From: Octopus vulgaris
Taxonomy: Eukaryota
NCBI GenBank assembly: GCA_951406725.2
Contig: OX597825.1
Span: 49,166,001 to 49,230,000, forward strand
Length of the DNA stretch: 64,000 bases
Direction of reading: 5' to 3'
Shown: positions 1-64,000 of the stretch, one piece after another
How positions within the stretch are numbered: the stretch's first letter is position 1
Layout: each line of letters opens with the position of its first letter
Notes under the pieces: model-generated
What the model was told of the DNA's origin: nothing
What the model saw: only the letters and a program-made list of their open reading frames with translations
Database searches by the model: none
Program-made: the position numbers and the translations under genes

Positions 1-212
1 GGTTGTAAAGTGACAGTGACAAAAACTGGCGCGAAGAAACATTTATATATATATATATACGACGAGCTTTTATTTTCCGTCTGCCAAATACATTCGCAAA
101 TATTTGGTCGGCCAGAGGCTATAGAAAAAGACACTCGCCTAAGGCAACACGCAGTAGGACTGAACGCGGAACAGTAAGGACTAGAAGCAAGCTTCTCACC
201 ACAAACCCAAAC
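1..212 (-). mobile_element. tRNA-derived CORE-type SINE (family A), partial degenerate copy
   Basis: Aligns by eye to the full copy at 46022-46409 (gaggctatag..aagacact..cgcagt..gactgaac). Confidence 0.75.
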
Positions 213-463
213 CTCCTTCAGGTTATCGTCTTTGCCGAAGTAGATTTACTCAAATTTGTCCTGTTTCAGTAGTTCTGATAACTATTCACAGCCATGGAAG
301 TTCTATCTCATTCTGTTAATGTATATATATATATCTATATATGCATGCTAATACACTCCTCTTTCGTATCTTTATCAAAACTACAGCTTAATAATAGACG
401 ATGGAACATATTAAGCATTATCTGAGCCATTTGGGGCTTCTTGACACAAATGCTTCTCATATT

Positions 464-464
464 C

Positions 465-519
<55 letters not shown>

Positions 520-1437
520 GATTATATATATATATAATATACAAATATTTATATGACATATATATATATATGCATATATATAATATATATATATTTATAA
601 AATATATAGTATATATGTAAAAATATAATATATATATAGTATTTAAATATATATATATATATATAATATATGTATAGTATATATATATTAAATATGTAGT
701 ATAAAAATAATATATATATATATAATGTGAATACATAATATGTATACATATAATATATATCATATATATATCGTATATATAATATATTTAATATACATAC
801 ATATATATAATATATATATATTGATATAATATAGATATTTATAATATATATATAATAAATATATGGTATATATATAATTTATATGTAGCATATATATATA
901 ATATATATATATCATATATATATCGTATATATATAATAAATATAATATATATATATTTATATACAATATATAAACATATATATAATATACGATATACTAT
1001 ATATATATATAATATATATATTTATATAATATATAGAATATATATACATATATAATAAACATAATTTATATAATATATATATATATAATATATATATATA
1101 TAATACATATATATAAATCACATATTTTATATATATATATAGTTATATATATAATATTTATATCATATATATATATCGTATATAAATATATATCATATAT
1201 ATATATCGTATATATATAATATATATATATGTATATATCGTATATATATAATTTATTATATATATATATGTATTATATATATATCGTATATATTTGTAAT
1301 GTAGATAATATATATATAACATATATATGTATATATATGCATACTACATAAATAATATATATAATATAAATATTATATATATATCTTATATAAGTATAAT
1401 ACATATATAATATATATAACATATATAATATATATCT

Positions 1438-1482
<45 letters not shown>

Positions 1483-1530
1483 TATATAAATATATATCAT
1501 ATATAGCTATATTTATATATATATATAATT
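464..1530. repeat. (TC)n then degenerate (TA)n low-complexity tract
   Basis: Directly visible; the Ile/Tyr ORFs here are translation artefacts. Confidence 0.95.
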
Positions 1531-1547
1531 ATACATCAGCACATCAG

Positions 1548-2968
1548 CACAGTCATGGAACGGATAGTCAGATGGAAGATAATCGCATTCCTTGAAAAAA
1601 AATAAATTGCTAAGTGATACTCAAAATGGTTTTCGATCAGGTAGGAGCTGCCTGACCCGGCTCTTACAACATTATGACTGGGTGTTGAGGCAGTTACTCA
1701 ACAAATCAAATGTGGATGTAATATACCTTGATTTTGCAAAAGCTGTTGACAAGGTGGATCATGGTATGATATGCCACATACTGCGTGGCCTCGGCATAGC
1801 TGGAAAACTTGGAGTGTGGTTACATGACTTCCTGAATGATAGGAGTCACTCAGTAGTGGTTAATGGAGCCACCTCTATGAACACACAAATAGTGAACGGT
1901 GTTCCACAGGGCACTGTCTTGGGACCACTGCTTTTTATAGTGGCCCTCTCAGATATGTCCTCAAATGCCCGGATACCCACTCTGGTAAGCTATGCATATA
2001 ATACGAAAATCTCACAGAAAATACAGAACACCAGCGATGACACACCTGCAGCAGGAGTTGGACCCAATTTACAGATGGGCTGAGGATAATAATATGCAGT
2101 TTAATGCTGAGAAATTACAGGCCCTGTGCTACCAGCATCCAAAACTGAATATTAAACATACAGGGTACACCGGTCCACATGGAATTTCAATCCCAGAGCC
2201 TAAGTCAGTGAGGGACCTGGGTATCGATATGAGTAGTGATACCTCTTTCCAAGTGCACATTACCAGGATGGCGACAAAGTGCAGACGACTGGCTGGATGG
2301 ATCTTAAGAACATTCAGAACCAGAGATAAGGAAACCATGATGGTCCTCTGGCGGACATTCGTCCTCAGCCGCCTGGATTACTGCTCACAGCTATGGTCAC
2401 CCACCAGTATAAAATTAACAGCGGACCTTGAAGCAATCCAGAGAAGATTCACAAAGAAGATCATCTCTTTGCAACAGCTCAGCTACTGGGAAAGGCCGAA
2501 ACAGCTAAGACTCTACTCCCTGGAGAGAAGACGGGAGAGGTATGCAGTAATATATATCTGGAAGATCATGGAAGAAATTGTGCCAAATTTTGGCATTGAA
2601 AGCTACACCAATGCCAGAACGGGACGACACTGCATGGTATCAAAGATTCTAGCAATGCCATCACGCTTCAGGAGCAGTTACTGCAACAGCCTGGGTTTCA
2701 AGGGCCCACATCTTTTTAATATTCTCCCAAAGAGTCTGAGAAACTTGCACAAAGTAGATGTAGGGGCTTTTAAATCAAAGCTGGACCTCTTCCTGTCGAG
2801 AGTCCCAGATGAGCCTACCTCAAGGCAAGAGGTGCAAATGAGGGTAGCTATATCAAACTCCATTCTTCATCAAGTTCCACATATTAGAGGAGGCTCTTAG
2901 TAATAACAGTGTAGCGCAAAACGGCGGTGCATCAGCATGGCCGCAGATCTGAGCTGAAACTTTAAAAA
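1548..2968 (+). mobile_element. 5'-truncated CR1/L2-group LINE, RT and C-terminal part of ORF2, frameshifted
   Basis: Motifs QNGFRSGRSC, YLDFAKAVDKVDH, GVPQGTVLGPLLF, RDLG, SRLDYCSQLWSP, LYSLERRRER. Catalytic YADD reads YAYN and there is a frameshift near 2000-2040. Confidence 0.92.
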
Positions 2969-2998
2969 CATATATATATATTTATTTATTTATATATA

Positions 2999-3725
2999 TT
3001 TCCCACTTTATCTCACAAAATTCTTCTCAGACAGTATTTATGAAATCGTTCTAATTGCCTTACCTGCCTACCGTAAACAACCATGCCTCACTTCCATATA
3101 GCAAAGATGGTGTGATGCATGAATTATATACCTTAACTTTAATTTGTCAAGATACATGATGCTGTTTCCATAGACGTCTATCAAGCACTACTAGGCCTGC
3201 TGATTCTGTATGGTGAGCTGGAAGATGGAGGGAGACCAGCGCATAAGCCGAAACTGGGGTTTAAGGATTGCTTTAAAAATGCTGTATACAGACAGAAATT
3301 GCAGCTGGTATGTGAGAGAGGGAGACAGAAAACCGTGATTCGTGGAGGCAAATAGTGCACGAGGGTTGTTCAAGGTTTGGGAGGGAGAGAGTGAAGCATG
3401 AGTGAATTAGGAGGGGGCTTAGAAGGGTAAACTGTGTAAAGTGAGACATAGATGTTTTATGTGTGTGGTTATAAAATTCATGAAAGAACGTGTTAAAATG
3501 TGGAAGGGTGTGCCCCTCAGTTGGAGGTCTAAATAAGCAGGGTACGCAAGTGTATATGGTGCCATCTGCATCTCCTGCCAACAAGCACAGTTGTCTAATA
3601 TGTAATAAAGTGTGTAAAAGCTTGGCCGGGCTTAAAAGACATTTAACGGAATGACATGGCAAAAATAATGAATCATTTCAGTAAGTTTTCTTGGCAATGA
3701 CTTTTCTCGTGTCAGGAGTATGGAG
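2999..3725 (+). mobile_element. RTE-clade LINE 3' fragment with inverted 5' segment (2999-3197 minus, 3195-3725 plus)
   Basis: Minus: LDRRLW..KVKVYNSCITPSLLYGSEAW..LERFHKYCLRRIL. Plus: LILYGELEDGGRPAHKPKLGFKD and terminal [17 protein letters not shown] zinc finger. Confidence 0.8.
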
Positions 3726-3739
3726 ATGTATGTGTGAAT

Positions 3740-3747
3740 TATATATG

Positions 3748-3809
<62 letters not shown>

Positions 3810-3984
3810 TATATATATATGTATATACATATATATAAATATAAGCACTTATATAAATGTATACATATATATATATACATGTTTGTGTGCCTATATATAT
3901 TTGTGTTTCGTTTGCCCGATCAAATCACTGAACAAACATATATGTAATATATATACCATATACCATATACCAAATATATTTATA

Positions 3985-4026
<42 letters not shown>

Positions 4027-4114
4027 AATATATATGCTATACATATATGATATATTTATATAATATACATATAATGTATATATATCATATATATATATAT
4101 TAAATATATAATAT

Positions 4115-4145
<31 letters not shown>

Positions 4146-4991
4146 TATAATGTATATATATTTATATATATAATGCATATAGATAATATGGATATTATAT
4201 ATAATTCATATATATCTATATTGTATAATATTGATAAATATAATACCTCTATATAAAATATATTATATATATAATATAATATATATATATATATATGTAT
4301 AATATATATGCTATACATATATGATATATTTATATAATATACATATAATATATATATCATATATATATATTAAATATATAATATTATATATATATATATT
4401 ATATATATAATATATATATAATGTATATATATTATATATATAATGCATATAGATAATATGGATATTATATATAATTCATATATATCTATATTGTATAATA
4501 TTGATAAATATAATACCTCTATATAAAATATATTATATATATAATAAATATATATATATATCGTATATTATATACATATAATACATATATATAACATATG
4601 TATTTTATGTTTAATATATACATATATATATAATATATATAATATATATATACATAATATATATATATAATATATATTTATAAGTGTATATATATATATA
4701 TATATATATAAATATATATAAATATATACATATGTATAATAAAATATCTATATAATATTAATATAATATATAATATATATATATATATAAACATAAATTA
4801 TATATATACATAAATAAATATAATATAATATGTATATATATAAATATATTTAAATATATAAATTATATATGTATATAAGTAAATACAATATATATATATA
4901 ATTCATATAATATATATATATTAATACATATAATATATTTATATATATATATATACATATATATATGCATATATATATATACATATATATA

Positions 4992-5038
<47 letters not shown>

Positions 5039-5050
5039 GTATATATATAT
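3740..5050. repeat. (TA)n-derived low-complexity tract with an internal ~270-bp tandem duplication
   Basis: Block taatgcatatagataatatggatatt... occurs at 4171 and 4441. Confidence 0.9.
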
Positions 5051-5061
5051 GATGTCATTAT

Positions 5062-5423
5062 GTTATTCGTTTGAGCCTTTCGACTGCAGTTATGCTAGCG
5101 CACTGTTTTTAGTTGAAAAACCAAATCCAGGACTTATTATTTTATTCTAGCAGTATCCTTTGTTCAAACGCTAAGTTTAGATCACGTAAAGAAACCTACA
5201 TCGGTTGTCATACTTCGATTTGGGACAAACACAGACACAGAAACATACACACACTTCGATATACGACGTGCTTTTTAGTCTCCGTCTACCAAATTAACGT
5301 AGAAGTCAGTGGTCAGCCCGAGGTTATAGTAGATGACATTTTGGAACGTGCAAAGCTGTGGGACTGAACCTGGAACCATGTGGTAGGTGAGCAAGCTATT
5401 TACCACAAAGCCACTCCTGCGCC
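5062..5423 (-). mobile_element. SINE family A copy
   Basis: Head ccactcctgcgcc at 5411-5423 plus body and tail matching 46022-46409. Confidence 0.85.
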
Positions 5424-5639
5424 TTTTATATTACCTATGTTTGAAAAAAGTTCGTTTCCATTTTTTGTATTTATGTTTTCGTTTCTCATTGTGTTTTTCG
5501 TTTTTTGATGTCCTGTACGCATTTTATGCATTTATATATATATATATATATATATGTAGGTATATGCTTATATGTATGTATATATGCACATATTTATATA
5601 TTATTCATATTCTGTATGTATGTATATATATATATACGA

Positions 5640-5990
5640 GCAAAACTCCCCCATCCAAATGACGCTGCTGAGTTGTCAAACATTTAAAACAAATTTTCTC
5701 AAAACAACTTGTCCTACCGTCCCATAGGTCTCCCCTTTGAGAAACACTGATTTAACCTAAATTTGAGACACCAGCAAAAGAGGAAATAAAGATAGACTTT
5801 TTTCTATTCCAAACAAAAAGCATTTCCCACGGCTTTATCGATCGCATTCTCACCTGCGATCAATTTCTGTAATTTTTTCAATATATACGCCCTTAAACCG
5901 TGGGTATCTACATACCAAATTTGAGCGCAATCAGATGAAGGACGCCCGAGACCCTAGAAGCCACGCACACACACACAGAACGGATTTATA
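5640..5990 (+). mobile_element. Helentron/DINE-like non-autonomous element 3' part
   Basis: End pattern cataccaaattt..gcaatcagatg..cacacacacaga..tttatatata, typical of HINE/DINE-like elements. Confidence 0.45.
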
Positions 5991-6071
5991 TATAATATAT
6001 ATATATATATATATGTTATATACAGATGTTGTATATAATATATATATACATATATATACGTATATAAATAA

Positions 6072-6107
<36 letters not shown>

Positions 6108-6144
6108 TACAGATATTGTATATATATACTATCTATGCATATAT

Positions 6145-6180
<36 letters not shown>

Positions 6181-6427
6181 CTTGTATATATATATATATG
6201 TTATATATAAAGAATATATATATATCATATATATGTATACTATATATATATTTTATATGTATTATATATCTGTAAAATATATAGATATTATATATGTGAT
6301 ATATTTTCATATATATTTAATATATGTAATATCAATAGATTTTGTATATAATACATATATATTGTGGATATATATATATATATACATTTCATATATATAT
6401 GTTACATATATTTTATGTGTATATACG

Positions 6428-6752
6428 TCATTTTCACAGCGGCCATGCTGGAGCACCGCCTTTAGTCGAGCAAATCAACCCCAGGACTTATTCTTTGTAA
6501 GTCTAGTAATTATTCTATCGGTCTCTCTTGCCGAACCGCTAAGTTACGCGGACGTGAACACACCAGCATCGGTTGTCAAGCGATATTGAGCGAGGGTGAG
6601 GGCAAACAAAGACATACAAACATACATACATACACAAACACACACGTCCCGAGGCTATAGTAGAAGACACTTGCCCGAGGTGCCACGCAGTGGGAGTGAA
6701 CCCAGAATCATACGGTTGTTAAGCAAGCTAATTACCACACAGCCACTCCTGC
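6428..6752 (-). mobile_element. SINE family A copy with internal deletion
   Basis: ggccatgctggagcaccgcctttagtcgag tail and cttgcccgaggtgccacgcagtgg CORE-like segment. Confidence 0.88.
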
Positions 6753-7296
6753 GATTATATATATATTATATACTATTTATTATAATATACAATTTATAAC
6801 ATATTACAGTATATCTTATATTACATACTTCATAATTATATTACATAATATATATATATTATATATATATATGACATATTACGATAAATATATATAATAT
6901 ATATATATATGTTATATATAATATATATTTAATATTACGATAAATATATAATATATATATATATGTTATTATATATTATATATATTTAATATATATATAT
7001 ACATAACATATATACATAACTTATATTATATAGTCAATATATATAATATATATAATACAGGACTATATATACATAACTTATATTATATAGTATATATATA
7101 TATATATATAATATATATATATATATATCATATATATTTAAGAATTATATGTTTAAGAAATATATTATATATATATATATATATTAATAGTTATCGCCAT
7201 ACTAATATGGCAGTCTAAATATAAGACTAAATCTGTATGTCGATAACTATTAATATCCAGTAACGCTGCCGTAATCTCCTTTAATTTTAATATTTC

Positions 7297-7356
<60 letters not shown>

Positions 7357-7582
7357 TTAAATAAGCTGAAGTATTTTACAACTGATTCATAAGCTTGATA
7401 ACTATGTTATTTGTACAAAGTATTATTCCATTCATTCTCTAACTCTTTCGGACATTATATTTTGCATGTTGGGCATCTACTCTTTTTGAATCACGAAAGA
7501 TACCAATTTTCGTGTACATACTGCTTTCTGTTGACGGATAAATCGACAACACTGGCTGAAAAGAAACGAGTGATTACTATCA

Positions 7583-7596
7583 TTTATTCATTTATT
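7583..7596 (-). terminator. Candidate polyadenylation signals (two AATAAA) for the GPCR
   Basis: tttattcatttatt on plus, about 900 nt downstream of the stop, near the edge of unique sequence. Confidence 0.3.
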
Positions 7597-8485
7597 CTGT
7601 CGACCTGGTAGTGATGGAAGCCAAGTTCTGCTTTCGATGGTATTTCAACTGCGAACAATGATTCACCGTTCTAGGACTACAAACAAACATTTTAAGAACA
7701 AACTAGATTGGCTCTTCACTGTTTGAGCCACGACTGGTATCCTAATACAAAAGCGACAATAAGTGGAAAAGCGGTTATAAACTGTTCTCATATTCTAAAC
7801 TGGTACACCATTTCCACTCACGTTGATAATAAATTGGCAGATTGCTCGAACGTTCTATTAAGATCACATTTTCTATGAAATCACAAAGGGATTGTTATAT
7901 TTTTAGATGTGTACTTTGTATATTTAGTAGTATCGTTATTTTTTGAGTGTGCAAATGTTAGTAAAATACGGTGTAATAATATTTATGATTCTGTTTTGAG
8001 TTTTTCTGTACCAAACATATTGTTTGTTAAGTACATTGTGTTAACAAGATACTTTGAAGTACGAACACGTGCAAATGTTTGCAATATTTATGTATGATAT
8101 ATATGCATTCAGGTAATTATAATCATATAACTTTGTGTGAATGTGACTGACAAGTGGAAATAGATTAAGATCTGTGTGTTTTACGTATCAGATTCCTACA
8201 CTGTTTGGCAAAGCATCAGTTATATTTTGTATATGTTAACTTCATAGCTAGTGGAGAATGTGTTAGTAGACCTGTAGGGCATATAGACATTCAATATGCG
8301 TAAGAAAGGATGAGTTCAGATAATTATTGATAAAGTTTCATAGAAAATATGTGATAGGTATGGATACATTTTCTATATATTAAGGGAGGTACCAATATAT
8401 ACAAAGAGGTACCTTATATTCGAAGAGGTACATGAAATTAAGACATCAGTACATGTATTTAAATATCAGTCATTGTAATACCCTT

Positions 8486-9709
8486 CTATGTACAATGCAA
8501 TATTTTTTTCATGTCTTTTCTGAAAATTGGATTCATGAAAGCATATATAGCAGGGTTGGCAACATTATACATAAAATACATATAAAATACAATTTTGTTC
8601 TGTGGGAGAACTGCATGCGCCATTAACCAGCCTGGAAGAAATGCTATGACAAATACCAACGTCACAACAAAAAGTACGCCGGCAATTTTCAGGTTTGAAG
8701 ACTGAGTCCGTTCTTTAACTTTATCATGTTTTCGCTGAGTCCTCTTTGATGCACCATCTTTTCCATTTTTCACTGTATCTTTCTTTCCTGCTTTTGTTGC
8801 TTCCGTAGCATTATTTTCGCACGTTTCATCTAGTACAGTATCTTGTGTCACAGTAGTAGACGTGGGAGCTGTGTATTTGGTCTTGTTGCGCCAAGATCTT
8901 TTCAGTACAACAAATCTTACAATTAGAGCATAAAGTACAGCAATGATTAGAAAGGAAACCAAAAATAGAAATGAATAAAACTTTTGATAAGCTTTGCGTG
9001 TTGATTCATTTATGATGATAATATTAGGACCACATTCAGCAGAGTAATTGTAAGTATAACTTGGCACAGGAGATGATTTAAGTCTATTTTCGAATCCAAA
9101 TAGCAAAGTATCGTTGTAGGCTTCAGTTCGTATATCTAAGCTGCCAACGGTTGTATTATAATCACCTGGTATTTCATACTTCTTATACATACCATGCATA
9201 AGACTGGTGAAGACGCCAAGGCCGATTGCTGAGAGACCAAGTGTGGAAATAAGTATTTTCGCCCTTTTTACGGTCATCACTCCAAGAAAAGGATGGCAAA
9301 TACAAAAGTAACGATCGAATGCGATAGCTACCATAATAAACATTGAAAATGGCACATTCGATGTTATTAAGAAGAAATACATTTTGCAAAAGCCATCATA
9401 GACGACCTTGTATTCAAGAGATTCCACTATCACTGTAAACGGAATCACAACCATGCAGGTAAATAAGTCGACAATTGCTAAACTTATTATGAAGATGTTA
9501 GATGTTACTTTCTCTTTCTTATTGGAATAAATATAAACCACAATAGCATTTCCGATGCTTCCAAGAACGGAGAAAGTCAAAAGCTGGACGATTAGCACGT
9601 AAACTCGCCACTCGTATTCGCCAGATGAATTGCTAATTGTTGCGACATTCACGTCTGTCTCTTCTGTTCTATTAGCCATTCCTGGTAGATGAGTGACTGC
9701 ATTTTCCAT
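8486..9709 (-). CDS. Class A (rhodopsin-like) peptide GPCR, orphan, CCK/orexin-receptor-like; 407 aa in one coding exon
   Basis: Seven hydrophobic segments; GN in TM1, LAIVD in TM2, C before TM3, AFDRYFCICHP, NPAIY in TM7. Acceptor ttctttctctctcAG lies 1 nt upstream of ATG 9709; stop at 8486-8488. Confidence 0.95.
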   Translation of the reverse strand: MENAVTHLPGMANRTEETDVNVATISNSSGEYEWRVYVLIVQLLTFSVLGSIGNAIVVYIYSNKKEKVTSNIFIISLAIVDLFTCMVVIPFTVIVESLEYKVVYDGFCKMYFFLITSNVPFSMFIMVAIAFDRYFCICHPFLGVMTVKRAKILISTLGLSAIGLGVFTSLMHGMYKKYEIPGDYNTTVGSLDIRTEAYNDTLLFGFENRLKSSPVPSYTYNYSAECGPNIIIINESTRKAYQKFYSFLFLVSFLIIAVLYALIVRFVVLKRSWRNKTKYTAPTSTTVTQDTVLDETCENNATEATKAGKKDTVKNGKDGASKRTQRKHDKVKERTQSSNLKIAGVLFVVTLVFVIAFLPGWLMAHAVLPQNKIVFYMYFMYNVANPAIYAFMNPIFRKDMKKILHCT

Positions 9710-9710
9710 C

Positions 9711-9730
9711 CTGAGAGAGAAAGAAAACAA
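9711..9730 (-). other. Splice acceptor (polypyrimidine tract + AG) of the GPCR coding exon
   Basis: Minus strand reads ttgttttctttctctctcag|GATGGAAAAT. Confidence 0.85.
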
Positions 9731-10396
9731 AACTAATTAGAATAATTAACTCAAAAAAATCGCATAAAATAACAGAAAAAAAGAACAAATCAAAACAAAG
9801 GAAAACAATATAAAGTGAAAAATCAATTCCAGCTCGAATTGAAAATTAATAAAATACTTCTGACCACCACCATCATCATCACTACCCCCAGCACCGACAC
9901 CACCAACCATTCAAACCGTCCATCACTGCCACCGCCGCAACCACCAGCACTACTGCCTCGACTACTATTACTGAAGGCAGTGTAGGGCAGATTACCTTGT
10001 GCCAAAAACCCTGTGCCGAAAACCATGCTAATCAAGCTGAACTGATTTTCACTTTTATAATTCTAACGTAGATGAAATAAATACAATCAATGTATTGAAG
10101 CTACGTGACTTAGCTATACTTTCAAAATGAGAAATATTCTTTCATGTTAAATTTATTGCAAAATTTTCTTTTTTTTGGTGTTTGAATTTGCCTGACTCTT
10201 AATGTAATTTTACAATGCTTTGTATTTAGAGGAGGCCAAGGAGTTAACACGTAAAACTAAATGTAGTTTACAAATCGGAGATTATAATTTCTAGAGATAT
10301 TGAACGAAGCTGAACCCCGAGTGGATGAAAGGCAAAGTCTTCCCCGCTAAGTATTTCATCCGTCGTGCCATCTCACCGCCTTACTAATTAGAAATA

Positions 10397-10599
10397 CAGT
10401 AATCTCTCGACTATCGCGGCTGTTACGTTCCAAACCCCACCACGATAGGTGAAACTCTACGAAGTAGAAGCAATACTCTACGGTATTTTAAAAAATTATT
10501 TTTATAATTTGTATATATTTTATTATAAATGCGAAACAATAACACGGAGGAATCGATGTAAGCTTAAATAATGAACCGCGATATGAAGAGGGATTACTG
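10397..10599. mobile_element. pogo/Tigger-type MITE
   Basis: TIRs cagtaatctctcgactatcgcgg / ccgcgatatgaagagggattactg flanked by TA on both sides. Confidence 0.85.
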
Positions 10600-10601
10600 T
10601 A

Positions 10602-10811
10602 TTGGTTTCAATTTTTGGCGCAAGGCCAGCAATTTCAGGGGAGGTGTTAAGTCGATTACATCGACCCTAGTACTAGTACTTACTTTGTGATCCTTGAAAG
10701 GGTAAAAGCCAAAGTCAACCTCAGCAGAATTTGAACTCAGAACGTAAAGACTGGCGAAAGGCAGCTAAGCATTTTGCCTGGTGCGTTAATCATTCTATAG
10801 TCCCACTGCCT
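10602..10811 (-). mobile_element. tRNA-derived SINE (family B)
   Basis: Reverse complement of gttctgagttcaaattc..gactttgcctttca..ggtcgat body. Confidence 0.85.
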
Positions 10812-11914
10812 TATTAATCAGAAATATTGATAATTAGAATTATTCATTGACAATTAGAAATATTCAAATACAGTTCTGAATCATTTGTGTAATTTTAAAG
10901 CTTGATTTAACGAGAAAATTACTACTGAAACGTTACAAAACAATCTAAGCGACTTTATACCATTTCTTCCAGCGTCACCACTGCAAACTGGATAATTATT
11001 ATATCCAAAATCCGTTGCTTTTATAGAGATTAACTTGGAACATTGAATGCGATTGACGTTTCAAGCACAATGCAATTATAGAATATAATTACGAGAAAAA
11101 TCGATTAATATTTTATAATTATTAAAGCAATTTTATACCTCATATACATATTTTTTAACCTCCTCACCTGTAACACTTGGAAACAACACCCATGGTTACA
11201 ATTACACCTTTAGAACATTCATCGTCTGGTTGTTTCTTATTTCGTGCTAGAGAAACAGAACTCTTTTGATATAATTGAAAGGACATATTTATGGAGATCA
11301 AATATCGAAATTTGTTGCAGGACTATTTAGAATATTTCATCTAAGTTTTGTGTATGACAGCACAAATGCTAGTTATTCAATTATCATTTCAAAGGTTTCT
11401 CTCGATAATTTGTTCCCAGTGACTAATTTCGACCAAACACAATGTTGTAGTTGACGTAATTAACAGGAAATTAAACTTATTCAACCGTCCATTTATTCCA
11501 TGCAGCAGCTACTGTGAAGAAATACAAAGATATTCTTTTCTTTTGCTTTCAAATAAGTTCAGATGATTGAGCGGTGAACTAACAAAATACATTGTCGCAC
11601 TTAATTACACCTCTTTATCTGTGTGTTCAAATATTGATGAGATTCTCTCTGATATTATACTCTTTCAGGATAGTAAAATAGGGACTAATCTCGCATTTGT
11701 GTCTTCTGATAATAGAAGAAAACAGTTTGCAGAGACATTTTGCAGATATTTGGCACAGTAGACTGCTTGTTTAATTTCTTGTTTAACCCTTTTCCGGCTC
11801 AGAGATGACAAAAAATATTTACTCTGCAGATCGATAAAATAATCTACCTTTACATGTTTGGATATTGAATTCGAGCTGTACTGTAAACAAATAGAACTTT
11901 CAAATATCCTTTTC

Positions 11915-12056
11915 GACTCTGAGCACAAGGTCCGAATTTTTTGGGGAGGAGGCCAGTCGATTATATCGACTCCAGTACGCAACTGGTGCTTAATTTATCG
12001 ACCCCGAAAGGACGAAAGACAAATTCGGTGGTATTTGAACTCAGAACGTAGACATA
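11915..12056 (-). mobile_element. SINE family B, partial
   Basis: agtcgattatatcgactccagt..ttaatttatcgaccccgaaagga..tttgaactcagaacgt. Confidence 0.8.
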
Positions 12057-12115
12057 CAAAATAAGAACGTTCGAACAGCACCAAGAGTGTAACTCGGTTT
12101 TGCGCCCGCATGCGT

Positions 12116-12871
12116 GTTGGGCCAAACCATCAATAATACTTCATTTTCTACAATGCTCTTCCACCTATCTGGTAAACTTGCAATGCCCCTCTTCCAAATT
12201 TCACTTGTCCGTGACGAAAAATACTCCTTCAGTAATGTTCAGTAATGTTCATTTTTTTTCTGTCCAAATAATTTTGAAGACTACGGAAGAAATGATAATC
12301 AGATGTCTGGCGAATATAGTGGGTGGGACATCGATTCCCATTTAAACTGCTTCAGGCTTTGGACTGTCGTCCCCGGTGTATGTGGTCGAGCATTATCCTG
12401 ATGGAAGAACACCTTTCGTCTTGAAACCAAAGATGGTCATTTTGCTTCTAGCGTTGATTTGAATGATTGTTTGAATGACCAAATCTAAGCTTCTCTGATA
12501 CTTCTTCAACAGTTACGATGAGATTCTGTTCCACAAGTATTTGAAGGACGTCCTAGTCGAGCTCTACTGATCTTCCAGGGCGAGGATCGTCTCCTTGGAT
12601 GTAGTTTCCGGCTTGGAATGTCTGGAACCACCGTTAACATTGGCTAACGTTGATTGTCCGATCCTCATATGCTGCATTAATATTTCTCGCACTTTCCGTG
12701 GCGTTGTTGCTTTTATTGAACTCATAAAGCAAAATATGCCGAATATGTTCCTTCGTCGCTTCCATTAAGAATACGGTAAAATTACTACCTGCTTTTATAA
12801 CAAGTTGATGCAGGTAGTTTATCCCGTCCCCCTCCGAAAACAAAACACAATATTTATGGGATTACCAAATA
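12116..12871 (-). mobile_element. Internally deleted mariner element
   Basis: Imperfect TIRs ttgggccaaaccatcaataat / atttatgggattaccaaata; N-terminal EHIRHILLYEFNK..NATESARNINAAY; same family as 52450-53661. Confidence 0.85.
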
Positions 12872-13189
12872 TATATAATTACACACACACACATACATAC
12901 GTAGAATGTTCTCATTATTTTCTACAAAAAGTGTAATCTCTGTCTCTCGAGGAAGTACAATAACGTATTTCAACCTTCTGATATTTTGAACGAGACGACG
13001 AGAAAAAGGTGCTGCAGAAACATGTATCACCGTTTATTGCTGAGTATCTAGATACCAACAAGTTACAATAGGATATTCGCTACATTATGAATTTGTCTGG
13101 AAGGACGGTACGATAAGAAAATATTACCATATTCATCAGTTTTAAATCATCAAGGGAAAGTAAAAATATCTATCAATGTCTTGAAGGTG

Positions 13190-27953: not shown

Positions 27954-28679
27954 TTGCCTGTCTGTGTTTGCCTTTCAAGTGCTGTGGTTTTACTGAGATC
28001 TCCCTTTTAGTAGAAAGAATAACTATAACTCTTTGACTGCTATTTCTAAATTCGGTGTGTGGTGAGGCAAATCGTTGCTAAACCCTTAATTACTTAGTAT
28101 TACTTAAACTTTCCTCGAATGAGGCTTTTACATGCCGAAATCTACTTGGTGAAATTAAAGATTATTCCAAATTAATTAATTTCACCCTATATTATTACTG
28201 ATAACCATATTTCATCCCAGTAAATGACCACAACATCTTGTCTTGGCTGCACGCTGGTGGGAGGGGGTTGGTGACACAAACTTTCATTCACACTTTGAAT
28301 TTGGTGATACTGGTAACGGCTTTAGCTCGCTCTGATACTGAGTTGAGATGATGTCTTCTAGTACCTCGAAATTTAATATACAATTATTCATAATTGTAGT
28401 GTCCTACGCTGATGAGAAAAGAAGTTGGGTAAGACATAATTATCTAATTCTTATGCTTTCCTAAGACTTAATTTCGAAACGTACGTCCGTAGGTGACTTA
28501 AAATTGTATGATAGATTGCCGTCATTTCTTTCTCTTTTGCCTGTCTGTGTTTGCCTTTCAAGTGCTGTTGTTTTACTGAGATCTCCCTTTTAGTAGAAAG
28601 AATAGCTATAACTCTTTGACTGCTATTTCTAAATTCGGTGTGTGGTGAGGCAAATCGTTGCTAAACCCTTAATTACTTA

Positions 28680-28683
<4 letters not shown>
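27954..28683 (+). mobile_element. Retrozyme-like / Penelope pLTR-like partial tandem (583-bp unit) containing a hammerhead
   Basis: 147-bp direct repeats at 27954-28100 and 28537-28683 (two mismatches), flanked by (TA)n on both sides. Confidence 0.8.
28403..28493 (+). ncRNA. Type I hammerhead ribozyme, intact core
   Basis: cctacg-CTGATGA-gaaa..(long stem II)..tttc-GAAA-cgtacg-TC-cgtagg; palindromic stem III; predicted cleavage after GUC at 28487. Confidence 0.88.
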
Positions 28684-28727
<44 letters not shown>

Positions 28728-28729
<2 letters not shown>

Positions 28730-28865
28730 GTAAATGTAATATGTGACAATTATTCGGTAGCCATGATAAAACTCCGATTTTCGGATGGCGGTGTGGAAAT
28801 CCACGCCGCCATCTCTTCAGTTATCCGGCCATCGGAAAAATTGCTCTCACATATTACATTTACAG
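28728..28865 (-). ncRNA. Type I hammerhead ribozyme with long stem I, one stem III mismatch
   Basis: Minus: gataa-CTGAAGA-gatggcggcgtgga(tt)tccacaccgccatc-c-GAAA-atcggag-TT-ttatc, enclosed by ctgtaaatgtaatatgtga / tcacatattacatttacag. Confidence 0.75.
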
Positions 28866-30093
28866 ATAAATTTCTCTATTTGCATAATATCGAAGTCTCT
28901 TTCATTTTTTGTTGTCTTACTATTTTTATCAATATATATATATATATATATATATATGCATGTGTGTGTGTAGAGAATTAATGAGTTTAATTACTACAGA
29001 GACAGAGAAAATGAGAGAGAGAAAGGGGAGAGACGGAAAGTGAGAGTGGGGAGAGACGGTAAGAGAGAGGGAGTAAGTGAGGAGGAGGATGGATTTTAAC
29101 AACATCAAAAATATATCAGTTCCTCATTTAATATGTGAATTCTGATATTATGCAAACTATGGAATCGTACTAAGGAAATGGTGTCATGCAAATTCCGTGA
29201 TTGCATGTGTGTCTTACACAATTGTGTTTAATGCCAATAGTGGTATTATATTCTTCATGGGAATGAACACTAATGTAATATCCCGGGCGATTTTACTCGA
29301 AGCTTGTGCGATAATGTCTGTTATTCTAGGAAAGGAGAAACATAAAATTTATAGGATGACATGTAAACGTACCAAATCAGGTAGAAAATTTGAAATAGTG
29401 AACCTGATACATGGTGAGTAAATCATTCGCCGAAACGAAGAAACTTCGCTGACGTCTTGAGGGACAAGTAACATTTCTAATGTTTAAAATACCTGCTATG
29501 GAAATGTTATACTTCACTTTATATACATGCACATAAGTTTGTATGTATGTATGTATGTGTGTGTGAGTGTGAGTGTGTGTGTGAGTGTGAGTGTGTGTGT
29601 GAGTGTGAGTGTGTGTGTGTATAGAAAATCTCTATAAGAGATGAACGTAGTAACTATACTGAGAAGTAGCAATACTTGCCTTCTATATATATATAAATGG
29701 CAATCTCTGCCTGTCTCTCTAACCGTTACCATCTTAGTTCCTAAACCAGCGAACTAATATTCACGAAAGTGTTCATACATCATACTCTAACAACTAGTTC
29801 AATAAGAGGCTGATTGGATTCCAATAAAAGTCTATAATGTGCACCCCTGGGCGTTGGACTAATTATATGAGAAAATGAGAAGTGTTCAAAAAGTATTAGT
29901 CTGACGGAAAGGCAGTAACAGAGAGAGAGTGAGAGAGACAGAGAGAGGGAGAGAGGGTGAGGGAGAGAGAAAGAGGTGAGGCAAGAATACATAGATTTCA
30001 GGAGAGACAGGGGAGGCATTCTCTGAAGTGGAATAAATAACAAATTATAAAAGACATTGTAAAAATTGCCTGGCAACGATGGGCTATTCAACT

Positions 30094-30145
<52 letters not shown>

Positions 30146-30799
30146 TATCGGGTGCAGATTATATCGAGAACTAGCTGGGAGGCTCATTCTGTGGTAACGT
30201 TGATTTGTAAGGAACGGCTACTTTGATGAGGCGATAAATGTCATTTCAGTGTATAGTTACTACTAACATCTATAGAGATTTTCCCGCTAACTACTTTGCT
30301 CGCTGCAGGATAATGACTGAGTAACGCTTGTTTATGTCTATACATTGTTAGCTGGAGCAACTTATTGCTATTTCCAGTGGACGGGTGTTTACCACCAACA
30401 ATAGACAAAGATGACTCTGGACCGCACAGTCTGATGATCGCGTAATCTGCTGGAAGATGGTAGGGTTTCGTTCCTCTGTTTGCAATGTATTTAACTCAAG
30501 GAAGCTCCTCCTTGAGATAAAAATGAATCTAGTAGGAAGTTATATTAATTGAGGTGGAAAGTGGGAGGAAGAAGGAAGGTTGGTGTATAGTAGACATATG
30601 TACGTATGTAAGTATATATATGCATGTATGTATGTATGTATGTATGTATGTATGTATGTATGTATGTATGTATGTATGTATGTATGTATGTATGTATGTG
30701 TGTGTCTGTGTGTGTATTTCTTTGCAACGGAGAGCAGAAAACCTACCTACCCCGTCTCTACTTACTGCGTAGCAGACTCTAATTTACGTTAAGGATAAT

Positions 30800-31400
30800 A
30801 ATTACAGTCGCAACACATATATGGATTTCTTCGATAATACCATGGGTGTATCGGACTCATCCCAGGTTATTGACCTAGTTGACCTATTCCTTTTCTCCCA
30901 AATTAAACAATATTTCCTCAACCTCTCGGGTGGGATATGCAGGGATGATACACTCCTTTTAGCTGCTGGATTATCTCGACCGTCAGCGGAATGCACCAAG
31001 AAAGCCCTACACAAATGTCTTTAAAATTATAACTTGAATATTTCATTCGAAATTGACATTAAGCTGACCAATTTTTAGATGTTACTCTCGACATCAACAC
31101 AGATTTATATCAACCTTTCAATAAACACAACCAATCCTTACAATATAAAAATGCTTTCTGAAATCACTCAAAACTCATCCGTAATACAGTGGTCAGGGTC
31201 ACATCTACCAGAATCTCTAACTTATCTGCTAATGAAGACATTTTAACACTCACGCCCCTTATTATCATCAGGCCGTCCAAATAAGCGGCTTCCGCAAAAA
31301 TTCTATTCTATCCACAGTACAAAGCTTAACACTAGAAAAACCCACCTCTTTCCCTAATACTAACCCTGAATCTACGGACACTGCTTCCACTCTACACTAA
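30800..31400 (+). mobile_element. Penelope-like element RT fragment
   Basis: FDNTMGVSDSSQVIDLVDLFL, GGICRDD, FLDVTLDINT. Confidence 0.82.
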
Positions 31401-31425
31401 TGCTACAACTCTCAAACACACACAC

Positions 31426-31526
<101 letters not shown>

Positions 31527-31563
31527 CATACATATATATGTATGAATATATATATATACATAC

Positions 31564-31609
<46 letters not shown>

Positions 31610-32541
31610 GTGTGTACACATATAAAGATATATATATTTCTATATAATGTATATGTGTATAAATATATATGTATATCTGTCTATCCATCTGTTTGTCTGT
31701 TTGCTATCCGTATGTGTGTGTGTGTATGTATGTCTATGTAGTGAGATTATATTGAAGTAATTGATTACCTTGTTTCGATAATTACGGAATTAATTATTGT
31801 AATTTGTAACGTAGCGTTTAATTAATCAATGATTTTGTAGTTTCTTTTATTTCACAATTCACGTCATCTGTCATATGCCATACATTACCATTTGTGCTCT
31901 AAAGCAAATTTATATCAGATGCACGTGTGTTAATCAGGTGAAGCTTAGCTTTGATGTACAATGGATCACTGAACATACAACTATTTATAGTAATACCTCC
32001 ACCTAAAAACAATTTATTCAGTGAACTTCCTCATTTCTTCAGCTTAGCTTCAAATGGCAATAAGAAATGACCTTGATGATACTATACCTATATGAACGCC
32101 AGAATGCACATCAAACAGTGTGCGGTCGATGCTGTCGAAACGTACGTAGTTCCACGAGAGAATGCTGTAAATAGCTGATTAACAAAATTATAGATGTGGA
32201 AAATCTCCGTTCACCTGATTACTATTAATACTATATACATATACATATTAAAATTGAGGGAGTGGAACAAGGAAAATAGACGCAAAATATGTTTCTTTGT
32301 AGGCAGAAGCTCTTAATAGAATAGTTATCCAAGGAGCCATGCTCAATGTAGTTAATCATGGGGATGAATTTAGCTTAATGAAATGAATATTGCATGCAGC
32401 CGCCCAGCCAAATATGCGCACACATATACACACACCAACGGTACGCACGCGCGGAATTTTCATTACTCACCCGCATTAAAAGTAGACGCAAACATGCATG
32501 TGTGCCTAATGCACACGCAAACACACAAACACACACACACA

Positions 32542-32614
<73 letters not shown>

Positions 32615-32644
32615 CCAAGAGTATATATGTATATATATATATTT

Positions 32645-32730
32645 ATCAAAATAAGCAACAAGGATATCCAGAGGTAATGCAGTACGATCGTTCTGCATTA
32701 CCTCTGGATATCCTTGTTGTTTATTTTGAT
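32645..32730. repeat. Near-perfect 86-bp palindrome
   Basis: 38-nt arms with one mismatch around tacgatcgtt. Confidence 0.95.
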
Positions 32731-32830
32731 TGTAATCACCCCATCTTAAATTATATGGATGATACCATGCCAAATTCTGGTGCCTTTGACATCAATACCA
32801 TATTCAACTGAATCTAAGTTTTACTGAACT

Positions 32831-32891
<61 letters not shown>

Positions 32892-33734
32892 GTATATCAA
32901 AATAAGCTTATTTTGAAATTGTATGGATAATACCGTACTAAATTCTGGTACCTCAACTTAAGTACCATATTCATCTGAATCTAATTTTTTGTTGAACTCA
33001 TTTACCATAGCCAAACGATATATGTATGTGTATATATATATTTACATGCATACACATGCACACATATAGGCATATATCAAAATGCAATTTCAATCTTGGT
33101 GTTTTCTGCTATTTTCTTAGTATTACATTTCATTTTATCGTTAGATATTTGTTTTATCCTTTTTGGTTTCATATATTTCTTTTAATTTTTTACCATTTTC
33201 CTTGCGCATTTTATATAACCCTTCCTTTTTTACTCGGCACCGATGAGAGTGGGTTTATATACACCTAGTATATGTGTGTATATTTAATTATGTGTTTGTG
33301 TGCATTTAGGGTGTATATTTGTGTTTGTATTCATGTGCGTATGAGTGTTTCCAAATTATGTGCGTTCCCAGCTACAGTCGGCAAAATCCGTCGACACTTT
33401 TTATACATTAAAATTTATGACCATAAATTTTATACTTAACGACATCAATTATTTTCCCTTATTTTCTTTCTTTATTCTTCCATTCTCTATCTCTTTTTCT
33501 TCCTACTCCTCAACTTTAAATAACATCCACTGTTGCATATTTTGGGTCTCACCCTTTGCTGATCGCTCATTCGTTCTCTTGACATAATTATTTTTTCAAT
33601 TTTTTATTTGTTTTAATCTTTTAGTACTGGCTTCTCAATTTATTTAAACTCACCACGGTGGTGGAGTTGACTTCGAAATTCCGAGCGACAATGTAAACTT
33701 CATTTCATTAAGGTAATCTCAGCCTGACAAGCTT

Positions 33735-33990
33735 ACCTCATTGTATGGAGTAGTGTTTAAAAGCGCGGGCAACTAACCCCAAGATTCGGAGTTCGATTCC
33801 AGGCAGTGACCTGAATAATAATAATAATAGTAATAGTAATAATACTAATAATGATAACATCGAAAAGTACCTCAGGAATGAGAATCCTGGTTTGATATTT
33901 CGCCAAGACACATGATGAAGGCTGGAGGGTTTATTCCCGAAACGTTGTGTTAACAACAAACAAGATGTTGACAAATATCCGTCAAATGTT
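33735..33990 (+). mobile_element. tRNA-headed element with (AAT)n spacer and decayed minimal hammerhead
   Basis: A-box-like tggagtagtg and B-box-like agttcgattcc; then gacac-aTGATGA-aggctgg..ccc-GAAACGTT-gtgtt. Confidence 0.65.
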
Positions 33991-34065
33991 AATAGTGCAA
34001 ATAATGTAAATAATGTATTATATCAAGAGTTCCAGCTAACTAAGAAACATATATAGCGTGCTTTT

Positions 34066-34126
<61 letters not shown>

Positions 34127-34164
34127 ACAGTTTATATGTATTCATTTTCATCCTATATCATAAG

Positions 34165-34432
34165 TTTAAATCATTGTGTTGTAATAACTTGCTTACCAAC
34201 CACATATTTTCCATGTTCAGGCCCACTGAGTGGCACCTTGGACAAGTGTTTTCTACTATAGCCTGGGGCCGACCAAAGCCTTGTGAGTGAATTTTGTAGA
34301 CGGAAACTGAAAGAAGCCCGTCGTATATATGTATATATATGTATGTGTGTGTATATGTTTGTGTGTCTGTGTTTGTCCCCCCACCATCGCTTGACAACCG
34401 ATGCTGGTGTGTTTACGTCCCCATAACCTAGC
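34165..34432 (+). mobile_element. SINE family A, 3'-truncated
   Basis: tggcaccttggacaagtgttttctactatagcc..gacggaaactgaaagaagcccgtcg. Confidence 0.88.
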
Positions 34433-36334
34433 CCAACTTATACGGTTTTAAAATGACATATCTGTAATTAGGGAATTAGGGAGATAACAATTTAAATGTA
34501 ATAGATCTAATGATTTGTGATTATATTAGGATTTCGAATTACTATGCAAAAATGTTTATTGACGAAATTTCCATGCAGGGCATAGACATCGTGGTGTTAT
34601 CCATATATGAAATATGCAGACAATGTTTTTTTCCTGATTTTGTTTCACATAAAACCTGCAGGACTTGTCATTTATTGATCGTACACACAAGCGTGCAAAA
34701 CCGCAGAGAGAGCAGAAGAACTGTATATAGGGCCATTAAAAGTAACCGAGGTATGTAATCTTACGCTCTCCGGGCGTCAAAGTTTTTCAAATTCATTTTA
34801 AAGCTATTTGGGACTGACAGAGCTATTTTTTAACTGCCTGAAACAAGTAGTAAACGAAGGTTGTCTGTATGTCTATCTGTTTATCTATCTATCAATTTAT
34901 ACATACATACATACATACATACATACATACATACATACATACATACACAAAGACACACACATACACACGCATATATATATAAGGTATCAAATAGGTTTTT
35001 AAGTGTTTTTGCATGTATATATGGTCAAGTTTCATATATATGCATGTACATATAGTCTTTTTTTTTTTTTAATTTGTGTTTATAGGTTGGATTATTTCTT
35101 ATACATCTTTAATTCTTTGCTTGCTTATACAAGCACATGACTACGTATCAAGTAGGCGTGACTATGTCTGCGTGTGTGTATGTGCATATATACATATATA
35201 TATATGTGTGTGTGTGTGTGTGTACATACGTATATATTTGTTTGTGTTTGAGAGAGAGAATGTGTGTGTGCGTGTGTGCGTGTGAGTGTAAATTTGCGCG
35301 TGGGTGTATGTGTGACGCTTCGGTCACGCATCTTTCACTTCATCGAATTTGAACACAGGTTCTTTTCTCACCGTTTGTTTTTTCATTCTTCATCCTCTCC
35401 TCTCATTTGTCCACTTTATAGTCCTTTAGGAGATTTTCAATACTTTTACTACATATATGTTTTGTCTCTAGTCGTACGGCTTTTATTTTGTTTGTATTTT
35501 GCTTGTGTATTTTCTTCGCATATCATTTATTTTGTTTACATATTCACATACATGTGATGCGATTGTTTTCGCCTTTATCCACATTGTCCGCTCGCTATTC
35601 CTAAATGCATATCCCTGTTGACGGCACCAAAATTGAAAAGCATTATCATTAAAGGCGAGAAATAGTAATGATCTTTTTGATGATAACTGACGAGGAAAGA
35701 GCAGGTCCATTTCCTGTTTGTGAAATTTCCGTTCGTTCCTTTATCGATATTCTGTTTAAATTTTCAAACTAATATTTATAGACAGATACGTGTATGTGTA
35801 TTTATATGTGTGCATATTGTCATACACTTTAGATTATATTTACTAGGTGCTCTGAATTTCTACAATTATAATTTTTCTGTTTTTCTTTCGTATTTATATT
35901 ATGTTTATTTTTATTCTATTATTTTTTTTCATATGCATTTTAAATCCGTACCTTTGTTATACGTCTACACTTTACACCGCATATAAACATAGATACTGTT
36001 TTTGCTTACGCTTTCAATAATGTATATATATATGAATGCTTGAAATGACGAGTAGATAGACAGTCGACAACTGATGAAGTGTACTTTCTCTGTGTTTACT
36101 TGTTTTGTTCTCCGTTTTTTCTCGTTTTTACGTATTTCCTGTCGTTTGTAACATTGATGACGTCCTTTATCCATCCGCCTCTACAACTCTCTCTTCTTTC
36201 CCTACGTGACCGGTGTTCGGCCAAGCTTGACTTTTCTTTCTTGGTTCGACTAACATCCGTGCAACATCTATATTCCTCCCTGTGCCTCCCAAATATTATG
36301 TCCCTGCTGTAAGGTTTACTTCCACACACGCCAT

Positions 36335-36682
36335 CTTAATTTAATTCATCTTTAGTCGAAAGGCACATGTTGTTATGTCCTCTTATTTGCATTTGTATTT
36401 GTGTAACATTTCTCCGTCTTTTTTGTCCTTGTTTTCGTACACATTCGCTGCTTTCTTCCAAGGAATCTAATGCTCTTACTTTTTTCTTGGTGCTGGCCAG
36501 ATTGGAGCAATTTTGTGTGTAACCAGTGGAAATTGCAAAGATAATCTGGAACACGATTGAAGAAAGAGAATTCCGAATGACCCGGCCTTGTTTTCTTTGT
36601 ATCGTCTGTCTGGTTATTTTGTCGTTCCTTTTTTGTATTACCTAACTGTTTGGATGTTTTGCGTCCTTGTCCCATTTTGGTA
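36335..36682 (+). repeat. Interspersed non-coding repeat (second copy 55318-55652), probably Penelope pLTR-like
   Basis: Colinear with 55318-55652; both end against (TA)n. Confidence 0.8.
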
Positions 36683-36684
36683 GT

Positions 36685-36733
<49 letters not shown>

Positions 36734-36765
36734 CATAAATATATATTATTTAATATATATATGTG

Positions 36766-36824
<59 letters not shown>

Positions 36825-36849
36825 CACATATATATATACATATATAAAT

Positions 36850-36901
<52 letters not shown>

Positions 36902-37046
36902 AATATATGATCTTACCGACACGAAACAGTACTATATATATGTATATATATATATGCATATATATATATGTATATATATATATGTATATATATATGTATA
37001 TATATATATATGTATATATATAAATGTATATATATATATATATATA

Positions 37047-37082
<36 letters not shown>

Positions 37083-37098
37083 GTATATATATATATAG

Positions 37099-37137
<39 letters not shown>

Positions 37138-37178
37138 GTGTATATGTATATATATATAGATGTATATGTATATATATA

Positions 37179-37228
<50 letters not shown>

Positions 37229-37233
37229 CATAG

Positions 37234-37269
<36 letters not shown>

Positions 37270-37273
<4 letters not shown>

Positions 37274-37510
37274 AACGCATGGTAAATAAACAAATGACAT
37301 CGTATACTGAATGAAAAAACGAACGGGAGACAAATAGAAGATCCCTAATTCTTCATCAGTTATCGACCAATTGGTGCGATAAAGGTGCGAAACGGAATAT
37401 TACCAATCGGTCGATAACATATGAAGAATTACGGACCTTCTGTTTGTCTGGCGTTCGTTTTTACATTCTGTATACGTTATGTCATCTGTTTATTTGCCAT
37501 ACATTTTTTT
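37270..37510. repeat. Diverged inverted repeat (about 105-bp arms, 26-nt spacer)
   Basis: Arms 37270-37375 and 37402-37510, converging at accaattggt / accaatcggt. Confidence 0.88.
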
Positions 37511-37600
37511 TTCATCTATTAAATAATGGAACGCAACACTCACCGAATTTGCATTAACAAGTGGTTTTATATATATATACATACATACATACATATATAC

Positions 37601-37673
<73 letters not shown>

Positions 37674-38707
37674 GACATGAATATACATACACACTCACGC
37701 ACTCACACACATATATATGCATTTATATTAGTATATGCACGTATGCATATTATTTTGAAGGTTAACATTATAAATTCTTTAAAGAGGTACGCACTTTTCA
37801 TATGTTCGATCTCCACCCCCTACCTTTATATATATTTTCACACAACATAGTCATCTCCATTACCTTTATTTTTAATCGTATTGACTTATTTTTCTGTTTC
37901 AGTTTTCATTTGTTCATCGTTTGTTCACGCTTGTAAATGTATATGTTACCACGTAAATTGTATACACAGCGTTTATTACACCTTGGCCGATTTATTAATC
38001 CTTTGTTAGAATGTTCCAATAATTTATTTCTGGTAGCTGTCATAAATCATCGTCAACTGAATACGCTATTAGTATTTTGTTTCCTACTCTCTCACCGGCA
38101 TTAATGTGTAAGGGAATTTTATTGTCATGCCTGAAACTCTCTTATACCCCATTCTCTTTAGTCCCTACCACCTCCCATTTAGCGTCTTTCTCCGTTTAAA
38201 TTCCATCTCTAAATACGTCTATCATTTTCCTTGTCGGGCGAGTTATCTACAAATAATTTCGTTCATTGTTCATTTGATTTTTACTTTCTTTTCAACTTGC
38301 CAATTTTGCTGACAAAATTGAAGAATCATTCACACATCTCTGCGCGACAATGTAAACTTGATGGTAATAGGACATGAAGATTAGCTAAGCAAGTTATGTG
38401 TATATGCATGTGTGTGAGATCGCTCTAAATCTTTCTTTGTATACATATATATTTTGCTGGCATAGATGTACAAACATGTGTTAGAATACCTAAAAACAGT
38501 GGTGAAAAAATAACGGAGCAATTATATTTGTTATTTTAAACTAGTCAAGAAGAATATAGATATGTATTGCAGAAAAATGACTAGGGGAAAATTCAAGAAT
38601 AATGTAACTAAGTTTGAAAACTGCCGAAGTAAGAGAAGACATGTCGAAAGATAAAAAAATAAAATATCCAGATATTTAAAAATATTATCTCAGTAAACTT
38701 CAAAATA

Positions 38708-39297
38708 TGGAGGCACATGGCCTAGTGATTAGAGCAGCGGACTAGCGGTCGAGGGGTCACGTATTCGAGTCTCAGACCGGGCGATGTGTGTGTTTATGAG
38801 TGAAACACCGAAGCTCCACGCGGTTCCGGCAGAAGTTAATGGCGAAATACTTCTGACTCTTTCGTCACAACTTTCTCTCACTCTTTCCTCTTACAGCTCA
38901 CCTGCGACGGACCGGGATGCCGTCCAGGTGGAGAACCTATACGCCGGTGGTTAGGGCAGTGGAATCGCTGTCGTAGGATTGCGGTTTCGATTCCCGTTGT
39001 GAGTATTTATTGTGCGAAAACACCCGAAGCTCCACGAGGCCGCGTAGAGGATGGTGGCGAACCCTGCTGTACTCTTTCACCACAACTTTCTCTCACACTT
39101 TCTTCCTGTTTCTGTTGTACCTGTATTTCAAAGGGTCAGCCTTGTCACAGTCTGTGTCACGCTAAATCTCCCCGAGAACTACGTTAAGGGTACATGTGTC
39201 TGTGGAGGGCTCATCCACTTGCACGTTAATTTCACGAGCAAGCTGTTCCGTTGACAGATCAACTTGAACACTCGTCGTCGTAACCTACGGAGTGCCA
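38708..39297 (+). mobile_element. Two adjacent tRNA-derived SINEs (family C)
   Basis: Head tggaggcacatggcctagtg..ttcgagtct; second head gtggttagggcag..gtttcgattccc; shared body cacc.gaagctccacg..cacaactttctctcac. Confidence 0.8.
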
Positions 39298-39899
39298 TGA
39301 TATATATACATATACCAATTTTATAATGAAATATCAATAGAATGTCTATAAAAGTCACGTAAAAGAAAATTGCGCACACAGTCAAATATATAATACAGGA
39401 AAGCATTATGTTTTTCTTTTTCTTTTAGTGCATTCTAACCGAAGGTAGTGCATTGTATGTTCACTAATAAATTATACATTCTACTTTCTTATTCGAAGAA
39501 TATGTTAATTATTTTTCTATTTTTGTATTTGTATAAAATATATAAATTTTGTAAATTTCTGCATTCTCGAAGGAACATAAAACCGTTTTTCATAGTTTTT
39601 TAAGTTTGACTGAATATATCAGGTATTTTAAAACTTTACACTTTCCTACGCGTTTAGGGTATTTGTACGGCTTTCCTAATTTAGTTCTTATATCATTAGG
39701 ACTGGAATCATATTTATTGAATGAGCACGAGTCTCTTAACAATGACTTTTAATTTTCTGGCATCACTTACTTTAATTGTAATAATACAGCTATTATTAAC
39801 TGCATTAATTACTTTTATGTAAGGAATTTCAATAGTAAGGATCAGTTATTCCAGTCAACAATGAATTCAATTTCCTCCCCGAAGATGAACTGTATTACC

Positions 39900-40650
39900 T
39901 CTGATATTAGGGTGGCGATAGGATTAAAAGGAGTTATGGATCTGCCTTATTTAATTGCATATATGTGATCCCTTAACATTTCAGCCAAATCGTGATGTAA
40001 CAAATTAAAACTTTTATAAATCTTTAGTTACTAATTCCTGACAGAGAATCTACTATTGGATATTTTGCCCCTAAGTGTTTCATTTTTGCAAAAGCGATTG
40101 AAGAATTTACATTCACAATCTACCTGGGAAATTCTTAACTATCATAACTTCCACATTTCATATCTTACTGCTAAAACATCAGGATCCAGAAATAGTTAGC
40201 GTCAGGAAACAGATAAGTCTTCGGTGATGTTTGAGATCCTATTGGAAAATATTTCAATTTACAAACACGACACACACATATAATCCTTCATTTCTACTGA
40301 GGATGAAGTGTCTAGTTTGAAAACAAAACGGGTGCATTTCAGTATATTTCTGTGAGGCATTTCCTTGGAGGAGGTTTCTAGGGAACCAGTTGAATATCAG
40401 GTTTGGAATCCTGTTCATATTCCATGTTTGGGCATCATATTTACTGAAGAAGAAAACATGAATGTATTACAATTATATTTAAAGCAACAAATTATTTTCG
40501 GGGCAGCAATACAGTATCGGTAATATGTCGGTAATCCTGCTCTAAATAGCAAGAAAATCTGCTTTAGTATCCACCTTATTCCAGAAGGGAATGAAAATAT
40601 TGCATAATATGATTCTAAATTCACACTAACAGGTGTTTCAATTGGACGCA
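39900..40650 (+). mobile_element. Very old L1/Tx1-type RT relic
   Basis: Colinear degenerate motifs CP.S..FIFAKAIEEF (cf. GCPLSPLLFALAIEPL), HISYLTA, VSSLK, WNPVHIPCLGI. Confidence 0.4.
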
Positions 40651-40989
40651 TTTATTGGTTGAATCGTTAGGATGTGGGAAAATAGTTCACTGTCTTGGCT
40701 CTTTATGATCTGGGTTCAAAGCCTAACAAAGTTGACTATATTTTTTATTCCATCCGAGGTCGGTAAAATAAATTACTAGTTAGGTAGTGAATTCAATTTA
40801 ATCTACTTAATTTGAAGAAACAGTGAAATACTGGAGTCGATATAATCGAGCAAAGAATGATATTCTACACTCTCTACCACTACTATAACTACTACCTGTA
40901 TTACTACTGTCACACACACCGTGACTCCTGAAAGTAGTACTCCCCGCCCCTACCAACATTCCTCCAACCTAAAATGCAATACAATTTGA

Positions 40990-41200
40990 ATTAAGTTTCT
41001 TAGATTGATGCACTGATTGATGCTCTGATGTAGTTGATGTAGTCTCTTCTAGCGCCAGTGCGTCGCTCTGTGGCAGTTGTAACCAGCGGTAGCATCAGCA
41101 ATACAGAGAAAGTTGGCTAATATGCAGTAGCCATCAAAATGTTGAACATATACTTCTCGGTGAGAAGTTTGCCAAGCTTTATGAGCATAACAACTCATTG
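40990..41200 (-). mobile_element. hAT transposase C-terminal dimerisation-domain relic
   Basis: MLPLVTTATERRTGARRDYINYIRAS resembles LPVTTATAERSFSALKRLKTYLRS. Confidence 0.5.
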
Positions 41201-41874
41201 AATTTGGAAATAAAATAGTTTATTTGGTGATACCACACAAATATTTGGAAAATGTAAAATAGAAATAGCTAAAGAGACAATGGAATTGTAGTGTGTGTTA
41301 GTTAACAATCGGCCAATGAAAATAGACATCGATGCGTAAGTAAGACTTCTTGAGAGCTATTTGGAATGATATCAGCTTTGTTTCTTGAATATAAAATAAT
41401 GCGTCAATGTCGGAGTTAGTCTTCTCTGATGTACACACAAATGCATTCAACTGTCAACTGTAAAAACAACGCAAAGAGTCAGGAGAAGTGATACTAAGCA
41501 TTTTGTCCGTCACGCTAACCGCTATGCCAACTCGCCAGACGCATGAGAAAACTAGCTTAAAAGCTCCTGATAGGACGGCTTTTAAGCTAGTGTGTAACTT
41601 TTAAGCAACTAACCCCGAATGGGAAGATCTCTAACTTGTTTTGTAGAATTTTCTGCAATTGCTTCCTCTGGAGTCATATCCCAACGATGATAATATTCGT
41701 CGATAAAAATCATGTAAAAAAAAAAACGCCGTAAACAATCGAAGTAATGAAAACATAGGAATCCAAAATTTCAGAATTGCAGGTCCGGATTCGGTTCGGA
41801 ATGCTTTTAATTTATTCAGGGAGTCAGCATGATTCCAAAATGGTATGATATGTTGGGCTATAGTCTCTAGGAGT

Positions 41875-41973
41875 AAAGTTGAAAACGTGTGACACACTGA
41901 CACACTGACTTTCATATTTATTATATTAGATATGTTTAATTGTGGGGAAACTCTATTTCAATTAAAGTGTATT

Positions 41974-42030
<57 letters not shown>

Positions 42031-42552
42031 GTGTGTGTGTGTTTATGTGTATATATATGTACGCACGCACTTATTTATGTATGTATCAAAGAAAGCAAAA
42101 ATAAACAAACATGATAGTGTTCAGTAGTTGGTTCAGTATGCTGGCCACCGGAATTTCTGTCTGGGATAGTTGTACATCATTTCCGTCTTTCCCTCACATA
42201 CCTACCCTCTCCCCATCTCTCTCTTTCTTTTATCATTACTCCCATCGCCAGTATAAAAACTACTACTTTTAATAAAACATCAACTCTTCCTAAATTTCTT
42301 TGTCCCTGTTTCTCTCTCTCTCTCTTTGTCTCTGTCTTCACCACCATCCTCACTGTCTCTATGCCTACTATTACTCTCATCCCAGCACGAGGAAGTGTCA
42401 TTGAATAGTGAGAGAGGGAGTTTCAAAGTGTGACACACTGACACACAGAAATTAGCTTTCGCATTTATTATATTAGAAAATATTTAATTTTGGGGAAACT
42501 GTATTTCAATTAAAGTGTTCCACACACACGCACACACAAACGCACGCACACC

Positions 42553-42613
<61 letters not shown>

Positions 42614-43026
42614 GTGTGTATGTATTAAAGGAAGCAAAAATTAAATAAAAATGAAAAATAATTGTGTCTAATTGTTGTTTCAGTCAGCTGACCACCAGAA
42701 TTTCTGTCCAAGAAAGTTGTCCATCATTTCCCTCTATCTCTCACATACCCACTCTTTCTCTCTCGCTTCATATTATACTCATTGCCATCCATTAACACTA
42801 CTACTTTTAATAAAACACTATGAATTCTGCCTAAATTTCTTTGTCTCTCCGTTTGTGCCTCTCTCTCTCTCGCTCTCTCCCTCTGCCTTCACCACCGCTC
42901 TCACCGTCTCTATACCTACTATTACTCTCATCTCAGCACGAGGAAGTATCATTGAATAGTGAGCGGCACGGTAAAAGTGTGACTCACTGACACACAGTAA
43001 TTAGTTTTCGCATTTATTATATTAGA
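41875..43026 (+). repeat. Tandem array of an about 545-bp Helentron-like unit (two units plus a third end)
   Basis: gtgtgac(a/t)cactgacacac..ttattatattaga recurs near 41887, 42428 and 42977 with colinear interiors. Confidence 0.8.
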
Positions 43027-43487
43027 TGGCGTATATTTCTGATCATTTTGTGGGTGGAGTTATATAGTACAATATACATATGAATAACATTTTATGGAGG
43101 GGTTTATATAGCAAAACATGACAATAAATAACGCTTGGCAGGATAGGTTACGCAAATCTATCTATCCTTAGCAAATGTATCAATCCTTAGCAAAATTTTA
43201 TCTCAAAGCCTAAGAAAACAAAGAAAAGCATTTTTTCCGAATATCCATCGCTTTTTCATGTGGCAAAACGACACACTAAATAATTGATTCCATAATAATG
43301 CGCTGCTGTGCGCTATTCTGTAAAAAAGAATGTAGTTTTGTACAGTACAAAAACTTCGAAAATATTTATTTGAAACTGAAAAAAAAAATCCCAAAATTTC
43401 TTTTTAACTATGTTTTATACACTGAACAAATAAATAAGTGATAATTTATAATCTGTGGTCACAAAAAACGAGATATTTTTATATTAC

Positions 43488-43632
43488 CTTTGAGGAATGA
43501 TATAAGAAATTAACTTTTAAAAGTAAGTGATTAAAATTTTGCATGTGAAAAAATCTCCAATAAATTTAATATCCCCCTCTTGCAAGTATTAGAACGTAAG
43601 TCTATTTGGATATTCACAATGCTGCTATTGTG
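43488..43632 (-). other. Candidate non-coding exon (145 nt), copy 1
   Basis: ttttccAG|CACAATAG...CTCAAAG|GTaat; stops in all three frames. Confidence 0.45.
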
Positions 43633-45554
43633 CTGGAAAATAAAAATCAGATAACGATCGGGTAGATAAACACATATATTATATGTTGTATAGCTGTAAT
43701 CCCTCTGAAAATTACGAAATAAATACTAATTGCTAATGTAAAGGGTGATTAGTTCCAATGCTTGTATCGTTAATGCATTTCTGGATAGTACTTTAAGATA
43801 TTACTCGTGACCTTCTTTGCCTTGTTCATCTCCGGAATTCTCAGCTTGTATTGAGATAAGAAAAAATTGTTTAGACTCACAAACGTCTCCTAGGTAATCT
43901 ACTTTGTGAATTCATTTATCATTTTCATATACACTGGAGACATAATCGAACCAAGAATAAGTATAATAAAAATATTTCTGTGCGTACTGCAGATTGTTCT
44001 AGAATTCTGGACTGACGCCAAAATATTGTGATACTGCGACCTTCAGGACAATTAAGTATCATTTTACAGTTGTTGCGGTTACTTAGAGAAGTGAATATTT
44101 CACAAATTGTTACAGAGGGAAAATGGACCATTTAATATTTTGCTGCCTTATCGACAGATAAAATATTACACCAGCGATAATAATAAACCTCTGAACTCTG
44201 TTCGGGTTTTCATGTAGATCATACATTCGTATATCTACACTCTCCTGTTATGCTTATTCAAATATTGTTGAATAGTCATTAACTTTGTGATCTAGATTTC
44301 TGGTTTGGAACTCATTTGAAGTCTCGCAAAGTAATCCCAGCAACTCCTGCTAGAAATGAAAATGATGATTGTGAGAATACTCAGTGTTTTAAATGTTAAC
44401 TTATTTGTAGCAACATGCATAGATCGATTTGTCACTCGATGTTTGGTATGGAGGTAACACTGGATCGATTTTAATCATTTATCTATAAAAAAATATTATG
44501 GAGCACGCAAACCGAACACAACTAACATACACATGTGCACATCACGATACACAAACATACGCGTACACATCAATTCATAACTGCATATGTATATTTTCAC
44601 AGATACGTACACATGTGTATGTGGTAAATCTAAGAGCGGGTAAAGGTTATGTAAAACCATGTATCTGTTGTGATGATAAAAATATGATAGTATGTATAAA
44701 TTTAATCTAGGAAACTAAATGGAGAATAAAATAACTTAAAAGTATAAATCTATTTAGTTAGGCATTGTAGGCATTTAAAGAATAGAAATGGTGGCAAAAT
44801 ACCTTCGAGTAATCTGATGTTTACGAATAAATTAGCTCTTAAATTATCTTGCGAGTTGTGAAGAAGTGCTGTTGGAACGTTTAGCTACATGTGTGAATAT
44901 ATATACGCTAAGATGCACATATAGACATGAGTATGGTTCTCATATACATGCACAATCATACAGATTTACTTCAACACACACAAACATCCAAATGCACATG
45001 TATATAAATTTGTAAATTGTTATTGAATGCATATACTTATATGCACATATATGTCTCTGTAGATCTGTGAATGTATCTATATGTCTATCAGCGCATGTAA
45101 GTGTGTAGGAATGTTTGAATGTAATGACTATATGCACTTATTTGTATTCTATGTATGTGTGTATACGTCCATTTAGATATGCATGTACGCTTGTATCCTA
45201 ATATATGCATTTCTATCCATATATTCACACATCTGTATACCAGTTATGCTATCAATACTCATTTCTTCCAAATAACATAAAATACTACATACGTGCTTCT
45301 CAGACCTTTCCGGCCACTACCACATACATTCCCAAACTATTTGTCACAATATACCCGTCTTCAAACAAAATGGAGTCAAAATAAAGAAAGCAATATCACC
45401 ACACACAAAATTTACTCTTTTACAATTGAGCAACAAAAATATAATTCGCATTAAAAAAAAAAACCCCAGCTTCAAGATTTCCTTTGTCCTTAATGAAAGA
45501 ATCAGGCGCTGTAAGAAATTTAACTTCTGAACTTCCGTAAATGTAAGTGCCTAG

Positions 45555-45821
45555 TACTTGCATATACGCACATATATGTATCGGTGAAATAAACATCGGA
45601 ACACTTTGCCCCAGGCGAAGAGATATACAAACGTTTTGCTAGCTATTCTCTAAATCCATGGCAATGCTGGAAACCATTCCCATTTTCCCCCAGCTGAGTG
45701 GACTGGAGCAATGAGAAACGAAGTGTTTTGCTCAAAAACACAAAGCATCCACTAATCCGGAAATCGAAACCACAATGTTATCATAAGGGCAACATCTTAA
45801 CAATCAAGCCACGCACCTCCA
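45555..45821 (-). mobile_element. tRNA-derived CORE-type SINE (family D)
   Basis: Minus: tggaggtgcgtggctt..gtggtttcgatttcc..ttgagcaaaacactt..ttgctccagtccactcagctg; partial duplicate at about 47295-47362. Confidence 0.65.
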
Positions 45822-45877
45822 CATACGTTTCTACACACACTCATATGTATGTATGTATGGATATATATATATGTGTG

Positions 45878-46006
<129 letters not shown>

Positions 46007-46021
46007 ATATATATATATGAC

Positions 46022-46409
46022 TCTTTTACTTGTTTCAGTCATTTGACTGCGGCTATGCTGGAGCACCGCCTTTAGTCGAGAAAATCGACCCCAGGACTTA
46101 TTCTTTGTAAGCCCAGTACTTATTCTATCGGTCTCTTTTGCCGAACCGCTAAGTGACGGGGACGTAAACACACCAGCATCGGTTGTGAAGCAATGCTAGG
46201 AGGACAAACACAGACACACAAACATATACATATACATACATATATACGACGGGCTTCTTTCAGTTTCCGTCTACCAAATCCACTCACAAGGCTTTGGTTT
46301 GCCCGAGGCTATAGTAGAAGACACTTGCCCAAGATGCCACGCAGTGGGACTGAACCCGAAAGCATGTGGTTGGTAAGGAAGCTACTTACCACACAGCCAC
46401 TCCTGCGCC
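46022..46409 (-). mobile_element. SINE family A, full-length, low divergence
   Basis: Head ggcgcaggagtggctgtgtgg, B-box ggttcagtccc, CORE-like ggcatcttgggcaagtg, tail ggcggtgctccagcat..tgactgaaacaagtaaaaga. Confidence 0.92.
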
Positions 46410-46982
46410 TATATATATATAATTTAATAAATAAAAAAATATATTCATACATACATACATATATGTACGTACCTACATCTACATGTATATATACATGCAT
46501 ATATAAATATATATACGTGAGTACAATACTGTTATTGATAATATATGCGTGTGTATGCATATCTATATATGTGTGTGTTTGTGTGTATGTGCGCACGTGT
46601 GTGTTTGCGTTTGTCACCCCACCATCGCTTAACGACCAATATCTGTTTATCCCTTTATCTATTTGTCTATCTATCTATATCTCTATCTATCTGTCTGTCT
46701 GTTTGTCTGCCTACCTGCCTGTCTGTATGTATGTTATGGATAATATCTACAAAAAGCTGCTTCTTTCCCACTCACCAAAGTAAATGGAGCGAACTAATGG
46801 TATCATCAGACGCTATCCAACGATCATAGGGTTTTCGGACTCTGAGTCATAAGAACAATTTCGAAACTATATATTTGAAACTAAAACAATTCCATAAAGT
46901 CTTTCGGGCTATGTTTTATACACTGACAAATGAGTGACAATTTATAGTCTTTGATAAAAAAAAAAGTTTACTTTGATATTAC

Positions 46983-47126
46983 CTTTGAGGAATGATTTAA
47001 GAAAATAACTTCCCAAAGTAAGTGATTAAAACTTGGCAAGTGAAGAAATTTCCAATAAATTTAATATCAGCTCTTGCAAGAATGAGGATGTAAGTTTATT
47101 TGGATATTCACAATGCTGCTATTGTG
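46983..47126 (-). other. Candidate non-coding exon (144 nt), copy 2
   Basis: Paralog of 43488-43632 with both splice sites retained. Confidence 0.45.
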
Positions 47127-47429
47127 CTGGAAAAAAGACAAAAAACCAAAAAAAAACAAAAAACAAATAACAATCGGGTAGATATACACATATATTAAAT
47201 GTTTTATAGCTGGAAATCATCTGAAACTTACGAAATAAGCACTAATTCCTAATGTAAAAGGTGATTAGTTCCAGTGGTTGCATCGTTAAGGTACGGAAGA
47301 ATCGAGAATCGAAACCACAAGCATAAAAGTGCAACACCCCAACAATTAAGTCATGCGCCTCCCCATGTGTTTACACATACACACATTTATGTGTGTATAT
47401 ATATATATGTGTGTCTATCTATCTATCTA

Positions 47430-47511
<82 letters not shown>

Positions 47512-48311
47512 ATATATATATGTTATTGATAATATCTACAAAAAGCTTTTTCTTTTCCATTCACCAACGTAAATAGAGCAACAAAATTATATCAGACTGT
47601 ATCCAACTATCATCGGTAGTTCCGATTTTGAACCTTAACAGCCTCCCGTTTGGAGGTCAACAGCGGTGGCCAAATACTCCTACACCCTGGCTTCCAATTT
47701 ATCTCTTTTGCTCCATATCCCAGAAAAGGCTCTTACGGCTGTCTCTCCATCCTGTGCATAGACACTCTTCGCTCTTATCCTATCATTCTGATTAGGCAGG
47801 GAATTCCCCACAGTCACCCTCCACTGGGAAACGTCATGACCGCCATCATTTCTCCGTGCAATCCTGCAGAATACACTCTTACTTGGCACGCTTCCATTTC
47901 TTGGCGGATCACATCCATCTTCTCACGAGACTCGATCAAGCTACTTTTCTAAGCTCGATCAAGCTACTTTTCTTGCTTTTTCAGATCAGAAAGCTACATC
48001 TCGGCTTAGAGTTGTATGGACGACCTAGGGAAATTGCATATTATCTTTAATAGCAACGGATATACCAAGGCGAATAAATGAAGAAAACATGCTAAAATAA
48101 ATATAAACAGAACACAGGTTAAATATATATGTGTGTGTATGTATGTATATGCATATGTATATACATATATCACTGTCCTTCTAACTGTCACCCTAAGTCT
48201 GCATGATTATGTATATACCAGATTAAGCACATAAATGTGAAACAAGGTGGAGAAAATAGGGCTCGAATACGGTGGTAGAGTGTTATGATTTATTAATATA
48301 GCTGGAAAGAT

Positions 48312-48369
48312 ATCACAAAAACTGTTACTCAAAGTTTCACGTTCCCCGTCGGTGGACAGTTTTTGTGAT
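48312..48369 (-). ncRNA. Decayed hammerhead (stems intact, CUGANGA box mutated)
   Basis: aaaactgt-ccaccg-acg(gggaa)cgt-GAAA-ctttgag-TA-acagtttt. Confidence 0.6.
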
Positions 48370-48517
48370 GCCTTTGCAGCTTTATTAATACGCACACACA
48401 CTCACTCTCTCACACACACATATAATAAATAAAAAAAAAACAAGAAAACACACAACAAGAGAAGAACAACAATGTGGTAAATACAAATTATTAAAAGGCC
48501 CTCAGGTAATAAAAGAA

Positions 48518-48558
48518 ACGTTGTTTAACGTTTTGAGCACACCTCTTCTTCAGAAACA
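48518..48558 (-). ncRNA. Decayed minimal hammerhead of Penelope type
   Basis: tgttt-CTGAAGA-agag(gtgtg)ctc-aAAACGTT-aaaca; GAAA reads AAAA. Confidence 0.55.
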
Positions 48559-48632
48559 GGCGATAAAGTTGAATCCAAGAGAAAAGGAAGACATAGGTAA
48601 AAAGTCGCCAACAATCTACATGTAGTTACATT

Positions 48633-48684
<52 letters not shown>

Positions 48685-49349
48685 GTTCATTATATACATA
48701 CATATACATATACATACAGACACACACGCACACATATATGTACGTAATATATACTGTTAGATAGAAGAGAGACACCAACTGCCCATATACACATTTAATA
48801 CACATTTAATACACACTACATACACACACACGTGTGTGTGTGTGCACATCTATGCATATATGTGCAATATAAGCATATGTAATATATTGGTTTTATTACA
48901 ACCTCGACTGACTCTAATTATCAGCATATCATTTAATAAATATGTTTAGTGAGATAATAACTTTGAAGATAATAATAATTCAATGAGTTCAACCTATATT
49001 AATCTATATTAAATAGTTGCTTCCTTATGATCGACACTTGTACGTAGATCATGAAAAAATAAAATTGCATGTTTAGCCTTGTCTGGCTGAACATGCAGTT
49101 GTTATCTTGAATTGTGCATATGATGGTGAAATTATGCATGCAAGCCACATAAATTTGCCTGATAAATCTTTATTGAATGTTAAGTTCAACACCAAAAATA
49201 TTGCTTCTGACAGCTGTTATGTTGATAGCTGAATGTCGAATGAACCACTTAAATTCCGCAGCGATACAATTATTGACGGTATCTGAACAACAGCCGAAAT
49301 AATGGCGTATATACCAAGGAGGCCAAATGAAGACCACACTCAAGTGTTG

Positions 49350-50320
49350 GATGAAATATACATGGGCTAACCAAGGTATTTTTCGGGAAAGTCCCCAAAT
49401 GAGTTTTATCTTTCAACATAATCCCCCTTTCAGTCCATACACTTCAGTCGATACACTTCTAACTCATCAACAGCAGATAAGACGTCATCATCACTGCGAT
49501 ACTGCTTCCCAACCAAGTGTTTTCTGAAGCTGGGAAATAGATGATAGTCAGACGGAGCCAAATCAAGAGAATAGGGAGGGTGATGAATAAGTTCAAAACC
49601 ACAGTCACACGCACCAAGGATTTAATCCAAGGTCTTTTGTATTGGCGAAAGATGGTACAATACCTCTTTCGTCAGTTTTCATTCATGGGCGTTCGGTTTT
49701 GATAGAAGTTAGCATAGTACTGTCCACTGATCGTGTGGCACTTTTAAAGATAGTCAATAAGCACAACACCTTTTACATCACCTTCCTTGTGAAAAAAAAT
49801 ACGATCCTGGCCTTCTTTGAACCAAACACTCATCCTAGGCTATGTAACGTTCAAGGAAACCAGCTGGATCTACATCAAACAATGGAAGCTTGGTGCGCTT
49901 TTGATCAAGTATCAGAAAGCATGGCATTCACCGAGCAGAATATTCGTCAGTCAATCTCATTGTGTAGTATAATCTCATCTCTCTCACGGAATATGCTAAT
50001 AGCATTAGCTATTTGATTTATAGCCCATCGCCAGTCATCCCATAATATAGCGACCATACCAGCATGGATGTCCTTATGTGCTAAAACCTTTCTCTACAGC
50101 TACCTCATAATAACCATGATGTCAAATTTTCTCTATTTTCAAGAGAAGTTGCCACTAGTTCGATTTGAAGTCTTCTTTGAGCGGTCAGTTGTCAGTTTAC
50201 CTGGAAAGAAACAAAGAAGTTATTCGTAGGAAAAGCTGAATTTCCTGCATGCAAAATTTTGTAGCCCTAGCCTCACTTCATCATAGTCAACCTACGAACT
50301 TTTGAACCCACTGTCGTACT
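49350..50320 (-). mobile_element. mariner relic (second family)
   Basis: GFELIHHPPYSLDLAPSDYHLF; TIR-like tacgacagtgggttcaaaagttc. Confidence 0.8.
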
Positions 50321-50397
50321 AAATAAACCAAAGATTAAGACTAACATCACAATTCACCAAAAAATTTACTAACCATTAAAAAAGTAAAAGAATTAAT

Positions 50398-50752
50398 ATT
50401 GGTATCATATTTTGGCACAAGACCAGCAATTCTGAGGAGCATTTAAGCCCTTTACTTCGAGCCAGTGCTCAACTGGTATTTATTTTATCGACCTCGAAAG
50501 AATGAAATGCAAAATCAACCACGGCCTCACAGTATTCAGACGGACGATATGCCGCTAGTCACTTTCCCCGGCATACTAACGGTTCTGCCTTTAGTATAAT
50601 TAATATTCGTTTCAAATATTGGCTACTGACACTTCTCTTATCGACGCCGAAGGTTGAATAGTGAAGTCGATTTGAAATTAGAATGTGAAGACGGACGAAA
50701 TGCCGCTAAACATTTAACCCGGCGTGCTAACAATTCTGCCAGCTTGTCGCTT
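50398..50752 (-). mobile_element. Two SINE family B copies
   Basis: ttttatcgacctcgaaagaatgaaa..gacggacga..tgccgcta occurs twice. Confidence 0.78.
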
Positions 50753-50779
50753 TAGAATAATTAAGATTAAGATGGCAAA

Positions 50780-53700
50780 AGACGCTTATTTCAAATACAA
50801 ATACAAGAAAGAGGAAAATTTCCAGCCGTTCCCGATCAAAAGAAGACTGGAGCAATCTTCATGTCGATGTTAACCGATATCTGGATGCGTCCTGCACGTG
50901 TTAGCAACTATTTGCCATGACTCAACAAGTCAACAGTGTTCGAGCACAATTCGAGCGCGTACAGAAGGATTTTGTTGCAGAGATTTCATTTAGAAAAGCG
51001 CGTCTGCAGGCCCCAACATGTCTGTAGGGTTTATACCAAACCTGCAATTAGTCCCCACAACAGCAGTAGTTCTGGCAAACCCCAGATTTCTGGAAATGAA
51101 CACGACCCTTTGGAAAAACCAGTCGTTTGGTTTTCATCGATACCCAACACTTCCCCGAGAATGTTGTCACTCTTACACACCACAAACTCTTCTACAGATT
51201 ACCATAATGGAATACCAATCGACAGCAGCGCCTGTCTGGAAAACGAGCTGTGGAGCGCTTCACAGCACGCAAGATGTCAGGCATTCTGCCTCCGTCCATA
51301 CTTGATCCAGGACTGCAACTCTGTGTCGGAACTCAACTGCGTCTAGCAAACGGGGAGCACACCTGCTCAACGTCAAAGAAACGCTGGAGCTATTATAGCA
51401 ACAGCGCATGTATTCTCATCATCATTCAAAACATGCCCACTCTTCCAAGCAAAGGCCGTTCACAAGAAATGGATCGTCTTACAAGCAAAACGCGTCTACA
51501 GAAGGCAGAATATCATGCACCACATTCCTTTCAGCCATAAATCCGATCAAGGCACAACGGTCTGGGGATAGTAGATGGTAGAAGCGATGCAGGCATTCAT
51601 CTCTTCCACCCGATCCTACAGAGATAGTATCTCTGCAACTCATTTCAGGATGACAATTCCCTCTTTGCTTGTCACTTACTCCTAATTATTGTCCAGCTGA
51701 TGGGCTGAATCAAACCAAATCCCGAGGAATTTCAACCTGTCTGGCCTTCCTACATCCAATGACACAGTTGGACAGTATACATCTACCTCTCCAGGTGCTG
51801 AGTTGCAGACTCAGAATCTTTTCTTTGTTCAGGTTTGCTCTTCTCACCGCCTCGTATTTCTTTAAGGTAGCGTCAATCCTTTTGATGTGTTTGGAGTCCT
51901 ACATAAATAAGGTGAAGCTGTCCGCAAATGAAAACATGGATCTTCCGATTCCTAGATGTTGCCATTTGCACCTCTCGAAACTTCCAGCTTCTGTAGCAAT
52001 GGCTTCATAATGTGTATGTACGGAAGCTGAGAAATGGAGTACTATTGGCTGGCTGATACTCAATGATTCTGAAATGTGGTCATGTCACTGTACATTGCTG
52101 CGATCCAGGTTCTGAAATCAAGACTCAAAGCAGCCACCAAATATTGACGAGTTACCCGACGGATTTATGTGAAACCGTATGACAAGTTGTTGATTCAGGA
52201 CGTGAACAGTAGCGAAGATAGTACCATCAGTCTAATCGTCATTCAAGCCACCACAGGAGCTGGTAGCAGGTTATCTTCAGGTGTTTAGAGTTTTTCCTGG
52301 GAATGACGCAAATCTCAGCGTTACTGAGTGATTGACAATCCATTTTGAATGTAGATCGCGAGTTTGTATGTCCAGCTCATTGGGAAAATAAAGGTAAATG
52401 CCGAACGAACTAAATGCGCCATTGTGGACACCTAAATCGTATATGTATATATTGGAACGGGGAACGGGATAAACTACCTGCATCAACTTGCTTTAAAAGC
52501 AGGTAGTAATTTTACTTTGTAATTATTCATAGAGCAAATTTTGAAGAGTGCAGTTCGATTTTAACATTTATTTTTTCAAAGGAGCATATTCGGCATGTTT
52601 TGCTTTATGAGTTCAATAAAAGCAACAACGTAACAGAAAGTGCAAGGAATATTAATGCAGTATATGGGGATCGGATAATAAGCGTAAGCCAGTATCAACG
52701 GTGGTTCCAGAAATTCCGAGCCGGAAACTACAGCCAAGATGACGAGCCTTGATCTGGGAGATTTATAGAACTCGACTAGTACGTCCTTCAAATGCTGGTG
52801 AAACAAAATCCCATCTTAACTGTTGAGGAACTAGCAGAGAATCTTGAATTTGGTCATCCAACCATTGATCGACATCTGCATGCCATCGGAAAAGTCAGCA
52901 AATTGGGTAATAGATTCTTCACGAACTTTGCGAGTCTAATCCTGCGCAGAGATTGAATAAGTGCTTTTCATTGCTGTCACGTCTCCCGAATGAACATCTT
53001 TGGATCGAATAGTGACTGGTGACGTGATATGTATTCTCTATAAAAATGTCAAGCGCCAAAGACAGTGGGTAGGGAAAGAAGAAACACCGGCACCCCAGGC
53101 TAAAGAAGGTCTTCACCCACTTAAGGGGTAGTAATCTCTTTGGTATGATATGGATGGTTTAATCCACTTGGAACTTTTAAACTCAAACCGAACGATAACA
53201 AAGGAGATCTGCGAGCAGCTTGAGCGGTTGAAATCAGCGCTAGAAGTAAAAACGACCGTCTTTGGTTTCAAGACGAAAGGTGTTCTTCCATCAGAATAAT
53301 GCGCGGCCACATACAGCGAGGATGACATTCCAAGGGCTGGTGCTGTTTGAATGAGAAACGATGCCCCACCCACAATATTCGCTGGACATTTCCCCATCTG
53401 ATCGTCATTTATTCTGCAGTCTTAAAATTCATTTGGACGGTAAAAATTTAACTCTGTAGACGAGGTCAGAACAGTAGTGGAGGAAAATATTTCGTCACGG
53501 ACAAGTGTCTTTTGGAAGAGGAGCCTTGCAATTCTACCAGATAGATGGAAGTGCATTGTAGCAAATGAAGGGGAGTATATTTTATATTAAAAACGAACAT
53601 TGTCTTAATTTTGAATAATAATATGATAAAAAAACTGCAATATTTATGGGATGACCCAATAGTATTCTGTAGTCTACTGGATACGGTAGCTTACGGTGTC

Positions 53701-53870
53701 CTCAATTGAATGTCGCAAGCTAACACAACCCACAAACTAATGGTTTGCACAATCAACCTAATCAGGTCGTATAGACAAGCGCCAGTTACTCCGTCTCGTC
53801 GCACCAAATCTTCAGATTAGAGGTTCTGACGACTCCTTTAAGAGGGAGTTGAGGCTATTAGACAGGAATC
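50780..53870 (-). mobile_element. Decayed RTE LINE, interrupted by a mariner
   Basis: C-terminal C..C.R..IG..H..C motif near 50850-50910, FAD-like motif near 51925, endonuclease-like LATFN near 53700-53720. Confidence 0.65.
52450..53661 (+). mobile_element. mariner transposon, near full-length, pseudogenised
   Basis: EHIRHVLLYEFNK, IVTGD, NARPH, HPQYSLDISPSD; right TIR tatttatgggatgacccaata. Confidence 0.92.
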
Positions 53871-55042
53871 GGTTACGTTTTGTAAGGAAATAGTGAGAGA
53901 GATTTCTAAAGAGAGGAGAGCTAGTTAGTAATACAAAAAGGGTGCTTAATAAAGGTATTGCTAATGACGAGTTAGTGGAAAGCACGAAGGTTATGTTGTC
54001 AGAGATAGTTCACGTGGCGTAAGGTGTGTGGAATAAAAGCGGTTCCACGGTCCCGGAGGATAACAGGTCTATAGTTTAGTCTTCGACAATCGGGAGAGAC
54101 GCGAGTTACTCGATTCCAATGACATTGCTGCAGATTTTAGTGGCACCCCATTCAAATGTTTGGAGTGGATAGTTGAGCAGAGATAGATATTGACACTGCG
54201 TGTGCAGAGTTGTCATTTTTTCTTTTATTGTCTTTTATTGTGTTGTTAAAAGCTTTGTCGCAAACATAGCTGTTGCTATCGTTTCTGCTGGTCTTGTTGT
54301 TTTCGAGTTTTTACTCCCAGGAAGTTGGTAGTAGTATAAGTTTTCCTGCTACAGTCTCACTGAAAATGTTAATGGACATTAAAAATGGTAAAATGTCAAC
54401 GAAAAAAACAATAAACAGATGAAAGCATATAGATATTAGAATAATTGTGCAATCTAGGCACAATATGGCGCCTCCTTCTTCATCCACTAAATTAGAGGTC
54501 CTTATTTAAAGTTACATTACATATCAATGTGAGTAAACAAAATTAAACAAATTTTTAGGAGCTGCTGCGATGCAAATGAAACTGAAATGATGATGAAATT
54601 CCAACCTTTGCTGCTAATGCAGAAAATAGAAAGGAGCACACTGGGTGAACATTATCTATAATTCAATTAATTGGCGGCCTTGAACCTACAAACAGAGTTT
54701 GGGTGAAGAAGTTCGATAGGACACGAAACTGATGAAAGTAGAGGGCCTTCATGAATAACACAACGCTCATAAGACCATCCATCTAATGGTGATGGAAAAG
54801 ATGGCCACATGCTCACATATGAAGAATTAATATGTAAAGGAAGGCTTCTGAATTTTGCCCAACTACTTCACCTGTGGTGGAGGAATGCAATACTATCGAG
54901 TCAAGAGCAATCAACACATTACTTGTATCTGAGGATAAGAGAATTAAGTATATCAAAAGTCCTTGTAAAAGTTCCCAAATGGGCGTACCTGCAAATGTTC
55001 AAGTCTAATAAACACCAGCTTACAACAATCATGTTTATAACG

Positions 55043-55090
<48 letters not shown>

Positions 55091-55098
55091 GTATATGA

Positions 55099-55312
55099 TA
55101 GGCGCAGTAGTAGCTGTATGCTAAGTATCTTCCTTAACAACCACATGGTTCTTGCTTAAGACCCACAGCGTGGCACCATGGGCAAGTGTCTGTGGCCTCG
55201 GACGGATAAAGTAAGTACTATGGTTACAAAGAATAAGTTCTGGTATCGATTTGTTCGACTAAAGGTGGTGCTCCACCATGCCCGCAGTTATATGACTGAA
55301 TCAAATAAAAGA
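55099..55312 (+). mobile_element. SINE family A with internal deletion
   Basis: aggcgcag head, gtggcaccatgggcaagtgtc, tail ttcgactaaaggtggtgctccaccatg. Confidence 0.82.
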
Positions 55313-55317
55313 ATAAC

Positions 55318-55649
55318 AGAATTCATCCTTAGTTGAAAGACACCTGTTGTTATGTCTTGTAATTTGTATTTGTGTAACATTCTCCTTTTTTTCCGTGCTA
55401 GTTTTCGTATACATTCGCTGCTTCCTTCCATGAAATCTAATGCTTAGTTTTCCCTTGGGGCTGACCAGATTGGAGCAATCTGGAGTATACCCAGTCGAAA
55501 TTGCAAAGATAAACTGGAACATGACTGAGGAAAGAAAACTCTGAATGACCCGTCCTTGTTTTCTTTGTATCGTCTATCTGGATGTTTTGTTGCCCCTTTT
55601 TTGCATCACCTAATAGTTGTCTTGATGTCTTACGTTCTTGTCCCATTTT

Positions 55650-55652
<3 letters not shown>
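55318..55652 (+). repeat. Second copy of the 36335-36682 repeat
   Basis: Colinear similarity. Confidence 0.8.
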
Positions 55653-55696
<44 letters not shown>

Positions 55697-56560
55697 TTTG
55701 CTAACACCGACTTTTGATGATCGTAACTTTCAGAAAAATGGATATTTTTTAATGTAATTTTCTACGAATATGTGATATGTCATTTAGATTACGAATATAT
55801 AAAATGTTGGGGGAAGTGTTTTAGTAGGCTGTTAGGTTCGGAATTTCGGAAAATTCACCGGATTCCAATTCAATTCCTCATAACTTTCTAGAAAATGGAT
55901 ATGTTTTAATGAAACTCTCTATAGATACACCTCGGACTATGTAGATTCCGCACACATAGGAATTTTTTGGGGAAAAACTATTGGAGGTTATTTTTGAGAA
56001 CTGTTACATACTTGTGGGTGTTTCGGAACAAGTCGTCCATATTTGTTCCATTTGCTTCGTTTTTTGCATTTGTGAATCTGTAGATTTCTACTGAATCAAT
56101 AAACAGACAACGAAGGAAAATGAAGCTCCCACTAGAAAACTTATGACAAAAATAACAGTTAAATGTCTGGTACACAGAAATATGTTGTTAAGACGACTTA
56201 TCTGTTGCCTACGAGTTCAGGTAGACGTTTCTAATAGAAAAAAAGCAGAAGACACCAGAAACAAAAATAAATATACACGCACAGATATATATATAAACAT
56301 ATATATATATATATATAAAGTGTAAGGTATAATTTGTTATATAATCTCTATAGTAAACATGATATTGAATGGAATCATTCTCCGTTTGAACTTTTTTGAT
56401 TACATATGTGTGTGTATGACAGAAATCTACGGATGCACAAAGGTATAAAACGGAGTAAATGAAACAAATATGGAAACACATAGATACACATACACATGCA
56501 TACATGCATACAACGCATGCATGCAAATATATATATGTATATGTTTGTGGACAGTCCCAC

Positions 56561-56622
<62 letters not shown>

Positions 56623-56939
56623 AAGAATTTTGTACTTTCTGCTTTTTCCCTATTGTCGTTTCTCTCAATCCCCACTTGTTACCTTGCCTCTCTCTCCCTC
56701 CCTTTCTTTTTCCCTTTTCTCTTCTCTTCTCCCTTTTCCCCCCTTCTCTTTGTTTCTTCCTTCTTCCTCCTTCTTTGTCCCCTTGTTTTTATTTTTTTTT
56801 TCCTCCAACCTCTTGTACTTTTTTCTTCTCACGCCTTCTGTATCTTTTCTCCCCACACCTTTTCAATTTTTTATTTGCCTAACACTCTCCCCCTTTTTTC
56901 TCTTTTTATCGTTTCTTTCTCTTTCTTTCTCGTTTTTCA

Positions 56940-59120
56940 TTCATGCCTGATTACAAACCTTTCCTTTTCCACTTCCACCACCACCTAAAGAAAAACACAT
57001 TTCGAGACTTCCTTTCTGCTGCTATCAACCTTGTATTAACTTTTCCCTACTAATTTAAAAAAAAAACACGCTTCTTCAGCACGTTTCCTTTCTCAGTCGC
57101 TGCCTTCCTCACCGCCTCATCCCTAAAGTTTTCCGCCTCCATTTCCACCCTACTCTCCACTCTGCTTCAACAATCCTACCCATTTTCCGTACTACATCCT
57201 ACCGCCTTATGCGTGCCACCATTCGTACTAATCTCTCCAAAATACACACTATCGACCGCCTTCTCCCTCTTGCTTTTACCATCTTCTCCTCTCAGTTGCC
57301 CTCCCATACTAACATTACTTTACGTTACACAATTCATTTAAATCACCTCTTTCATCAATTTCTCGTTCACACCAAACAACGTAAACTCTACTCACTCCTC
57401 CATTCCATCACACCCAAAGCCACTACCCTAACTCCCCCTACCCCTCTCCCTCTCTGATACGCTCCTCCTACATCACCAAACCACTGACACTCCTAACCCC
57501 CACCCACATATCCCTCATTCTCTCCCTCCCAGCCTTCCACCACTCCACCACCCCTCCTACTTCTGTCCCATCCACGCCTTCTCCACTTGAGTCTATTGTT
57601 ACCATTCCTCCCCATCTTCACCTCTCTGAGGCGGAGCGCTCCCTCCTCATTAGGGGTCTACGTTTTATTCCGCTCAATCCATCCAATAACGAATTTCGGA
57701 CAAGTACCGAAATCCACGGCTTTATGCGCCGCGTTAGCTTGTGTGAGCTTTTCTGCGACACTCCACCTGCATCTAATGAGGAGGACTGCTTCACCGACCT
57801 GGGCCACCGACCATCCCAGTGGCCGCCAGCTCCTGGCCAGTTCCAAGCAGTCGATCTTTTTGCGGGCGTTTGCCAGCACGCTGTGTATCAGTTTGAATCT
57901 TTCAAGTGTCCTCGATATCTGAACATCTCCCCAGCCGAACTCTCGCCCTTCGATGTCTCCGACGCCGCACGGACATCATCATAAAATCGGCTGACAAGGG
58001 TGGAGCAGTGGCGGTGTGACGCCCGGACCTCTACAAAGCGTAAGCTCTCCGCCAACTTCAAGACACCTTATTTTACTGCCCTCTGCCCTCCATCCCCACA
58101 CCTAGCTACCAACAGACAATATCCTCCACTATCCATGAGGTCATCTCCTGCTCCCGTCTCTAACCTCATTGTCCACAAACCTAGCAATCCTGGCCGCCCC
58201 ATCGTCTCCGCCTGCAACTACCACACCGAACTCATCTCCGAATATCTTGACCGTGTCCTTGCCTCCCTAGTGTCTTCCATCCCCTCTCCCATCCATGACA
58301 CCAATTATGCTCTTCCTTTGCTCAACTCTTTCTCCTTCCCTCCTGGCCCCTCTAAACTTCTCTTCACTCTTGACATAAAGAGCCTATACACGGTGATCCC
58401 TCACCACGAGGGACTGCGTGCACTCCAATATTTCCTTGAACTTCGACTCAACCCCCAACCTGACACATCCACACTCCGTCTGACCGAACTTGTTCTCTCA
58501 CTTAACTGCTTCTCGTTCGCGGATGATTTTTACCAGCAGGCCTCGAGAGTGGCCATGGGAACGAGAAAGGATCTCAACTATGCGAGCTTGTTCGTTGGCT
58601 AGGTTGAGGCCCAAATATATTGAAGCTTCACTAGTCCCACCCCCGAACGATGCGGTCGTTATGTTGACGACTGTATTGGTGCGACCTCACTTACCTGCAA
58701 ACATCTAGACTCCTTCCTCTCTTTTGTCAAATCTTTCCATCCTGCCCTCCACTTTTCCTGCATTATTTCCGACATTTCAGTTGCCTTTCTCGACATTTTG
58801 GTCAGCATTCATCACACCACCCTCACCACTTCATCCACTGCAGACATACAGACTCACAATCATACCTCAACTTTTCCTCCTCCCACACTAAACACACCAA
58901 GCTCTCCATCCCCTATTCCCAATTCCTCCGTCTATGCAGGCTCTGCAATGACGTCCATGACTTTGAGACTAAGTCTCATTTCATGGCTCGCCACTTCATA
59001 CTACGTTGATTCTCCTCATCACTATCCACATCGCCCTCGCCTGAGCACTCTCCGTGAACCATGCATCTGCTCTCCTCTATGCACCCATCATCGACCCTAT
59101 CATATCACTCACTCCTGCAG
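56940..59120 (+). mobile_element. Penelope-like retroelement ORF (N-terminal region and RT), pseudogenised, no GIY-YIG end seen
   Basis: IIIKSADK, PGRPIVS, LFTLDIKSLYT, AMGT, RYVDD, AFLD, SIPYSQFLRL. Confidence 0.92.
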
Positions 59121-59487
59121 TTGAATTCCCTTTTGAAGTCAAAATACAACACAAGCATTTGAACGAATCTAAAGTTCATTCATTTCGAATCACTTCTTAG
59201 TGCTGTGAATACTTTGTGTGTGTGTGTGTATGTATATATATATATATTATAATATAAAAGGCTATTAATGTGTGTAAAAGTCAAACGCGTTGATGGGACT
59301 CTAAAAATCAAACTACTTTTAGATTCCCATTATAGCGTGTGGCATTTACACACAGTAAAAGCCCTTGATATAATGAAATCTATATATAAAGGAAAAAAGA
59401 GAAACATTGGATTAATTTGTTTCCTTAATTGGTTTACATGCTGGCTACTCGATAAAATCTTATATAGATTTTATCCTTATATGTATA

Positions 59488-59574
<87 letters not shown>

Positions 59575-59607
59575 ATGTGTGTGAGTGTATAAATATTATT
59601 TTCTATT

Positions 59608-59985
59608 TTTTACTTGTTTACGTCATTTGACTATGGCCATGATGGAGCACCATATTTAGTCTTTGTAAGCCTAGTACTTATTCTATTGGTGTCTTTTCCC
59701 GAACCGCTAAGATATAGGGACGTATACATACCAATATTAGTTGTCAAACCAGTATTGGGGGGGAGGGGAGCAAACGCAAACACGCACTCGAACACACACA
59801 CACACACACACATACATCTACATATATATGTTTCCGACGGCTTCTTTAAGTGTCTATCTATTAAATTCACTCACAAGCCTTTGGTCGGCCTGAGGGTACA
59901 GTAGAAGACACTGACCCAAGCTGGTACGCAGTGGATTTGAGCACAGAACCATGTGGTTGGGAAGCAAGCTTACCACCACACAACC
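59608..59985 (-). mobile_element. SINE family A, degenerate
   Basis: Same layout as 46022-46409. Confidence 0.82.
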
Positions 59986-59986
59986 A

Positions 59987-60046
<60 letters not shown>

Positions 60047-61552
60047 GCATACAAGCTCGCACACACTCACATATACACATATAAATATATGTATAAATAC
60101 ATACTTACATACCTGCATATATATGTATGCATATATATATGTGTTTGTGTGTGTACACATTATCTAGAAATATTTCTCGATGTTTGTGTAATTATCAATT
60201 ACATGCTCATTATCTGTTTTTGTATTTTTGATTAAGAGAAGAGTTTTTGAAGAATTGAAGTATTTATCGACAAGAAGTAGTGTTGAGTTCTATAAATGGC
60301 AGCGTTTAATATTGTAAGATATTATTTGTGGAGATATATGTTACTAAGCAATGGTCATCTCTTCTTTGTTTTAAACGTTTGGCATTGCGTATGATAGATA
60401 ATCTTATATCTGTTTGCTGTCAAACCGATATAATTTATGCATTTCTGATCATTGATAGATGTCACAAAGTCAGCAGGGATCATTGATATTTATAGAAAAT
60501 TGCCATTTACTGGATTTACATATGACGAATTATATTTATATTTCCCTATACTTATGTTATTCCTGCTATGACAATTTGAAATGTTCATTACAATTATTGA
60601 CGGATGATATCATCAAAGTTTGCGAATATTTGGCCGTCTTAGACGGAATTTGGATTAACGTATGCTCTATATTCATATCTAGAACAAATGTTGCTATGTT
60701 CACTTATTTCAGTTGCTGATATCGACTGAACGTTGTGGATAAAACCGAATGTATACGGAATATTCTACCCAACTACTTCGTTCCATCCACCTATTTGGTA
60801 AAATTTCATCAAAATAGACATTTTTATTACTATGGTAGTATAAGTATGCCTCATCTCACTGGAAATATAACTCCACACGTTCAAAAGTTACCTGGATGAA
60901 TGGCATGGCAGATTATCCAAGCAAGTTTAAATAAATGAGACCAGTCACATATCATCGAACAAGAACGGCCGAATTTATCATTTTGAAGAAAAGCCACCCC
61001 ATAGCGTGACCTCTCGCAAATTAACATGATGTACGTCCACATTTATATCAATCCTTTTTAGAAACTATACCTCTTTGATATACCAAGAAGCACTCGGAAA
61101 ATTGCACATTTCGTGTTGGATCATCTTCATGGTGAGCATAAACTAATCCTGAGTTGGGAATTATATAATAGTGGCGTTTCAAAATGCGACGCACATTTGC
61201 TTTTGAAATTCTTATCTTACATCTACTTTGCAGTACAGAGATTTTTGAATTCGTTTCTATTACTATTGCTCATTGTGAATCGACAAGAATATTTGTAGTA
61301 GGCATGCTGTACAATTCAATCAGCTTCAAACCTATAACTATTTCGAAACATAGTAAGTTAAGCTGGTGAATCTGTTTGAAATCCAGCTCTAAGCAGTCTA
61401 TTTACCTCGAGTACGTTTTCAAACTACTAGCAGCACATTAGGAAGAATTTTCTTTGTTCAAAACTTAGTCTGGCTTCTTTTCGGTATTCCTCATAGCTTA
61501 AATATAAAAAGATATGAAAATTGCGTATATATTTTGGAAGGATACCTTGCCT

Positions 61553-61688
<136 letters not shown>

Positions 61689-62909
61689 ATATATATATAT
61701 ATATATCCATCTCTCTTTTAGTCAGCCAGTCTGTTTGTCTCTCTGTTTAGCAATCTATGGATATAGCTAGCTATCCATACATACATGTATGTATGTGTAT
61801 ATAATATATGAGTTGAAAATGAATACAACAAGATATTCGAAAACAAGGGAGATAACAGAGATGTGAAGATAAGATATTTATCATCGACTTTGTAATGAAT
61901 CTTGAAAATAGAATAAAAAATATTTAGTAAATATATAACAAGAATGTATATAACATTTTTGGAGTGGTATCAAGAAAATTCTCTGATTTACAGAGAAAAT
62001 TTACAGGCACAGAAATACATGTTGATGAATAAATGTGTAAGAGTGGTAATCGGTGATATGTTAGAAAGAATATAATTAAAGTTACCGAAGAGAACTATAA
62101 AGTTAAATGTATTTGTATGTGTGTGTGTGTGTGTGTGTGAAAGACAGATGGGAGAGAAAGAGGCATGTGCGTATGAGTGGGCGTATATGCACATATGTGT
62201 ACACACACATGTACTATATGTACGTGCACAAATAATTACATGTACGCACAAACACACATGCACGCACACACACTTACACCCCCCACACACACACACATTA
62301 AGACTTAGTTTTGCGCAGCCATGATTCTAAAAGTTTTGAATTTTGAGAGGAGTAGGACATTTTTGATACTAATATACATACACATATAGTAATGAAAAAA
62401 AGAAATAATCCATGGATGGAATTTATAAATATTTTAATGCATCGCTACACATGTTATGAAGGTCCTGCTTTACAAAAAAAAAAAAGAAAAAGAAAAAAGG
62501 ATAAAAATTCGACTGAAATTCCTAAACATAGTGCTTCAGTATGGTTGCAGACTGAAGCAAATAAAAGGTTGGAGGTAAAATGCAAAATTAAATACAGTAA
62601 ATTTGTGGTTTGCATTAAATATCTATTTCGATTTTCGTGTCTTTTTTTATGCTCAAAATATCTAGGGAGGGAGCGAATAACGTTATTGATATTATCGATT
62701 GTATATATATATATATATATATTATATAATTAGGGCTTAGTAAAATAAATTACTTTGCCACATACTGGACTTAGTAGAAATAGCAGCCAAAAAAAATTTT
62801 CTTAGCATTTCTACTACTTAAAGAAAATTTCTCTCAGATAATGTTTACTCCAGACAGCTCACGAAGGTTTGGGGGTAAATACAGAAAAATATCACAAGTA
62901 CATAGATCG

Positions 62910-62972
62910 TTTGAGTACGTCAACGTTTCAAGATTAGCCAAATAAAATCAGCATTTCTTTCGTCAGCTCAAA
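62910..62972 (-). ncRNA. Type I hammerhead ribozyme, intact core
   Basis: Minus: tttgag-CTGACGA-aaga..tctt-GAAA-cgttgacg-TA-ctcaaa. Confidence 0.87.
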
Positions 62973-63374
62973 ATTTCTTAATTTGGATTTGGAAACACTA
63001 AAAAGAAGGAACTTTACCTATCAGCGAACTTGTCGCTTCAGATGAACCACTCCAACTAACAGTGTCAACAAATTCAAAATGCGCAGGCGTAAAATTCTGC
63101 ACTCCCCATTCTACCCACGTGGTCTATCTAGCAAACATCATATTTTAACCGCGAGAACCGAGGCAGTATGACCGAGAGAAATGAATCATAATATCAACAA
63201 TTGAGGGTAAAATTAATTAATTATATATATATATGATTTTGATTTTTGATTTTTCCAGTTTCAGCTAATGAGCTGTGGCCATGCTGAGGCATATATATAT
63301 ATATATATATATATACAATCGATAATATATATTTGATTAGAGTGAAGTGAATCAAAAATCGTGAGGTAATTAGT

Positions 63375-63450
63375 GTCTTACAGCTGTTTCTGAGATATAT
63401 GAGGTGATGGGTCATTATCTCCATACACTGTGTATTCCGTCATCAGAGAC
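63375..63450 (-). ncRNA. Type I hammerhead, core intact but stem II closing pair broken
   Basis: Minus: gtct-CTGATGA-cggaata..tatctca-GAAA-cagctg-TA-agac. Confidence 0.7.
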
Positions 63451-63561
63451 GAGGTGTGTATGCAGGGAAGTTCAAGACGGGATTCATAGTATATAAAAGA
63501 ATAAAACAGTAAATAGAAGAATAAAGACAGGAGAATAAAGTTCAAAGTTCATCTTGTTCTT

Positions 63562-63627
<66 letters not shown>

Positions 63628-63632
63628 ATTTC

Positions 63633-63663
<31 letters not shown>

Positions 63664-63673
63664 ATCTCTCTCT

Positions 63674-63731
<58 letters not shown>

Positions 63732-64000
63732 ATGCGTAAATAATGGACATTACATATTTTTCTTTATTGTAGTAAATTTGATTTACAGCTGTTTCCACAG
63801 GACTTTATAAATCCGTTATTGACAAGTTGGCATAATCTGCCTGTTCATAGGTTGACAAAAAAAGATGAACGACCTATAAAAGGAATGCTATATTCGTCAG
63901 AGTCATTTCTGGTTATGACGAAAATAGCATTAATTTTCTAGGTCATTCAATGTTTCCACACTGATCAATTGAACGATTGATTAAGCCTGTCAATAATGAA

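Follow-up and report, generated by a model that had tools for sequence, protein, structure and literature searches.

An insertion in (TA)n of the Octopus vulgaris genome holds 1.25 copies of a 583-nt non-coding unit. This unit is probably a non-autonomous element of the retrozyme type, which a TA-targeting Penelope-like reverse transcriptase (RT)/endonuclease pasted into place from a fixed internal start. We analyzed a stretch of 64,000 nucleotides (64 kb), called the window here, and all coordinates are positions in it. The insert (27954-28683; 730 nt, 36% GC) opens with a left direct repeat, a 5'-truncated partial unit of 147 nt on the + strand (27954-28100), and goes on with one full unit (28101-28683, +), whose closing part is the right direct repeat (28537-28683, +). 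The two repeats are offset by 583 nt and differ by two mismatches, at 27986 and 28022. The last letters of the right repeat, 28680-28683, are the fixed 3' end of the unit and the putative RT start. On the left, a (CA)n tract (27903-27935) is followed by (TA)n (27936-27953), with the 5' junction at 27952-27954; on the right stands (TA)23 (28681-28726), the putative target. TAT at 28680-28683 is common to the 3' end of the unit and the (TA)n target. Since both flanks are (TA)n, a target-site duplication, which exceeds 4 bp in non-LTR retrozymes when present, is unreadable here.

The unit does not appear to encode a protein. Its longest stop-free frame is 69 amino acids, doubling the unit produced no longer one, and we recognized no coding remnant by eye in the three sense frames. 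The 436 nt between the direct repeats are likewise non-coding, without the RT plus GIY-YIG open reading frame (ORF) that marks an autonomous Penelope-like element. The organization is not of the LTR type either, with the hammerhead of the unit lying outside the direct repeats. Plant LTR retrozymes have a type III hammerhead inside each LTR, whereas this motif is of type I and stands outside the repeats. A sequence-only reading of this DNA had described 147-bp direct repeats with two mismatches and a period of 583, TA repeats on both sides and a non-coding core, and our analysis agrees with it on all of these. There is no second inverted arm at the 27954-28683 locus. Two neighboring pieces were considered for this role and rejected, neither having a match to the unit. 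One, located between two TA tracts (27807-27895), measures 90 bp, is non-repetitive and contains an inverted repeat. The other is a high-copy MITE-like element in the TA tract to the right of the insertion (28727-28926); it folds as one long hairpin and has terminal inverted repeats of about 20 bp (28728-28866).

The unit carries a type I hammerhead (28403-28493, +), identified by a descriptor match, with a predicted cut after 28487. Stem I (28403-28408 with 28488-28493) has 6 Watson-Crick pairs and leads into a CUGAUGA core (28409-28415). Stem II occupies 60 nt (28416-28475) and is opened by a G10.1-C11.1 base pair; then come GAAA (28476-28479), a palindromic 8-nt stem III (28479-28486) and C17 (28487). 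The motif is thus intact, with the parts that the sequence-only reading had assigned to it. On both strands of the 64-kb window, the type I descriptor found 2 motifs, compared to an average of 0.02-0.03 in 200 windows simulated with a first-order Markov model, and a looser descriptor that also permits C at core position 4 returned the same 2. A search with Rfam hammerhead models, which had been suggested as a check, did not bear the motif out: Rfam produced no match at the gathering threshold anywhere in the 64-kb window, and at E ≤ 10 the region 27900-28750 gave 21 matches, none of them a hammerhead. We infer that a long stem II together with a short stem III falls outside the Rfam models. 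Exact pattern scans of metagenome contigs and of viral contigs returned 0 matches each.

When folded alone, the 91-nt motif is not unusually stable (z = -1.66). The stem III palindrome forms no monomer hairpin in the model and is predicted to form a self-duplex at -9.8 kcal/mol, which fits dimeric cleavage as described in PMC4209133. With only one hammerhead, the locus cannot release a unit-length RNA. It is likely a dead end. According to the definition in the available text of 10.64898/2026.07.22.740005, this is not an "active" retrozyme locus; with its 1.25 units and single hammerhead, it counts as a copy of the monomer type.

The window contains a diverged relative of the unit, which we call E2 (62727-63222, - strand, 496 nt). 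It lies between TA repeats, is collinear with 28170-28680 and has the same 3' end. Identity to the 583-nt unit is 56-63%, depending on the alignment. The alignment score was 228, against 149.7 ± 10.2 for 300 shuffles, and E2 ranked first among the 508 window tiles outside the query element. The second type I hammerhead of the window belongs to E2 (62910-62972, -), with a CUGACGA core, a 4-bp stem III and a predicted cut after 62916. Four of the six stem I pairs are altered on both sides with pairing kept, as expected of compensatory change; we used only stem I from the two-sequence consensus fold, whose middle aligns poorly and which is unreliable outside the hammerhead. The distance from the predicted cut to the 3' end is 189 nt in E2 and 193-196 nt in the first element. 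E2 is predicted to fold into a long rod tipped by the hammerhead (z = -4.0; 0 of 100 shuffles), which by eye resembles the fold of the first unit. Outside its TA runs, the flanks of E2 carry the arms, near 63315 and 62690, of an inverted repeat about 13 bp long, and a 55-nt piece sits between two TA runs upstream of it.

The evidence for a wider family comes from contigs of assembled public runs. Among 24 runs listed, 20 contain the stretch and 8 have at least half of its words, from 10 studies and under four organism labels. We compared contigs of 6 runs with the unit. None of the listed runs containing the stretch is labelled as RNA; for two of the runs named below, X5 and X11, an RNA origin is a guess. 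Contigs matching one unit numbered 1,887 in X3, 498 in X8 and 158 in X11, and all 30 bins of the unit were covered in each of these runs. The unit is therefore a dispersed multi-copy family. Pieces that are 95-99% identical span most of the unit in X8 at a depth of 334-567, with the lowest pieces at about 6. If a depth of about 6 in X8 corresponds to a single copy, there would be roughly 60-95 near-identical units, although summed contig depth, taken here at an 85% identity cut and in bins that are not independent, is a crude measure and not a copy number. The depth of a single-copy flank in X3 was 40.5.

In all three runs, multi-copy contigs bridge from the fixed end to the part upstream of the hammerhead, with no ORF in between. 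These contigs cover 28164-28243 at a depth of 356 in X8, 28181-28306 at a depth of 307 in X3, and 28109-28248 and 28135-28290 in X11. The share of matching contigs that continue into unlike sequence is 0 in X3, 0 in X8 and 0.04 in X11. Where multi-copy contigs overlap, they join the unit into a closed loop that contains no ORF; the contigs listed are too short to hold two hammerheads. We rejected contig joints that go back 583 nt as proof of tandem units, because such a joint sits inside the 3' part that is present in every copy. The copy at 27954-28683 differs from the X3 family majority (at least 80% of depth) at no fewer than 11 positions among those listed, so that the element, which had been called young, is only moderately so. 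The core also occurs as a variant, CCGAUGA instead of CUGAUGA (at 28410), holding 16% of the depth in X3, 26% in X8 and 78% in X11, shares that rest on 5, 2 and 3 contigs, respectively. As a speculation held with low confidence, and given 78% in one RNA-like run versus 16% and 26% in two others, the subfamily with the CCGAUGA core may be the expressed one.

The ends of the copies point to how they were inserted. All three readable 3' ends (the first copy, E2 and one X8 contig) are at one site. The X8 contig passes from 28100 into TA and then resumes at 28495, at a depth of 5.9 and with a side of 28 nt. The 5' ends vary, lying at 27952-27954, about 28170 and 28495. Depth declines with distance upstream of 28100, with Spearman coefficients of -0.90 in X3, -0.88 in X8 and -0.70 in X11 for 22 of the 30 bins (those omitted are the five of 28108-28207, two at the edges and the last one, of 3 nt). 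Such a profile belongs to copies begun at fixed points and truncated at the 5' side, as opposed to free circular permutation; loss of divergent copies under the 85% cut could contribute to the gradient. The circularly permuted ends anticipated by the sequence-only reading were not seen in these three ends or in the depth profile. At least two joints inside the unit in X3 are to the opposite strand, like the inverted copies of Penelope-like elements. In this small sample, we thus find the traits of Penelope-type insertion: a fixed 3' end, variable 5' truncation, a partial tandem and a microsatellite target.

A second feature of the profile is a fall in depth just after about 28200, by 15-fold in X3, 23-fold in X8 and 2.5-fold in X11. 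Copying may have a second start site here, or the sequence may branch off into an autonomous element or another family. Among the loose ends listed (18 of 183 and 24 of 794 in two contig comparisons), three X8 contigs end behind 28164 and two X5 contigs behind 28197, which hints at a second start. A 682-nt contig of X11 matches only 28098-28203, the 106 nt starting at the fixed end, and some 557 nt on its upstream side do not resemble the unit. Such a contig could represent a 5' junction, a partner element or a further family.

We then considered the unit as an RNA. Folded as a circle, it reaches a predicted -139.2 kcal/mol; 60 shuffles averaged -118.5 ± 5.2 (z = -4.0), and the opposite strand came to -107.8. 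Stem I of the hammerhead forms with P > 0.8 in the circular fold, in which the unit closes into one branched structure, and does not appear when the 730-nt linear insert is folded to minimum energy. Circular and linear folding permit the same helices, so that a comparison of the two cannot decide topology. A predicted 10-bp helix (28051-28060 with 28130-28139; 28051-28139, +) surrounds an AT-rich loop that contains the fixed end, and is a candidate RT-recognition element. The listed variants in this helix keep pairing or fall in loops. Further along, a long irregular rod is predicted (28231-28572, +), in which about 28231-28290 pairs with 28501-28572, with the hammerhead at the tip. We compared 50 listed variants with the predicted fold: 24 are at unpaired positions, 18 keep a pair and 8 break one. 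The same substitutions at random places would break 16.9 ± 2.7 pairs (P about 0.001). The variants are a subset, 39 of 40 listed out of 58 plus 11 further ones from 40 listed out of 182, and were chosen by support, not by structure; 28022 was omitted because the modelled unit already has the majority letter. Judged against this modelled structure, variation in the family spares the RNA fold.

The window also holds remnants of Penelope-like elements. A decayed RT fragment with frameshifts and stops lies at 27010-27731 (-), 220 nt from the insertion. Its motifs, compared by eye one after another, are like those of Hydra-1_Obim in the available supplement of PMC8557442, which places it with the Hydra clade and makes it a plausible candidate for the partner class. 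The hammerhead and 3' end of Hydra-1_Obim, as far as the available material of that source gives them, are by eye unlike the 583-nt unit. Another decayed Penelope-like RT fragment with similar motifs is found at about 30770-31340 (+). Another Penelope-like type is represented at 57059-59121 (+) by a long, decayed ORF that stops and frameshifts interrupt, and the type I descriptor found no hammerhead near it. Pfam, run on 6 proteins of the window, named only a Penelope-type remnant at 57985-58599 (RVT_1, E 0.043) and a GPCR. The latter is an uninterrupted frame of 416 codons at 8489-9736 (-), of the rhodopsin family (PF00001, E 2e-29). Frames at 1583-2897 (+) resemble what we take to be a LINE-type reverse transcriptase remnant.

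Known Penelope-like systems share much with the unit. In the available text of PMC8557442, (TA)n is the target of Hydra-clade and many Naiad elements, Hydra elements have canonical hammerheads near the 3' end, and Penelope-like elements yield 5'-truncated partial tandems, inverted copies and tails. The unit is like the Hydra clade as described there in its (TA)n target, a hammerhead in the last 100-200 nt or so, 5' truncation, partial tandems and inverted copies, and the Hydra stem III of 3-4 bp is close to that of E2. It differs in having no RT-endonuclease ORF and a much longer stem II. According to the part of PMC11167929 at hand, a Penelope-like RT nicks AT-rich DNA and starts at fixed sites in a structured RNA region, which sets the ends of the element. 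The Poseidon element PAc of the green anole, studied there, is similar to the unit in that its ends come from internal RT starts in a structured region and its targets are AT-rich. Two start sites delimit a tail of 30-40 bp in PAc, whereas a second start in the unit is only hinted at, 75-100 nt beyond the first; and PAc is autonomous, unlike the unit. Minimal hammerheads of metazoan Penelope-like elements, as PMC4209133 presents them in its available portion, have the palindromic stem III, the predicted dimer and the G10.1-C11.1 pair in common with the unit. In contrast to them, the unit has a canonical stem I of 6 bp, no extra base after A9 and a far longer stem II. The sequence-only reading had suggested mobilization by a Penelope RT, and this part of it gains from the Penelope-type insertion pattern and from the TA-targeting Penelope-like elements in the window.

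These observations suggest the following course of events. Tandem source copies elsewhere would be transcribed, and their hammerheads would cut the RNA, probably after pairing into dimers by way of the palindromic stem III; ligation may then turn the monomers into circles. A Penelope-like protein would bind the structured region around 28050-28200 and nick (TA)n. Priming would take place in the AT-rich loop at 28097-28100 (equivalent to 28680-28683), with TAT common to target and template. The RT would then have copied about 730 nt. It would have passed the cleavage site some 195 nt into the copy and the unit boundary at 583 nt, ending about 48 nt before it met the cleavage site a second time. 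Since the copy spans the cleavage site, the template was either uncut or re-ligated, and a cut linear monomer would require a template jump. If the unit was indeed inserted this way, an uncut tandem transcript is somewhat the likeliest template, a re-ligated circle comes as a serious candidate at a little under even chances, and a template jump has a slim chance.

The sequence-only reading had gone further and taken a longer-than-unit copy as the footprint of a circle. By itself, such a copy does not support this, as partial tandems are an ordinary product of Penelope-like elements in the available text of PMC8557442. In one version of our preferred reading, transposition proceeds through an abundant circular RNA of 583 nt, round which the RT went 1.25 times; we give this version a modest probability. 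The copy spans the cleavage site intact, and the circular fold forms stem I within one closed, branched structure. Only about one copy's share of the depth in X3 (52 of 596,462) has the letter found here at 28022, as expected if the repeats were identical at insertion; other differences between the repeats are at 28569 and 28536. Circles have been demonstrated for the retrozymes of coral, mussel and axolotl, as reported in the accessible part of PMC7229834. Against this, an uncut tandem transcript and a ligated circle leave the same DNA, the ligated junction restoring the genomic sequence, and thus contigs cannot separate them. The dominant substrate of the anole Penelope-like RT in vitro was uncut RNA, according to the available text of PMC11167929, and the ends of our copies are not permuted. 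This last point does not refute a circle, because Penelope-like RTs start internally and a fixed 3' end is compatible with one.

One unlikely reading, though worth weighing, sees in the unit nothing more than a pseudo-LTR (UTR plus tail) belonging to an autonomous Penelope-like family, or a derivative that arose from such a family by local deletion; the locus would then be an ordinary truncated partial tandem with no RNA life of its own. Several features are those of Penelope-like elements in the available text of PMC8557442: the fixed 3' end, truncation on the 5' side, the partial tandem, a (TA)n target and a hammerhead some 190 nt away from the end. E2 on its own looks like a 5'-truncated 3' UTR, and the sharp drop in depth after about 28200 and the 682-nt X11 contig that matches only 28098-28203 also count in favor of this reading. 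But the passage from the tail region to the region upstream of the hammerhead is crossed without an ORF in three of three runs, the unit has no coding remnant by eye and no frame above 69 amino acids, and the predicted fold covers the whole unit and is spared by its variants. A local DNA duplication of 147 bp by slippage or unequal exchange in an old repeat, with an incidental hammerhead, would suit the microsatellite-rich region and the unremarkable stability of the motif alone (z = -1.66) but is very improbable, as multi-copy contigs carry the first repeat on into the unit, the motif is kept with compensatory changes in a relative of about 60% identity, and hammerheads arise by chance at 0.02-0.03 per window.

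A retrozyme-like, Penelope-mobilized element therefore remains our preferred reading, and the unit can be placed among known retrozymes. Its assignment to this kind, made earlier from the letters, is supported by its being non-coding, multi-copy, structured and hammerhead-bearing. As in the animal non-LTR retrozymes described in the available text of PMC7229834 and 10.64898/2026.07.22.740005, it has a GC content below 50%, is dispersed and highly self-paired, coexists with Penelope-like elements, and carries a type I hammerhead in which stem I has 6 bp and stem III is short and palindromic. Its length of 583 nt is above the 150-450 bp given in the former source and within the 51-972 bp of the latter. 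It differs in its stem II of 60 nt, and a fixed 3' end in (TA)n is not part of the descriptions in the portions of these two sources at hand. Judged by the sequence-level features that we tested, the unit would work like an animal non-LTR retrozyme. The same two sources, as available, propose Penelope-like mobilization of animal retrozymes from co-occurrence and sequence relationship, and 10.64898/2026.07.22.740005 proposes descent from a pseudo-LTR for the whole retrozyme class; it also reports that 1 of 9 Xenopus retrozyme dimers was cleaved in vitro. Our literature search, which covered titles and the starts of abstracts, found no publication on cephalopod retrozymes, although supplements may list such repeats.

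The class is known, and the 583-nt unit is one more family in it and not a new principle. What it offers is a fixed 3' end, a conserved fold around this end and a diverged sister family, which together make it a suitable RNA for in vitro work with a Penelope-like RT, in which a circular template could be told from an uncut multimer. More speculatively, and with low confidence, we suggest that selection acts at the RNA level on the unit, which would persist as a folded circle of RNA, that the helix-closed AT loop is the signal where a TA-targeting Penelope-like enzyme begins to copy this circle, with a second start 75-100 nt further on, and that the hammerhead-tipped rod and the start are what is kept in a family of only about 60% identity. 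If this is true, the rod and start site maintained at that level of identity would be the minimal cis signal that retrozymes borrowed from Penelope-like elements.

Follow-up and report, generated by a model that had tools for sequence, protein, structure and literature searches.

We interpret element A (Table 1) as one copy, truncated at its 5' end, of an Octopus repeat that is present in many copies, has no ORF and carries a type I hammerhead motif, likely a retrozyme-like element mobilised in trans by a Penelope-like element (PLE) that targets (TA)n, and we give this reading a probability of about 0.7. The window, meaning the whole 64-kb stretch of DNA that was analysed, holds a second member of the family, sister element B, and judged on their sequences the two are collinear homologues, that is, diverged subfamilies of one hammerhead-bearing element. 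The kind of element is already known from other animals; what is new is the host, together with a candidate recognition hairpin at the 3' end.

Table 1. Features of elements A and B in the 64-kb window
Feature	Position	Strand	Description
Element A, non-coding 5'-truncated monomer	62727..63222	-	About 496 nt, GC 35%, longest stop-free stretch 53 aa
Type I hammerhead of element A	62910..62972	-	Predicted cut between 62916 and 62915; self-complementary stem III
Stem-loop SL1 (predicted)	62772..62816	-	3' strand is the first half of the originally predicted motif
Terminal hairpin SL2 (predicted)	62734..62759	-	3 bp, 2x2 purine internal loop, 5 bp; candidate RT-recognition element
(TA)n run, 3' junction of element A	62702..62726	.	
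Short (TA)n run, 5' junction of element A	63223..63234	.	
Sister element B, complete ORF-less unit	28099..28681	+	583 nt; fold z -3.42
Partial tandem copy of the 3' end of B	27954..28098	+	145 nt, 98.6% identical; head-to-tail junction
Type I hammerhead of B	28403..28493	+	Stem I 6 bp, stem II 4 bp plus extension, palindromic ACGTACGT stem III, GUC triplet
SL2 of B	28644..28667	+	Predicted
Predicted 10-bp helix across the head-to-tail junction	28051..28139 (28051-28060 with 28130-28139)	+	z -2.49 and -3.85; pair probabilities 0.73-1.0; one sequence

The predicted hammerheads

A strict hammerhead descriptor matched the window twice (62972-62910 on the minus strand and 28403-28493 on the plus strand) and matched nothing in 100 block-wise dinucleotide shuffles of it, which bears out the complete minus-strand hammerhead of the original prediction. 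In A, stem I is TTTGAG/CTCAAA (6 bp) and stem II is AAGA/TCTT (4 bp, extended past a 3x3 internal loop), the core sequences are CUGACGA and GAAA, stem III reads ACGT-TG-ACGT and the cleavage triplet is GUA, for which a GUU variant occurs in public contigs (at 62916). The one non-canonical point is pair 10.1-11.1, which is A-U in A and G-C in B. Both elements show the CUGANGA and GAAA core, the NUH triplet and the open helix I of a type I hammerhead, and both are predicted ribozymes on these grounds. Their stems had been described as entirely different, and this is correct for stems I and II, but stem III is ACGT-based and self-complementary in both. Stem III of A can form a 10-bp self-duplex that includes two G-U pairs (-10.8 kcal/mol, and -9.8 in B), and a dimer design based on a self-complementary stem III has been described for animal type I hammerheads (PMC4209133). 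As a monomer, the active fold of hammerhead A lies 0.4 kcal/mol above the lowest-energy fold, which misses the active core. Rfam gave nothing at gathering score over the whole window and missed both hammerheads, and no hammerhead was among its 32 weak matches in 62000-64000; in the public contigs, depth shows no step where hammerhead A is predicted to cut.

Kinship of the two elements

The likeness of the two element ends, as originally predicted, proved strong: in the 3' motif 44/58 aligned positions are identical (local z 9.7, reached by 0/1000 shuffles), and the global score was reached by none of 2073 real segments of the window. The claim that nothing but this terminal motif is shared, however, does not hold, because the 5' halves (250 nt upstream of the hammerhead) are homologous too, with 147/221 aligned positions identical, a local z of 9.3, and an alignment score reached by 0/1000 shuffles (global score, 0/1728 real window segments). 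Between these two blocks the sequence likeness is lower, with a local z of 1.7 for the hammerhead segment itself and no significant A-to-B sequence match in the 118 nt from hammerhead to motif (z -0.1; 526/1000 shuffles reach the score). The idea of diverged subfamilies that end at (TA)n therefore stands, but what they keep goes beyond a ribozyme core and a 3' signal, since the 5' half and the predicted fold are also shared, and with these in common, descent from one ancestor is the first explanation for the shared end. Element A is also longer than first drawn, reaching 63222 instead of stopping at 63160, and its start is homologous to a point inside the B unit.

In B, positions 27954-28097 repeat 28537-28680 at 98.6% by masked BLAST. 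The complete unit of B, 583 nt long and ORF-less, thus follows directly on a partial copy of its own 3' end, from which we conclude that the unit is non-autonomous. The arrangement is a PLE-type partial tandem (pseudo-LTR), and the unit contains no ORF for the reverse transcriptase (RT) plus GIY-YIG of an autonomous PLE; the longest stop-free stretches are 53 aa in A and 69 aa in B, at a GC content of 35-36%. As present in the window, A is a monomer and B amounts to 1.25 units with one ribozyme, and there is no copy with two hammerheads. For A, no tandem joint appears among the contig joints listed, and A lacks the junction segment.

Two candidate sequences were rejected. The adjacent RT relic at 27731-27010 was considered as the parent of B, but it lies on the opposite strand, is separated by microsatellites and shares no sequence with B. 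The segment 63291-63235, considered as the missing 5' part of A, has no match to the first 70 nt of B (185/1000 shuffles score as high) and matches instead the LINE end at 2928-2975 (0/1000 shuffles). A 50-nt fragment found at 63291-63242 (minus), 2928-2975 (plus) and 46065-46024 (minus) matches the LINE relic at 1583-2900 in its 3' end, and it too has TA-rich runs beside it.

A different way to explain A is as what remained of an autonomous PLE after 5' truncation, a solo pseudo-LTR (3' UTR), the motif being the 3' end of that element. Hammerheads are normal in PLE pseudo-LTRs (pLTRs), most of which are found as single truncated copies, PLE RT relics are present in the window, contig depth is biased to the 3' end (see below), and the contig comparison leaves out 63207-63325 and with it the 5' junctions of other copies of A, all of which would suit this explanation. 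We nonetheless consider it quite improbable, as the head-to-tail junction of B is followed by 583 nt that contain no ORF and close in the same 3' end, A begins at a point homologous to the interior of the B unit, the helix sizes are canonical (6/4) and not those of the minimal PLE type (4-5/7-8), and the element is absent from the consensus ends published for Octopus Naiad and Hydra.

Predicted RNA fold and the 3' end

In both elements, the 5' half is predicted to pair with the stretch following the hammerhead, giving a rod with the ribozyme near its tip. This fold has a z of -3.39 in A (0/100 shuffles) and -3.42 in B, and it favors the sense (hammerhead) strand, for which z is -3.1 and -3.9, as opposed to -2.1 and -0.8 for the antisense strand; only one of 22 control windows folds more strongly. 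Majority contig variants at 62903, 63020, 63023 and 63173 would break pairs of the rod predicted for A, so its details are uncertain. One control window, 16201-16700, has an unusually strong fold (z -5.2, 10 shuffles) and lies inside retroelement-like relics.

The originally predicted motif corresponds to the 3' strand of SL1, a linker and the terminal hairpin SL2. SL1 folds strongly in A, with a z of -3.18, and only weakly in B, where z is -0.2. At its pair G62814-C62774 the contigs carry U and A variants at 59%/61% (run X1), 58%/57% (X3) and 56%/42% (X5), which are compatible with compensation, though unphased; a G variant at 62774 (35%, 11% and 17%) has no partner change among the variants listed. 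In SL2, all 8 pairs are kept between A and B, with two compensatory changes and one one-sided change, and slid registers are only 25-50% paired. The covariation score of SL2 was reached by 58/500 shuffles because only two lineages are compared, and the two compensatory changes among its 8 pairs are accordingly suggestive only. Even so, since the 3' end is predicted to fold into a hairpin with compensatory changes, it is a reasonable candidate for the proposed role in RT recognition.

Across the head-to-tail junction of B, the linker is predicted to pair with the start of the next unit in a helix that stacks on SL2, leaving an AT-rich single strand enclosed. It is in this AT-rich strand that the 3' ends of both genomic copies fall, with B ending about 8 nt beyond A. 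A partner strand for this closing helix was also sought inside A and rejected at a pair probability of 0, A being without that segment.

Insertion at (TA)n and specificity of the motif

Both genomic 3' ends in the window (2/2, A and B) adjoin (TA)n, as had been predicted, against a background in which about 3% of the window positions outside (TA)n runs fall at most 12 nt upstream of one. A (TA)n preference has been published for Octopus Naiad and Hydra elements (PMC8557442). The motif itself occurs three times in the window, always in A or B, two of the occurrences adjoining (TA)n and the third adjoining the next unit. A motif profile, the check originally proposed, here carried out within the window, gave these three matches at E < 1e-19 and a next best at E 0.71, so that no copy stands apart from the hammerhead elements A and B, and nothing convincing was found elsewhere in the window, including the LINE end. 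Motif scans of metagenome, viral and prokaryote collections gave 0 matches, as expected for an animal repeat.

These results bear on the possibility that A and B are SINE-like elements whose 3' stem-loop is recognised by a mobilising LINE, while their 5' end is processed by the hammerhead. It is established that SINEs and LINEs can share a 3' stem-loop, SINEs are the major repeat class in Octopus, and the LINE relic in the window (ORFs 1583-2900) likewise ends at a TA-rich run. We find this very unlikely, however, given that neither A nor B has a tRNA or a box B, the head of a tRNA-derived SINE being absent, that the hammerhead sits mid-element, 190 nt from the 3' end, that the partial tandem is PLE-like, and that the motif has no convincing match at the LINE end or elsewhere in the window.

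As a general signal for TA targeting, on the other hand, the motif fails: two other hammerheads, C (63450-63375) and D (28825-28765), also reach (TA)n but lack it, their ends scoring no better against the motif than 828 and 697 of 1000 shuffles, respectively, so the motif marks the A/B family only. It may then be asked whether it is a recognition signal at all, or whether it was kept by RNA fold or by descent while (TA)n targeting comes from the endonuclease of the partner alone. Such an explanation is compatible with the identity of the family given above, and we view it as possible, if on the unlikely side. Homology is no less significant in the 5' half than in the motif (z 9.3 and 9.7), hammerheads C and D reach (TA)n without the motif, and Craig et al. 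(PMC8557442) ascribed the (TA)n bias to protein zinc-finger linkers. Yet identity is higher in the motif (44/58) than in the 5' half (147/221), the geometry of SL2 and its distance from the end are kept, and contigs from X3 and X14 join the motif to upstream sequence unlike A at 62793-62794, suggesting that the motif outlasts the element body.

Hammerhead C (minus strand), of another family, is decayed and lies in an element that spans at least 63316-63560 and is likely a PLE pseudo-LTR; the hammerhead has a palindromic ACAGCTGT stem III and a broken stem II, in which majority contig variants fall at 63393-63401 and 63431, at a depth of up to about 13,000. Hammerhead D (minus strand), recognised by eye, is degenerate, with a CUGAAGA core, a long stem II and a local fold z of -3.9; it resembles the Hydra-type motifs in Craig et al. 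and is arranged tail to tail with B, a (TA)n run lying between the two. Several unrelated retroelements in the window have ends that cluster at TA-rich microsatellites. Broken PLE RT relics at 27731-27010 (minus) and 30773-31024 (plus) look by eye like Hydra-1_Obim and have no Pfam match, and another broken RT relic at 57385-59124 (plus), of a different and probably Penelope-like lineage, has a weak RVT_1 match (E 0.043), which was the only one obtained when six relic peptides were compared with Pfam. The window also contains an intact single-exon GPCR ORF (8486-9736, minus), which falls in a 90% identity cluster with named Octopus proteins, members of which are called cholecystokinin receptor type A or orexin receptor type 2-like in Octopus, and which points to an Octopus as the host.

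Abundance in public contigs

Public contigs from four runs of four organisms, out of 24 runs listed, aligned to 62650-63540 in numbers of 1434, 802, 1042 and 15, with identities spread over 80-99%; the comparison left out the zones 62650-62732 and 63207-63325, and the variants discussed here are among the 40 listed of 118. In the first three runs, summed depth was 0.6-1.1 million at 62740-62769, against 3,400-52,000 at 63100-63219, and it was highest over the last 60 nt of A. Contig depth, which is not to be equated with copy number, shows a multi-copy family with a 3' bias, and the loose contig ends at 62793-62794 (X3 and X14), where the motif is joined to upstream sequence unlike that of A, point to further subfamilies. 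Over 62733-63206, X14 gave only 15 contigs, yet two of these are close to A itself (2/240 and 3/255 differences), at a depth of about 10, in contrast to the three runs that gave about 1000 contigs each. One X1 contig joins the element to itself on opposite strands (joint 62797-62977), and inverted copies have been described for PLEs.

Known systems and the possible partner

Repeats with type I hammerheads have been described as non-LTR retrozymes, with PLEs as their likely mobilisers (PMC7229834; bioRxiv 10.64898/2026.07.22.740005), and the elements found here share with these animal retrozymes the hammerhead type, the lack of an ORF, a low GC content and a highly self-paired RNA (PMC7229834; bioRxiv 10.64898/2026.07.22.740005), besides the head-to-tail arrangement, the solo monomers and the co-existence with PLEs. 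Helix I is 6 bp long, helix II 4 bp, helix III is short and palindromic, GC lies below 45-50%, and the unit measures a few hundred nucleotides. At 583 nt it exceeds the 170-400 nt of Cervera and de la Pena (PMC7229834) and lies within the 51-972 of the later description (bioRxiv 10.64898/2026.07.22.740005). The Octopus elements differ, however, in that there are only a monomer and a 1.25-mer here, in their insertion in (TA)n and in the extended stem II. Because no copy has two hammerheads, A and B also fall outside the "active retrozyme" definition of Li et al. (bioRxiv 10.64898/2026.07.22.740005). In the portions of the retrozyme descriptions available to us (PMC7229834; bioRxiv 10.64898/2026.07.22.740005) no conserved 3' recognition hairpin and no cephalopod example were found, and literature searches of open-access papers listed none that describes such an element from cephalopods, except for the hammerhead of Hydra-1_Obim (Craig et al.). 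The A/B family may already be catalogued as an unclassified repeat.

PLE pLTRs with minimal hammerheads (PMC4209133), along with Hydra-1_Obim and Naiad_Obim/Ovul (PMC8557442), have in common with A and B a short palindromic stem III, partial tandems, 5' truncation and a preference for (TA)n, whereas the unit described here has no RT/GIY-YIG ORF and its helix sizes are canonical, not minimal. The end of Hydra-1_Obim has no likeness to the motif by eye, and those of Naiad_Obim and Naiad_Ovul, which are without a canonical hammerhead, share only short words with A (PMC8557442). A further parallel is found in non-autonomous Chlamys elements, MRC1 among them, which depend on PLEs, lack an ORF, carry pLTRs and occur as head-to-tail copies with 3' ends like those of their partners (PMC8557442); these are algal, however, and their clade is generally without canonical hammerheads (PMC8557442). 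PAc, the Poseidon element of Anolis (PMC11167929), sets a precedent: its RT begins within the RNA, at a stem-loop beyond the unit junction, nicking is AT-rich and the tails are variable. It is autonomous, however, and its site is in the ORF start and AC-rich.

An autonomous element bearing this 3' end was found neither in the 64-kb window nor among the published Octopus Naiad and Hydra consensus ends. The words that A shares with the Naiad_Obim and Naiad_Ovul ends are TGGCTG and GTATGT or GTATAT, which by eye stand about as far from the end as they do in A, and both Naiad ends can form a small terminal hairpin (predicted, by eye). A hand-estimated alignment score of about 18-20 between A and the Naiad end nevertheless does not leave the range of shuffled segments of this size (14.7 +/- 2.8), which makes Naiad a weak lead as partner; a result of 0/100 shuffles for the pattern of likeness is inflated, as the pattern was built after both ends had been seen. 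The shared words were not seen by eye in the Naiad_Omin, Mmer, Esco, Adux and Skow ends as published, no Naiad end was found in the window, and a word search of the available supplement of Craig et al. (PMC8557442), where 70-letter line breaks can hide words, gave no copy of the motif.

It is conceivable, although we regard it as doubtful, that A and B are hammerhead circular-RNA parasites of a hammerhead-less Naiad whose 3' end they copy as a hairpin, with the full RT-recognition domain (SL2 and the closing helix around an AT-rich template loop) forming only across the head-to-tail junction. If so, only self-cleaved circles or multimers would be retrotransposed, because the domain would form in these alone, and monomeric genomic copies like A would be dead on arrival.

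Proposed mechanism and implications

For a retrozyme-like element mobilised in trans by a PLE, as we favor, the life cycle can be pictured as follows. Transcription reading through tandem copies would give RNAs that hammerheads, paired as a stem III dimer, would cut to unit length and that may then be circularised, a step that we infer from published retrozymes (PMC7229834). The RNA would adopt a rod with the ribozyme near the tip and two hairpins at the 3' end, following the predicted fold and its limited covariation, and where the RNA is a multimer or a circle, SL2 would also be closed by a helix that spans the unit junction. The PLE reverse transcriptase/GIY-YIG endonuclease might then bind the 3' domain and nick (TA)n, with copying beginning in the AT-rich strand that immediately follows SL2 on its 3' side. 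Copying halted before one round would yield A, and copying carried beyond one round would yield B, at 1.25 units. Partial tandems, tails and a (TA)n bias are all described for PLEs (PMC8557442), and internal RT initiation in a stem-loop and AT-rich nicking have been reported as well (PMC11167929). As for the role of the ribozyme, hammerhead cleavage was dispensable for PAc insertion in vitro (PMC11167929), and 8/9 predicted Xenopus retrozymes did not cleave (bioRxiv 10.64898/2026.07.22.740005).

How animal retrozymes are recognised and mobilised is the wider question to which these findings belong: PLEs are the proposed partners, and the retrozyme literature, as far as the descriptions consulted here extend, defines no cis signal. 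With its many copies, its diverged subfamilies, its sharp 3' end and the conserved terminal hairpin, the Octopus family would make the question of recognition testable by means of covariation and in vitro TPRT.
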